From Pseudomonadota bacterium (lineage in GTDB: Bacteria; Pseudomonadota; Alphaproteobacteria; Micavibrionales; UBA2020): DNA of 64,000 bases. The notes under the pieces were generated by a model, which saw only the letters and a list, made by a program, of their open reading frames with translations, was not told the origin of the DNA and searched no databases. This document shows positions 1 to 64,000 of this stretch, piece by piece (position 1 is the first letter of the stretch; each line of letters begins with the position of its first letter). Both the position numbers and the translations under genes were made by a program. Where the stretch lies: positions 2,831 through 66,830 of the forward strand of contig JAZDGQ010000007.1 in assembly GCA_043806835.1 (NCBI GenBank), written 5' to 3'.

Positions 1-625
1 CGGCGACAACGGGTCCGGAATGCACGTGCACCAGTCGCTCTGGAAGGCGGGGAAGCCCCTGTTCGCGGGCGCGGGCTACGCCGACCTGTCGGATACCTGC
101 CTCTATTACATCGGCGGGATCATCAAGCACGCCAGGGCGCTGAACGCCATCACCAACCCGACCACCAACAGCTACAAGCGTCTGGTGCCGGGGTATGAGG
201 CACCGGTGCTGCTCGCCTATTCCGCGCGCAACCGCTCGGCCTCCTGCCGCATCCCCTTCTCGGCCAGCCCGAAAGGCAAGCGCGTGGAAGTGCGCTTCCC
301 CGATCCGGCGGCCAACACCTACCTTTCGTTTGCGGCGATGCTGATGGCGGGACTGGACGGCATCCAGAAGAAGATCCATCCCGGCGACGCGATGGACAAG
401 AACCTGTACGATCTGCCGCCGGAGGAATTGTCGCATATCCCGACGGTCTGCGGCTCCCTGCGCGAGGCACTGGATTCCCTGAAGGAAGACCACGATTTCC
501 TGCTCAAGGGCGGCGTTTTCAGCAAGGATTTCATCGACAGCTATCTTGAACTGAGATACGCGGAAGTGAAGGCCTACGAAACCATGCCGCACCCGATCGA
601 ATACGCGATGTATTACTCGGTCTGA
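1..625 (+). CDS. glnA: glutamine synthetase type I, C-terminal ~200 aa (5' end outside window)
   Basis: ORF 20..625 is open to the window edge. The translation [35 protein letters not shown]...KRVEVRFPD matches the conserved GlnA C-terminal catalytic region. Confidence 0.9.
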
Positions 626-649
626 TGCCGGCGACTATGGATTTTGACC

Positions 650-682
650 AGCCCCTCTCTTCCGTGAGGGGGCGCTTTTTTA
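650..682 (+). terminator. rho-independent terminator after glnA
   Basis: Stem GCCCCTC (651-657) pairs with GAGGGG(G)C (666-673) and is followed by a T-run at 676-681. It sits between convergent genes. Confidence 0.5.
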
Positions 683-1825
683 TCTTATGTTTCCCAAAAT
701 CAGATCAAAGGTCTGAACATCGCGGGACCAGGAAAATAAGTCCTCCTCCTCAGAAGGCGCGAGCAGGAATAGCATAATATACCACTCCTTGTCGCCCAAC
801 ATGACAAGCCGGAGCTCTTTCACGCTGTCCCCCTGCTTCCTGAAACTCACCTGATACACTTCATAACGCGAGAAGATAAAACGGTCATAGACCGAGGCGG
901 TATTGGAAGACACGAGATTCTTGACATCGATCAGCAGAAACTCGTCAAAATACCTTTTCAGTTTTGCCACTTCATCCCTGAGCTTTGTCCCCGGTGCCCT
1001 CCGGACTGCAACGAAGCGTATCAACCCCTCGACTTTCCCTGCCTTTGTCACATTATGGATTTGCACGGACATGTTGTTGATGTCATTCAAATCCGGATAA
1101 TAGAGAAGCCAGGATTCCGGATAACTGAACCGCATCGCGTCGCGGAAAGAAAAGAATTTCTGCGTTTCAACCGGATCGTCAGTCGCCATAATCAGACCGA
1201 AACTGTCTATGACCCTTTTTTGCAGGAATTTCATGGGTTCTCTGAGCGCCGGGGGAAGCTTGAGCTGCATCATCACGGCAACATTCCTGTTCATCTGCAA
1301 TGTTGCGTAGGTATAGGTGATCTGCCCATCGGCCATGAAAACGAAATATGCGCTGGCTCGTTTATTGCTGACGGCGTCTATCTTTCCGTCAATGGAGTAG
1401 TTGCTCATGCTGGCATAATTTTTCAGCCAGTTTTCCGCTGAAATTTCACGATCAAGGGAAATGAACTGTATGGAGAGGATAGCCTGCGCCTCGTTGACCA
1501 CCGGGCTTCTGGAGAGGATGATGTCCCCGAGAAGCCTCTGATCCTGATTAATGGAGGTCTTTTCCTGATTGATATTCTCGATGGTCCAGTCCTTCGGCAA
1601 CAGAATACTGAATTCAAGCTTGGTGTCGTTGAAGGGAAGTTTGTGAAGGGGCTTGGTGTTCTCCTTGAAACTTTCCTCATCCTGAATGGGAAACCGCGTA
1701 TCCATCTGCGGCTTGCTGCTGTTGAACAGGGTTTCAAACCCCGCCCATGCCGTCCCGGACGCGCCAGGGTTCCCCGCCATAGCCAGGAACAACGCTACCG
1801 GCAGACCGGTTCTTAAAAAATTCAT
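680..1825 (-). CDS. hypothetical secreted protein, family not recognised
   Basis: ORF 680..1855. ATG at 1825 is preceded by AAGGAGA. The N-terminus MNFLRTGLPVALFLAMAGNPGASG looks like a signal peptide. There are two similar halves, each opening with xxFS(I/Y)xxPxxW. GC is visibly lower than in the flanks. Confidence 0.6.
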   Translation of the reverse strand: MNFLRTGLPVALFLAMAGNPGASGTAWAGFETLFNSSKPQMDTRFPIQDEESFKENTKPLHKLPFNDTKLEFSILLPKDWTIENINQEKTSINQDQRLLGDIILSRSPVVNEAQAILSIQFISLDREISAENWLKNYASMSNYSIDGKIDAVSNKRASAYFVFMADGQITYTYATLQMNRNVAVMMQLKLPPALREPMKFLQKRVIDSFGLIMATDDPVETQKFFSFRDAMRFSYPESWLLYYPDLNDINNMSVQIHNVTKAGKVEGLIRFVAVRRAPGTKLRDEVAKLKRYFDEFLLIDVKNLVSSNTASVYDRFIFSRYEVYQVSFRKQGDSVKELRLVMLGDKEWYIMLFLLAPSEEEDLFSWSRDVQTFDLILGNIR

Positions 1826-1902
1826 CTGACGTGATCTCCTTATCCGACACCGCAAACCCGCCTCATTGTAGCAGGGAAAACAAGCGGAATGAACGGCGGA
1901 AT

Positions 1903-2928
1903 TCAGGAGCTAATCTCCCCGCAGATATTCTCCTGCATGAGCGTCCTGATTTCCTTCGGTTGCAGACCCTGACTGCATAGATGATGCAATTTTGTGAAAG
2001 CCGCAGATGTTGTCATATCACGACCTCCTACAACACCGGCTTTTGCCAAAGATGTGCCTACCGCGTAGACGTCCATATCAACTGTTCCCTTCAAACACTG
2101 GGTGACCCCGACAATCACAGTCCCCCTGTCAGAGGCAGACCGGAGCGCCTCGAGCACCCCGGGGGGTTTATCCGGCGCATGGCCGGGGCCGTAACATTTT
2201 AGAATGACCCCGTCCGGCGCCGGATGCAGCACGCGGGAAACGAAATTCGCCGTTATGCCGGGAAAAAGTTCGAGGACGACAACGTCGGCGTCCGATTGCG
2301 ACGCTCTGTAAGTGAAGGGCTGCTGCGGCTTGGGACGCAAGGCATCTTTGTTTATCCTGACATCCACGCCTGATATGTCCGCCAGGAGTTCGGCGTTCGG
2401 CGAATCGAAAGCTTCGAAGTCGCTCGCGTGAACCTTCACAACGCGGTTTCCGCGCATAAGCCTGCTGCCGAAGCAGACGCACACTTCCGATATTTCGCTG
2501 CGCGCCGCGATGCAGAGCGCGTTCTCCAGATTTTTCTGCGCGTCGTTCATTGGCTGCGACAAAGGAACCTGCGAGCCGGTCACGACGACGGGCTTGCCAA
2601 GATTTTGCAGCATGAAAGACAGGGCGGAGGCCGTCTGCGCCATCGTGTCCGTCCCGTGCAGCACCACGAAACCGTCGTAGTCATCGTATTTACCCGCGAT
2701 ATCGGACGCAATCTGCTTCCATGTTTCAGGAGATGCGTTGGAGCTGTCGATCAGGGTTTTATATTCATGGATTTCATACTCCGGAAGATCCTGCATCCGG
2801 ACGGAAGCAATCCTTTCAACCATGCGCGTAAACTCGCCGCGCGGGGCGGGCGTAAAGCCATCAAGAGTTTTGATGCAACCAATCGTTCCCCCAGTATAAG
2901 CAACGTATATTTTTTTCTTTCCGGCCAT
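1903..2928 (-). CDS. ansA: L-asparaginase, type I (cytoplasmic)
   Basis: KKKIYVAYTGGTIG active-site Thr motif and VVLHGTDTM motif. Start moved to ATG 2928 (MAGKKK...) within ORF 1903..3009. Confidence 0.85.
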   Translation of the reverse strand: MAGKKKIYVAYTGGTIGCIKTLDGFTPAPRGEFTRMVERIASVRMQDLPEYEIHEYKTLIDSSNASPETWKQIASDIAGKYDDYDGFVVLHGTDTMAQTASALSFMLQNLGKPVVVTGSQVPLSQPMNDAQKNLENALCIAARSEISEVCVCFGSRLMRGNRVVKVHASDFEAFDSPNAELLADISGVDVRINKDALRPKPQQPFTYRASQSDADVVVLELFPGITANFVSRVLHPAPDGVILKCYGPGHAPDKPPGVLEALRSASDRGTVIVGVTQCLKGTVDMDVYAVGTSLAKAGVVGGRDMTTSAAFTKLHHLCSQGLQPKEIRTLMQENICGEISS

Positions 2929-2995
2929 TTGCCAACCTACCATATTGCATTGGCGACGCGAAATGCATAGTCTGTGACGGATATGAAGGTAAAGC

Positions 2996-4978
2996 ATGGC
3001 TGGCGGCATTTTGAAAAAGAATGACTATTCGGCGGCGGATATTGAGGTTCTGGAAGGGCTTGAGCCTGTCCGGAAGCGTCCGGGCATGTATATCGGCGGC
3101 ACCGATGAAGGCTCCATGCATCATCTGGTCAGCGAGATTCTGGATAATTCAATGGACGAGGCGGTGGCCGGCTATGCTTCCCGCATCGAGATCAGCCTTG
3201 GCGCCGGCAACAGGGTCACGATCCGGGACAATGGCCGGGGCATCCCCGTAGACAGCCATCCGAAGTTTCCCGGCATATCGGCCATGGAAGTTATTTTCAC
3301 GACTCTGCACTCCGGCGGCAAGTTCAGCGGCAAGGTTTACAACACCTCCGGCGGTCTGCACGGGGTCGGAGCCTCCGTCGTGAACGCGCTCTCGAGCGAA
3401 CTGATCGTGCAGGTCGCGCGGGACAAGGAACTCTATGAGCAAAGATACAGCCGGGGCAAAACCCTCGGAAAGCTGAAAAAACTGGGCGCGACGAAAGATC
3501 GTGGAACAACAGTCACTTTCGTCCCCGATGTTGAGATTTTCGGTGAGAAAGCAGCCTTCAATCCCAGGACCGTCTACAAGCTGGCGCGCTCCAAAGCCTA
3601 CCTCTATCGCGGCGTGGAGATTCAATGGAAGTGCGATCCCGAAACATTGAAAGGCGTTGAAGACGTTCCGGCGGAGGAAATCATCAGATTTCCGAACGGG
3701 ATACTGGATTATCTTCATTCTTTGGTTGAGGGAAAAACCTCCCTGACGCCGAAGCCCTTCTACGGAACGTCGGAATTTCCGAACGGCGAAGGGCGGTGCG
3801 AATTCGCCATTGCCTGGACGGAAGAGGAAAATGACGGCTTTCTCAGTTCCTACTGCAACACTATCCCGACGCCCGAAGGCGGCGCGCACGTTCAGGGGCT
3901 GCGCGCGGCTTTGTCAAAGGGGCTGAAAAATTACGCCGACATGGCAGGCAACAAGAAAGCGGGCATCCTGACACCGGACGACATCTTCGGCTCGGCGACG
4001 GCGTTGCTGTCCATCTTCATGCGCGAACCGCAGTTTCAGGGACAGACCAAGGAAAAACTGACGTCCGTCCATGCCACGCGGCTGATCGAAAACGCAGTGA
4101 AGGACAACTTTGAGCACTGGCTGACGGGGGATACGGCCTCCGGCAGATACCTGCTCGACTATCTCATCAACGTGGCGGAGGAACGCCGCCGTGCGAAGGA
4201 CGCGCAGGAAACGTCCCGCAAATCGGCGACGCGCAAATTGCGCCTCCCCGGCAAGCTCTCGGACTGCAGCCGGAAAACGTCGGAAGGCACAGAGATATTC
4301 ATCGTCGAGGGGGACTCCGCCGGCGGCTCCGCGAAGCAGGCGCGAAACCGCGAGCTTCAGGCCATCCTGCCCCTGCGCGGCAAGGTGCTGAACGTGGCCA
4401 GCGCGACCTCCGACAAGATCCGCGCCAATCAGGAAATCTCGGATCTCATTCAGGCCCTCGGCTGCGGCACGGGCAAGGATTTCAATCTGGACAAATTGCG
4501 CTACGAGCGCGTCATCATCATGACCGACGCCGACGTGGACGGGGCGCATATCGCCTCCCTGCTCATCACGCTGTTCTATCAGGAGATGCGGGGGCTTATT
4601 CAAAGCGGTGCTCTATATCTCGCCCTCCCGCCGCTCTACCGCCTGAGCTCAGGGGGGGAAAGCGTCTATGCCCGTGACGACGCCCATAAAGAGGAACTGA
4701 TGAAAACGGTCTTCAAGGGCAAGAAGAAGGTCGAGATGAGCCGGTTCAAGGGTCTTGGTGAAATGCCCGCGTCCCAGCTCAAGGAAACCACCATGGACAT
4801 GGGCAAGCGCGGCCTGCTCCGCGTGGTGCTGCCGGAATCCGAACGCAGCAGCGACGCCTTCAAAAAAGCGGAGGGCGGCACTGCTGCTCTCATCGAGCGA
4901 CTGATGGGCAAAAACCCGGAAGCCCGTTTTGAATTCATCCAGGAAAACGCAAAATTCGCGCGGGATATTGATATTTAG
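2996..4978 (+). CDS. parE: DNA topoisomerase IV subunit B
   Basis: GHKL ATPase motifs (VRKRPGMYIGG, EILDNSMDE, DNGRGIP), Toprim EGDSAGGSAKQ and PLRGKVLNV. The 660 aa length fits ParE rather than the ~800 aa GyrB. GAAGG SD before ATG 2996. Confidence 0.85.
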   Translation: MAGGILKKNDYSAADIEVLEGLEPVRKRPGMYIGGTDEGSMHHLVSEILDNSMDEAVAGYASRIEISLGAGNRVTIRDNGRGIPVDSHPKFPGISAMEVIFTTLHSGGKFSGKVYNTSGGLHGVGASVVNALSSELIVQVARDKELYEQRYSRGKTLGKLKKLGATKDRGTTVTFVPDVEIFGEKAAFNPRTVYKLARSKAYLYRGVEIQWKCDPETLKGVEDVPAEEIIRFPNGILDYLHSLVEGKTSLTPKPFYGTSEFPNGEGRCEFAIAWTEEENDGFLSSYCNTIPTPEGGAHVQGLRAALSKGLKNYADMAGNKKAGILTPDDIFGSATALLSIFMREPQFQGQTKEKLTSVHATRLIENAVKDNFEHWLTGDTASGRYLLDYLINVAEERRRAKDAQETSRKSATRKLRLPGKLSDCSRKTSEGTEIFIVEGDSAGGSAKQARNRELQAILPLRGKVLNVASATSDKIRANQEISDLIQALGCGTGKDFNLDKLRYERVIIMTDADVDGAHIASLLITLFYQEMRGLIQSGALYLALPPLYRLSSGGESVYARDDAHKEELMKTVFKGKKKVEMSRFKGLGEMPASQLKETTMDMGKRGLLRVVLPESERSSDAFKKAEGGTAALIERLMGKNPEARFEFIQENAKFARDIDI

Positions 4979-4980
4979 GG

Positions 4981-5048
4981 GCGCGAAGCGCGACGAGGGA
5001 TCTGGTTCGTTGCATCAGAGAAGATCCCTCACATGCGTTCGGGATGAC
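4981..5048. repeat. palindromic (MITE/REP-like) element, copy A, left arm truncated
   Basis: GAGGGATCT (4995-5003) pairs with AGATCCCTC (5022-5030). The right arm AGATCCCTCACATGCGTTCGGGATGAC is the same type as the copy at 9680-9755. It lies directly after the parE stop. Confidence 0.5.
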
Positions 5049-5073
5049 AATTGAAGGGTTTTTCAGCACCCCC

Positions 5074-5580
5074 TTAGTTCCTCACCGCCCCCCTGATAAT
5101 ATCGAGGATAAGTTCCGTGCCTTTTTCGACAAGCAGGACATCATCCCCCGCTATAATGCATTTGCCATGCTTTCCGCAGACAGGCAGGCGTTTCAGGAGG
5201 TCGTCGGGCAGGTCGCGCTTTTCCAGACCGGGCGGGAGGTGGCCGTTCTTTTCGAGCTGCATGGCAAGACCGGGGGGAAGCTGATCCCTTTTGGCGAGGC
5301 CCGGAGGCAGTCCCTTATGCCCTTTGCCCTTGCCACCCTTGTGCCCTTTGCCGCCTTTATGATCTTCGTCATTTTCATCAGAGTCTTTCTGGCCGAAATA
5401 TTCCCCGATGACGGCCTTTTCCGTCTCGCTGAAAACGCGATGCAGCACATCCCGCGTCACCTGTTCGGCGGACGGCGCTGTCGGAGTATTCCAGATGATC
5501 CCGTTTTCATGCGTGGCATGCGCCACCGTCGGCAACGGCAGAAGAGCCAGAAACGTCGCAACAGCAAAAGCTTTTTTCAT
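5074..5580 (-). CDS. periplasmic repeat protein (HKGGKG / PPGL repeats), function unknown
   Basis: ATG 5580 with GAGGG SD. Signal peptide MKKAFAVATFLALLPLPTVAHA. Contains HKGGKGHKGGKGKGHKG followed by three LPPGL motifs, which resembles CigR-type small periplasmic proteins (from memory). Confidence 0.6.
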   Translation of the reverse strand: MKKAFAVATFLALLPLPTVAHATHENGIIWNTPTAPSAEQVTRDVLHRVFSETEKAVIGEYFGQKDSDENDEDHKGGKGHKGGKGKGHKGLPPGLAKRDQLPPGLAMQLEKNGHLPPGLEKRDLPDDLLKRLPVCGKHGKCIIAGDDVLLVEKGTELILDIIRGAVRN

Positions 5581-5776
5581 GGGACCCTCATTTTCATGTT
5601 GCAGGAATTGAAGCAAGGGTAACGTCGATCATGGAGTTTTGCAATAGAATGACAATTTCGCGCAATAAAATTACCCTCTCAAAAAATTTCACCAGTTTAC
5701 CGGAATGCTTACGGGTTTATTAATAACTCTGTGAGACCCTGTATATGAAAGCTTTTATGCTCAAGGGGTCTGTACA

Positions 5777-7507
5777 GTGCGTGAATTCAGGTTTCTTTAT
5801 GCCCTGACTCTGCTGACCGTCATTGCAGCCTCCCTTGGCGCCTGCGTTCAGAATCAATCTCCGAAAAGCTCCGAAGCGCTTGCCCTGCCCCTGCCCGCCG
5901 TTTCCCAGACCCTCTCCGGCAATTATCTGGCGGGACGCTTCGCCCAGCGCCGGCAGGACTGGGAAACCGCGCAGGATTACATGGGTGCCGTCCTGTCCCA
6001 CGACGGAAACAACGACCAGTTGATTCAAAGAACATTTCTTCTGGCGCTCGGCTCCGGCAATTTCGAGAGAGCCGGCGAGCTTGCGAAAAAAATCACCTCG
6101 ACGCAGGGCGACGACGAACTGGCGCTGATCTTCATGAGCTGCGACGCCTTCAGACGCGATGATTTCGCGGCGGCACTGACCTTTCTGGACAAACTTCCGG
6201 AAGACGGCTTCGGCCAGTATACGAAGCCGCTTCTGACGGCCTGGGCGCACGCCGGACAGGGAGACAAGAGCAAGGCGCTGAAACTTCTTGCCGAAAATTC
6301 AGAGCCGGACGACCCCACCGCCCGCATGCACGCCGGTCTGATGGAGGAGATGACCGGAAACACAAAAGCCGCAGCGGAACACTACAGAGTCGCGATGGAA
6401 AACGGCCTCAGCCTCCACACCGCCGTGATGACCGGAAATTTCTTCGAGCGCGACGGCCAGCCGGAGATCACCCGCAGCATTTATCAAAGCCTCGACAAGG
6501 TCTATCCTTACGGCCCTTTTATGGGGATACTGGCAAGCCGCGATCCGGACCGCGCGACGACTCCGAACATCACGCGGGCGGCGGACGGCGCGGCGCTCGC
6601 CCTCTTTGACCTCGCCACGCTCCTCTACGAGAAACGCGCTTACGACAGCGCGCAGATCTATGGCAGCCTGGTACAGTTGCTGGCGCCGGAATCCCCTTTC
6701 ATCGGGCTGATGATGGGGGACATCGCGTCCCTGCACAACCAGTACGCCAAAGCCATCAGAAATTATAACGCCATCGACGCGGCGTCGCCGGTTTACTGGC
6801 TCTCCCGCATCCGGGTGGCGGAAGTTTACGAGGCCAGCGGGCAACTGGACCTCTCCATAGGGATGCTGACCACGCTCTCGAAGGATGCCCCGACCCGCAT
6901 TCAGGCGCTGGTCTCTCTCGGCGACGTCTATCGCCGCCATGACCGGTTCGAGGACGCCGTCTCCGCCTACGATCAGGCGCTCGCGGGAATCCCCCTCGTC
7001 ACGGAGGAATACTGGCCGATCATTTATGCGCGGGGCATCGCCAGGGAACGCCTCAACCTCTGGAAACTGGCGGAAAAAGACCTCCTGCACGCGCTGACGT
7101 TTCAGCCCGACAACCCGATGATCCTGAATTTCATCGCCTACAGCTGGGCCAATCAGGGCATCAAGCTGGACAAGGCGCTGGAATACGCCCGCCACGCCGC
7201 CGCGCTCCGCCCCGACGACGGCTACATTCTCGACAGCTACGGCTGGACTCTTTTCCGCATGGCGCAATACCAGGAATCAATCATATGGCTGGAACAGGCC
7301 GTCTGGCTGATCCCAAACGACTCCACCCTGCTCGACCACCTCGGCGACGCCTACTGGCAGGTCGGACGGCGGAACGAGGCGCGCTATCAATGGAGACACG
7401 CCGGAGACCTGAGCCAGGATCCCTCGTTCAAAACGCTGGTGCAGCAAAAATTTAGGTACGGCATCACAGTTCCCAGCCAGATCGCCCGCACAGACGGGGG
7501 GATTTAG
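5777..7507 (+). CDS. tetratricopeptide-repeat lipoprotein
   Basis: GTG start with AAGGGG SD. Lipobox LGAC at the N-terminus. TPR-like helical repeats run throughout (e.g. LGDAYWQVGRRNEARYQW). It sits upstream of ispE, as in many alphaproteobacteria. Confidence 0.8.
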   Translation: MREFRFLYALTLLTVIAASLGACVQNQSPKSSEALALPLPAVSQTLSGNYLAGRFAQRRQDWETAQDYMGAVLSHDGNNDQLIQRTFLLALGSGNFERAGELAKKITSTQGDDELALIFMSCDAFRRDDFAAALTFLDKLPEDGFGQYTKPLLTAWAHAGQGDKSKALKLLAENSEPDDPTARMHAGLMEEMTGNTKAAAEHYRVAMENGLSLHTAVMTGNFFERDGQPEITRSIYQSLDKVYPYGPFMGILASRDPDRATTPNITRAADGAALALFDLATLLYEKRAYDSAQIYGSLVQLLAPESPFIGLMMGDIASLHNQYAKAIRNYNAIDAASPVYWLSRIRVAEVYEASGQLDLSIGMLTTLSKDAPTRIQALVSLGDVYRRHDRFEDAVSAYDQALAGIPLVTEEYWPIIYARGIARERLNLWKLAEKDLLHALTFQPDNPMILNFIAYSWANQGIKLDKALEYARHAAALRPDDGYILDSYGWTLFRMAQYQESIIWLEQAVWLIPNDSTLLDHLGDAYWQVGRRNEARYQWRHAGDLSQDPSFKTLVQQKFRYGITVPSQIARTDGGI

Positions 7508-7553
7508 CAGTCTTCTCTTCTCCCGGAATGGCGACTGTGCTACAGCATGAAAC

Positions 7554-8420
7554 ATGCCTCATAAAACCATTCATGTTTTCGCCCCCGCCAAGGTCAACCT
7601 GTTCCTGCACATTACGGGAAAACGGGAGGACGGGTATCATCTGCTGCAAAGCCTGATGGGGTTCGTGGATGTCGGCGACGACCTGACGTTCGGACCGCAC
7701 GACAGCCTGTATATCGACGTGAACGGCCCCTTTGCCAGCCCGCTTGGCAATCCCCGGGACAATCTGGTTTACAAAGCGGCCATTCTCCTCTCCGAACACT
7801 ATAAGGTTCCCCCGCGCGCAAAAATTAATCTGACGAAAAACCTGCCTATCGCCTCCGGTCTCGGCGGAGGATCGTCGGACGCCGCCGCAACGCTGCTGGG
7901 GCTGGCGAAGCTCTGGCTGCTGCGGGAAGACCCCGACAAGCTGGCGGAGATCGCGCAAAAACTGGGCGCCGACGTGACCGCCTGTCTTTATAAAAAACTC
8001 GTCTGGTCGGAGGGCATCGGAGAAAAAATAACACGTCTTCCCGATATGCCAGACATCCATTTCGTGCTGGCCAATCCCATGGTGCAAACGCCGACGCCGG
8101 AAGTCTTCAGGCATTTTCGCAACCGCTTCAGCCCGCCCCTCCAGTTTTCGGGGCGGCGCAAAACCACCGCCGAATGGATCGCCGACCTCAGGATATACCG
8201 CAACGACCTGACCGATGCCGCCATCACCGTCACCCCGGAGATCCGCGACGTCCTGGCCGCCATCGGGGGCACGGCAGGATGCATCCTTCACCGCCTCTCC
8301 GGCAGCGGCGCCACCTGCTTTGGAATTTACGGCAACGCCGAGGCCGCGCACGTCGCCGCGCATACTCTGAAAGACCAGTATCCGGACTGGTGGGTTATCA
8401 GAGCGAACATGCTGAGGTAG
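7554..8420 (+). CDS. ispE: 4-diphosphocytidyl-2-C-methyl-D-erythritol kinase
   Basis: FAPAKVNLFLHITGKREDGYHLL N-terminus and GHMP-kinase motif PIASGLGGGSSDAAA. Confidence 0.9.
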   Translation: MPHKTIHVFAPAKVNLFLHITGKREDGYHLLQSLMGFVDVGDDLTFGPHDSLYIDVNGPFASPLGNPRDNLVYKAAILLSEHYKVPPRAKINLTKNLPIASGLGGGSSDAAATLLGLAKLWLLREDPDKLAEIAQKLGADVTACLYKKLVWSEGIGEKITRLPDMPDIHFVLANPMVQTPTPEVFRHFRNRFSPPLQFSGRRKTTAEWIADLRIYRNDLTDAAITVTPEIRDVLAAIGGTAGCILHRLSGSGATCFGIYGNAEAAHVAAHTLKDQYPDWWVIRANMLR

Positions 8421-8519
8421 GCAGGATTCCAAGCCTGAACGCTTTCTCCATCATGAGAAGATACTTCAGAAATTCAGGATATGGATCAACCTGATGTCAT
8501 CTTGCTATAAAACGGGGAA

Positions 8520-8596
8520 TGGTCGGACTGAAAGGATTTGAACCTTCGACCCCTTGCACCCCATGCAAGTGCGCTACCAGGCTGCGCTACAGTCCG
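8520..8596 (-). tRNA. tRNA-Pro (anticodon GGG)
   Basis: The reverse complement folds by hand into a 77-nt cloverleaf: CGGACTG acceptor, GCGC D-stem, anticodon loop ATGGGGT (GGG, G37), TTCAAAT T-loop, encoded CCA. Confidence 0.85.
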
Positions 8597-8701
8597 ACAT
8601 CGTCGTCATTCAATCAATAACGTGCCGATATATAAACAGAAAGCCCTGATGCTTTCAATAACTAAACGAGGTTAATGACAAACCTGAAGGCAGGTTGCAA
8701 A

Positions 8702-9649
8702 TCACGCCGCATGCCCCATTTCGAGGAATTTCTGGCGGCGACGGGATTTGAGGGTGGCGCCGTCGAGTCTGCCCAGTTCATTCAGCGCCTTCTCGACATA
8801 ATCCCCGACGACATCAATGGTGCGTTCCGGCTCGCGGTGAGCGCCCCCCATCGGCTCCTCGATGATCGTATCGATGACGCCGAGCCGCTTTAGATCCTGC
8901 GCCGTGAGTTTGAGGGCGCGGGCGGCGTCTTTGGCGAATTCGGAGCTGCGCCACAGGATGGAGGCGCACCCTTCCGGCGAGATCACGCTGTAGATGGAAT
9001 GCTCCAGCATGAATACGCGGTCGGCGGTGGCAAGGGCGACCGCCCCTCCGGAGCCGCCTTCCCCGATAATGACGGAAACGAATGGGGTCTCCGTACGCAG
9101 ACAGGATTCAATTGATTTGGCTATGGCTTCCGACTGACCGCGCTCCTCCGCTCCGACCCCCGGGTAAGCCCCCGCAGTATCGACCACCGTTATGACCGGC
9201 AGTCCAAACCGGTGCGCCAGAGACATCAGGCGCTGCGCCTTGCGATAACCTTCCGGCTTGGTCATTCCGAAATTGTGCATAATGCGGGTTGGCGTGTCAT
9301 GCCCCTTTTCCTGCCCCATAACGACGCAGGACCGGCCTCTGAAGCGCCCCAGCCCCCCGATAAGGGCGGCATCCTCCCCGAAGGCGCGATCCCCTGCCAG
9401 GGGTGTGAAATCCTGAATCATTCGTTTTACATAGTCGCAAAAGTGGGGGCGATCCGGATGACGCGCCACCTGCACCTTTTGTTCCGGCGTCAGCTTCGAG
9501 TAAGTCTGCACCAGAATTCGATCCGCCTTTTCCTGGATTCTGGAGATTTCATCCTTCAGGTTGACCTCGCCCTTGTCCATGCTCCTGAGTTCCTGGGCTT
9601 TGGCTTCCAGTTCAACGATCGGTTTTTCGAATTCCAGATGGTAGGCCAT
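8702..9649 (-). CDS. accA: acetyl-CoA carboxylase carboxyltransferase subunit alpha
   Basis: [17 protein letters not shown]..., ARHPDRPH and [14 protein letters not shown] motifs. Length 315 aa. Confidence 0.92.
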
Positions 9650-9679
9650 GCGTTACCTTTTAATTTTTTTCGCATACTT

Positions 9680-9755
9680 GTCATTCCGAGGCGAAAAGCC
9701 GAGGAATCTTGTCAGGTTGCAACAATGAAGATCCCTCGCATTCGCTCGGTATGAC
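9680..9755. repeat. palindromic (MITE/REP-like) element, copy B
   Basis: Left arm GTCATTCCGAGGCGAAAAGCCGAGGAATCTT and right arm AAGATCCCTCGCATTCGCTCGGTATGAC are imperfect inverted repeats around a ~17-nt loop. It lies in the accA 5' region. Confidence 0.55.
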
Positions 9756-9820
9756 AGGTGTAAGTAGAAAATTCGTGCTTATTCGTGGTTTCACCTTTCC
9801 GCCAAACCATAGTCGAAATC

Positions 9821-9860
9821 CGAAAAAAGATAAAGGGAGCCTTTTTTCAAAGGCTCCCCT
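9821..9860 (-). terminator. rho-independent terminator after xerD
   Basis: On the minus strand, GGGAGCC-tttgaaaaaa-GGCTCCC is followed by TTTATCTTTTTT. Confidence 0.6.
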
Positions 9861-9885
9861 TATTAGAGTTTACGTGTTTACCGGA

Positions 9886-10875
9886 TCAAGGAGCCCCGTT
9901 CGCCTTGGCGAGGGGGTGCTTGGTTTCCACGGCGTTTTTCATCTGTTCGCCGACAACCTGCGTGTAGATCTGGGTCGTGGCGATATCGGCATGGCCCAGC
10001 ATCTTCTGGACGGAGCGCAGATCCGCGCCGTGTTTCAGAAGGTGGGTCGCGAAAGCATGGCGCAGGACGTGCGGACTGACGCGGCCCGGATCGAGACCGG
10101 CGTTGCGCGACAGCTCTTTCAGCAGCTGGGCGAAACGCTGGCGGGTCAGGTGCCCGGATTCGGACGTGCGGGACGGGAACAGCCATTTGCTTTGCGCGTC
10201 GGCGCGGTCGGGCATCAGGAACCTGGTCCTGACGTCCATATACGCCTTCATCGCTTTCTGGGCGGGTTCGGACAGGGGAGCCATGCGTTCGCGGCCTCCC
10301 TTGCCTTCGACCGTCAGGTAGCGGCTTTCCGGACCGATGGAGGCCAGAGGCAGGCCGACCAGTTCGGAAACGCGCAGACCCGTCGCATAGAGGATCTCGA
10401 GCAGAGACACGAGACGGATGCTTTCCGGGCCACCCTGTTTCTGCGCCGTCGTGATCAGGACGGTGACTTCATCCTCGCTCAGGATTTTCGGCAGGGTGCG
10501 GGTTTGTTTCGGGCTTTCGATGGTGGACGTCGGATCATCCGACCGGGTGCCTTCGGAAACGAGAAATCCGAAGAATTGGCGTAATGCGGAAATGCGGCGC
10601 GCAATCGTGCGTACAGCCGTTTTGCCGCCACCCTTGCTTTTCACGTTCACGCGTTCCCCCAGCTCACCAAGGTAAGCCTTCAGATCGCTTGTCGCAGCGG
10701 TATTGATGTCCTTTCCCTGCTTTTTCAGGAAAGCGCAAACATCCGCAAGATCACGCTCATAAGCATGACGTGTGTTAAGAGCTGCACCGCGTTCGGCGAT
10801 GAGCATATCTAGAAATGCATCCACAGTGCCGGGAAGCGGCACTTTCGGCATTCTTGGACGACCTGGACGAGCCAT
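9886..10875 (-). CDS. xerD: site-specific tyrosine recombinase XerD
   Basis: Catalytic C-terminus ATGLRVSELVGL ... HVLRHAFATHLLKHGADLRSVQKMLGHADIATTQIYTQV. ATG 10875 (MARPGRP...). The accA-xerD-aroK neighbourhood is typical of chromosome-dimer resolution XerD. Confidence 0.85.
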   Translation of the reverse strand: MARPGRPRMPKVPLPGTVDAFLDMLIAERGAALNTRHAYERDLADVCAFLKKQGKDINTAATSDLKAYLGELGERVNVKSKGGGKTAVRTIARRISALRQFFGFLVSEGTRSDDPTSTIESPKQTRTLPKILSEDEVTVLITTAQKQGGPESIRLVSLLEILYATGLRVSELVGLPLASIGPESRYLTVEGKGGRERMAPLSEPAQKAMKAYMDVRTRFLMPDRADAQSKWLFPSRTSESGHLTRQRFAQLLKELSRNAGLDPGRVSPHVLRHAFATHLLKHGADLRSVQKMLGHADIATTQIYTQVVGEQMKNAVETKHPLAKANGAP

Positions 10876-11247
10876 GATTTTTTCTCCTCTGTTAATTCCG
10901 ATTAGTCCCTTTATCACCGTACGGTGTCATAAAACAGCATCCTGTCAAAAAAAGCAAGCGGAATATGTGAAAATTGATTTTTTGTATTTCACACCCTTAA
11001 GACCATAATTCAATAACTTTCTTAACCGTATGAAATTCATTGCTTTTCTCGTATTCACCGCCGTCTTTCCCCTACCCCCTTCAAAAGGTTCAAAAATAAT
11101 GATTTTCAAACATCTTTATCAAAATGGTCCCCTCCCTCAACGACTCGGAACCAGTAAACTTATGAACTGATTCGGCGCAGACCGGGAATCTTGCTCTCTT
11201 CTCAGTGTCTGTCTCAAAAACTTTTCTTGTAGGATCAAAGAGGAAAA

Positions 11248-11321
11248 ACCGCAGATGGACGCAAATGAACGCTGATTTGACCGCACTCTGAATCCGCGTT
11301 CATCTGTATTTATCTGCGGTT
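11248..11321. repeat. 74-bp imperfect palindrome / hairpin element in a long non-coding gap
   Basis: AACCGCAGAT (11248-57) pairs with ATCTGCGGTT (11312-21), and AATGAACGC (11264-72) pairs with GCGTTCAT (11296-11303). This is the 'CAGATGAACGC' repeat type that generates spurious '...SICG...' peptides. Confidence 0.45.
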
Positions 11322-11402
11322 CCTTAAAGGCTTTCTGCCAAAATCTCGCGGGGAATTGCAAAAACACCCCCGTTTTTGCTGAAAAAGTTTCGGAACGGAT
11401 AC

Positions 11403-11555
11403 TCAGGTATTCCCTTCCAGGAATACGGAAGCATCGACCTGTTTTTCAACCACCTTTTGCGCTACGGGCACATCCCACACCGCCAGAACGATAAAGCTTC
11501 CCGCAGACATGATAAACGCCAGTAAAACAAGGGAAAAAAGTAGTCTTGATATCAT
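11403..11555 (-). CDS. small hydrophobic protein (50 aa), hypothetical
   Basis: Hand-translated as MISRLLFSLVLLAFIMSAGSFIVLAVWDVPVAQKVVEKQVDASVFLEGNT*. GGAG lies 11 nt upstream of the ATG. A GCAAAAAC/GTTTTTGC hairpin lies downstream. It is below the ORF-track size cutoff. Confidence 0.35.
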   Translation of the reverse strand: MISRLLFSLVLLAFIMSAGSFIVLAVWDVPVAQKVVEKQVDASVFLEGNT

Positions 11556-11805
11556 AATTTCTATTTCTCCTGCTCCAGAACACTGCTCAGGAGCCTAGCG
11601 CAACTTCCCGGTCAGGAAAAGAAAACCTTCATAATCTCTTTTCACATCGCAAAATCGAGCATGCTCAGGATCCTATTTAGACATAATCAACGGCTTCGGG
11701 ACAACAATAATTTATTCATAAAATTAAACAGAAGTATCAATTTTCGATCTCCTTGATTTTTAAGGATTAAATTGCAATTCTATAGGTCGGAGAGAACGGG
11801 GAAAA

Positions 11806-12336
11806 ATGACGACTTCAGATCGGATTATCGTTTTAGTGGGTCTCATGGGTTCCGGCAAGAGCCGGACAGGCCGCGAGGTCGCCAGTCTCCTGAAAGTCCC
11901 TTTCGTCGATGCGGACCGCGAGATCGAGCTTGCCGCGAATTGCACTGTCGCGGAAATTTTTGAAAGATTCGGTGAAAAGGAATTTCGCAAATTGGAAAAA
12001 CAAGTCATGGGGCGTCTGCTGTCGGGCGGGGCGATTGTGCTGGCCTCCGGCGGTGGCGCGTTCATTCAGCCGGAGATCCGCGGGATTATAAAACAAAGAG
12101 CGATTTCAATATGGTTGAAGGCAGACCTTGATACTCTGATTGAACGCACTTCGCGTAACAACCGACGCCCGCTTTTACAGGGGGTGGATCCCGCGAAACG
12201 GCTGCGGGAGTTGATGGATGCACGGTATCCTGTTTACGCTGAAGCTGATATAACCGTTGTCACCGACCGGCAAACGCCTCAGGATGCAGCCCTGCACATT
12301 AAAGATGAACTCGACAGGCTGGCGCACGGAAGATAG
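11806..12336 (+). CDS. aroK: shikimate kinase
   Basis: Walker A GLMGSGKSRTG, then FVDADREIE. Length 176 aa. Followed by aroB. Confidence 0.9.
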   Translation: MTTSDRIIVLVGLMGSGKSRTGREVASLLKVPFVDADREIELAANCTVAEIFERFGEKEFRKLEKQVMGRLLSGGAIVLASGGGAFIQPEIRGIIKQRAISIWLKADLDTLIERTSRNNRRPLLQGVDPAKRLRELMDARYPVYAEADITVVTDRQTPQDAALHIKDELDRLAHGR

Positions 12337-12352
12337 GGAAGAAATACAGGGA

Positions 12353-13456
12353 ATGTCGAAAAGCACCGTACGCGTCGATTCAGGCACCCACGCTTACGAT
12401 ATTGTCATCGGCGGAGGACTTCTTCCGGAGGCGGGCGCGCGTTTGTCGCAGGTGCTTGCTTCCGAAAAAGTCTGCATCGTCACCGATGAAACCGTTGCCG
12501 GATACTATCTGGCGGATTTTACGAAGGCGCTGGAAGAGGCAGGTCTGGACGTCTGCCCGCCGGTCATTCTTCCCGCAGGAGAGGCGACAAAAAACTTCAC
12601 ATGTTTACAATACATCATCGATAAATGTTTAGGCTATGGATTAGACAGGATGTCCGCACTGATCGCTCTGGGCGGGGGCGTTGTAGGCGATATTACGGGA
12701 CTTTCTGCGGCGATTTTCATGCGCGGAATCGGGTTCGTGCAGGTTCCCACCACGCTGCTGTCGCAGGTGGACAGCTCCGTCGGGGGCAAGACGGGAATCA
12801 ATACGTCCGGCGGCAAGAATCTGGTTGGAGCTTTCCATCAGCCTGAAATTGTGCTGATTGATACCGATGTGCTGAAAACGCTTCCGGCGCGGGAGCTCAG
12901 GGCGGGATATGCCGAAGTCCTGAAATACGCGCTCGTCAACGACCCCGTTTTCTTTGACTGGCTGGAACTGAACGGCACGGCGCTTCTGAAAGGAGACACC
13001 GGTCTCCGGAAGCACGCCATCGAGACCAGTTGCCGCGCCAAGGCCGCGATCGTGGAGCAGGACGAGCGCGAGGAGAAGGACGTCCGCGCCCTGCTCAACA
13101 TGGGGCATACCTTCGGCCATGCGCTGGAAGCGCTGGGAGGATATGACGGACGTCTCCTTCACGGGGAGGCGGTGGGGATCGGGAGCCTGCTGGCTTATGA
13201 GCTTTCCCGGGATATGAACCTGTGCCCGCCGGAAGATGTCGGGCGCGTGCAGGAACATCTCCTTAAAACGGGACTGATAATGGAACCACCCTTCAGGGTG
13301 ACCGCAGAGGATATGCTGAACCGCATGCGGGGCGACAAGAAAAACAGGGACGGGCGGATCACGCTCGTTCTGGCGAAGGGCATCGGGAAAGCCTTCGTCG
13401 CCCGCCAGATCGATGAAACGGATCTGACGGCGTTTCTGCAAAAGAAATTCGGATAG
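12353..13456 (+). CDS. aroB: 3-dehydroquinate synthase
   Basis: ATG 12353 (MSKSTVRV...). Motifs GGGVVGDITGLSAA, GGKTGIN and NMGHTFGHALE. Confidence 0.9.
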   Translation: MSKSTVRVDSGTHAYDIVIGGGLLPEAGARLSQVLASEKVCIVTDETVAGYYLADFTKALEEAGLDVCPPVILPAGEATKNFTCLQYIIDKCLGYGLDRMSALIALGGGVVGDITGLSAAIFMRGIGFVQVPTTLLSQVDSSVGGKTGINTSGGKNLVGAFHQPEIVLIDTDVLKTLPARELRAGYAEVLKYALVNDPVFFDWLELNGTALLKGDTGLRKHAIETSCRAKAAIVEQDEREEKDVRALLNMGHTFGHALEALGGYDGRLLHGEAVGIGSLLAYELSRDMNLCPPEDVGRVQEHLLKTGLIMEPPFRVTAEDMLNRMRGDKKNRDGRITLVLAKGIGKAFVARQIDETDLTAFLQKKFG

Positions 13457-13467
13457 GAGATATAACA

Positions 13468-14784
13468 ATGGACAGTAATTTCTGGATCGAACTGGCGGGA
13501 TATACGGCCCTGATCGGAGTGTCCGCTTTTTTTGCCGGAGCCGAAACGGCTCTGACCGCCGTTTCGAGGGCGCGGATGCACGCGCTTGAAAGCGACGGGA
13601 ACCTGCGGGCGAAACTGGTCAACAGTCTCCGGGAAAAGAAGGAAAGGCTGATCGGCGGGCTTTTGCTCGGCAATACGCTGTCCCATGTCGCGGCTTCGGC
13701 GCTGGCGACCTCCGTCCTTATCAGGATATTCGGCGCATCAGGCGTCATTTACGCCACTTTCATCGTTTCAACGATGCTGCTGATTTTCGGCGAAGTCGTG
13801 CCGAAGACCTACGCCATGATGCATGCGGACAGAATGTCGCTGTTCATCGCTCCGGCCATTGATTTTTTCCTGAAGATATTTTCGCCCGTCATCTACAGCG
13901 TTGAAAAAAGCGTGCACGGGACTTTCCAGCTTTTCGGCATGACGCCCGCGAAGGGTCTGTCGGAAGAGCACGAGGAGGAATTGCGCGGCGCGATCCAGAT
14001 GTTCAACAAGACGATGGACGTGGGGGAAGATCAGGAGAGGGGCGCCATGCTGCGCTCCATTCTCGATCTGGCCGACGTCAAGGTGGAGGAGGTCATGGTG
14101 CACCGCAAGGACGTGCACACGATCAACGCCGATCTGCCGGTCCAGAAAATCATCGACGAGGTGCTGCACCTCGCTTTTACGCGCCTGCCCGTCTGGAAGG
14201 AAAGCCCCGACAACATCATCGGCGTCATCCATATCAAGCTGCTGTTGCGCGAAGTGCGCCGCTGCGACGGCGATTTTTCCAAAGTGATCCTCGCGAATGC
14301 GATGATGGATCCGTGGTTTATTCCGGAGTCCACCACGCTGTTCGACCAGCTGCAGGCTTTCCGCAAGCGGGGAGAGCACTTTTCCATCATGGTGGACGAA
14401 TACGGCGCCCTGATGGGGGTCGTGACGCTGGAGGACATCCTGGAGGAAATCGTCGGGGAGATCAGCGACGAGCATGACGTGGAAGTGGCGGGAGTGCGTC
14501 CGCAGACGGACGGCAGCTATATCATTGAAGGAAAAATGACGATCCGCGATCTCAACCGCGAGCTTGGCTGGGGGCTTCCGGACGAGGAATATTCAACCGT
14601 CGCCGGCCTTATCCTGTTCGAGAGCCAGAGGATACCGAACGTCGGGCAGACCTATACCTTCTTCAATTTCAGTTTCGATATCCTACGGAAGCAGAAAAAC
14701 CAGATCAGCCTCGTGCGAATCACGCCGATGCCGGGAGATCCGAAAGACGCCGCGCAGCGTCAGGCGCAGGGGGCGGAGATGTAG
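13468..14784 (+). CDS. HlyC/CorC-family (CNNM) transporter: DUF21 membrane domain + CBS pair + CorC_HlyC
   Basis: N-terminal TM region with FGEVVPK, a central CBS-pair region, and a C-terminal ...GRIPNVGQTYTFFNFSFDILRKQKNQISLVRI transporter-associated domain. Confidence 0.85.
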   Translation: MDSNFWIELAGYTALIGVSAFFAGAETALTAVSRARMHALESDGNLRAKLVNSLREKKERLIGGLLLGNTLSHVAASALATSVLIRIFGASGVIYATFIVSTMLLIFGEVVPKTYAMMHADRMSLFIAPAIDFFLKIFSPVIYSVEKSVHGTFQLFGMTPAKGLSEEHEEELRGAIQMFNKTMDVGEDQERGAMLRSILDLADVKVEEVMVHRKDVHTINADLPVQKIIDEVLHLAFTRLPVWKESPDNIIGVIHIKLLLREVRRCDGDFSKVILANAMMDPWFIPESTTLFDQLQAFRKRGEHFSIMVDEYGALMGVVTLEDILEEIVGEISDEHDVEVAGVRPQTDGSYIIEGKMTIRDLNRELGWGLPDEEYSTVAGLILFESQRIPNVGQTYTFFNFSFDILRKQKNQISLVRITPMPGDPKDAAQRQAQGAEM

Positions 14785-14920
14785 AGCTGCACCTCCTTAT
14801 TTCCCTATATCAATTCCAATAATTTTGAATATGTAATAATCAACCTTGACGTCCCCCCCACACCGGACGAATATACGGGTGGTAAGTATAAGTTTCAATT
14901 TTTCATAAGGAGTTAAGGCC

Positions 14921-15778
14921 ATGCAGGTTGAAAAAACGTCTGACCGTATTTCGCACGCCATCGCCTTCCGTCCCGGGAAAAACTTCGCCGACAGCTCCTC
15001 TTTTTCCGTCGGGATCCCCGATCCCCAGCGCGCCCTTCTCCAGCACCGGAAATACTGCGAAGCGCTGGAAAAAAGCGGGGTGAAGGTCACCGTCCTTCCC
15101 GCCGATCCGGCATTGCCAGGCGACTGCTTCATCGGCAGCGTGGCCCTCGTGGCCGGGAACCTTGCCGTCATCGGAAATTTTCCAGACGACACTCCGCGGC
15201 GGGAGGAACGAAAAACCGTTGCCTCCGCGCTGGCGAGCAGCAGATTCCTGAAATTCATCACCGCCCCCGGCCTTCTCGATTGCAGGGACGCGCTGCAGAT
15301 CCATGACCATTTTTATATCAGCCTCTCCGACCGCACCAATCAGGAAGGCGCGGCGCAACTGGCCTTTTTCCTCCGTGAATACGGGTGTGAAGTGACGATG
15401 CTGGCTTCGGAGGAAAGACTCCGCGCCCCCCTCAATACGGCGGCAACCTGCATCGGCAAGGATCGCCTCCTTATCCGCGAGGAGCTGGCGCTCCGTTTTC
15501 CCTTTCTCGGGTACGAAAAGATCGTCGTTCCCCATGAGGAACGCGGAGCCGCCAACGCGCTGATGGCCAACGGCACGCTGATCCTGCCCGCCGGATATGC
15601 CGGGACTTCGGACAAAATCAGACGACTCGGGATTCCGTTGCTGGAAGTCAACATTTCGGAATTCGAAAAAACGAACGGCGGCATCTCCTGCCTGTCGGTC
15701 AGAAGCCTGGAATCGGAAGCCGGGAGTCTGCGCCCGGAAATCACGGATCAAGCCCCCGAAGAAAGGATGTACGGCTGA
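14921..15778 (+). CDS. dimethylarginine dimethylaminohydrolase (DDAH) / amidinotransferase-fold protein
   Basis: AAGGAG SD. HAIAFRPGKNFAD N-terminus, SLSDRTN, GAANALMANG and the C-terminal catalytic-Cys motif EFEKTNGGISCLSV. Confidence 0.75.
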   Translation: MQVEKTSDRISHAIAFRPGKNFADSSSFSVGIPDPQRALLQHRKYCEALEKSGVKVTVLPADPALPGDCFIGSVALVAGNLAVIGNFPDDTPRREERKTVASALASSRFLKFITAPGLLDCRDALQIHDHFYISLSDRTNQEGAAQLAFFLREYGCEVTMLASEERLRAPLNTAATCIGKDRLLIREELALRFPFLGYEKIVVPHEERGAANALMANGTLILPAGYAGTSDKIRRLGIPLLEVNISEFEKTNGGISCLSVRSLESEAGSLRPEITDQAPEERMYG

Positions 15779-15784
15779 CGATTC

Positions 15785-18700
15785 TCAGAACGTCGGCAGT
15801 TTCTTTTCGGGAGGAGGGGCGGAAGCGTCTTTAGCCTCAGGCCCCTTCTCCAGTATATCATCTATCTTAACCTTGATGGATCCCGCCAGCTCTTCGATGA
15901 GCTGGCTTATCACGGCTCCCGTCGTGGATTTCTCCGCATCCCCCTTGTCCGCCAGCAGCCCCACACGACGGCGGATTTCCGAGCGCGCCGATCCTCCGGG
16001 GAAATTGATCGCCAGCAACCGGCGCGCCTGGCTGGCGCCGAAGCGCGCATAAAGCCTGTCGCGGATCTGCACGTCCTCCGTGGAAGTCGAGAAAGCCCAC
16101 AATTCGATGGGCCCAAGAGTATTGATCAAATGCTGTTCGTAACGACCCTCCGTCGTTCCCAAAACCAGAAGGCAGGGACCTCCGCTGGCTTTCGGTCCCG
16201 TCAGCTTATGGCGGATGATCCAGCGCGCAGTATCGGTCAGACCGAAGCGTTTCTGCGTGTCATCCACGGCGCCGTCGGAAATGGCCGTCCCCAGAACCCA
16301 GATGCCGGTCGCCAGATCAACCATGTCATCGTCGAAATCATGCAGCATCTGCGATGCCAGGATGATCTGAATCCCGCGCTTGCGGCCTTCGCGCACGTCG
16401 CGCACCACCTGACCCCGCATGGATTTCGAACTGCTCGTCCGGTGAAACTCGTCGTAGCAAAGGCGCTTCGGCGTTTCGGCGAAGTCCCGCAGCCGCGCCC
16501 CGTGAAAGGCGCGGTATTTCACCGGCATCTGCAGCAGAGCCTCCTCGTTGATCCACCACGGCGTCACAAGGGCGTGACGCGCCAGCATGTACATAATGGT
16601 CGTCTGGCGATCCGCCGTCGCATCCCCCTGCGGACAGACGTCCGCCAGATCCAGGGAGCAGATGCGGGTCTCGTTGAGAGAAAATCTCGTGACCGACGCC
16701 AGGATCGGGAATTCGCGCACGGAAGACGTGATCATCCGCTCGAAAGCATGAATAACCCCTTCGGAGCTTGTGCCGATGGACGTTTTATCAAGCAGGTTCC
16801 GTATCTGGGGACGTCTTGCCGCCGCCACGGCATCTCCCACCGTCGGCATCGCATAGCGCTGCGCCAGGCTTGCTTCAAAAGTCAGACCCTTGTCAAACAG
16901 GATATCAACGACATCCCACCAGTAGCAGCTCGGCGGCAGCACGATTTCACTTTTGCGGAGAGCCTCATCCACCGTCTGATCGATTCGCGGCAGATAGGGG
17001 CGCGGCTCGGAGTTCGCCATCTTGTCGTCCCGCCAGCGGTACATCTCATCCACCACCATCCCGGACAGCTGGGAAATGCCGTCATAGGGATCCGCCTGCC
17101 CGGGAGGCGTGCAAAGGATCGTCAATATCTCAATCAAAAAGCTGCGTTCCGTGACCTGCGGATAACGCATCCCAAGCTTGGTATCGAAAGGATTGATGGC
17201 AAACTGCTGACTCATCTGCAGACGGTACGCAGCCACCTCATGGCGGCGGTTCGGCGGCAGGGCATCCTTGATCAGCGAGACCAGCCCCGCCGAAGACTGG
17301 CCGATATCGACCACCGCCACAAACGGCAGGCGCGTCACCCCCACGGCAAGACAGGTTCCGAGATTGAGCGTGTTCATCAAGACCGATTTGCCGCCGCCGG
17401 GCTGGGAGAACACAAGATCGAACCAGGTGGTCGTGATGTTGGTTCCCGTCTGATACGGCCATACCCGCCCGTCAGGCGTCCGGAACAGGATGGATCCGCT
17501 GTCGAACGGGCTCGATGCGCGCTGCCACGGCAGCAGCTTCATCATTTCGTAGAGCGGCGCTATGCCGGCCGGAGCCGTGGAAGCGCAGGCTATCCCCAGC
17601 GCCGAGGACATGACGCAGTCCAGCGGATCTCCTGTCAGCTGGGAAATCTGGCTGTACCCCCAGCTTTCCACCCCCTGCACCAGGTTGGACAGCCTCTCTT
17701 CCAGAAGGTCAATGTCGTCTTTGGGCGCCCAGGTGCAGAAAGAAATCCTGAGCTTGACCACAGGTTCGCTGCGCGACAATTCGTTCAGAGCCTCGAGCGA
17801 ATCCTTGATCTGCCTGTTCTCGATATTCGTGACGGCCATGATCGACACAAGGAATGTTTGCAGCCCCATCCCCTGGCTGCCGCCGCCCTCCAGAAGGAAG
17901 GAGACGCGAAACGGCGTATTGCTTTCGGACAGGCGGCTGAGGAGAGCAGGAAACGGCAAAGGATCCTGCGGTCCCAGCACCATATCCACCCCGCCCCAGA
18001 CATATTTGCCCATCTCGACCACATGATCGTTGATGACGCGGGCGGAGGTCATGGCCAGCTGCTGCCGCAGGGTCGGCCACAGCACCTCCGACATATCGCT
18101 CTTGTGTTCCGGAGCGCGGGCGGGAATAGGGTCTCCCGGCAGACACGCCCTCCACCCGCTGTCGGCGGATCCCTGGAACAGGTTGGCGCGAATCGCGCGC
18201 AGCGCGTCATGCACTTCCATCTCGGCGGACTGGATGCCCATTTCCCTCAGCGCCGTGACTATCGCCGTCAGAAAACTTCTGTGCCGCGTCCGCAGGGCTC
18301 CAACGGCGGCAAAAGGATACTGCGCGTCTGCCGCCCTGACCCATTGGCGCTGACGCGACTGCTTGGCTTCCCGCGCAAAATCCGCCTTGGTCAGGATCGA
18401 CGGGCGCGTCCACAGCACGAAATAAATCTCTTCCCACGCCAGGTAATGCTTCAAATGCCGGGCGCGCTCCTCAAAAATATCGTCGATCTCAAGCCCGATA
18501 TTCCCCGCCGCCCTCTGGCTGGGGCGAAGCAGCCTCTGCAGCTCTTCACCAACACGTTCAGGGTTGCGCACGAAATAAACCTGCAACGCATGGCCGGGCC
18601 GGTCAAAGCGCGTCCCGAACTTGACGACGGCATCCGCGAGAATTTTCTTGTATTCATTTTCGCCGATGACCTGACGCGCGCCATCCACGCGAACAAGCGA

Positions 18701-18859
18701 AACCAGCGACCCGTCATCCGCCGCAAACGAAACCTTGTCATCGGAAGTTTCGAGTCGAACGAACGACTCGACCGGCTGCCGAAGCATCTTTACAAAAGGT
18801 CTGAGCAATCCGCCTAAAATACTCACAACAGAATCCTGAAATCCGAAACCAGAGGCCAA
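15785..18859 (-). CDS. icmB: type IVB secretion ATPase IcmB/DotO (TraU-like)
   Basis: 1024 aa. Walker A FSQPGGGKSVLMN and Walker B RLCYDEFH. The size, its last position in an icmL-K-E-G-C-D-J-B-ordered block and the N-terminal ...ESFVRLETSDDK region resemble DotO. Start is TTG 18859 with no clear SD, so the start is uncertain. Confidence 0.85.
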   Translation of the reverse strand: MASGFGFQDSVVSILGGLLRPFVKMLRQPVESFVRLETSDDKVSFAADDGSLVSLVRVDGARQVIGENEYKKILADAVVKFGTRFDRPGHALQVYFVRNPERVGEELQRLLRPSQRAAGNIGLEIDDIFEERARHLKHYLAWEEIYFVLWTRPSILTKADFAREAKQSRQRQWVRAADAQYPFAAVGALRTRHRSFLTAIVTALREMGIQSAEMEVHDALRAIRANLFQGSADSGWRACLPGDPIPARAPEHKSDMSEVLWPTLRQQLAMTSARVINDHVVEMGKYVWGGVDMVLGPQDPLPFPALLSRLSESNTPFRVSFLLEGGGSQGMGLQTFLVSIMAVTNIENRQIKDSLEALNELSRSEPVVKLRISFCTWAPKDDIDLLEERLSNLVQGVESWGYSQISQLTGDPLDCVMSSALGIACASTAPAGIAPLYEMMKLLPWQRASSPFDSGSILFRTPDGRVWPYQTGTNITTTWFDLVFSQPGGGKSVLMNTLNLGTCLAVGVTRLPFVAVVDIGQSSAGLVSLIKDALPPNRRHEVAAYRLQMSQQFAINPFDTKLGMRYPQVTERSFLIEILTILCTPPGQADPYDGISQLSGMVVDEMYRWRDDKMANSEPRPYLPRIDQTVDEALRKSEIVLPPSCYWWDVVDILFDKGLTFEASLAQRYAMPTVGDAVAAARRPQIRNLLDKTSIGTSSEGVIHAFERMITSSVREFPILASVTRFSLNETRICSLDLADVCPQGDATADRQTTIMYMLARHALVTPWWINEEALLQMPVKYRAFHGARLRDFAETPKRLCYDEFHRTSSSKSMRGQVVRDVREGRKRGIQIILASQMLHDFDDDMVDLATGIWVLGTAISDGAVDDTQKRFGLTDTARWIIRHKLTGPKASGGPCLLVLGTTEGRYEQHLINTLGPIELWAFSTSTEDVQIRDRLYARFGASQARRLLAINFPGGSARSEIRRRVGLLADKGDAEKSTTGAVISQLIEELAGSIKVKIDDILEKGPEAKDASAPPPEKKLPTF

Positions 18860-18901
18860 GGGTCATTGTAGCCGTTTTAACGTTTTCTGATAGACCGTAT
18901 T

Positions 18902-19612
18902 TCAGGTTTCTGACTTCTGATTTTCGACTTCTGTTTTCAGATTATAGAACATCTCCACCCATTTACGGGGGGGCAGCTCCCCGAAAGGGCCCTCCTTGGA
19001 ACGCCAGAAAGCTAAAACCTGCGGAAACTGATTAAATTCAAGGTCGCCCTCCTTGATGATGCGGCGATCCAGAGGCAGAATGCGAAAACCCTTGAACTTC
19101 CCGGCCCGCGCCTTGTATTCGCTGCCCTCCAGAAAATCCTGCAGAATGGTAGCCAGTATCTTCGGGCTGTCGGTGCCGAGTCGGCTGACAGCCTCTTCCT
19201 TGCGCGCCAGAAGAGCCTCCATCGCATCGCGCGCGGCATCCGCCATCGGTCCGCGCGAAATCCGCGCAACATAAATCGCCCTGCAAATATGGTGCAGGGA
19301 TGCCTGACCGATTTCCGGCAGCCAGATCACGGCGCCGGATTGCATGCGGTCTATTTTCTCCAGATGAAAACACTGCTGGCAAAAAGCGCAGGCGGTCACA
19401 TAGCTGTCAGGCCCGGCATCCTCACCGGTCTGGCCGATAAAATTGATCTCCTGATACTTCCGCGACTGAAAACCGCAATAGCGGCAGGTATGGTCGTCAC
19501 GGGTCAAGACAGCGTTCTTCAAATCATCGGATATCTTGTAGACATCCGTGGAAAGAACACGCCCGGCATCGGTCAAAGAACCAATGCCGGGCGCTATCCT
19601 TAAATAAGCCAT
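18902..19612 (-). CDS. icmJ: type IVB secretion protein IcmJ/DotN (TraT-like)
   Basis: RDDHTCRYCGF...YVTACAFCQQCFHLE...VIWLPEIGQASLHHICRAI matches the Zn-binding Cys motif region of Legionella IcmJ as I recall it. Lies immediately upstream of icmB. Confidence 0.7.
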   Translation of the reverse strand: MAYLRIAPGIGSLTDAGRVLSTDVYKISDDLKNAVLTRDDHTCRYCGFQSRKYQEINFIGQTGEDAGPDSYVTACAFCQQCFHLEKIDRMQSGAVIWLPEIGQASLHHICRAIYVARISRGPMADAARDAMEALLARKEEAVSRLGTDSPKILATILQDFLEGSEYKARAGKFKGFRILPLDRRIIKEGDLEFNQFPQVLAFWRSKEGPFGELPPRKWVEMFYNLKTEVENQKSET

Positions 19613-19629
19613 ACTGGCCTTCTCTGATA

Positions 19630-26554: not shown

Positions 26555-28639
26555 ATGACGATCGCCCTGGATGCGGCCATATCGGGCCTGAGAGTGGCCC
26601 AGCAAGCGCTGGATGTGGTGTCGTCGAATATTTCCAATGCCTCCACGCCGGGATATACACGGAAAATTTTGCCGCAGGAGAACCTTGTCATCAACGGGGT
26701 CAGCGTGGGCGCACGGACCAACGCCGTCACCCGCAGCGTGGACGCAGCCCTCATCGCCGACCTGAACCGCCAGGTCAGCGTCGCCGGAGGTTATGATGTC
26801 CGCCGGAAATACCTTGACCGGATTCAGACCTTTCACGGGTCTTCGGATTCCGGACAGGCTCTTTCGGCCTGCATCACCGCCCTCTCCAACACCTTCGCGC
26901 AGCTCTCCCTTTCGCCGGATGATCAGAACCTTCTGAGCCGGGTCGTTTCCGCGGCCACACAGACCACGCAAAAAATCAACGACTTCTCGAATCTGCTGAC
27001 GGATCTGCGCATCCAGTCGGAAACCGAAATCATGGCCGCCGTCGCCGACGTCAACCAGTCCCTGGACATCATTGCCCGTCTGAACGTGGAAATCCAGAGG
27101 AATTCCGGCTCCGGGCGGAGCACCGCGGAGCTAGAAGACCAGCGCGACGAAGCCGTCAAAACGGTGGCCAAATACCTGCAGATATCGACGTTTTCGCAAG
27201 ACAATCAAATCATCGTCATCACGAAACAGGGGCGAACCCTGGCCGACAACACGGCCTACCACCTCTATTTTCAGTCCAGCACAATGCTGCCCTCCAGCTA
27301 CTACCCCGGCGGGGGACTGACGGGACTGACGGTTGACGGCCCCGCCGGCGAGAACATCACCCAGTCGAACCTGGGCGGGCAACTGGGCGCCCTGTTTGAC
27401 CTGCGGGATACGACCCTGCCCCAGTATACGGCGCAACTGGATGAATTTTCGCAGAAACTCGCCGAACGCTTCCAGAACGAGGGATTGAAGCTTTTCACCG
27501 ACCTGAGCGGCAACGTGCCCGCCAGCGTCCCCGACCCCGGGATCGTCGGATATGTCGGATTCTCCGCCCTGATAAAGGTCAACGACGCCATCGTTGCCGA
27601 TCCGACCCTGATTCGCAACGGCACCACCGGCAACACAGAGCCTGCGGGATCGAACGAGGTCATCCGCCGGGTCGCCCAGTTCGCCTTCGGCTCCTGCCAG
27701 TACCAGCAGGCCGCCGGCACTGTGGACATATCCGCCGGAGCCCTCACCGCCCTCCTCGGCCTGACGACCAACAACCGCGTCACCGGCACGACCAATCTTG
27801 CCGCCTACAGTCCGGACATCAGCACTCTTCCGGGAGCGGCGTTCCCTGGCGATTTCGACATCACCCTCGGGACACTCCCGACCCAGACCATCACCGTCCT
27901 GGCGACGGACACGGCTGCCACGCTCGTCGCCAAAATCAATGCCGCCTTCGGATTCACCACCGCCAGCGTCAACGGGCTGGGTCAGGTGGCCTTCAATTAC
28001 GGGGGAGACATCACCCTCGCCGACAACACCATCGGCGCGCCCACCATGACCGCCCTCGGCTTCAGTTTCGGCGCCACCCCGCAGCCCGAACCCTCCTTTC
28101 AGGTTCAGGTCGGCACCAGGCCGCCCGTCACAGTATCGATTGCCCCGGCGGGCACCGCCGTCGAGCTTCTGGCGGCGCTCAATGCCATTCCGGGTCTGAC
28201 GGCCTCCCTCAACGCCCTCGGACAGCTCGTGATGATCCCGACGGACGGCGGCGATCTCAAGGCCACGGACGCATCCGGAACCCCCCTTTCCGCGATGGGC
28301 GTAAGCTTTTCAAACGTCGCCCCGACGGCCTTCCGGCAAAACAACTTAGGTCCTGACGGCTCCCTCTCGACGGGGCTTCTGGCCAACAGCACGCTGGGCG
28401 ATTACATCAGCGGGCTCATCGCCACCCAGAGCGAGGACGCCAGCCTCAACCAGAACAACCAGAACCTGGAAAATTCCTATCTGCAGACGCTTGAAACCCG
28501 CAATGCGAACATATCCGGAGTCAACATCGACCAGGAAATGTCAGATCTCATCAGGATTCAGTCGGCCTATGCGGCAGCCGCCAAGATGATCTCGGCGACG
28601 CAGAAGCTTTTTGACGACCTGCTGAACGCGTTTCGATAA
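26555..28639 (+). CDS. flgK: flagellar hook-associated protein 1 FlgK
   Basis: ATG 26555 with AGGA SD. N-terminus MTIALDAAISGLRVAQQALDVVSSNISNASTPGYTRK. C-terminus GVNIDQEMSDLIRIQSAYAAAAKMISATQKLFDDLLNAF. Confidence 0.9.
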   Translation: MTIALDAAISGLRVAQQALDVVSSNISNASTPGYTRKILPQENLVINGVSVGARTNAVTRSVDAALIADLNRQVSVAGGYDVRRKYLDRIQTFHGSSDSGQALSACITALSNTFAQLSLSPDDQNLLSRVVSAATQTTQKINDFSNLLTDLRIQSETEIMAAVADVNQSLDIIARLNVEIQRNSGSGRSTAELEDQRDEAVKTVAKYLQISTFSQDNQIIVITKQGRTLADNTAYHLYFQSSTMLPSSYYPGGGLTGLTVDGPAGENITQSNLGGQLGALFDLRDTTLPQYTAQLDEFSQKLAERFQNEGLKLFTDLSGNVPASVPDPGIVGYVGFSALIKVNDAIVADPTLIRNGTTGNTEPAGSNEVIRRVAQFAFGSCQYQQAAGTVDISAGALTALLGLTTNNRVTGTTNLAAYSPDISTLPGAAFPGDFDITLGTLPTQTITVLATDTAATLVAKINAAFGFTTASVNGLGQVAFNYGGDITLADNTIGAPTMTALGFSFGATPQPEPSFQVQVGTRPPVTVSIAPAGTAVELLAALNAIPGLTASLNALGQLVMIPTDGGDLKATDASGTPLSAMGVSFSNVAPTAFRQNNLGPDGSLSTGLLANSTLGDYISGLIATQSEDASLNQNNQNLENSYLQTLETRNANISGVNIDQEMSDLIRIQSAYAAAAKMISATQKLFDDLLNAFR

Positions 28640-28662
28640 ATGAACAACGCAGGAGCAATACC

Positions 28663-29679
28663 ATGACCATCAGCGCCAACGTATCCTTCTTCGCCCAGTC
28701 AATGTCCCAGGCGAACCGCCTGAATGACCTGCGCGCCACGATGGACGACCTGCAGCGTCAAGTCACCACCCAGAAAAAATACGAAACCTTCAGCGGCTTC
28801 GGAACCGACTCCTTCTCCCTGCAGCGCCTGAAAAGCTCGCAGCCCCTGTTGCGGAGCTATATCGACAACATCGACAAGGTCTCGACCCGCATGGAGCTGA
28901 TGAACACGGCCATGACGAAAATCTCCGAACTGGGAAACCAGCTCGTCACCGCCATCCACGTTCAGAGCCAGAGCGGGCAGGACGGCATAGAGACCATCAA
29001 CCAGCTGGCGCGGCAAAGTCTGCAATTCGTCGAAGATCTGATAAACCAGACCCTGGACGGGCATTGCCTGTTCGCCGGATCGGACGTGACGAGCCCGCCC
29101 TTCATCGGCGACACCGTCCTCAATTCCAATTTCAAAACCCAGGTGGACGTCTGGCTGGCCGGGGGACAGACCAATGCCCAGCTGATCGCCGTGACCGATG
29201 GATTCACCTCCGGCAACCTCGGGCTGGCGCCGGGGCTGGCGACCTCCGGCAACATAACGGCCCACATCGACCAGAATATGGACATCGACTACACCATCCG
29301 GGCCGATGAGGACGGGTTCAAGGATATTCTCCGCGCCCTCGCCTTCGCCGCCAATCTCCGGTACCCGGACCCTGCGACGGACGTCGCGACCCCCGCGCAG
29401 TTCGACGATATTCTCAACAACATTCTCTCCGTCGTCACAAACGGCGTGCAGGAAATGAACAGAACCGCCCAGCAGCTGGCCAGCAAATTCGACCTGCTCA
29501 AAAGCATCAGGGAGAACCACGTCAGCGATCTGGGCATGGTCACAACGCAGATCGACAAGATGGAGAACGTCGACACGACAACCGCCCTCGTCTCCCTGCA
29601 GACGATGCAAACGCAGCTCACCGCATCCTATCAAATTACGAAGATCGTCAGCGAGCTTTCGCTGGTCAATTTCATGTAG
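28663..29679 (+). CDS. flgL: flagellar hook-associated protein 3 FlgL (hook-filament junction)
   Basis: AGGAG SD. Flagellin-like N-terminus (LNDLRATMDDLQRQVTTQKKY) and C-terminus (ALVSLQTMQTQLTASYQITKIVSELSLVNFM). Lies directly after flgK. Confidence 0.75.
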   Translation: MTISANVSFFAQSMSQANRLNDLRATMDDLQRQVTTQKKYETFSGFGTDSFSLQRLKSSQPLLRSYIDNIDKVSTRMELMNTAMTKISELGNQLVTAIHVQSQSGQDGIETINQLARQSLQFVEDLINQTLDGHCLFAGSDVTSPPFIGDTVLNSNFKTQVDVWLAGGQTNAQLIAVTDGFTSGNLGLAPGLATSGNITAHIDQNMDIDYTIRADEDGFKDILRALAFAANLRYPDPATDVATPAQFDDILNNILSVVTNGVQEMNRTAQQLASKFDLLKSIRENHVSDLGMVTTQIDKMENVDTTTALVSLQTMQTQLTASYQITKIVSELSLVNFM

Positions 29680-29728
29680 GGGCGAAAACTCAGGCCGCTT
29701 CAGGGAACCCCCGAGGCAGGGCTCTCTC

Positions 29729-30286
29729 TCAGCGATCCATCGCGAGGCGGGAGAGTTTCTCGATTTCCTTCTGCACCATCTTTTCGATGATGACGGGCAG
29801 GTTCCGGTCGATCCAGATTTTGATCATCGGCCTCATCAGTTCACGGGTCATCTCTTCAAGGGTCACCTTTCCCACATGCCCCGCCTCCTCGACGGCGATA
29901 TTCCCTTCCAGAAGTTTCGAGAGCGTTTCAGCCGCAGCCTCCGCCGTTTGCGCGGATATCAGATCGTCTTTTTCATCTGCCACGGGTTTTTCTATCATTT
30001 CTATCTTCGCGGGCGGCGGCGGTTTCACAGGCTGCTTCGGTTCAACCTTGTCAACCAGATCCAGAATCTCCACATCCACCGCCGGTACAGGTGCAGGCCT
30101 TGGAACAGGCTTTTGAACCGCAACCGGAGGAGGTGGAGGTGGAGGTGGTGGTGGTGGTGGTGGTGGTGCGGCTTGCATGACATCTGCAGGCTTTGCCCCG
30201 CTGTCAACATCCTCGGAAATAATCTGACGGATAGATTCCAGAATTTCCTCGATAGACGGCTCTTGCTCTGTCTTTGTGTCTGCCAT
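29729..30286 (-). CDS. popZ: PopZ-like pole-organising protein (DUF2497)
   Basis: MADTKTEQEPSIEEILESIRQIISED matches the Caulobacter PopZ N-terminus (…QEPTMEEILASIRRIISED). There is a proline-rich linker (14 consecutive Pro) and a conserved C-terminus LEEMTRELMRPMIKIWIDRNLPVIIEKMV. Confidence 0.75.
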   Translation of the reverse strand: MADTKTEQEPSIEEILESIRQIISEDVDSGAKPADVMQAAPPPPPPPPPPPPPPVAVQKPVPRPAPVPAVDVEILDLVDKVEPKQPVKPPPPAKIEMIEKPVADEKDDLISAQTAEAAAETLSKLLEGNIAVEEAGHVGKVTLEEMTRELMRPMIKIWIDRNLPVIIEKMVQKEIEKLSRLAMDR

Positions 30287-30685
30287 GGCCAAGTATTCAC
30301 TCGTTTCGTTAGAAAATCAGGATACCTGAGAGGCTAGGATATTGTAATTGAAAAAGCGAGTCAGTTTATTCGCCTGTCACAGGAATCTTCTTATATTCGT
30401 ACAATGATATGGACAATGAAAAAACGGCATGCTCCCATCGGAAAAGTTAAAATCAAGCTCTGGAAGAAGCGCCGGAGGAAGTTGGGTCACACAATATTCT
30501 CAACAGGTTCTTCCCCTCCACCTCAAGCTGGGATAAGGATTCCCCTCAAGACCCGATCTGACAGCGCGGGGGGGTGGACTGTCCGATCCAGCTTGCCTTT
30601 CCGCAATATTATCACAACGCAAGGCCGCAGAATCAGATGTGATTAACTATTAGACTTTGCTTTTTTTTTCGTGTATCAACACCAT

Positions 30686-31843
30686 ATGCCTTTGATAACA
30701 ACCGCAAAAGATCTGAAATCCCTGTGCACCCGCCTGAAAAAGGCGGAGTTTATCACCGTGGATACGGAATTCATCCGCGAGCGCACCTACTGGGCGCGAC
30801 TGTGCCTGATACAGGTGGCGGGGCCGGACGACGCCTTCGCCATCGACCCTCTGGCGGAAGGGATGGATCTCTCCCCCCTCTACGAACTCTTTCAGAACAA
30901 GAAAGTCCTGAAGGTTTTTCACGCCTGCCGCCAGGACCTGGAGATTTTCTTCAAGGAAACGGGCGGCGACCTGCCGACGCCCCTCTTCGACACCCAGATC
31001 GCGGCGATGGTCTGCGGCTTCGGGGAACAGGTCAGCTACGAAGTCCTCGTCAACGCGCTCCTGAAAAAGCAACTGGACAAATCAAGCCGGTTCACGGACT
31101 GGGCGCAACGCCCCCTCACCTCCAAGCAGCTGAAATACGCGCTGGCCGACGTCACGCATCTTCGCGTCATTTACGAGAAGCTGAACGCGAAGATCGAGGC
31201 GCAGAAACGCTCCCCGTGGATCAAGGACGAATTCAAAAAGCTGCTCGACGGCGAAAATTACGTTTCCCGCCCGGAAGAAGCGTGGGAGCGCATCAAGGTT
31301 CCGACCCACAAGCCGCGCGCGCTCGGCGTGCTCAGGGAAATCGCGATGTGGCGCGAACTGACCGCGCAAAGAGCCGACGTGCCGCGCGGGCGCATCCTGA
31401 AGGACGAGGCGCTGGCAGAGCTCGCCATGCACGCCCCTCCCACCAAGGAAGCCCTCGGAAAAATGCGGAACATGCAGCACGGCTTCGCCGAGAGCGAAAA
31501 AGGCGGACAGCTTCTGGAAGCCATCCGGCGCGGCCTCGAACTCCCCGAAAAAGACCTGCCGAAGCGCGACCCGCGCCCGAACTTCCCGCCTGGTCTCGCC
31601 CCCACCATCGACCTGCTGCGCGTATTGCTGAAGCTGAAGTGCGAGGAGGGACAGGTGGCCAGCAAACTCCTCGCGAAGGCGGAGGACATCGAACTCATTG
31701 CCGCCTACGGTGACAAAGCCGAGGTTCCCGCCATGTCCGGCTGGCGGTTCAAGCTCTTCGGCAGGGAGGCTCTGGAGCTGCGCGAAGGCAAACTGGCGCT
31801 GGCCATCGAGGAAAACCGGCTGAAACTGGTCAAGGCTCCCTGA
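30686..31843 (+). CDS. rnd: ribonuclease D
   Basis: MPLITTAKDL...FITVDTEFIRERTYWARLCLIQV (DEDD exonuclease motif I) and YALADVTHL. An alternative GTG start at 30671 is possible. Confidence 0.85.
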   Translation: MPLITTAKDLKSLCTRLKKAEFITVDTEFIRERTYWARLCLIQVAGPDDAFAIDPLAEGMDLSPLYELFQNKKVLKVFHACRQDLEIFFKETGGDLPTPLFDTQIAAMVCGFGEQVSYEVLVNALLKKQLDKSSRFTDWAQRPLTSKQLKYALADVTHLRVIYEKLNAKIEAQKRSPWIKDEFKKLLDGENYVSRPEEAWERIKVPTHKPRALGVLREIAMWRELTAQRADVPRGRILKDEALAELAMHAPPTKEALGKMRNMQHGFAESEKGGQLLEAIRRGLELPEKDLPKRDPRPNFPPGLAPTIDLLRVLLKLKCEEGQVASKLLAKAEDIELIAAYGDKAEVPAMSGWRFKLFGREALELREGKLALAIEENRLKLVKAP

Positions 31844-31865
31844 AAAACCCGCGCAGAAATGACGA

Positions 31866-32573
31866 CTACCCCGTAAAACTCAGCAACCCCAGCGATTTGA
31901 AGCTGATATGGCCGTTTTGAGAAATAATCAGGTGATCGTGGACGAGGATGTCCAGCGCAGCGGCGGCCTTGATGACTTCCTCCGTCATGGCGATATCGGA
32001 ATCGCTGGGATTGGGATCGCCGCTCGGATGGTTGTGGACGAGGATCATCGCCGTCGCCCCCAGTTCCAGCGCGCGCCTGACGATTTCACGGGGATAGACG
32101 GGCGTATGATCGACGGTGCCCATCTGCTGCACTTCATCGGCCATCAGCTGGTTTTTGCGGTTGAGAAACAGGACGCGGAAATGCTCGCGCTTTTCGTGCG
32201 CCATGGAGACATGACAATAATCAATCAGCTTCTGCCATGAACTCAGCATCGGCTTTTTCTCGATGTCATTCCGAAGCATCCGGCGGGTGAGCGCATGCAC
32301 CGTCTTTAAAACCACCGCCGAATTTTCGCTCAGGCCATTCACTTTCTTCAGATCGGCCAGGCTTGCGCCCATCACGCCGGAGAGGCCGCCAAACTCTTTC
32401 AGCAATTGCTTGGCCAAAGGCTTGACGTCGCGGCGAGGAACGGCGGCGAACAAAAACATTTCCAGCAGTTCATAGTCCTGGAACCCGTCAGCGCCGGATT
32501 TCAGAAAACGCTGCCGCAGCCGGTCGCGGTGGCCGGAATGGGGAAGCTCTGGTTTTGCGGAAGTTTCAGGCAT
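31866..32573 (-). CDS. radC: RadC-family JAB-domain protein
   Basis: GHRDRLRQRF...ELLEMFLF N-terminus and JAMM motif ILVHNHPSGDPNPSDSD. Confidence 0.85.
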   Translation of the reverse strand: MPETSAKPELPHSGHRDRLRQRFLKSGADGFQDYELLEMFLFAAVPRRDVKPLAKQLLKEFGGLSGVMGASLADLKKVNGLSENSAVVLKTVHALTRRMLRNDIEKKPMLSSWQKLIDYCHVSMAHEKREHFRVLFLNRKNQLMADEVQQMGTVDHTPVYPREIVRRALELGATAMILVHNHPSGDPNPSDSDIAMTEEVIKAAAALDILVHDHLIISQNGHISFKSLGLLSFTG

Positions 32574-33390
32574 AGGGCGGCTTCATGTACCCGTTGGGCG
32601 AGAGGGTGAAAATCTCAAACCCGGTTTCGGTCACGGCCAGCGTGTGCTCGAACTGCGCGGACAGGGACCGGTCTTTCGTCACCGCCGTCCAGCCGTCGTT
32701 CAGAACCCTGGTCTCCCAGCCGCCGGCGTTAATCATCGGCTCGATCGTGAAAAACATCCCCTTTTGCAGGGGCATTCCCTCCCCGGCCTTGCCGAAGTGC
32801 AGGACGGAGGGGGGGCAATGAAACGTCCTGCCGAGGCCGTGGCCGCAGAAATCGCGCACGACGGAAAATCTTTTGCTCTCGGCGTAGCTCTGGATGGCGT
32901 GGCCGACATCGCCCAGCGTCGCGCCCGGCTTCACCGCCCGGATGCCCTGCATCGTCGCTTCATAGGTGGCGTCCACCAGCAATCTGGCCTTGGCCGGGAT
33001 TTTCTCTCCCGCGTAATACATGCGGCTGGTGTCGCCATGCCATCCTTCCAGAATGGCCGTCACGTCGATATTGACGATGTCCCCCTCTTCCAGTTTCCTG
33101 TCGCACGGGATGCCGTGGCAGACGACGTGGTTGATCGAGGTGCAGATAGACTTCGGAAAGCCCCTGTAATCGAGAGGCGCCGGAATGGCGTTATGGTCGA
33201 GGATGAAGTCATGGCAGAGCTTGTCGAGGCGCTCCGTCGTCACGCCCACCTGCACATGCGGCGTGATGAAGTCGAGCACTTCCGCGGCAAGCCTTCCCGC
33301 CTTCCGCATCCCGTCGAAATCCTCCGCGCCGTGAAGGATGATTTCTCCTTCATCATCGGATTTATATGTTAAACTTTTGTCCCCGTTCAT
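32566..33390 (-). CDS. map: type I methionine aminopeptidase
   Basis: ATG 33390 (MNGDK...). Motifs VCHGIP, GDIVNIDVT, HGDTS, FCGHGLG, FTIEPM and QFEHT. Confidence 0.9.
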   Translation of the reverse strand: MNGDKSLTYKSDDEGEIILHGAEDFDGMRKAGRLAAEVLDFITPHVQVGVTTERLDKLCHDFILDHNAIPAPLDYRGFPKSICTSINHVVCHGIPCDRKLEEGDIVNIDVTAILEGWHGDTSRMYYAGEKIPAKARLLVDATYEATMQGIRAVKPGATLGDVGHAIQSYAESKRFSVVRDFCGHGLGRTFHCPPSVLHFGKAGEGMPLQKGMFFTIEPMINAGGWETRVLNDGWTAVTKDRSLSAQFEHTLAVTETGFEIFTLSPNGYMKPPYA

Positions 33391-33469
33391 CAAATATCCC
33401 TTAGAGTCAAACTGAAGCGAAACCCTGCGAAAAACAAGCGAAAACTGCACACCCTGCGCGAAATGACAA

Positions 33470-34438
33470 TCAGGGTTTTTTCCGCAAACCGCTAAACTCC
33501 TCCGAGGAGAAAAGATCCCCGTTGCCCGCCATGAATTCCTCCACCGTATCCGCCGGCGCCAGTCGTGACAGATAAGGCTCGAGCGTCGAGGGATAGAGAG
33601 GCTGCTGGCTGAAATTTTTGGCGCTGATAAGGCTGAGCGCGAAGACCCCGCCCATCACGCCCGCCGCGAAAAACCCCGCCGAAACCAGCCGCCGCCGTTC
33701 GGTCATCAGCGTGGCCAGCGTCAGGCTGCCGTAAAGCAGGAAGGCCAGCAGGATGAAATTGATTCCATAGGTCGTCAGAAGGGCGACCCAGTTTTCATTG
33801 GTCAGGAAATCGACATACGATTCCACATACCAGGCAAGCGTTCCCGCAATCGTGTACAGACATACCATGGCCGCATGGCTCCTGAAATACGCCTTATGCC
33901 TGGTCAGACGTCCGGCGACCGACCATATCGCCGACCAGAGAACGATGACGCCGACGGTTCCGGCACCGGCACCCGCCAGAGCCAGTCCGATATCCTCCGT
34001 CCAGACTTCCAGATACGCCCAGCCAAGTGCAAGCGCCAGAGCCAGAAGAAAACTCGCCCAGACGTTGGGCGCGCGCGACAGCCACAAAAAAACAGAATTT
34101 GTCTTCTGCAGCCGGATCGTGGCGGAAACAGGATGCTCCGGAGCGTAAACGCGCACTTCCGTCTGGCCGAGGCAGAGCGTGTCTCCCGACCGGAGAGGCG
34201 CGCGCTGGCCGTGCTGCAACATTCCGTTGACGATGAAACCGTTTTCGCTGCCCAGATCATGGACGAAAAAACACCCGCTGTCGCATTCGATCCGGAGTTC
34301 CTGCGGGCTGACGTGTGGGTCGTTCAGGATCACGTCGTTGCAGAATCCGCGTCCGACTGTGAAAGGAAATTTTTCGACAACGCGGTAAGACACATGCCCG
34401 TCGTTGGCCTGTGCCCGGATTTCAAGGATGAGCTTCAA
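33470..34438 (-). CDS. FHA-domain protein with C-terminal polytopic membrane region
   Basis: FHA signature FTVGRG...NDVILNDPHVSPQELRI...HDLGSENGFIVNG, then ~6 TM helices. The likely start is TTG 34438, 8 nt after GGGAAGGAGGAA (the ORF-track GTG is at 34468). Overlaps the upstream protease gene. Confidence 0.7.
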   Translation of the reverse strand: MKLILEIRAQANDGHVSYRVVEKFPFTVGRGFCNDVILNDPHVSPQELRIECDSGCFFVHDLGSENGFIVNGMLQHGQRAPLRSGDTLCLGQTEVRVYAPEHPVSATIRLQKTNSVFLWLSRAPNVWASFLLALALALGWAYLEVWTEDIGLALAGAGAGTVGVIVLWSAIWSVAGRLTRHKAYFRSHAAMVCLYTIAGTLAWYVESYVDFLTNENWVALLTTYGINFILLAFLLYGSLTLATLMTERRRLVSAGFFAAGVMGGVFALSLISAKNFSQQPLYPSTLEPYLSRLAPADTVEEFMAGNGDLFSSEEFSGLRKKP

Positions 34439-35768
34439 GGGCGGTTCCTCCTTCCCTGCCTGCGGCACCGGCCGGACGCGGCCTGATCTCGCTCATGAAT
34501 TTTCGCGCCAGAGCCAGCGCGTTCTGTTTCGAAACCCCCTGCGCCGTCAGGGTCGCGATGAACCCCTTTTTGCCCGCGCCCACCATCGCCATATGCAGAT
34601 TCATGTCGAAAATCTTCGGATATTTTTTATACTGGCGGACGCAGAAGCTGGATTTCCATCGGAAACCCGCGATATCGACGAAGCGGCTGTTGCAGTCGAA
34701 ATTTGTGACGTTCCCTTCCTTGGCGTTTTGAAAATCCCCGAGGAAGTATCCGAACAATCCCTGATAAAAATTGTAAAAACGCACCGGATTGAGAGTCTCC
34801 TTGCCCACCGTATAGTCATAGCGGTAGAGGAGAACGCCCGTCTCAAAATCGTTGTCGAGATACATACGATCCTGACTGGAGCATGTGGAGAAAAAATACT
34901 GATAGGGGTCTTTCTCCTTGTGATTGATGCCTCCCCAGCATTTCAGCACATCATGGATGCGCCCCGGCGCCGTCACGGGGCCGAAGGGCACGCTCTCCCA
35001 TTTTTTCTTCAGCAGGGCGCTGATATTGCGTTCCTGACCGGCCAGCAGCTGATCCTGAATATGGTCGTCTGCATGGTTGATAAAATCGTAGCCAGCGGGC
35101 TGCCGGAGATAGTCGGCCAGCAGCCGGCGCAGCGGCTCGACGGGAACGAGAAAGCTGATCTGGTTTCCGGCGGTGGCGACGTTGATTCCGGCGACGCTGC
35201 CGTCATGGCCGATGGCGGGCCCTCCGCTCATCCCCGGATTGAGCGCGCCGGAAAAATGTATCTTGTCGGTAAAGCTCTCTTTCGACAGGCCGCTGTAGGT
35301 GCCTTCGATGATGGTGAACCCGATGTCACGCGGATTGCCCAGCGCATATAGTCTGGCTCCCTTCTCCTGTTTCGACGTGCCGAGCGACAGCCATGTCCTG
35401 CCGGGACGATCCATCTTCACGATGGCCAGATCATGCACCACATCCGCCGTCAGGACTCTCAAGCTCCCTTCCCCGCCCTTGTCATGCAGGAACTCGATAC
35501 GGTTGCTCCCGGCGCGCTGAAGGGCTTCGGCGACGACGTGATAGTTGGTCGCGATCAGGCCGTCCTCCGTGAACTGAAACCCGGAGCCGATGCTGGTCTT
35601 TTTACCGGAGGTCAGATCGATGACCTGCACCTGATACACAGCATCGCCATAAGCCTGATAAAGCCGCTGCGCCTCGTCCGGCGCGGGGGCTTCCCCCGCC
35701 CCTGCCGGAAAAACGGCCAGTACTGCGGCCAGCATCATGCCCGCAAAAAATATAAAAAAGTGACGCAT
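34422..35768 (-). CDS. secreted trypsin-like (S1/S1C) serine peptidase with unrecognised ~220-aa C-terminal domain
   Basis: Signal peptide MRHFFIFFAGMMLAAVLAVFPAGAG. His box GLIATNYHVV, DLAIVK, and Ser box GALNPGMSGGPAI. No PDZ-like sequence recognised after the protease domain. Confidence 0.75.
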   Translation of the reverse strand: MRHFFIFFAGMMLAAVLAVFPAGAGEAPAPDEAQRLYQAYGDAVYQVQVIDLTSGKKTSIGSGFQFTEDGLIATNYHVVAEALQRAGSNRIEFLHDKGGEGSLRVLTADVVHDLAIVKMDRPGRTWLSLGTSKQEKGARLYALGNPRDIGFTIIEGTYSGLSKESFTDKIHFSGALNPGMSGGPAIGHDGSVAGINVATAGNQISFLVPVEPLRRLLADYLRQPAGYDFINHADDHIQDQLLAGQERNISALLKKKWESVPFGPVTAPGRIHDVLKCWGGINHKEKDPYQYFFSTCSSQDRMYLDNDFETGVLLYRYDYTVGKETLNPVRFYNFYQGLFGYFLGDFQNAKEGNVTNFDCNSRFVDIAGFRWKSSFCVRQYKKYPKIFDMNLHMAMVGAGKKGFIATLTAQGVSKQNALALARKFMSEIRPRPAGAAGREGGTALEAHP

Positions 35769-35865
35769 GGAACCCCTTCGCCGTTCATTCTCGGCGAGAA
35801 ACCCTGACAGGGCAAGAAAGAAAAATTATTTTGAAATTTAGTCGCCGGAATGACGGTGCCGGAAC

Positions 35866-36327
35866 CTACCCCGCCAGTTTTTCCTTCACCAGTCCGCCGG
35901 CTTTGGAGAAATCCATCTGGCCGGAGTATTTGGATTTGAGTTCGGCCATGACCCTGCCCATATCCTTGATGCCGGTCGCGCCGACAGCAACGATGGCCTG
36001 CTGAACGACAGACTTCATCTCGTCTTCCGAAAGCTGCTTGGGAAGATAGCCCTCTATGATCCTGATTTCGGCGGCTTCGCGCTCCGCCAACTCGGGGCGG
36101 CCGCCTTGCAGATATAACTTAATCGATTCCTGCCGCTGCTTGACCATCGATTGCAGCAGGGAGAGAATCTGCTCGTCCTTGATTCCCTCGCGGCTCTCGG
36201 CGGTGCGGGCGGCGATGTCCTTGTCCTTCACGGCGGAGATGATTAAACGTAATGTCGCCAAAACGACTTCGTCCTTCGCACGCATCGCGTCTTTCATGTT
36301 TTCGGTAAACTTCGCTCTTAATGACAT
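35866..36327 (-). CDS. GatB/YqeY-domain protein
   Basis: MSLRAKFTENMKDAMRAKD...LATLRLIISAVKDKDIA... Length 153 aa. Typical YqeY. Confidence 0.85.
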   Translation of the reverse strand: MSLRAKFTENMKDAMRAKDEVVLATLRLIISAVKDKDIAARTAESREGIKDEQILSLLQSMVKQRQESIKLYLQGGRPELAEREAAEIRIIEGYLPKQLSEDEMKSVVQQAIVAVGATGIKDMGRVMAELKSKYSGQMDFSKAGGLVKEKLAG

Positions 36328-36417
36328 TTTTCAGGTATCCCCTTTGTTTTTTATATGCTATTTCATGGAGGTCATCATACAGAGAAGCGTCGTAATTACA
36401 ATCCCCGAAGGATCGCA

Positions 36418-37587
36418 ATGTCCTTGCCTCATCTCCCTCCCCATGCCTCCGCGCTGCTGGCGCTCGCAGACGGAACGGTATTCTGGGGAAAGGGCGTCGG
36501 GGCGGAAGGCGTCACCGGCGGCGAAGTTTGCTTCAACACCTCCATGACCGGATACCAGGAAGCCCTGACCGACCCTTCCTACGCAGGGCAGATCATCACA
36601 TTCACCTTCCCGCATATCGGCAATACCGGTGCGAACGACCGTGACAATGAATCGGCCAGACCCTTCGTGAAAGGACTGATCCTCCGCACCGGCATCACAG
36701 CCCCCTCCAACCACCGGTCGGAACAGCCTTTCGACCTCTGGCTGAAGGAACGCAAACTGACGGGCATCTGCGGGATCGACACGCGGGCGCTGACGCGGCG
36801 TCTGCGCGATCACGGCGCGCAAAACGGCGTGATCTGCTTTTCTTCCGGACGGAAATTCAATCCGGAAGAACTTACCGCGCAGGCCAAAAACTGGCCGGGC
36901 ATGGACGGGATCGACATCGCCAGAACCGTTTCGACCGGAAAAATCTATCAGTGGCACGAACAGCCCTCCCCGGTAAAAGGCCATGTCGTCGTCCTCGACT
37001 ACGGCGTCAAGCGCAGCATCCTGCACTGCCTCGCCGCAGAGGGGCTCAGGCTGACGGTCGTTCCCTGCACCACGCCCGCCGACGAAATTCTGACGCTGCG
37101 CCCGGACGGGATATTCCTTTCCAACGGCCCCGGCGATCCGGCGGCCACCGGCGTTTACGCCGTCCCCGCTATCCGGAAACTCCTGGAATCCGGGCTGCCC
37201 CTGTTCGGCATCTGCCTCGGCCATCAGCTTCTGGCGCTGGCGCTCGGCGGCAGGACGGCCAAGCTTCCATTCGGTCATCGCGGCGCCAATCATCCGGTCA
37301 AAAATCTGGAGACCGGAAAGATAGAGATCACCAGCCAGAATCACGGCTTCCACGTCCTTCCCGCCAGTCTTCCGGACACCGTCGAGATCACGCACACAAG
37401 CCTGTTCGACGGCACGAACGAGGGTCTCCGCCTGAAGGGACGCCCGGTCTTTTCCGTGCAGTACCACCCGGAAGCCTCTCCGGGGCCGCAGGACAGCCGT
37501 CCCCTTTTCGGGCAATTCAGCCGGTACATCGCGGACGTCATGGATTTTCAGGAGGGGAAGCACGCATGCCGAAACGCACCGACATAA
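36418..37587 (+). CDS. carA: carbamoyl-phosphate synthase small (glutaminase) subunit
   Basis: ATG 36418. Motifs [30 protein letters not shown] (catalytic Cys) and [12 protein letters not shown]. Confidence 0.9.
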
Positions 37588-40500
37588 AATCCATCGTCAT
37601 CATCGGCGCGGGCCCCATCATCATCGGCCAGGCCTGCGAATTCGACTACTCCGGAACGCAGGCCTGCAAGGCTCTGAAGGACGAGGGATACCGGGTGATC
37701 CTCGTCAATTCCAACCCCGCCACCATCATGACCGATCCGGACTTCGCCGACGCGACCTACATCGAGCCCCTCACGCCGGAAATTGTGGCGAAGATACTCG
37801 AAAAAGAGAGGCCGGACGCGCTCCTGCCCACGATGGGCGGGCAGACGGCGCTCAATATCGCGCTGGCGCTGAGCACGGACGGCACGCTGGACAGGCTCGG
37901 CATCGAGCTGATCGGCGCAAAGAAAGAGGCCATAGAGCTGGCCGAAGACCGCGAACTCTTCAGGGAGACCATGAAGAAACTCGGTCTGGAATGCCCGAAG
38001 AGCAAGGCGGCGAAAAGTCTCTCTGCGGCGCTGGAGGCCCTGGAGCTCACGGGACTTCCCGCGATCATCCGCCCCTCTTTCACGCTCGGCGGCACCGGCG
38101 GGGGGATCGCCTATAACCGCGACGAATTCGAATCCATCGTCAAATCCGGCCTGCAGGCCTCTCCCGCCCGGCAGATCCTCGTCGAGGAATCCGTCATCGG
38201 CTGGACAGAGTACGAGATGGAGGTCATGCGCGACAAGGACGTCAACTGCATCGTCGTCTGCTCCATCGAGACCATCGACCCGATGGGCATCCACACGGGC
38301 GACAGCGTCACCGTCGCGCCCGCGCTCACCCTCACCGACAAGGAATATCAGGCGATGAGGAACGCCTCGATGTCCATCCTGCGCGGGATCGGCGTCGAAA
38401 CCGGCGGCTCCAACGTGCAGTTCGCCGTCAATCCCGCCAACGGGCAGATCGTCGTCATCGAAATGAACCCCCGCGTCAGCCGCTCCTCCGCGCTGGCCTC
38501 CAAGGCCGTCGGCTTCCCTATCGCGAAAGTGGCGGCGAAACTGGCCGTCGGATACACGCTCGACGAACTGCAGAACGACATTACCGGCGCGACCCCCGCC
38601 TCCTTCGAACCCTCCATCGATTACGTCGTCACGAAAATCCCGCGCTTCAACTTCGAGAAGTTCCCGGGCACCGAGGAACGCCTGACCACCTCCATGAAAT
38701 CCGTCGGGGAGGTGATGGCGATAGGCCGCACGTTCGAGGAATCCCTGCAGAAGGCGCTCTGCTCGCTGGAAACCGGGCTGACAGGGCTGAAGGAGATGAA
38801 CCTCGTCCCGGAGGGCAAGGAATTCCATCCACAGTATATTCTGGCAGCCCTGTCCCAGCCGCGCCCGGACCGCATTCTCGTGATCGCGCAGGCACTCCGC
38901 CACGGCTTCTCGACAGAAGAAATACATGACGCCAGCAAGTTCGACCGATGGTTTCTGGAGCGCATCCAGACCCTCGTCGTTCACGAGGAGAAGCTGAAGG
39001 AAAAGGGTCTTCCGAAAACTTACTATGACTGGATGGAAACCAAGCAACTTGGATTCTCTGACGCGCGCATCGGGGAACTCACGCACAAGAGCGAACGGGA
39101 TGTTGCCGGGCATCGGCGCAAGGCGGGCGCAACCCCCGTTTTCAAGCGCGTGGACACCTGCGCGGGCGAATTCGCCTCCAACACGGCCTATATGTATTCG
39201 ACGTATGAGTTTCCCTGTGTGTCTCCCCGGCAGGCTACCCCTCATCCTAACCTTCTCCCGCAAGGGGAGAAGGGACAGAAAGCCTCTTCTCCCTCTCCCC
39301 TCGCGGGAGAGGGGCGGGGTGAGGGGGATTCTTCCGACGAATGCCGCCCCTCCGCGAACAAAAAAGCGATCATCATCGGCTCCGGCCCCAACCGCATCGG
39401 CCAGGGGATCGAGTTCGATTACTGCTGCGTCCATGCCTCCTTCGCACTGCGCGAAAAAGGCATCGAAAGCATCATGATCAACTGCAATCCGGAAACGGTG
39501 TCCACCGACTACGACACATCCGACCGGCTTTACTTCGAACCCATCACCGCCGAAAAGGTGCTGGACATCATCCATGCCGAACAGGCGAACGGCGATATGC
39601 TCGGCGTCATCGTGCAGTTCGGCGGCCAGACCCCTCTCAAGCTCTGCCGGGAGCTTGAAGACGCGGGCGTCAAAATCCTCGGCACCAGCCCCGACGCCAT
39701 CGACCTCGCCGAGGACCGGGAACGCTTTTCAGAACTGATCCGCAAAATAAAGCTGAAACAGCCCGTCAACGGCGTCGCCCTCACCGCCGGGGAAGCGGAG
39801 GAGATCGCCGCAAAGATAGGCTTTCCCATCGTGCTCCGCCCCTCCTACGTCCTCGGCGGGCGCGGAATGGAAATCGTCCATGACATGCAGGCGCTCAGGC
39901 GCTACATCAAAACCGCCATACAGGTTTCCGGCGCGACCCCGCTGCTCATCGACCAATACCTGCAAAACTGCATCGAGGTGGACGTCGATGCGCTCTGCGA
40001 CGGCAAGGACGTCTTCATCGCCGGAGTGATGGAGCATATCGAGGAGGCGGGCATCCATTCCGGGGACAGCACCTGCTCGCTGCCACCCTATTCGCTGCGC
40101 CCGGAGATCGTCACCGGCCTGAGGGAACAGACGGCGGCGCTGGCCAGGGCGCTGAACGTCGTAGGGCTGATGAACGTGCAGTTCGCCGTCAGGCAGAGCC
40201 GCGACCCGTCCAATCTCGACCATTACGAAATCTACGTTCTGGAGGTCAATCCGCGCGCCTCGCGCACGGTGCCCTTTGTGGCGAAAGCGACGGGTCTTCC
40301 CGTGGTCAGGGCCGCGACGCGCCTGATGACCGGCGAGAAAATTCCGGAGCTTCTCTCCGGAGGCGTGCTTCATCACCGGACATTCAGCCATGTGGCGGTG
40401 AAAGCCCCCGTCTTTCCCTTCGAACGCTTTCCGAAGGTGGACGTCATCCTGGGTCCCGAAATGAAATCGACCGGAGAGGTCATGGGAATCGACCGGGACT

Positions 40501-40958
40501 TCCGCCGCGCCCTCGCCAAGGCCCGCATCGGGGCGGACTCCAAACTCCCCCTTTCCGGCACTGTCTTTATTTCCGTCAGGGATTCTGACAAAAATGCGAT
40601 TATCCCGCTGGCCGCACGGCTTTCCGATATGGGCTTCAGGATCGTCGCCACCGGCGGCACCGCCAGACATCTCGTGGAGGCCGGAATCCGCGCCCATAAG
40701 GTCAACAAGGTGCACGAAGGCCAGCCCCATGTCGTGGACGCCATGATAAACGGGGACATAGATCTGATGCTGAACACGACCGAAGGCCCGCAGGCTGTCG
40801 CTGACAGCTTTAACTTGCGTCGGGCGGCATTGCAGAATAAAATAACTTACTACACGACGATCTCCGGTGCCAAAGCGGCTGTCGATGCGATAGTGGCTTT
40901 GAGGCAGACGGAGCCTTTCGATGTGAAAACGCTGCAAGAATATTTGAAGACAGCGTAG
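37566..40958 (+). CDS. carB: carbamoyl-phosphate synthase large subunit (carries a 43-codon in-frame insertion)
   Basis: [37 protein letters not shown], with the second-half repeat [23 protein letters not shown]. 1130 aa. 22-bp overlap with carA. Confidence 0.92.
39210..39338. repeat. nested palindromic repeat element inserted in frame in carB
   Basis: CCTTCTCCC-gcaa-(G)GGGAGAAGG (39251-39273), CTCTCCC-ctcgc-GGGAGAG (39293-39311), and outer arms CCCCTCA/TGAGGGG. Translates as ...[13 protein letters not shown]...[13 protein letters not shown]..., between the conserved YSTYE and ECRPS...[16 protein letters not shown]. Confidence 0.6.
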
Positions 40959-40977
40959 CAAACCAAGGGTTCTTAAG

Positions 40978-41454
40978 ATGGCAGCAAAAGTACCGATAAC
41001 CCTGGCTGGCTTTGACCAGCTTCAGGAAGAGATAAGAATTCTTAAAACCGTCGACCGCCCCGCCGTGATACAGGCGATTTCGGACGCACGCGATCATGGC
41101 GATTTGTCAGAGAATGCGGAATACCACGCCGCCCGCGAACGCCAGAGCTTCATCGAGGGCCGCCTGGGCGAACTGGAAGGCAACCTCTCCAGAATTGACG
41201 TCATCGACCCCTCGAAAATGTCAGGAAATATCATCCGTTTCGGCGCAACGGTGAAAATCACGGACGAAGATTCCCGGGAGGAGCACATCTATCAGATCGT
41301 CGGGGAATACGAAGCCAGTTTTGAAAACGGCAAGCTGGCCTTCACCGCGCCTCTCTCCCGCGCCCTGATCGGAAAAACCGTCGGCGACACGGTCGAAGTG
41401 AAAACCCCGAAAGGGGTCAAGACTTACGAAGTGCTGAACGTGGCCTACAAGTAG
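40978..41454 (+). CDS. greA: transcription elongation factor GreA
   Basis: ISDARDHGDLSENAEYHAARERQSFIEGRLGELE. Length 158 aa. Confidence 0.92.
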   Translation: MAAKVPITLAGFDQLQEEIRILKTVDRPAVIQAISDARDHGDLSENAEYHAARERQSFIEGRLGELEGNLSRIDVIDPSKMSGNIIRFGATVKITDEDSREEHIYQIVGEYEASFENGKLAFTAPLSRALIGKTVGDTVEVKTPKGVKTYEVLNVAYK

Positions 41455-41460
41455 GCCGGA

Positions 41461-41510
41461 AGCCGGAAATCAGAAGCCGGAAATCAGATATTCTCTGACT
41501 TCCGGCTTCA
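41461..41510. terminator. bidirectional hairpin terminator between greA and the HU gene, containing a 14-bp tandem duplication
   Basis: AGCCGGAAATCAGA is repeated exactly at 41461-74 and 41475-88. The arm GAAGCCGGAAATCAGA pairs with TCTGACTTCCGGCTTC (41494-41509). Confidence 0.55.
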
Positions 41511-41526
41511 GGATTCAGCGTTCTGA

Positions 41527-41835
41527 TTATTTGCCGACCGCTTCTTTCAGTTCTTTGGAAGCGCGGAAGGCGATCTTCTTTTTCGCGGGGATTTTGATCG
41601 CTTCGCCGGTTGCGGGGTTGCGGCCCATGCGGGCGGCGCGTTTGCGGACTTGCAGGATGCCGAGGCCGGCCATGCGGACGCGGTTGCCTTTTTTCAGGTT
41701 CTTGACGAGGGAGGCGACAAGGTCGTCCAGAATGGTGTTCATCGCTTTTTTGGTCATCGAATGCTTTTCAGCAAGATCCGTGCCAATGTTTTTCAGGGTG
41801 ACGGTTGGTGCCGCTGGTGTTGTCGATTTTGCCAT
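41527..41835 (-). CDS. HU-family DNA-binding protein with short N-terminal extension
   Basis: ...MTKKAMNTILDDLVASLVKNLKKGNRVRMAGLGILQVRKRAARMGRNPATGEAIKIPAKKKIAFRASKELKEAV shows the HU/IHF fold signature. Start taken at ATG 41835. Confidence 0.85.
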   Translation of the reverse strand: MAKSTTPAAPTVTLKNIGTDLAEKHSMTKKAMNTILDDLVASLVKNLKKGNRVRMAGLGILQVRKRAARMGRNPATGEAIKIPAKKKIAFRASKELKEAVGK

Positions 41836-42038
41836 TTTTTGAACTCTCACTTGTTAAGTTAGGCGGTTGAACATCGGCGCTCAAAATGCGCGGGTTATGC
41901 CTTTAAAATCAGCCGTCCCCAGAATCACACCTCGAATTCGCCCATATATGATTCATGACAGATTCACAGGGGCGCGCAACAACAATTTTGTAAAAAAACG
42001 CCCTTTTAGGCTGTTTTTTCATTATTTATCCCCAAAAA

Positions 42039-43640
42039 TTACTCTTTCAGGGCTTCCTGCACGAATTCTCCGACCTTGTCGAGCGCCACGCGCTCCTGCG
42101 CCATCGTATCGCGGAAGCGAATCGTCGCCGCCTGATCCTTCGGGGTATCCGTATCCACGGTGATGCAGAACGGCGTGCCGATTTCGTCATGGCGGGCGTA
42201 GCGCTTGCCGATGTTCGACTTCGCGTCGTACTCGGTCATGAACTTCGCGCGCATGGAATAATACAGCTTCTGCGCGATTTCCGGCAGGCCGTCCTTGTTC
42301 ACCAAAGGCAGCACCGCCGCCTTCACCGGGGCCATGCTCGGCTTGAATTTCAGGTACATCTTGCTCGGGCGCGACGGATCGGCGGTATAGGCCTCCGCCA
42401 GAAGCGCCAGCACGCCCCGCGTCAGACCGGCGGCGGGTTCGATGACGTGCGGGAGAAACCGGCGCGGCGGCTGGACGGAATCATCGAAGTATTCCATTTT
42501 CTTGCCGGAATATTTTTCGTGCTGGGTCAGGTCAAAGTCGCAGCGGTGCGCGACGCCTTCCAGCTCGCCAAAGCCGGGCGCGGTGAACGGGAACCGGTAT
42601 TCGATGTCAACCGTTCCCACCCCCGCTTTCGCGTAGTGGGACAATTCGTCGCGTTCATGCTGGCGGAGTTGCAGGTTATTGGGGGAAACGCCGACGGCCT
42701 CCCACCATTTTTTGCGCGTGTCCTTCCAGAAATCGAACCACAGCCGGGCTTCGTCCGGGTGGCAGAACCACTCCATTTCCATCTGCTCGAACTCCCGCGA
42801 GCGGTAGATGAAGTTGCGCGGCGTCACCTCGTTGCGGAACGCCTTGCCGATCTGCGCGATGCCGAACGGCACACGGACGCGCATGCTGTCGAGGACGTTC
42901 TTATGATTGGTGAAGCACCCCTGCGCCGTTTCGGGGCGGAGGTAGGCGATGTCGGCTTCCGTTGCCGTCGCGCCGACGTAGGTTTTAAACATCAGGTTGA
43001 AGGCGCGGGGGTTGGTCAATGTGCCGGGTTTACTTGAACCCGGAGCCCAAACCTTTCCCAAATTTTCGTTGGAAATTTGGGAAACCATTTGTGTCCAATC
43101 GCCGTCTTTGAATGTCAGGTTATTCTTTTTGATAATCTTCCTATGTGCGTCTTCTAATTCCTCCAAGTTTTGGGCGGACAGCAAAAATTCTTCTTTAGAA
43201 AAAACTTCTTCGACATGCTTAATAAAGGCTGCCATTTCCTGATTCGAATTAACCTGCTTAGGAAAAGCCTTCGTAATCTCCTCTGGAAAGAAAACTTTTA
43301 GATGATCGGCTCTATACCGCAATTTAGTTTCCTTGCAATCCACCATCGGGTCGCTGAAGCCCGCGACGTGTCCCGACGCCTCCCATACCTTCGGGTTCTG
43401 GATGATGGCGGAATCGAGGCCGACGATCTGCAAAGGCTCCCCGTCCGGGCCGATGGGGGGGGCGATCACCATGTCGTTCCACCAGCGATCCCGCAGGTTG
43501 TTTTTCAGGAGCACGCCGAGCGGCCCGAAATCCCAGAAGCCGTTGATGCCTTCATAAATATCCGAGGCGGGAAAGATGAATCCCCGCCGCTTGCACAGAG
43601 CCACCAGTTCGTCCATCGAAACCTTTTCGGGGGTGTCCAT
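42039..43640 (-). CDS. glyQS: glycine--tRNA ligase, single-chain dimeric (GlyQS) type
   Basis: LCKRRGFIFPASDIYEGINGFWDFGPLG and class II motifs (FRNEVTPRNFIYRSREFEQMEMEWF; PHVIEPAAGLTRG). Start at ATG 43640, with GTG 43664 as the alternative. Confidence 0.85.
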   Translation of the reverse strand: MDTPEKVSMDELVALCKRRGFIFPASDIYEGINGFWDFGPLGVLLKNNLRDRWWNDMVIAPPIGPDGEPLQIVGLDSAIIQNPKVWEASGHVAGFSDPMVDCKETKLRYRADHLKVFFPEEITKAFPKQVNSNQEMAAFIKHVEEVFSKEEFLLSAQNLEELEDAHRKIIKKNNLTFKDGDWTQMVSQISNENLGKVWAPGSSKPGTLTNPRAFNLMFKTYVGATATEADIAYLRPETAQGCFTNHKNVLDSMRVRVPFGIAQIGKAFRNEVTPRNFIYRSREFEQMEMEWFCHPDEARLWFDFWKDTRKKWWEAVGVSPNNLQLRQHERDELSHYAKAGVGTVDIEYRFPFTAPGFGELEGVAHRCDFDLTQHEKYSGKKMEYFDDSVQPPRRFLPHVIEPAAGLTRGVLALLAEAYTADPSRPSKMYLKFKPSMAPVKAAVLPLVNKDGLPEIAQKLYYSMRAKFMTEYDAKSNIGKRYARHDEIGTPFCITVDTDTPKDQAATIRFRDTMAQERVALDKVGEFVQEALKE

Positions 43641-43753
43641 TTTTTCCTGTTCCACAGCCTGCACGTTGCCCTTTTTTCAGCTATTATCTTGATTGAAGCT
43701 GTTAAATGCTATAGCATTGCGCCCAGTTTCACAACATACATAATGGAGCCCCA

Positions 43754-46405
43754 ATGGCGGCAAATCTGACGGCTCAAACGGAGCCGGAACATCCGAAATG
43801 GGTCTACAGCTTCGGACGGGGGCTGTGCGAGGGCGACGCCTCCCGGAAAAACCTGCTCGGCGGCAAGGGCGCCAACCTCGCGGAGATGAGCCGCATCGGC
43901 CTTCCCGTCCCTCCCGGATTTATATTGTCCACCGAAGTCTGCACCTTTTTCTACCGGAACAACAATACCTATCCCGCCGACATCGAACTTCAGGCGGTTG
44001 CGGGTCTGAAGCAAATCGAAAAGGAAACCGGGATGCTTTTCGGAGATGCCGGAAAACCTCTGCTGCTGGCCGTCCGTTCCGGCGCGCGGGTCTCCATGCC
44101 GGGGATGATGGATACGATTCTGAATATCGGCCTGAACGACGCGACCGTCGCGGGACTTGCCGCGTTCAGCAACAACGAGCGATTCGCTTTTGACTGCTAC
44201 CGCCGCCTGATCCAGATGTACGGCGACGTCGTGATGGGGGTCGGTCACGACCGTTTCGAGGATATTCTCGACACCTATAAACGCCGCAACGGCCTGAACG
44301 TCGATACCGATATCGATGCTTCCGGCTGGAAGGAGATCGTCGCACAGTTCAAGGCGGTCGTGCAGAAAGAAACCGGAAAGCCCTTCCCACAGAACCCGCA
44401 GGAGCAGATGTGGGGAGCCATCGGAGCCGTGTTCAACTCATGGATGACCCCCCGCGCCGTCACCTACCGCCGGATCAACGGCATCCCCGAGGACTGGGGA
44501 ACCGCCGTCAGCGTGCAGGCGGTCGTGTTCGGCAACATGGGCGACGACTGCGCCACGGGCGTCGCCTTCACCCGCAACCCCTCCACCGGCGAAAATCTTT
44601 TCTACGGGGAATACCTCGTCAACGCGCAGGGCGAGGACGTGGTGGCGGGCATCCGCACGCCGCTGCCGCTGTCCGACATGAAAAAAACCATGCCGGACGT
44701 TTACAAAGAGCTGGACGCCGTCCGCCTGACGCTCGAAAAACACTACACGGACATGCAGGACATCGAATTCACCATCCAGAGCAAAAAGCTGTATATGCTG
44801 CAAACCCGCACCGGCAAGCGCACCGCGCACGCCGCGCTGCGCGTCGCGGTGGAGATGGTGACGGAAGGACTGATTACGAAGGAGCAGGCCATCCTCCGCG
44901 TTCCGCCGGCCTCCCTCGATCAGATGCTCCACCCGACCATCGACCCCAGGGCGGCGAAGGCCGTTCTCGCCCACGGGCTTCCCGCCTCTCCCGGCGCGGC
45001 GACAGGCGCGATCACGTTCGACCCCGACGAAGCCGAGAAACTGGCCGCCGACGGAAAAAAAGTGATTCTCTGCCGCACCGAAACCAGCCCGGAGGACATT
45101 CACGGGATGCACGCGGCGAAAGGCATCCTGACGTCGCGCGGCGGGATGACCAGCCACGCGGCTGTCGTCGCGCGCGGCATGGGGAAACCCTGCGTCGCCG
45201 GAGCCGGAGACGTCATGATCGATTACAGGGCGCAAACCCTGACGGCGAACGGAAAGACCCTGAAGCCCGGAGATAAAATCACGATCGACGGCTCCACCGG
45301 AGAAATCATCCTCGGCGAAGTCGGCATGCTCCAGCCCGCCATGACGGAGCACTTCTCAACTCTGATGCAATGGGCGGACAACGTGCGCCGCCTCAAGGTG
45401 CGCGCCAACGCCGAAACCGCGCTCGACGCCGAAACCGCCCGCAAATTCGGGGCGGAGGGCATCGGCCTGTGCCGGACGGAGCACATGTTCTTCGACCCGT
45501 CCCGCATCCTGTATGTGCGCCAGATGATTCTGGCGGAAACGCCGGAGGAACGAAGCAAAGCTTTAGACAAGATCGAGCCGTTCCAGCGGGAGGATTTCAT
45601 CAGGCTGTTCAAGATCATGAACGGTCTGCCGGTGACCATCCGCCTGCTCGATCCGCCGCTGCACGAATTCCTGCCGCATGAGTCCCCTGAAATCCGGGAA
45701 CTGGCGGAAGCCCTGTCGCTCCCCGTCGAAAAAGTCCATCAGCGCATCAACCGCCTCCACGAAGCCAACCCGATGCTGGGACTTCGCGGGGCGCGGCTCG
45801 GGATCGTCTATCCCGAAATCTACGAAACGCAGATCCGGGCGATTTTCGAGGCCGCCCTCGCCGTCAAGAAAAAGACCGGCGACACCGTCCTCCTTGAAAT
45901 CATGGTGCCCCTCATCAGCACGAAAAAGGAAATGGACATCCTGAAGGACATGATCGACAAGATCGCCGCTTCCATGGAAAAAACGGATTACATCGTCGGC
46001 ACGATGATAGAACTGCCAAGGGCGGCGCTACAGGCGGGAGCTATTGCGGAGACCGCCAGGTTCTTCAGCTTCGGCACCAACGACCTGACGCAGACCACCT
46101 TCGGCATCAGCCGCGACGACGCCGGCTCCTTCCTGCCCGACTACCAGAAGCGCGGCATCTTCGCCGCCGACCCTTTCGCCTCCATCGACATAGACGGCGT
46201 GGGCGAACTCGTCAAAATCGCGGTGGAGCGCGGGCGCAAGACCCGCAAAGACCTCAAGGTCGGCATCTGCGGAGAGCACGGCGGAGACCCCGCCTCCATC
46301 ATGTTCTTCGAAAAAGCCGGACTGGATTACGTTTCCTGCTCGCCCTACCGCGTGCCGATCGCGCGGCTGGCGGCGGCGCAGGCGGCGTTGATGAAAAACA
46401 CCTGA
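43754..46405 (+). CDS. ppdK: pyruvate, phosphate dikinase
   Basis: KWVYSFG...LLGGKGANLAEMSRIGLPVPPGF, the phospho-His motif GGMTSHAAVVARGMG, and GLCRTEHMF. Length 883 aa. Confidence 0.92.
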   Translation: MAANLTAQTEPEHPKWVYSFGRGLCEGDASRKNLLGGKGANLAEMSRIGLPVPPGFILSTEVCTFFYRNNNTYPADIELQAVAGLKQIEKETGMLFGDAGKPLLLAVRSGARVSMPGMMDTILNIGLNDATVAGLAAFSNNERFAFDCYRRLIQMYGDVVMGVGHDRFEDILDTYKRRNGLNVDTDIDASGWKEIVAQFKAVVQKETGKPFPQNPQEQMWGAIGAVFNSWMTPRAVTYRRINGIPEDWGTAVSVQAVVFGNMGDDCATGVAFTRNPSTGENLFYGEYLVNAQGEDVVAGIRTPLPLSDMKKTMPDVYKELDAVRLTLEKHYTDMQDIEFTIQSKKLYMLQTRTGKRTAHAALRVAVEMVTEGLITKEQAILRVPPASLDQMLHPTIDPRAAKAVLAHGLPASPGAATGAITFDPDEAEKLAADGKKVILCRTETSPEDIHGMHAAKGILTSRGGMTSHAAVVARGMGKPCVAGAGDVMIDYRAQTLTANGKTLKPGDKITIDGSTGEIILGEVGMLQPAMTEHFSTLMQWADNVRRLKVRANAETALDAETARKFGAEGIGLCRTEHMFFDPSRILYVRQMILAETPEERSKALDKIEPFQREDFIRLFKIMNGLPVTIRLLDPPLHEFLPHESPEIRELAEALSLPVEKVHQRINRLHEANPMLGLRGARLGIVYPEIYETQIRAIFEAALAVKKKTGDTVLLEIMVPLISTKKEMDILKDMIDKIAASMEKTDYIVGTMIELPRAALQAGAIAETARFFSFGTNDLTQTTFGISRDDAGSFLPDYQKRGIFAADPFASIDIDGVGELVKIAVERGRKTRKDLKVGICGEHGGDPASIMFFEKAGLDYVSCSPYRVPIARLAAAQAALMKNT

Positions 46406-46409
46406 CTGT

Positions 46410-46449
46410 CCATTTCCCTTCTCCCATTGTGGGAGAGGGGGAAGATGGG
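46410..46449. repeat. imperfect 40-bp palindrome after ppdK (related to the carB insert; possible terminator/REP)
   Basis: CCATTTCCCTTCTCCC-attgt-GGGAGAGGGGGAAGATGG begins 5 nt after the ppdK TGA. It has the same CTCTCCC/GGGAGAG core as the 39293-39311 hairpin. Confidence 0.45.
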
Positions 46450-46467
46450 CTAAAAGAGAGGCAAAGT

Positions 46468-48969
46468 ATGGACAATCACGGGCTATCACGGCAGGAAGCG
46501 GCGGCGCGGCTGAAAGCCGAGGGCGCCAACGAACTTCCCGTGGCGGGCAGGCGCACGCCGTGGAAAATCATCATCGGCGTCATCACGGAGCCGATGTTCG
46601 CGCTGCTTCTGGGCGCGGGATTCATCTATCTGCTGCTGGGAGACCTCCTGGAAGCGCTGGTGCTCCTGTGCTTCGCGATGCTCTCCGTGCTCATCACCGT
46701 GGTGCAGGAGATCCGCAGCGAGCGCGTGCTGGACGCCCTGCGGGATCTCACCAGCCCCCGCGCCCTCGTCGTCCGCGACGGCCAGCCCGTCCGCATCGCC
46801 GGGCGGGAGGTCGTCCGGGGAGACCTGCTGATTTTGAACGAGGGAGATCGCATCCCCGCCGACGCAATCGTCGTTTCCGGCAACGACATCCTGACGGACG
46901 AATCCCTGCTGACCGGAGAGTCCGTGGCGGTGCGGAAGAAGCCTTCCCAGAACGCTGCAACGGCTCCCGGCCGTCCTGGCGGCGACGACCTGCCCGCCGT
47001 CTACGCGGGAACTCTGATCGTCCGGGGCAACGGGCGCGCCGTCGTCGTCGCGACGGGAGTCCGCAGCGAGATCGGAAAGATCGGGCAGGCGCTGTCCACC
47101 ATCGAAACGGAACAGCCCCGCCTGCGGGAGCAGACGCGCCATATCGTGCGCGTCTTCGCGACGGGCGCGCTCGTACTCAGCACCGCCCTCGTGCTTATCA
47201 ACGGTCTCCTGCACGGGAACTGGCTTTCGGCTTTCCTGGGAGGCATCGCGCTCGGCATGTCCCTCCTGCCCGAGGAATTCCCCCTCGTCCTGTCCGTCTT
47301 CATGGTCATGGGGGCGTGGCGCATATCGAAGGCGCGTGTCCTGACGCGCCGCGCCGCCGCCATCGAGACGCTGGGATCGGCCACCGTCCTCTGCACGGAC
47401 AAGACCGGAACGCTGACGCAGAACAAAATGTCCATCGTCCGCCTTCAGCGGGAGGATGTTTCATGGAATGCCGGAGCCTCCGCGCCGATCCCCCCTGCCC
47501 TCGCGGAAATCGTCGCAACCGGCGTCATGGCCTGCCCGAAAGACTCGTACGACCCGATGGATATGGCCTTCGCCACCGCCCTCGCGGAAAAACAGGCGCC
47601 GGAGAAGGCGGAGCCCGTGCGTCATTACGGTCTCGGCGCGGGGCTTCTGGTCATGGCGAACGTCCATGACATCGACGGCCGGTATTCGGTTGCGGCCAAA
47701 GGCGCTCCGGAAGCCATCGGAAAAATATGCCGGTTCGACGCGGCGCAAATGGACAAGCTGCACAAAGCCGTCGCTGACATGGCGGCGCACGGCCTTCGGG
47801 TGCTGGGCGTCGCGAAGGCCGTGACGGCGGGCGACGGCTCCCTGCCGGAAACGCCAGAAGGATTCCATTTTGAATTTCTGGGGCTGGCCGGTTTCGCGGA
47901 TCCCCTGCGCCCGGCGGTGCCGGATTCCGTCCGGGAGGCGCGCGCCGCCGGAATACGAGTCATCATGATCACCGGCGACTACCCGGCGACGGCGAAAACC
48001 ATCGCGGAACAGGCTGGAATCACGGCGGAAAAAGTCGTCACGGGAGAGGCGCTCGAAAAAATGACGGAGGACGCCTTGCGCCTCGCGGTGAAGGAAACCT
48101 CCGTCTTCGCCCGCATCATGCCCGAGCAGAAGCTCCGCATCGTGAACGCGCTGAAGGCCGCAGGCGAAGTCGTGGCGATGACGGGCGACGGCGTGAACGA
48201 CGCCCCTTCCCTGAAAGCCGCGCACATCGGAATCGCCATGGGCAGCCGGGGGACGGACGTCGCCCGCGAAGCGTCCTCCATCGTCCTGCTGGACGACGAT
48301 TTCAGCTCCCTCGTCGGCACCATCCGTCTGGGGCGACGCATCTACGACAACCTGAGAAAGGCGTTCCTGTACATCATCGCCGTGCATGTCCCGATAGCGG
48401 GACTCGCCCTGATTCCGGCGGCGCTCGGCAAGCCACTGATCCTGACGCCTCTGCTGATCGCCCTGCTGGAAATGATCATCGATCCCACCTGCTCCATCGT
48501 GCTGGAGGCGGAGAGGGAAGAGAAAGACGTCATGTCCCGCCCGCCGCGCGACCCGAACGCCCGCATCCTCACCGCCCGCATTCTCGGGCTGGGAGTGACG
48601 CAAGGGGCATTGGCTCTCGTCCTGGCGGTGGGAGTATGGATTTTCGCTCAAAAACGGGGTCTTCCGGAGGCGGAAGTGCGCTCCCTCGTTTTTGCGACTC
48701 TCGTCATGATAAGCCTGGCGCTTGTCCTGGCGAGCCGTTCCTTCAGCACATCCCTCGTTTCGGCCTTCCGGAGACCCAATCCGGTTCTGTGGAAAGTCAT
48801 GGCCGCCGTCGCGGGCATCCTCGGCGTCCTGATGTTCTGGCCGCCCGCGCAGACGCTCTTCCGTTTCGGCCCCCTGCACGGCTTCGACGTGATGATCGCC
48901 GTCCTGTCCGGGGCGCTGCTGCTGGCCGCGCTGGAGATCGTCAAGTCGTTCTGGCGCGGGAGGGTTTAG
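46468..48969 (+). CDS. cation-translocating P-type ATPase (type II, Ca2+/Mg2+-like)
   Basis: Motifs TGES, LPEEFP, CTDKTGTLTQNKM, MITGDYPATA and TGDGVNDAPSLKAAHIG. Ten-TM architecture. Start ATG 46468. Confidence 0.85.
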   Translation: MDNHGLSRQEAAARLKAEGANELPVAGRRTPWKIIIGVITEPMFALLLGAGFIYLLLGDLLEALVLLCFAMLSVLITVVQEIRSERVLDALRDLTSPRALVVRDGQPVRIAGREVVRGDLLILNEGDRIPADAIVVSGNDILTDESLLTGESVAVRKKPSQNAATAPGRPGGDDLPAVYAGTLIVRGNGRAVVVATGVRSEIGKIGQALSTIETEQPRLREQTRHIVRVFATGALVLSTALVLINGLLHGNWLSAFLGGIALGMSLLPEEFPLVLSVFMVMGAWRISKARVLTRRAAAIETLGSATVLCTDKTGTLTQNKMSIVRLQREDVSWNAGASAPIPPALAEIVATGVMACPKDSYDPMDMAFATALAEKQAPEKAEPVRHYGLGAGLLVMANVHDIDGRYSVAAKGAPEAIGKICRFDAAQMDKLHKAVADMAAHGLRVLGVAKAVTAGDGSLPETPEGFHFEFLGLAGFADPLRPAVPDSVREARAAGIRVIMITGDYPATAKTIAEQAGITAEKVVTGEALEKMTEDALRLAVKETSVFARIMPEQKLRIVNALKAAGEVVAMTGDGVNDAPSLKAAHIGIAMGSRGTDVAREASSIVLLDDDFSSLVGTIRLGRRIYDNLRKAFLYIIAVHVPIAGLALIPAALGKPLILTPLLIALLEMIIDPTCSIVLEAEREEKDVMSRPPRDPNARILTARILGLGVTQGALALVLAVGVWIFAQKRGLPEAEVRSLVFATLVMISLALVLASRSFSTSLVSAFRRPNPVLWKVMAAVAGILGVLMFWPPAQTLFRFGPLHGFDVMIAVLSGALLLAALEIVKSFWRGRV

Positions 48970-49412
48970 AGATTACGGCACAAGGCGTACCCCTGAATCC
49001 AGCCGCTGTCGCCGTCGGCGTAATGCTCCTGCTTCCAGATCGGGGCGCACTGTTTGATCTCCTCGATCAGGGCGCGGCAGGCCTCGAAACTTTCCGCGCG
49101 GTGCGGCGTGCTGACGGCGATCACGACGCTGACGCCGCCGGCCTCCAGACGCCCCCTGAAATGGGTCACGCTGATGTTTATTTCCCCGCCGTGGGCGGCG
49201 CGGACTTTTTCGCATAACTGCCGCAGGATTGTTGAAGCCAGAGGCTCGAAGACGTCATAGCTGATGCCGACGACATCCCTGCCCTGATTGCTCCGGCGCA
49301 CAACGCCGATAAAGCTGCTGACCGCCCCATGCGCGGGATCGGCCACGAAATCATGCGCCGCCGCAATGTCGATAGGCTGCTCCGTGATGCTGACGTGGAT
49401 TTTACCGGACAT
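48966..49412 (-). CDS. moaE: molybdopterin synthase catalytic subunit MoaE
   Basis: ATG 49412 is preceded by GGAGGA, which lies within the moaD 3' end. ...VIAVSTPHRAESFEACRALIEEIKQCAPIWKQEHY... Confidence 0.85.
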   Translation of the reverse strand: MSGKIHVSITEQPIDIAAAHDFVADPAHGAVSSFIGVVRRSNQGRDVVGISYDVFEPLASTILRQLCEKVRAAHGGEINISVTHFRGRLEAGGVSVVIAVSTPHRAESFEACRALIEEIKQCAPIWKQEHYADGDSGWIQGYALCRNL

Positions 49413-49414
49413 GC

Positions 49415-49666
49415 CTATCCTCCGCAAACCGGCGGCAGGATGGCGAGGCGGCTGTCTTTCGTCAGGATAGCGTCGCCGTCGATGATTTCGTCGTCGTTGG
49501 CCATCGCGGAGTCCCGGACAAGGGTTCTGTCCGGAAGGTTCAAAACGTCGGCCAGTTTTTCCTTCACTCCCGTTATCGTGATGCCTGAAGGAACGGTAAA
49601 CGTCGCGTTTTCCCCGTATTTTCTGAACGCGCCGAACAGGCGCACGGTAACGGTGATATCAGTCAT
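49415..49666 (-). CDS. moaD: molybdopterin synthase sulfur-carrier subunit MoaD
   Basis: 83 aa with a ubiquitin-like fold signature and C-terminal ...ILPPVCGG (Gly-Gly end). Confidence 0.8.
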   Translation of the reverse strand: MTDITVTVRLFGAFRKYGENATFTVPSGITITGVKEKLADVLNLPDRTLVRDSAMANDDEIIDGDAILTKDSRLAILPPVCGG

Positions 49667-50648
49667 GATGCTGCCCTCCGCGTATCATCGACAAAGCGTG
49701 CGGCAGAATGGGAAGCAAGGCTTCCATCCCCTCCCGCACGGCTTTCGGGCTGCCGGGGAGAGTCACGATCAGCGTATCGCCCATCACGCCCGCCGCGCTG
49801 CGCGACAGCCATGCCATGTCCGTCATCTGCGCTCCGTCCTTGCGGAGAAGCTCCCCGAACCCCGGCGCCATCCTGTCGCATATCTTTTCCAGCGTGTCGG
49901 GAGTCACGTCGCGCTTCGACAGACCCGTGCCTCCGGAGGTCACGACAAAATCCGGCCTGAGTTCCCTGACGATTTTTTTAAGGTGCGCCGCAAGCATATC
50001 CGCCTCGTCCGGCAGGATGACGACATCCGCGATCCGCGCGCCGAAGCGCAGGAGGATATCCTTCAACACAGTCCCGGACTTGTCTTCGTAAACGCCTTTC
50101 GCGGCGCGGTCGCTCATAACGACGATTGCAGCGTTCAGCCCTTTCAGGGGCTTTTGATCCGGCAACTGCGCCAGAAGCCAGTCCGGCACGCCCTCCGGAT
50201 TGACCCAGAGGCCGCTTTTGCCGCCTTCCTTCACCAGCAGTTTCACGTTGCCGATGCTCAGGGCGGGTTCCGTTCCCTTGACCAGATCCCAGATCGTGGC
50301 GAGCGCCGCCTGCACGGCCATGACCGCTTCCATTTCCACGCCGGTTTTGGCATGGGCGGCGACCTGCCCGTAGACCGTCACGCAATCCGGCGCTTCGGGA
50401 ACGCAGCGGACGCTGACCTGATCGAGGAGCAGGGGATGGCACAACGGAATGAATTCCGGCGTTTTCTTCGCGCCCATGATGCCCGCAATCTCGGCCAGAG
50501 CCAACACGTCGCCCTTGGGCAGCGTTTTTTCCACGATCTTTTTGAAGGCGAGCGTGCCCACCGTGATGGTGCCGGAGGCGACGGCGCGGCGGCGCGTCAC
50601 GCGCTTTCGCCCGACGTCGATCATGCGAAAAAGGGGTTCCGTCGTCAT
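49659..50648 (-). CDS. moaC: bifunctional MoaC (cyclic pyranopterin monophosphate synthase) / MoaB-Mog-like protein
   Basis: ATG 50648 with GGGAGGA SD. The N-terminal half has KGDVLALAEIAGIMGAKKTPEFIPLCHPL (MoaC). The C-terminal half has AAIVVMSDRAAKG...VVTSGGTGLSKRDVTPD (MoaB/Mog fold). Confidence 0.8.
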   Translation of the reverse strand: MTTEPLFRMIDVGRKRVTRRRAVASGTITVGTLAFKKIVEKTLPKGDVLALAEIAGIMGAKKTPEFIPLCHPLLLDQVSVRCVPEAPDCVTVYGQVAAHAKTGVEMEAVMAVQAALATIWDLVKGTEPALSIGNVKLLVKEGGKSGLWVNPEGVPDWLLAQLPDQKPLKGLNAAIVVMSDRAAKGVYEDKSGTVLKDILLRFGARIADVVILPDEADMLAAHLKKIVRELRPDFVVTSGGTGLSKRDVTPDTLEKICDRMAPGFGELLRKDGAQMTDMAWLSRSAAGVMGDTLIVTLPGSPKAVREGMEALLPILPHALSMIRGGQHHD

Positions 50649-50650
50649 TT

Positions 50651-51640
50651 CTATCCTCCCGTCGATGCCAGATTTTGCCGCGCGCCCGTATCCCCCTCGT
50701 TCAGGAAATGCGAGATTTTCTTGACGCGCATCAGTCGCAGGACTGTTTCCTGAAGCTCCTCTTTCTGCCCGTCCTCCTGTAACAGAGGCCGCAGGGAATG
50801 ACCGCCCGTCCCGAACAGGCACAAGTGCAGGTCTCCCCGCGCCGAAACGCGCAGGCGGTTGCACACCGCGCAGAAACCTTTCGAATAAGGCGCGATGATG
50901 CCGACGCGCCCCCTGTAGCCGGAATGCGCGTATTCGACGGCTGGACCCTGCCCCTCCCCGCGCTCCAGAAGACGCCAGCCTTGCGCCGCCAGCTTTTCGC
51001 GGACGACGGCGGCAGGAACGTGATGTCTGCGGAAATAATCCGCATTGTCTCCGGTCTCCATCAGTTCGATAAATCTCAGCGAAACGGATCTGTCCGCGAT
51101 AAAGTCGAGGAACCCTTCCAGTTCGTCGTCGTTCAGCCCTTTCAGCAAAACGGCATTGATCTTGACGGCGTCGAAGCCGACGTCCAGCGCGGCCTGCACG
51201 CCTTCAACGACTTCAACCAGACGGTCATGCCCCGTGATGTCGCAGTACCTGCGGGGATCGAGAGAATCGATGCTGATATTGACCGCCCGCAGACCCGCCG
51301 CATGATAGCCCCGCGCCCTCCCGGCCAGCCCGTAACCATTGGTCGTGAAGGCAAGGCGGCGGATGCCGAGAACGCCAGCAACCATTTTTGCAATGTCGCA
51401 AAAATCCTTCCTGACCGTCGGCTCTCCCCCCGTCAGGCGGACTTTCCAGCACCCTAAGCCCGCAAAGGCTTCGACGAGGCGGCGGATCTCGGGCACGCTT
51501 AAAAAAGAATCCCCATGCGTTTTCCGGTACCCCTCCGGTAAGCAATAGCTGCAACGGAAGTTGCAGGCCTCCGTCACCGACAGGCGCAAATACGGGAAGC
51601 GACGGCCGAAGCCGTCTTCGATGTTCGTTTCCAAGTTCAC
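50651..51640 (-). CDS. moaA: GTP 3',8-cyclase MoaA (radical SAM)
   Basis: YLRLSVTEACNFRCSYCLPEG (CxxxCxxC) and C-terminal FCAVCNRLRVSARG. The ORF-track start GTG 51640 overlaps the SD-like GGGG; TTG 51634 is better spaced. Confidence 0.9.
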   Translation of the reverse strand: MNLETNIEDGFGRRFPYLRLSVTEACNFRCSYCLPEGYRKTHGDSFLSVPEIRRLVEAFAGLGCWKVRLTGGEPTVRKDFCDIAKMVAGVLGIRRLAFTTNGYGLAGRARGYHAAGLRAVNISIDSLDPRRYCDITGHDRLVEVVEGVQAALDVGFDAVKINAVLLKGLNDDELEGFLDFIADRSVSLRFIELMETGDNADYFRRHHVPAAVVREKLAAQGWRLLERGEGQGPAVEYAHSGYRGRVGIIAPYSKGFCAVCNRLRVSARGDLHLCLFGTGGHSLRPLLQEDGQKEELQETVLRLMRVKKISHFLNEGDTGARQNLASTGG

Positions 51641-51740
51641 CCCTTTTCAAAGTCGGAAGGCCGAAGCGTTTCCCCTTCGACCCCGGCTGCGCGGCCATAT
51701 CCCAGAGGAACTTAGGCTGCGCGGCTCGGAGTTTTTAGTT
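51641..51740 (-). promoter_or_regulatory. candidate Moco (molybdenum cofactor) riboswitch in the moaA leader
   Basis: The minus-strand RNA reads AAAAACUCCGAGCCGCGCAGCC...CCUCUGGGAUAUGGCC...GGUCGAAG-GGGAAACG-CUUCGGCC-UUCCGACUUUGAAAAGGGGUG. ACUCC can pair with the GGGGU that overlaps the SD and start. The layout resembles the E. coli moaA leader as I recall it. Confidence 0.6.
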
Positions 51741-51770
51741 ATGCGGCATTCAGTATGGATATTCTCCTGT

Positions 51771-52994
51771 TTAAATCAAGACGGATCGGTAGAATTGAAC
51801 AATATCCCCTGCCTTAAGCGTTGAAGCAGGCTCCGGCACGACCGCCCAGACATCCGACCTTACGAACGGGTTGACCATGAACGACGGCTGTTCCCGGATG
51901 ATGTGAATTTCATTGAATCCCCTGTCATTGTCTCGCAGCGCCGCCCGGAGGAACAGGCGCAGGCCGGATTTGTCCCGAACGTAGTCCTCCGCAAGAACGC
52001 CGTGCTCCGGACGTTCGGGCGGCAAGCCCTGCATCGCCCGCAGCAGGGGGCAGACGAAAAACCGCAAGCACGCCGCCGTCGCCGCCGGATTTCCGGGAAG
52101 CCCGAAAAAGAACGATCCTTTCGGCAATTTTGCAAACAACAGCGGCTTGCCGGGACGAACGGCGACTTTGTGAAAGAAAACCTCCACCCCCATCTCCTTC
52201 AGTGCGGCGGGCACGAAATCGTGCACGCCCATGGAAACCGCTCCGGTCGAAAGAATAATGTCGCAGCCGTCCTCCGCCGCCCTCATCAGTTTTGATTTAT
52301 AGAGCGCGGCATCGTCGGAGACCGTTCCGAAAGAGACCGGCTCCATGCCCATAGAAGGAAGTGCAGCATGAAGGTAATGCCCCGTCGAATTGTATATCTG
52401 ACCTCCCTTCAGTTTCGCTCCAAGGTCATCCACCACCTCGGAACCCGTGGAAATCAGCCCCGCCTTCGGCCTTCGCAGAACCTTTGCCGATCCGATCCCC
52501 AGCGCGGCGAGCGTCAGAACGTGACCCGCCTGCATCAGCACGCCGAAGTCCAGCACGTCGTCGCCGACGGCAAAATCGGCTCCGGCGCGACGGATATTGT
52601 CGCCCATCTGCGCCGGCTCCCGAAACAGGATGCGGCCATTATCATTCTTTTCCGTCTTTTCCACCGGAACGACGGCATCGCACCCCGGCGGCAGGGGCGC
52701 GCCCGTCATGATCTCGCAGCACTGCCTCTGTGCAAGTGCAAATTTTTCCGGTTTATCTCCTGCCGCAATATGCCCCGCCGATTTCAATGCGACGGGGGCG
52801 TTTGCGATATCCTCCGCCCTGAGCGCGAAGCCGTCCATCGCGGAATTGTCGAACGGCGGGTTGGCGACGGGCGCGCTGATCTTTTCCGCAGAGATGCGTC
52901 CGGAAATGTCGGCCAAAGGAACCGTCTCGGTTTTCAGGAGTTTCTTTTTTCCTTCCGTCCGGAGGATAACGAGAGCCGCGCCGTATGAAATCAT
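51771..52994 (-). CDS. moeA: molybdopterin molybdenumtransferase MoeA
   Basis: ATG 52994 with GGAGGG SD. Motifs PPFDNSAMDGFALRAED, IILSTGAVSMGVHDF and FFGLPGNPAATAACLRFFV. Confidence 0.85.
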   Translation of the reverse strand: MISYGAALVILRTEGKKKLLKTETVPLADISGRISAEKISAPVANPPFDNSAMDGFALRAEDIANAPVALKSAGHIAAGDKPEKFALAQRQCCEIMTGAPLPPGCDAVVPVEKTEKNDNGRILFREPAQMGDNIRRAGADFAVGDDVLDFGVLMQAGHVLTLAALGIGSAKVLRRPKAGLISTGSEVVDDLGAKLKGGQIYNSTGHYLHAALPSMGMEPVSFGTVSDDAALYKSKLMRAAEDGCDIILSTGAVSMGVHDFVPAALKEMGVEVFFHKVAVRPGKPLLFAKLPKGSFFFGLPGNPAATAACLRFFVCPLLRAMQGLPPERPEHGVLAEDYVRDKSGLRLFLRAALRDNDRGFNEIHIIREQPSFMVNPFVRSDVWAVVPEPASTLKAGDIVQFYRSVLI

Positions 52995-53989
52995 GTTCCC
53001 TCCGTCATGTATTTTTGTCTCAGCTTCCGGAACGCCTCGCAGAAGATCCCCGCCCCCAGAACCCACAGCATATTTTGCGTGACAAGGGCGACGATCCCCA
53101 TGGCGACAAGGCTCCAGCGCAGTTCCGCCTGTTTCCAGCTGGGTACTGCAAGATACAGATGAAACCAGCCCGTGGCAAACAGCAACGCAGCCATCAGGAT
53201 TTTCGGGTAGGCCGGGATCAGGGGAACCGGCAGCAGCAGGGACGCGGCGGCGAGTCCCAGCAGCGCCCCGCCGATAATCATGTTCATGCGCCAGCTTTGC
53301 GCGCCGCCCTTCACATGCGCCGTCACGCCGCCCGCGCCGTGGCAGAACGGCAATCCGCCCAGCGGAGCGACAAGAATATTCCCGATGCCGATGGAACGCA
53401 GGAGGCGCGCAGGCGTGACGAGCGCAGCCTTATCGCCGAAATACCGCCGCGCCGCGTCATGCGTCCCGACGACCGAGTTGGTCAGCGTCAGCGCCAGTTG
53501 CGGAAGGACGAGCGCGAGAACGATCTTTGCGCGAACGGCATGTTCCGGCAGAGCCTCCTGCATATGCATGTCTGCGCCGGAAAATCCCCCCTGAACGCCC
53601 TTCGTCATCAGCATGATGCCCAGCGCCGCCTGCAGCCCGTGAACCAGATGCCTCGGCGCCATCGCCGCGAGCCGGTCGGCGCGGCAAAAAGAAAGAGCCA
53701 GGCAGGCGACGCCCACGGCAAAACCGCTCCAGCCGATTTCCGCCGCACCGGCTCCCAGCGCCAGCGCCGACACGACAACCGACTTCAGGGGCTGGACGGA
53801 CATCGGCACGCGGAAAACAAATCCGGCGGAGATATAAGCCGCGCCGGCGGTCGCCAGCAGCATTGCGCCGTTCATGCCCGTCTGAATCGCCAGCGCCGCA
53901 AGCAATGGAAACAATATCGCGCCGTCCGCGAACGCGCCGGTCAGATCGCCCGCAAGAGGGCTTTTCGGAGATGACACCTTTTTCTTCAT
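52991..53989 (-). CDS. putative molybdate/sulfate transporter (MOT1-like membrane protein)
   Basis: ATG 53989 (MKKKVSSPKSPLAGDLTGAFADGAILFPLL...). Polytopic and Gly/Ala-rich. ATGA overlap with moeA. Family assignment is from memory of 'putative sulfate/molybdate transporter' proteins. Confidence 0.6.
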   Translation of the reverse strand: MKKKVSSPKSPLAGDLTGAFADGAILFPLLAALAIQTGMNGAMLLATAGAAYISAGFVFRVPMSVQPLKSVVVSALALGAGAAEIGWSGFAVGVACLALSFCRADRLAAMAPRHLVHGLQAALGIMLMTKGVQGGFSGADMHMQEALPEHAVRAKIVLALVLPQLALTLTNSVVGTHDAARRYFGDKAALVTPARLLRSIGIGNILVAPLGGLPFCHGAGGVTAHVKGGAQSWRMNMIIGGALLGLAAASLLLPVPLIPAYPKILMAALLFATGWFHLYLAVPSWKQAELRWSLVAMGIVALVTQNMLWVLGAGIFCEAFRKLRQKYMTEGT

Positions 53990-54131
53990 GCCCCAGTATG
54001 TCACACCGGAAAAGGCGTATCCAGCGCCGCTCGATGTCCGCTCCGCATGCGGAAATAAATGAATTGTCACAGGGACGCACCCGTAATAAACTGCAACTTG
54101 CGGTGAACAAATATCAGTCAGGGCAATTAGT

Positions 54132-55388
54132 ATGGACGGCGATGCACAGACGACGTCGAACACACCCTCAGGCCGGTTTGAGGTCACTTTCGAAAAATTC
54201 GGGGAAATAGCCGGTTCGGGAGAAACGCTGAATTTCAACCTAAAGGAATCCCTGCCGGATTTTCTGGGAAAATCGGATCGTATCCCCCATTCCATCGAAA
54301 GAATCTGGCGGCGCTCCATGGATGACACGCTCTCCGAAAACCGGGGCGTTTACCATCACAAGGGCGGCGGAGAAATCCTGGTTTATTTCCACGAACTGAC
54401 TCCCGCCCTGGGCAGGGCGAAGATCGCCCTTCTCAAGGACAGGATGCTTGCGCTGCTCGGAGATGCGCAAAAAGGAAGAACGGATCCCGATCAGCCGTCA
54501 ATTGCCGAAAAAGACGCATCTCCCGACAAAAACGAACAGCAGCAACCTGCTGAAACGGCCCTCTCTCGCCTGATAAAGGAGGGTCTGGGGAACAATCCCA
54601 CCCTGGAAATGCTGACGATCTGGATGCCGCGGGTCCTGCAGAACCTGACGATCAGCACACAGAAAATTCCCCTGCTGAAGGAGATGGCCGATCTGGCGGT
54701 AAAGTCCGATATTTCCTACCAGGCTCTCTGGAACGCTTCCTCTCAGGCCGTCATCGGGTCTCTGTGCGCCGTCCGAAGCCCTGTCCCCGTCCATCAATAC
54801 GCCACAGGAGAATTGCTGCGACAGGATCTGGCGGCCCTGTTCGGCTCCTGCTTTCATCTCTATTCCATGCAGTCGAAAAACGTGCAGTCGCTGATCGTGA
54901 TCCCGATGCGCGCGACCAGCCTGAACGACAAAAATTTCGTTGAGCTGTATCTGGCGTTTCTACGCCGTCTCGATTCCAGGATCAAGAGAAACATCATTTT
55001 TGAAATAAGGAACCTTCCGAAAGACACTATCCCCGCGACGCTCAGGGCGACGATTGAAACACTCGGCTTCTCAAGCCGGGCCTGCATCTTTGAAACGGGG
55101 CTTCTTGCGTACTTCGACCACCGCAGGAATTTCCCGAAGGTTCACGCGTGCGGATTCAACGCTGCGGAAGGCAATCTTCCGGAGGATGAAAAGCTGCGGC
55201 TGATAAAAAAATACGCCGAACATTACGCCGGATTCGGCGTGAAGACGTATATCCGGTCCGTCGCCGACAAAAAAATAATGGCGGCGGCGGCACAGGCCGG
55301 ATTTGCCTATATCTCGGGGGCGATCATCGATCCCGTCCTGAAAACGCCCCAGGATGCCAAAAAACTGCCCCTCTGCGAAATCGTGTAG
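54132..55388 (+). CDS. hypothetical protein with degenerate EAL-like C-terminal domain (and a GGDEF-like remnant?)
   Basis: The C-terminal half follows the EAL-domain spacing but with substituted catalytic positions (FEIRN for EITE, IFETG for DDFGTG, RSVAD for AEGVE, ISGAII for QG..). The N-terminal KGGGEILVYF resembles GGDEF. Confidence 0.45.
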   Translation: MDGDAQTTSNTPSGRFEVTFEKFGEIAGSGETLNFNLKESLPDFLGKSDRIPHSIERIWRRSMDDTLSENRGVYHHKGGGEILVYFHELTPALGRAKIALLKDRMLALLGDAQKGRTDPDQPSIAEKDASPDKNEQQQPAETALSRLIKEGLGNNPTLEMLTIWMPRVLQNLTISTQKIPLLKEMADLAVKSDISYQALWNASSQAVIGSLCAVRSPVPVHQYATGELLRQDLAALFGSCFHLYSMQSKNVQSLIVIPMRATSLNDKNFVELYLAFLRRLDSRIKRNIIFEIRNLPKDTIPATLRATIETLGFSSRACIFETGLLAYFDHRRNFPKVHACGFNAAEGNLPEDEKLRLIKKYAEHYAGFGVKTYIRSVADKKIMAAAAQAGFAYISGAIIDPVLKTPQDAKKLPLCEIV

Positions 55389-55392
55389 GGTA

Positions 55393-55710
55393 TTATTTCC
55401 TCTTTTTCAGCTTCTTCTTGATCTCGTCCTCCGTCGCGCAGGACTGGTAGATGATCGCGGAGTAAAGGATATAGACGAACGCCGGATCAATTCCATATTT
55501 CTTTCCTGCCTTTACACAGCGATCCCGCACCTCCACCACCCTACCTTGCAAAAATGACGGGATATCGTGTGTATTTTTGATGCCGGCGACTTTTCTGACC
55601 ACACGGAAGCGTGCGCCCAATAATTTCAGAATCCGGATGTCCAGATCGTCTATCTGCTTCCGGAAAGACTTCAGGAGTTTTGCGGCGCGTTCTTGATCGC
55701 TTTCTTTCAT
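55393..55710 (-). CDS. chorismate mutase (AroQ class)
   Basis: LKSFRKQIDDLDIRILKLLGARFRVVRKVAGIK... Length 105 aa, with the all-helical AroQ pattern. Confidence 0.8.
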   Translation of the reverse strand: MKESDQERAAKLLKSFRKQIDDLDIRILKLLGARFRVVRKVAGIKNTHDIPSFLQGRVVEVRDRCVKAGKKYGIDPAFVYILYSAIIYQSCATEDEIKKKLKKRK

Positions 55711-55758
55711 GATTTATCTCTATAATAATGATCCCTGAAACAAGTGGTAGCATACACC

Positions 55759-64000: not shown

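Follow-up and report, generated by a model that had tools for sequence, protein, structure and literature searches.

A conserved pairing of a putative periplasmic HtrA-like protease with an FHA-domain membrane protein in uncultured Proteobacteria and Omnitrophota

HtrA-type periplasmic proteases and FHA phospho-readers have each been well studied. The former, represented by HtrA, DegP, DegS and AlgW, have an exported domain of trypsin fold with a His-Asp-Ser triad, and their non-catalytic C-terminal part is formed by PDZ domains. DegS acts together with RseA, a single-pass anti-sigma factor of the inner membrane with a cytoplasmic binding domain and a linked ECF sigma factor. MarP (Rv3671c), an HtrA-like protease domain without PDZ that operates at the cytoplasmic membrane on its outer side, has its transmembrane (TM) helices fused to the N-terminus of the protease. 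With regard to FHA domains, canonical representatives are tied to membrane or envelope functions in the mycobacterial proteins FhaA (Rv0020c) and FhaB/FipA and in the ABC transporter Rv1747, all from Actinobacteria.

In this work, we analysed a stretch of 64,000 nucleotides, hereafter the window, in which a gene for an exported protease overlaps a gene for an FHA-domain protein with five predicted TM helices (FHA-5TM). The coordinates of the two open reading frames (ORFs), both on the minus strand, and their overlap agree with the first-pass annotation of this DNA. The features are as follows.

34422..35768, minus strand: exported serine protease gene, 448 aa, ATG start, TGA stop (ORF list)
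35694..35768, minus strand: predicted signal peptide (Sec/SPase I), residues 1-25, MRHFFIFFAGMMLAAVLAVFPAGA, followed by G
35118..35648, minus strand: S1 (HtrA-like) protease domain, residues ~41-217; Pfam and NCBIfam matches are confined to this protease part
35538-35540, 35430-35432 and 35226-35228, minus strand: catalytic codons for His77, Asp113 and Ser181, respectively
34479..35117, minus strand: undescribed C-terminal domain, residues 218-430, ~210 aa, predicted Mog1p/PsbP-like fold
34445..34456, minus strand: Shine-Dalgarno-like sequence GGGAAGGAGGAA within the protease ORF, 6 nt before the TTG at 34438
34422..34438, minus strand: 17-nt overlap of the protease and FHA-5TM genes (protease stop TGA 34424-34422; TTG start 34438 in frame)
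33470..34438, minus strand: FHA-5TM membrane protein gene, 322 aa, TTG start, TGA stop 33470-33472 (ORF list)
34109..34438, minus strand: predicted cytoplasmic FHA domain, residues 1-110 (Pfam FHA)
33614..34072, minus strand: five predicted transmembrane helices, residues ~123-144, 150-179, 183-213, 217-242 and 247-275
33473..33613, minus strand: conserved C-terminal tail, predicted periplasmic, residues 276-322, F..QP.YP.TLEPYL...FM..N..LF

The protease and its C-terminal domain

The first gene codes for a protein with 100% identity to P0001, an NCBI protein from a metagenome-assembled genome (MAG). Its N-terminus (MRHFFIFFAGMMLAAVLAVFPAGA, then GE) combines a hydrophobic core, with a hydropathy peak of 2.6 across residues 3-16, and an AxA-type site (PAGA-G), and a similar hydrophobic N-terminus is present in 38/38 aligned relatives. 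The catalytic boxes TNYHVV, DLAIVK and GMSGGP were all found, and the H77/D113/S181 triad is unchanged in the alignment of these 38 relatives as well as in 110/110 distant representatives. Pfam Trypsin_2 matches residues 61-195 (E 7e-23, 82 bits). In the PDB sequence search, HtrA1 is the top match (query residues 47-242), and the best matches of the protease domain, namely HtrA1, DegP-like and AlgW, range from E 4e-21 to E 1e-14, the former value being that of HtrA1. Judged from its sequence, the product is a serine protease of the S1 (HtrA-like) type that is predicted to be exported and has an intact catalytic triad, as already proposed from its signal peptide and catalytic boxes.

Membership of a described protease family is another matter. 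The protein has the trypsin fold and triad of the 'Do' (S1C) family, but neither its PDZ domain nor a score above its cut-off: it reaches 75.3 bits against a cut-off of 416.2 with NCBIfam TIGR02037, and 42.9 against 423 with the DegS model, matching only residues ~41-219. The MarP model NF033740 matches it partially (E 3e-12), and assignment to MarP was rejected at 46 bits versus a cut-off of 250; moreover, whereas MarP carries its own TM helices, those of the present system lie on a separate, coupled protein with an FHA domain. A role in anti-phage defence was likewise rejected, as PADLOC returned only a generic protease match (retron RT-Protease_XI, E 1.6e-13) and the genomic context is of the housekeeping type. 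The FHA-5TM protein gave no match in PADLOC.

The part following the protease domain resembles, in its placement as a possible sensor or regulator, the C-terminal part of HtrA enzymes. No Pfam or NCBIfam family covers residues ~218-448, and a PDB sequence search with the C-terminal domain gave no match. When 26 such domains were searched against Pfam at E<=10, nothing meaningful was matched, and the PsbP, Mog1, DUF1795 and LpqN families were unmatched by all of them. PDZ domains were found neither in the whole protease (Pfam, E<=1) nor in the 26 C-terminal domains (E<=10). The initial view of a region that is not PDZ and belongs to no well-known family was thus upheld in Pfam, NCBIfam and PDB sequence searches.

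The AlphaFold2 model of the domain (pLDDT 90.2, pTM 0.85) gave a different type of information. The first ~37 Foldseek matches were all of the Mog1p/PsbP-like fold (best E 4e-5, probability 0.9-1.0), including PsbP, LpqN, Apa, SciW/EagT6, Tsi3 and Mog1, with TM scores of 0.26-0.49 (best matches ~0.35-0.42), RMSD values of 7-15 Å and identities of 8-17%. In the model, the domain is predicted to be an alpha/beta sandwich that may share its overall topology with PsbP, LpqN/Apa, DcrB, the DUF1795 proteins Eag/SciW and Tsi3, proteins to which its sequence shows no detectable relationship. The PDZ of HtrA enzymes appears, according to the model, to be replaced by a domain of which only the fold resembles Mog1p/PsbP. 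Members of this fold are extracytoplasmic binding modules, often found on membrane complexes (PMC7716261). That the structural matches comprise PsbP, the TM-helix-gripping Eag/SciW chaperones, the immunity protein Tsi3 and LpqN suggests a fold used for binding. No other protease fused to a Mog1p/PsbP-like fold was found among the PDB matches or in the literature searched.

The region had also been called Cys-rich, which is an overstatement for only four Cys, but all four (C277, C296, C359 and C376) are invariant among 38 relatives. This CCCC pattern is kept in 97/110 distant relatives, and losses mostly occur in pairs, either 277 and 296 or 359 and 376, each pair being located on adjacent strands of the model. 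The domain is probably stabilised by disulfides, of which two are expected, and the signal peptide, together with the conservation and pairwise loss of the Cys, favours an exported location. W278, R378 and D388 are nearly invariant, and the signature of the domain consists of KCWG, FC.R.YK.YP..YD and the four Cys.

The FHA-domain membrane protein

The ORF listed for the second gene begins with a GTG at 34468, which is probably not the start used, since the 322-aa product of the TTG at 34438 is identical in both length and sequence to NCBI P0121 and homologues begin with MKLILEI at the same position. Start/stop overlap with the protease gene was observed in 18/22 GTDB loci (4 nt, ATGA, in 12 and 1 nt in 4), and overlaps of 1-25 nt were present in 98 of 117 further loci. 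Together with the strong Shine-Dalgarno-like sequence inside the protease ORF, which had been pointed out from the beginning, this gene arrangement suggests that the two genes are translationally coupled.

With regard to the N-terminal part, predicted to be cytoplasmic, its annotation as an FHA domain is borne out by Pfam FHA (PF00498), which matches residues 37-101 (E 3e-12) with 47.2 bits for a cut-off of 20.7. The nearest solved structure in the PDB sequence search is that of Rv0020c/FhaA (E 4e-12), and the best solved relatives, FhaA, EmbR, GarA and OdhI, are phosphothreonine (pThr) readers; NCBIfam FhaB/FipA gives a partial match (E 3e-7), and the Pfam Yop-YscD_cpl model likewise matches the protein (E 2e-11). 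The canonical pThr-binding positions G29-R30, S44 and N66 are present in the window protein, while the usual His47, the structural His of SxxH, is a Glu in this protein and in no other partner. Over 28 partners, G29/R30 are found in 28, S44 in 25, H47 in 27 and N66 in 27, the contact residues showing Rad53-like spacing. Position 44 is G or D in the other 3/28 partners, and a few sequences of another FHA-5TM alignment have D, G or H there instead of Ser. The domain keeps its pThr-binding residues and may be considered a putative pThr reader.

The remainder of the protein had been credited with about six TM helices, a number corrected to five by AlphaFold2 (residues 112-322, pLDDT 78.7, five long helices), hydropathy and the positive-inside rule. 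Hydropathy, loop charges and this rule place the basic loops RLTRHKAYFRSH and TERRR on the cytoplasmic side. Helix 3 is of moderate hydrophobicity (~1.2 Kyte-Doolittle), and the tail would be cytoplasmic if this helix did not span the membrane. The TM bundle corresponds to no Pfam family, and Foldseek found no fold match in the PDB for the model of the five helices and tail (best E 2.8). The architecture differs from that of the mycobacterial FHA proteins: the FHA domain is N-terminal and followed by a five-helix bundle, the protein is obligately paired with a periplasmic protease and not with a kinase/phosphatase operon, and the carriers are diderm Proteobacteria and Omnitrophota.

Given the five-TM topology, the C-terminal tail is placed in the periplasm. 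F276, P280, Y282, L286, P288, L290, F302, M303 and F310 are invariant or nearly so, and the tail is conserved in distant partners too, with a variable extreme C-terminus; modelled alone, it forms short helices with pLDDT values of 56-75. The predicted periplasmic face, made up of the TM1-2 and TM3-4 loops and this tail of ~47 aa, is acidic, aromatic and conserved.

Conservation and genomic context of the pair

The survey of related loci, in which adjacency was counted only where there was room for a downstream gene, revealed a strict association: protease and FHA-5TM genes are found together in every such locus. The FHA-5TM gene lies directly downstream of the protease gene, and on the same strand, in 22/22 loci of GTDB species representatives, in 5/5 distant family members and in 114 of 114 metagenome loci, and the reverse look-up found the protease directly upstream in 2/2. 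The co-conservation on which the idea of a module depended is therefore observed. Grouped at 50% identity, the family amounts to 610 clusters or more. Its named members belong to Alpha- and Gammaproteobacteria and to Omnitrophota and are all MAGs; none of the named relatives was traced to a cultured organism. Over 101 pairs, the distance matrices of all segments of the two proteins gave correlations of r 0.84-0.95, with no sign of partner swapping, and the two proteins have co-diverged across these groups. In the mirror-tree analysis, all partial correlations lay at r 0.15-0.27, and the PsbP-like domain and the periplasmic face did not stand out as the co-evolving parts.

The genes flanking the pair are of the housekeeping type and differ among lineages, as exemplified by one metagenome subgroup where trpS, rpe and a TonB receptor are the neighbours. 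Most of the 22 Micavibrio/Rhodospirillales-type loci have ankyrin-repeat genes beside the pair; since these genes occur neither in the window nor in distant relatives, they were rejected as a third part of the module and attributed to lineage synteny. In the window, flgK and flgL are located ~5 kb from the pair. Using phmmer with PknB kinase-domain and PstP queries, neither Hanks kinase nor PP2C was found in the window at E<=0.1, consistent with the first-pass annotation, nor in ~150 loci.

The literature searched contains no description of a pair formed by a periplasmic protease and an FHA-5TM protein. Searches combining FHA, trypsin-like or serine protease and periplasmic yielded unrelated architectures only, among them an FHA-FHA-trypsin fusion from Bacteroides (PMC2605481).

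Possible modes of action and their significance

The strict adjacency and the non-PDZ C-terminal domain support the earlier reading of the pair as a module, in which the two proteins would touch and which may signal or carry out regulated proteolysis. The two proteins probably function as a single unit that spans the inner membrane. Our preferred reading, to which we assign a probability of roughly 0.45, is that they form a self-contained, translationally coupled two-protein complex of the inner membrane that joins periplasmic proteolysis to cytoplasmic pThr recognition. Synthesis of the two proteins would be matched in amount, and in the resulting complex the PsbP-like domain would dock onto the periplasmic face or the tail of FHA-5TM, which would retain the protease at the membrane and gate it. 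With several invariant aromatic, Pro and Leu residues, the periplasmic face and tail look more like a docking surface than a bare cleavage site. The FHA domain would bind a threonine-phosphorylated cytoplasmic protein, a ligand that is hypothetical since neither kinase nor PP2C is found within the window or the ~150 loci; the Hanks-type kinase acting on it would have its gene at another place in the genome. In this way, cytoplasmic Ser/Thr phospho-signalling and periplasmic proteolysis would be coupled across the membrane, in either of two directions: the phospho-state may control the protease, or the state of the protease may control the FHA cargo. Against this reading stand the partial correlations that point to no particular interface, the low TM scores of a fold assigned from a model, the moderate hydrophobicity of helix 3, the Glu at position 47 and the existence of FHA-fold domains with unphosphorylated partners. 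A more specific inside-out version, in which pThr reading by the FHA domain switches the docked protease through the five-helix bundle, with the PsbP-like domain as coupling element, would make the pair a new, widespread class of trans-envelope signalling device; we regard it as rather unlikely.

By analogy with DegS-RseA, FHA-5TM might instead be the substrate: a periplasmic cue sensed by the PsbP-like domain would lead the protease to cleave the tail or loops, then to further degradation and the release of an FHA-held phosphoprotein into the cytoplasm, that is, signalling from outside in. The predicted active and exported protease, which shares its clan with DegS and AlgW, the obligate pairing with a protein carrying a cytoplasmic binding domain, the exposed and conserved tail, of low order in the isolated model, and the non-PDZ putative sensor domain all agree with such a cascade. 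However, unlike RseA, the partner is polytopic and has neither an anti-sigma nor another known output domain; no sigma-factor gene is conserved in the neighbourhoods examined, and no site-2 protease is linked to the pair. In addition, the tail is conserved along ~35 residues, with aromatic and Pro residues among them invariant, which exceeds what a cleavage site needs, its variable extreme C-terminus makes a DegS-type recognition of a C-terminal motif unlikely, and the common start/stop overlap suggests a matched stoichiometry that an enzyme and its substrate do not need. We consider this cascade to be an unlikely explanation.

Less probable still is a membrane-tethered quality-control or processing protease of the envelope operating without phospho-signalling, for which FHA-5TM would be a mere anchor or adaptor, comparable to the protease-adaptor pairs Prc-NlpI and CtpA-LbcA, and its FHA fold a structural or oligomerisation module with an unphosphorylated partner. 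Some FHA-fold domains, such as those of SctD/YscD, do bind unphosphorylated partners, and the Yop-YscD_cpl match, the replacement of S44 in some members, the housekeeping surroundings and the absence of a linked kinase or phosphatase from the ~150 loci are in line with this proposal. Against it, the canonical pThr set (GR, SxxH, NG) is kept at canonical spacing in nearly all members, and the top solved relatives are true pThr readers and not SctD, whose NCBIfam model gives E 0.12. Finally, the genes could share an operon while having unrelated functions, or the FHA protein could be an accessory of a secretion system (TagH-like in T6SS, SctD-like in T3SS) next to the protease by chance. This is already disfavoured and we judge it very improbable. 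It could draw on weak NCBIfam matches to TagH (E 8e-12) and SctD, restricted to the FHA part, and on the proximity of the flg genes, but membership of either family was rejected: the TagH match reaches 45.7 bits for a cut-off of 120.25 and covers model positions 1-112 of 420 only, the SctD match has the E value given above, and no T6SS or T3SS genes occur among the annotated neighbours. Moreover, adjacency is 100% over three phylum- or class-level groups while the other neighbours all change, and the two proteins co-diverge at r ~0.9.

A fixed, translationally coupled pairing of a protease and an FHA protein across the inner membrane is absent from the literature searched. Since every member found so far comes from an uncultured organism, the pair is not yet accessible to genetics. 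Being a compact, self-contained module that occurs in hundreds of lineages, it is directly testable by heterologous expression. If the proposed coupling is true, Proteobacteria and Omnitrophota would connect proteolysis in the envelope with phospho-signalling of the eukaryote-like Ser/Thr type, and there would be two new families to record, namely a five-TM transducer and a regulatory, PsbP-like domain of proteases. Should the inside-out version hold, the pair would represent a new path along which Hanks-type kinases signal into the periplasm of diderms.

The protease and its C-terminal domain

The minus strand of the window carries two head-to-tail open reading frames, that of the protease being upstream:

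34422-35768, minus strand, serine protease gene (448 aa), identical to the NCBI MAG protein P0001, annotated 'serine protease'
33470-34438, minus strand, gene for a membrane protein with an FHA domain and five predicted transmembrane helices (FHA-5TM protein)

The protease N-terminus, MRHFFIFFAGMMLAAVLAVFPAGA|GE, resembles a Sec signal peptide, and Pfam Trypsin_2 matches residues 61-195 (E 7e-23). The catalytic residues His77, Asp113 and Ser181 do not vary among 38 relatives, and the same holds for 110/110 distant representatives sharing 30-47% identity with the window protease; the protein is predicted to be exported, and its intact triad points to an active enzyme. The catalytic boxes quoted in the first-pass annotation are present, and the signal peptide that it proposed remains the likely reading. 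Matches to the NCBIfam models HtrA, DegP, DegS and MarP are confined to residues ~41-219, with scores far under the cut-offs (e.g. 75 vs 416 bits). The protease domain is HtrA-like, but the protein lacks the HtrA-defining PDZ and remains under all family cut-offs.

Residues ~218-430 have no match in Pfam or NCBIfam; nothing was returned at E<=10 when 26 family members were scanned, or by a profile search of PDB sequences. Conservation is high in this region, which contains four invariant Cys (C277, C296, C359 and C376) as well as the motifs KCWG and WK..FC.R.YK.YP..YD. Its AlphaFold2 model, built from a 26-sequence alignment (pLDDT 90.2, pTM 0.85), combines an antiparallel sheet with three helices, one of them long and N-terminal. 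Foldseek against the PDB gave ~37 consecutive matches from a single fold class, namely, PsbP, mycobacterial LpqN and Apa, the DUF1795 chaperones SciW and EagT6, the immunity proteins Tsi3 and TplEi, and yeast Mog1. These matches had probabilities of ~0.9-1.0 (lowest E 4e-5), with TM-scores of only 0.26-0.49 (~0.35-0.42 for the best matches) and 8-17% identity. Given this fold class and the absent sequence matches, we consider the domain a new sequence family with a predicted Mog1p/PsbP-like fold, an assignment based on a model and modest TM-scores. A PDZ variant was rejected in view of that fold, in line with the earlier description of the region as unassignable and non-PDZ.

The CCCC pattern is retained in 97 of the 110 distant representatives, and losses are mostly pairwise (277+296 or 359+376). 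Since the four residues also occupy neighbouring strands in the model, the pattern is consistent with two disulfides and so with residence in an oxidising compartment, the periplasm. R378 and D388 are kept in 109/110. Distant proteases of the Gammaproteobacteria/Omnitrophota type (P0170-type database proteins, the divergent alignment A5 and loci L023-L027) stop directly behind the domain's last helix and end in a conserved Trp (…IEW, …VSW); alphaproteobacterial proteases, including that of the window, have a variable Pro/Ala/Lys-rich extension instead.

The overlapping gene for an FHA membrane protein

The FHA-5TM gene almost certainly starts at TTG 34438, not at the listed GTG 34468. Homologues begin with MKLILEI at this position, the resulting 322-aa product has the length and sequence of the NCBI protein P0121, and the purine-rich GGGAAGGAGGAA at 34456-34445 precedes the TTG by 6 nt. 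As the protease stop is TGA 34424-34422, the genes overlap by 17 nt; both the overlap and the Shine-Dalgarno sequence inside the protease frame had been noticed at first pass.

Pfam FHA covers residues 37-101 (E 3e-12, over the cut-off), as anticipated. Ligand-contacting residues are retained among 28 partners (G29-R30 in 28, S44 in 25, H47 and N66 in 27 each), with a spacing that matches Rad53 FHA1. The nearest solved relatives, Rv0020c/FhaA (E 4e-12), EmbR, GarA and OdhI, are true phosphothreonine readers. The window protein is the sole case in which the structural His of SxxH is replaced, by Glu (codon 47, 34298-34300, minus strand), which may reflect a change specific to this lineage or an error in the assembly.

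The first-pass estimate of about six helices did not stand. AlphaFold2 of residues 112-322 (pLDDT 78.7) gives five long helices, then a tail with short, less confident ones, and hydropathy reveals four strongly and one moderately hydrophobic segments. Both basic loops (RLTRHKAYFRSH and TERRR) are cytoplasmic only in a 5-TM, N-in/C-out arrangement, which is the predicted topology and depends on the moderately hydrophobic third helix. The parts predicted to be periplasmic are an acidic TM1-2 loop, a conserved DFLTNENW loop and a conserved tail (F..QP.YP.TLEPYL...FM..N..LF). Neither Pfam nor a Foldseek search of the PDB (best E 2.8) provides a match for the bundle. TagH, SctD and FipA were ruled out as the identity of the FHA-5TM protein by score or context.

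Conservation and genomic setting of the pair

Scanning GTDB representatives with the C-terminal-domain alignment yielded 22 loci, all from MAGs (Rhodospirillales, Micavibrio, other Alphaproteobacteria and one Omnitrophota), and in 22/22 the same-strand frame directly downstream matches both the FHA and TM parts. An exhaustive profile search gave 610 clusters at 50% identity (417 at E<=1e-10), nearly all of the same architecture (~415-445 aa, C-terminal domain at ~225-430). An FHA gene of 318-326 aa, its TM part homologous to that of the window, directly follows in 5/5 distant members, one being encoded on a 4.7-Mb contig. Reverse look-ups from two divergent FHA-5TM proteins found the protease upstream in both, with a 4-nt overlap. 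A degenerate DNA pattern for C.R.YK.[YF]P.L[YF]D retrieved 120 metagenome loci, of which 117 encode the C-terminal domain; the partner is encoded in all 114 with downstream room. Start and stop overlap in 18/22 GTDB loci (12 as ATGA) and in 98/117 further loci (mostly by 10, 13 or 4 nt), and the distances of every segment of both proteins correlate (r 0.84-0.95, 101 pairs). The pairing is obligate and translationally coupled.

All named relatives come from MAGs or metagenomes. The Omnitrophota assignments look genuine, recurring among several independent MAGs. L009 (DASPMW010000051.1, 3.9 kb), a pair-bearing contig binned as 'Patescibacteria group bacterium', is probably mis-binned; its protease C-terminal domain is 54% identical to that of the window, in the range of alphaproteobacterial relatives.

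Other neighbours change between lineages: in the window YqeY and CarAB lie upstream and Map and RadC downstream; distant members have GGDEF/EAL, histidine-kinase and MarR genes; and one metagenome subgroup has trpS, rpe and a TonB receptor. Ankyrin-repeat genes flank the pair in Micavibrio/Rhodospirillales-type relatives (most of the GTDB loci L001-L022; L005:5515-6957, minus strand; reverse look-up locus L029:2638-4098, minus strand), with a divergent ~480-aa gene directly upstream and more downstream; none adjoin it in the window or in distant relatives. As the earlier annotation stated for the window, no Hanks kinase or PP2C phosphatase was found there, nor in the local DNA of any locus, in a search with two query sequences.

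In the window, map (methionine aminopeptidase, 32566-33450, minus strand) and radC (31866-32573, minus strand), overlapping by 8 nt, follow on the same strand. A gap of ~80 nt precedes the likely map ATG (33390), no convincing terminator was found, and the pair may be co-transcribed with these housekeeping genes. Further along, 29729-30292 (minus strand) encodes a protein of 187 aa that has a EPSIEEILESIRQIISED motif at its N-terminus, a 14-Pro run and a C-terminal DUF2497 (E 8e-20), a layout like that of the alphaproteobacterial polar organiser PopZ. Within carB (37566-40958), an in-frame, G+C-rich segment of ~45 aa (39216-39366, plus strand) lies in the CarB linker that joins the oligomerisation domain to the second pre-ATP-grasp domain; containing hairpin-forming repeats such as CTTCTCCCGCAAGGGGAGAAG, with weak partial copies at ~46415 and ~41342, it resembles a palindromic repeat element that has inserted in frame.

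A possible link between periplasm and cytoplasm

No PADLOC system matches the pair, and the literature searched describes only FHA-trypsin fusions and differently built FHA membrane proteins, in agreement with the initial impression that no described system was recognisable. We classify it as a periplasmic protease with a membrane partner, in which a new domain family and a new TM family are combined with two familiar domains. The partner's sequence points to a cytoplasmic phosphothreonine-type FHA domain and a conserved periplasmic face.

The main rival explanation is a DegS-RseA-like cascade, in which the FHA-5TM protein would be cleaved by the protease; a further one is a simple membrane-tethered protease with an FHA fold that reads no phosphate. 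We favour stable docking because the gene overlap implies matched synthesis, because tail conservation extends over ~35 residues and includes invariant aromatic and Pro positions, and because the Mog1p/PsbP fold acts as a binding module in PsbP, Eag chaperones and Tsi3 and is often found with membrane-anchored complexes (PMC7716261). A partial-correlation test on segments of the two proteins did not locate the interface. We propose that the protease and the FHA-5TM protein would assemble as a stoichiometric complex, the PsbP-like domain docking onto the partner's periplasmic face or tail, and that periplasmic proteolysis would thereby be linked to the recognition of a phosphorylated cytoplasmic protein.

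Follow-up and report, generated by a model that had tools for sequence, protein, structure and literature searches.

In-frame occurrence of a probable BoxC/PIT/TM_ECO-type inverted repeat within the carB gene of an alphaproteobacterium

Introduction

BoxC/PIT elements have been known since the 1990s, with thousands of copies across Proteobacteria, and to our knowledge neither a function nor a mode of spread has been established for them. In the REP family of repeats, RAYT genes are typically flanked by inverted REPs. The names BoxC, PIT (potential intrastrand triplex) and TM_ECO denote the same element (Holder et al. 2015, PMC4666352). The TM_ECO motif is represented by 3610 copies in 262 genomes; in E. 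coli K-12 there are 23 copies, always located intergenically, and five sites carry inverted TM_ECO pairs (PMC4666352). A single strand of the motif is expected to form a stable triplex in vitro, and the motif has been tied to local instability, without promoter or terminator activity and without a link to mobile elements (PMC4666352).

Rickettsia palindromic elements (RPEs) are about 150 bp long, and in R. conorii close to half of the 44 copies fall within open reading frames, according to the summary of Ogata et al. (2000, 2002) given in PMC10969869. Bacterial MITEs that fuse in frame with genes, including ERIC, BOX, Correia and others, have also been described (PMC10969869). In this study, we analysed a 64-kb stretch of alphaproteobacterial DNA (the window; GC content 57.9%), in which an initial annotation had reported a palindromic repeat inserted in frame within carB, the gene for the large subunit of carbamoyl-phosphate synthase.

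Results

We compared the carB product with E. coli CarB structures, and the match scored 1360 bits. Pfam searches showed that both ATP-grasp halves and the MGS domain are present, and carA and greA, the expected neighbours, adjoin the gene; CarB outside the insert is intact. The HMMER alignment with E. coli CarB (1bxr) paired query residues 1-552 with E. coli residues 1-552 and resumed after the insert, pairing query residues 592-1111 with E. coli residues 552-1056. The alignment thus breaks exactly at the insert, and together with the translation it confirmed the annotated interruption of carB at 39210-39338 by 43 codons that keep the frame and contain no stop. The coordinates of all features are given in Table 1.

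Table 1. Features of the carB locus and of the related hairpin in the window
Feature	Position	Strand	Remarks
carB, carbamoyl-phosphate synthase large subunit, intact	37566..40958	+	1130 aa; start ATG 37566
Insert of 43 in-frame codons compared with E. coli-type CarB	39210..39338	+	residues 549-591; translation, HMMER break
BoxC/TM_ECO-type inverted doublet, 92 nt	39238..39329	.	ends by homology (BLASTN against E. coli, query 7-98)
Triplex-type motif, type-A-like variant	39239..39273	-	CCTTCTCCC cttgc GGGAGAAGG tta GGATGAGGG, read on the - strand
17-nt spacer between both motifs	39274..39290	.	
Triplex-type motif, type B	39291..39325	+	CCCTCTCCC ctcgc GGGAGAGGG gcg GGGTGAGGG
Solo hairpin, 62-nt ppdK-to-P-type-ATPase spacer	46408..46450	.	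shares CCYTCTCCC/GGGAGAGGG stem

As placed in the initial annotation, the insert falls within the linker that joins the oligomerisation domain to the second ATP-grasp half: the Pfam boundaries of the oligomerisation domain (residues 428-506) and of the second preATP-grasp domain (from residue 598) flank it. This linker is naturally variable in length; almost all of about 265 homologues have 16-30 aa, compared with 56 aa here. Since it is usually 22 aa in alphaproteobacterial CarB, the excess is about 34 aa. The annotated size of 129 nt held as the length of the indel relative to E. coli-type flanks only, whereas the repeat itself measured 92 nt by homology. As 92 is not a multiple of three, the flanking segments 39210-39237 and 39330-39338 must hold further change. 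We infer the insertion event itself, its exact ends and any target-site duplication; the flanks of four aligned doublet copies had no shared duplication.

The composition of the insert differed from that of its host gene. At the three codon positions, the GC content of the insert was 0.72/0.60/0.58, compared with 0.60/0.42/0.80 for the remainder of carB, so that GC3 was 0.58 in the insert versus 0.80 in carB, and two of the three forward frames of the insert are open. No Pfam family matched it, and at only 43 aa we rejected it as an intein or protein domain. AlphaFold modelled the insert as a low-confidence coil, a floppy loop, some 40 residues long, separating two domains, with pLDDT values of 45-53 against 82-97 in the flanks; the low values are in part forced, because the alignment contained no homologue across the insert. 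Both motifs are still perfect and the insert lacks the codon bias of carB, so judging from these sequence features the insertion is probably recent.

We then analysed the secondary structure of the insert. Two perfect 9-bp stems (39251-39273 and 39291-39313) are nested within outer arms; the arms of the overall palindrome span 46 nt and are 76% complementary, and the terminal 36-nt arms of the doublet match as an inverted repeat at 29/36 positions. The predicted fold had a z-score of -5.3 as RNA (-83 kcal/mol over 151 nt) and -3.9 as DNA, and the hairpin pattern occurred three times in the window against an expectation of 0.03. These results show that the palindrome in the insert is more than chance, in agreement with the nested arrangement first described.

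The two motifs lie on opposite strands and thus form an inverted pair. The + strand motif (39291-39325) fits the published TM_ECO pattern, CCCTCNCCC-N3-6-GGGNGAGGG-N3-GGGNGAGGG, exactly, while the - strand motif (39239-39273) is off-pattern at one matching position in each of its three domains. The base-triad rule was obeyed at 9/9 positions in both motifs; in the - strand motif all nine Watson-Crick pairs form and all nine third-strand triads are allowed. A search with the three-domain motif matched the window exactly twice and did not match any of 20 shuffled windows.

To place the repeat in a family, we searched E. coli genomes and metagenome contigs. BLASTN aligned the whole doublet end to end with a doublet from an intergenic region of E. 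coli (80.4% identity over 92 nt), and single arms matched more closely (left arm, with the 39239-39273 motif, 92.7% over 41 nt; right arm, with the 39291-39325 motif, up to 92.5% over 40 nt). Matches occurred in 4301/5426 E. coli genomes, and all 85 of the E. coli matches listed were intergenic. The doublet is collinear with the copy in the E. coli wzc-wcaA spacer and with intergenic copies in three other loci (L312, L313 and L314). Near-identical doublets lie between genes in these three and in L081, and 26 nt of the 39239-39273 motif, including its loop, are identical to L312. Five further loci (L114, L155, L158, L165 and L170) contain doublets that share this architecture, and among other doublets the spacers differ in length and sequence. 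The right-arm motif occurred in at least 120 IMG/VR contigs, a composite DNA pattern gave no match in viral contigs, and a profile built from 141 copies matched the 39291-39325 motif at E = 2.7e-8 (nhmmer). In Rfam no family reached its gathering score, and only generic hairpin (miRNA-precursor) matches appeared below the threshold. At the best E. coli doublet locus, an empty-site comparison was precluded because the flanks are divergent. A split gatA in L312, considered as a further insertion, proved to be a simple frameshift.

The initial annotation had also predicted that repeats of this intergenic, GC-rich type yield a characteristic pseudo-peptide. Both parts of this description were borne out, the first by the collinear intergenic copies that assign the repeat to BoxC/PIT/TM_ECO, the second by the peptide signature PHPNLLPxGEKG...SPSPLxGEGxGEG, which is found again in over 1000 short ORFs. 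A profile built on the repeat peptide matched 1053 proteins; the 120 matches listed were ORFs of 33-91 aa, and 119 of them had no Pfam domain. A word-indexed search with the isolated peptide returned one candidate.

We also searched for close relatives of this CarB. Over query segments that include the insert, the best identity was 53-55% in the collections searched: 55% in a protein search with a 244-aa CarB segment, 55% among the matches listed in a scan of genome contigs, and 54% in a scan of metagenome contigs with a less conserved segment. Exact-sequence look-ups of CarB and of GreA returned no record. The nearest CarBs among the matches listed belong to free-living Alphaproteobacteria. 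A different triplex-type hairpin occurs in frame within the same linker of L259, an unrelated CarB, and this second, independent case marks the CarB linker as a permissive site. Two other long linkers, L054 (36 aa) and L058 (44 aa), were rejected as palindromic inserts, their fold z-scores (+0.97 and -0.57) being not significant.

Elsewhere, the window contains one weak hairpin relative besides the single doublet. The hairpin annotated after ppdK as related does exist, but it shares only the stem: the three-domain motif search found no third domain in it, its family match was weak (nhmmer, E = 0.028), and its fold z-score as DNA was -2.8. Neither this hairpin nor the one in carB has a T-run, and neither was called an intrinsic terminator; a further hairpin at 651-676, considered as a family member, is an ordinary terminator with a T-run.

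As a separate observation across the loci compared, genes for DUF559 (PF04480) proteins were consistently flanked by triplex-type motifs, often directly upstream of carB. A search of the 64-kb window found no DUF559 gene.

Discussion

The best explanation of these results, and on sequence homology a very likely one, is that the insert is a BoxC/PIT/TM_ECO copy, an inverted pair of 35-nt motifs of about 92 bp, within the coding sequence of carB. The repeat is of a known kind in an unusual place and not a new kind of element. K-12 copies are always intergenic, as were the 85 listed E. coli matches, which makes a coding location atypical; the carB copy departs from the intergenic rule of BoxC by lying in frame within a gene, a difference in where the element sits and not in its sequence. 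The repeat would have arrived by whatever process spreads the BoxC family; the candidate processes are copying linked to the DUF559 nuclease and hairpin-associated template switching. Its survival would have meant passing three filters: the length gained overall had to be divisible by three, the frame had to stay open, and the surface linker had to be a tolerant one. Transcribed and translated, the insert would form a Pro/Gly/Ser-rich and probably disordered passenger loop without a function of its own. As DNA, the insert may act as a local hotspot where polymerases stall or deletions arise, in line with reports on the BoxC family, while at the mRNA level only hairpins could form.

A more specific account of arrival, compatible with the BoxC explanation, is that the doublet is the footprint of a DUF559 (YcjD-like, Vsr-fold) endonuclease cassette that targets DNA immediately before the conserved start of either half of CarB; the copy in frame would then be an off-target event at the second, paralogous half. 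We regard this account as possible but doubtful. Every DUF559 gene seen was adjoined by triplex-type or hairpin modules, in a sample of 17 contigs that includes E. coli ycjD and genes retrieved independently of the motif. Of about 160 carB-centred loci, the four in which a DUF559 gene was found (L010, L052, L225 and L233) all have it immediately upstream of the carB start, although these four may share ancestry rather than represent independent events. Solo motifs occur upstream of the carB start in L034 and L235, and in the window and in L259 the in-frame motifs precede the second half's paralogous '..IIxGxGP' codons by 33-37 nt. The Vsr/DUF559 clade contains a homing endonuclease (PMC3424549); however, no nuclease activity or target is known for DUF559, and Holder et al. 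found no mobile-element link (PMC4666352). The window itself has no DUF559 gene, E. coli copies occupy many unrelated intergenic sites, and ycjD adjoins fabI, not carB. Extending this account, we tentatively suggest that BoxC repeats, rather than being stand-alone structural repeats, could be the ends and solo derivatives of a small selfish cassette (motif, DUF559 endonuclease, motif) that prefers DNA immediately upstream of the CarB halves, in which case the carB doublets of the window and L259 would be footprints at the second half. Such a cassette would be comparable to REPINs and the RAYT gene that goes with them, or to free-standing homing endonucleases, and the flanking of DUF559 genes, if it holds up, would provide the first candidate enzyme for the BoxC family.

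The insert might instead have been co-opted, either because the loop alters CarB oligomerisation, allostery or partner binding, or because the mRNA hairpin slows ribosomes between the halves and so aids folding. The strong predicted structure, the position at the boundary of the oligomerisation domain and a similar insert at the same spot in a second lineage are consistent with co-option, as is the perfect preservation of both motifs, which a recent insertion explains equally well. However, none of the other CarBs examined (about 265 sequences) has the insert, the codon composition of the insert is non-coding-like and the loop is predicted to be disordered, and we consider co-option unlikely.

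An origin of the segment as a native expansion of the linker specific to this lineage, palindromic by accident and without any repeat element, is highly improbable. Linker length does vary, and L054 and L058 are non-palindromic expansions, but end-to-end alignment with intergenic E. coli and metagenome repeats at 80-93% DNA identity is homology that already contradicts such an origin, as do the exact fit to the published 35-nt three-domain pattern, not reproduced in the shuffled windows, and the lack of the host gene's GC3 bias. Repeats are prone to misassembly, but an assembly chimera at the repeat or a decaying carB pseudogene is scarcely credible with junctions in frame, carB continuous on both sides, all CarB domains intact, and carA and greA flanking the gene as expected.

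A perfect doublet in CarB, an essential and highly conserved protein, suggests that the BoxC family can enter coding sequences and, if the insert is translated as expected, add loops to proteins. It was entry into coding sequence with the addition of a loop that drew attention to Rickettsia palindromic elements. The carB insert also offers a natural test of how replication, transcription and translation tolerate a triplex- or hairpin-prone sequence within a gene.

Comparison with known systems

The carB element shares with BoxC/PIT/TM_ECO the order of a C-rich arm, a G-rich arm and a further G-rich arm mirroring the preceding one, the occurrence as inverted pairs, and sequence homology (80% for the whole doublet, 92-93% for single arms). 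It differs in lying in frame in an essential gene, whereas K-12 copies are always intergenic, and in carrying one arm variant (CCTTCTCCC/GGGAGAAGG/GGATGAGGG) with a change at the equivalent position of each of its three domains. Its host, moreover, is an alphaproteobacterium without a close sequenced relative in the collections searched.

The comparison with RPEs made at the outset was apt for behaviour and does not extend to family membership, the insert being homologous to BoxC. As RPEs are portrayed in the summary cited above, both are short palindromes in frame in a housekeeping gene at a site compatible with the fold, and the encoded peptide recurs wherever the element is translated. The carB element belongs to another sequence family, is GC-rich and measures about 92 bp versus about 150 bp; by the same summary RPEs are often genic, whereas the BoxC family is overwhelmingly intergenic.

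Like REPs and REPINs, the carB element is a GC-rich palindrome in an inverted doublet; in related loci such palindromes flank a small gene for a nucleic-acid enzyme, and most copies are solo. In contrast to the REPIN-RAYT system, the gene flanked in related loci encodes a DUF559 PD-(D/E)XK nuclease rather than an IS200/IS605-type HUH transposase, the carB-type motif has a third domain, and any mobilisation of the BoxC motif would be putative. With MITEs, the doublet shares small size, terminal inverted repeats (the 36-nt arms) and an occasional position in frame within genes; it differs from them in having no known parent insertion sequence.

In-frame palindromic insert in the CarB linker

The carB gene runs from the ATG at 37566 to 40958, and translation showed that the 129 bases from 39210 to 39338 form 43 in-frame codons without a stop. 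We aligned the protein to E. coli CarB (1bxr), and the alignment was broken precisely at the insert, with query residues 1-552 matching 1-552 and query residues 592-1111 matching 552-1056. According to Pfam, the oligomerisation domain spans 428-506 and the second preATP-grasp domain begins at 598; the insert (549-591) falls in between. These results bear out the initial annotation, which had described a stop-free 43-codon interruption in the linker between the oligomerisation domain and the second half. Its figure of exactly 129 nt is valid solely relative to E. coli-type flanks; the repeat defined by homology is shorter (92 nt), with 39210-39237 and 39330-39338 lying outside it. The insert position corresponds to E. 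coli residues ~548-552, where, in the E. coli CPS structure, the oligomerisation domain (~404-553) gives way to the carbamoyl-phosphate domain.

The nested palindrome described for this DNA was confirmed by two perfect stems and by outer complementary arms that enclose both hairpins (46 nt overall, 76% complementary). The hairpin pattern was found three times in the window against 0.03 expected, and the fold z-score of the insert was -5.3 (RNA) and -3.9 (DNA); the palindrome is not a chance product.

We measured the linker from YSTYE to a downstream 10-residue motif in the 105 of 120 protein fragments that had both motifs and in ~160 fetched carB loci. The linker measured 16 aa in the majority of Beta- and Gammaproteobacteria and 21-23 aa in the majority of Alphaproteobacteria, against 56 aa in the window CarB, an excess of ~34 aa over the alphaproteobacterial norm; only three other sequences surveyed exceeded 30 aa. 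The long linkers of loci L054 and L058 were not palindromic and were ruled out as further palindromic inserts. CarBs of Erythrobacteraceae and Novosphingobium (L042, L044, L046, L047, L049 and L053) carry ~30 extra residues at a different site, within the oligomerisation domain upstream of YSTYE (matches of ~720 nt vs ~630 elsewhere). No close relative of the window CarB turned up in the collections searched, and no exact-sequence records of CarB or GreA were found.

Assignment of the insert to the BoxC family

An exhaustive peptide search returned ORFs built of the insert's own blocks (PHPNLLPxGEKG, then SPSPLxGEGxGEG). A profile made from them matched 1053 proteins; the 120 listed were 33-91 aa long, and 119 of them had no Pfam domain. 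They look like ORFs miscalled over intergenic repeats. In some genomes, the doublet and a ~30-60-aa unit alternate along tandem arrays, which are read as long repetitive ORFs (proteins P0122-P0128, P0133 and P0136; P0122 and P0124, for example, contain four to six repeats). Copies of the repeat lay between the hydantoinase A and B genes (L081) and between unrelated genes (L312, L313 and L314-L316), with 26 bases, hairpin loop included, identical between L312 and the window. The right-arm motif GGGAGAGGGNYGGGGTGAGGG was present in at least 120 IMG/VR contigs, which may include bacterial flanks, and five more doublets had a like architecture of outer C-rich box, hairpin, spacer, hairpin and outer G-rich box.

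In Holder et al. 2015 (PMC4666352), reached by full-text search with sequence strings, BoxC, PIT and TM_ECO are one repeat with the pattern CCCTCNCCC-N3-6-GGGNGAGGG-N3-GGGNGAGGG. Across 262 proteobacterial genomes it occurs 3610 times; E. coli K-12 has 23 copies, which are "always located intergenically", with inverted pairs at five sites (PMC4666352). A TM_ECO single strand forms a triplex in vitro, and the repeat has no promoter or terminator activity and is associated with local genomic instability; Holder et al. found no link to mobile elements (PMC4666352).

We searched for three-domain motifs, made up of a homopyrimidine arm, the arm exactly complementary to it, and a third arm that conforms to G·G, A·A or T·A triads. 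Two such motifs, and no more, were present across the 64 kb of the window, and 20 shuffled versions gave none. The minus-strand motif departs from the canonical form once in each domain, at corresponding positions. Its triplet recurs in ten other copies, and further variants have matched changes across the three domains, e.g. CCCTCCCCC / GGGGGAGGG / GGGTGGGGG; these changes are suggestive of covariation, in a tabulation selected by the triad rule and hence biased.

BLASTN against 5426 complete E. coli genomes gave matches in 4301. The best full-length match had 80.4% identity over 39238-39329 and lay in the wzc-wcaA spacer of strain 14EC033, while single arms reached 92.5-92.7%; none of the 85 E. 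coli matches listed lay on an annotated feature. Together, the pattern fit and the E. coli homology identify the insert, by sequence and architecture, as a BoxC-type inverted doublet. The intergenic-type repeat proposed inside carB thus stands, with BoxC/PIT/TM_ECO as its family. The repeat is known and this instance of it new; its sole atypical property is its location, unreported for BoxC/PIT/TM_ECO.

Features of the carB doublet and of DUF559 loci (window positions unless a fetched locus, L number, is named)
Feature	Location	Strand	Remarks
Hairpin 1	39251-39273		Perfect 9-bp stem
Hairpin 2	39291-39313		Perfect 9-bp stem
Repeat proper	39238-39329		92 nt; ends set by homology
Triplex-type motif	39291-39325	+	Exact fit to published TM_ECO pattern
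Variant triplex-type motif	39239-39273	-	CCTTCTCCC / GGGAGAAGG / GGATGAGGG
Solo hairpin	46408-46450		Between ppdK and P-type ATPase gene; stem shared with carB motif
DUF559 loci fetched by DNA motif	L107 602-916; L123 243-545; L191 2561-2857
DUF559 loci fetched by DUF559 homology alone	L301, L302, L304, L306-L311		Nine loci; gene ~1501-1800 in each
DUF559 loci fetched by carB homology	L010 8268-8573; L052 2-295; L225 525-890; L233 1487-1780
DUF559 gene ycjD	L317 1608-1961		E. coli K-12 annotated record
Region upstream of carB start in the four DUF559 loci	L010 8139-8624; L052 300-452; L225 454-962; L233 1354-1844		carB ATG at 8645 in L010
Solo triplex motifs upstream of carB start	L034 8596-8663; L235 11-71

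Tolerance of the insert and other copies

In an AlphaFold model of CarB residues 449-692 (60 homologues), the insert had a pLDDT of 45-53 and almost no secondary structure, a result partly forced by the lack of homologues across the insert. On its two sides, the adjoining blocks of ten residues had a pLDDT of 82 and 87, and the upstream domain was mostly at 90-97. The GC content at the three codon positions was 0.60/0.42/0.80 in carB without the insert vs 0.72/0.60/0.58 in the insert, which has not taken on the third-position bias of the gene. Among its six reading frames, the segment has three that are open (two forward, one reverse). To survive in an essential gene, an insertion would need a net length divisible by three, an open frame and a tolerant site, and the carB doublet appears to have passed all three filters. 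The insertion is probably recent, because both motifs are still perfect while many E. coli copies contain a mismatch (PMC4666352).

The metagenome contig L259 encodes a CarB with a linker like that of Beta- and Gammaproteobacteria. An in-frame insert of 26-27 aa occurs at 10373-10465, in the linker matching that of the window; at DNA level it is a hairpin of the triplex type that differs from those of the window, CCCCCTCTT / AAGAGGGGG / GGGGGAGTT (fold z-score -5.2; 9/9 pairs and 9/9 triads). A motif-like stretch at 4890-4950 of L259 (nhmmer E = 3.9e-6) keeps the reading frame of dihydroorotase (pyrC) and falls in one of its variable loops, which exceeds that of the Aquifex enzyme by 5 aa. The family thus enters coding sequence rarely but repeatedly.

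The window has just one further relative, the hairpin after ppdK. The initial annotation had called it related; it exists and shares the stem, but it has no third domain and no T-run, and its nhmmer E is 0.028. A second, unrelated repeat family occurs at 4995-5049 and 9702-9756, each copy within a predicted hairpin and the two 83% alike over 41 nt (GTTGCAxCAxxGAAGATCCCTCxCATxCGxTCGGxATGACA). For the window, Rfam gave only two matches that reached the gathering score: a Moco (molybdenum cofactor) riboswitch at 51624-51743 (-; 70.7 bits) and a tRNA gene at 8523-8596 (-).

Association of the repeat with DUF559 genes

Triplex-type or hairpin modules lay directly beside every DUF559 gene (PF04480, Vsr-like PD-(D/E)XK) seen, in 17 contigs. 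The usual layout was a hairpin and G-rich box upstream and a C-rich box and hairpin downstream, and the C-terminus of the protein often ran into the repeat. At 9 of the 9 loci tested, the flanking inverted repeats (12-29 nt) were at least as long as the longest in shuffled flanks, and in L306-L311 the sequence differed with the layout unchanged. In E. coli, TM_ECO copy number 9 lies ~170 nt downstream of ycjD, whose 3' end reads into a degenerate motif. Between ycjD and this BoxC copy (fabI-ycjD, L317 1400-1640), the 3' end of ycjD is partly duplicated (METVLENIRQGLNR...), and the duplicate resembles a relic of a second DUF559 gene.

The searchable literature contained no mention of a DUF559-motif link. 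That the modules flank every gene met, including those fetched without the motif, suggests, as a lead rather than a finding, that a motif-DUF559 cassette resembling REPIN-RAYT or a free-standing homing endonuclease may spread the family. The carB loci are also consistent with such a cassette: all four DUF559 genes among the ~160 carB-centred loci lay directly upstream of the carB start codon, where two loci have solo motifs, and the in-frame copies of the window and L259 sit at the paralogous position, immediately 5' of the second CarB half. The carB 5' position may be a target hotspot, or else these loci share ancestry, which would weaken the cassette reading; the E. coli copies are moreover scattered over unrelated sites, and there is no known case of DUF559 enzyme activity. 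In the window, the carA ORF (36355-37587) runs 22 nt into carB (37566-37587), leaving no carA-carB spacer, a difference from the loci where DUF559 or motifs sit between the two genes. Should the association with DUF559 and the preference for carB be borne out, the carB doublet would be of more than moderate interest.

Comparison with known repeat systems

In form, the carB insert is like REPIN doublets, but it is not known to be linked to a RAYT gene, and it is like MITEs, but with no parent insertion sequence or target duplication known for it. In behaviour, it is like the Rickettsia palindromic elements (PMC10969869), as the initial annotation had proposed; it is not a member of that group, and its sequence is that of BoxC/PIT/TM_ECO.
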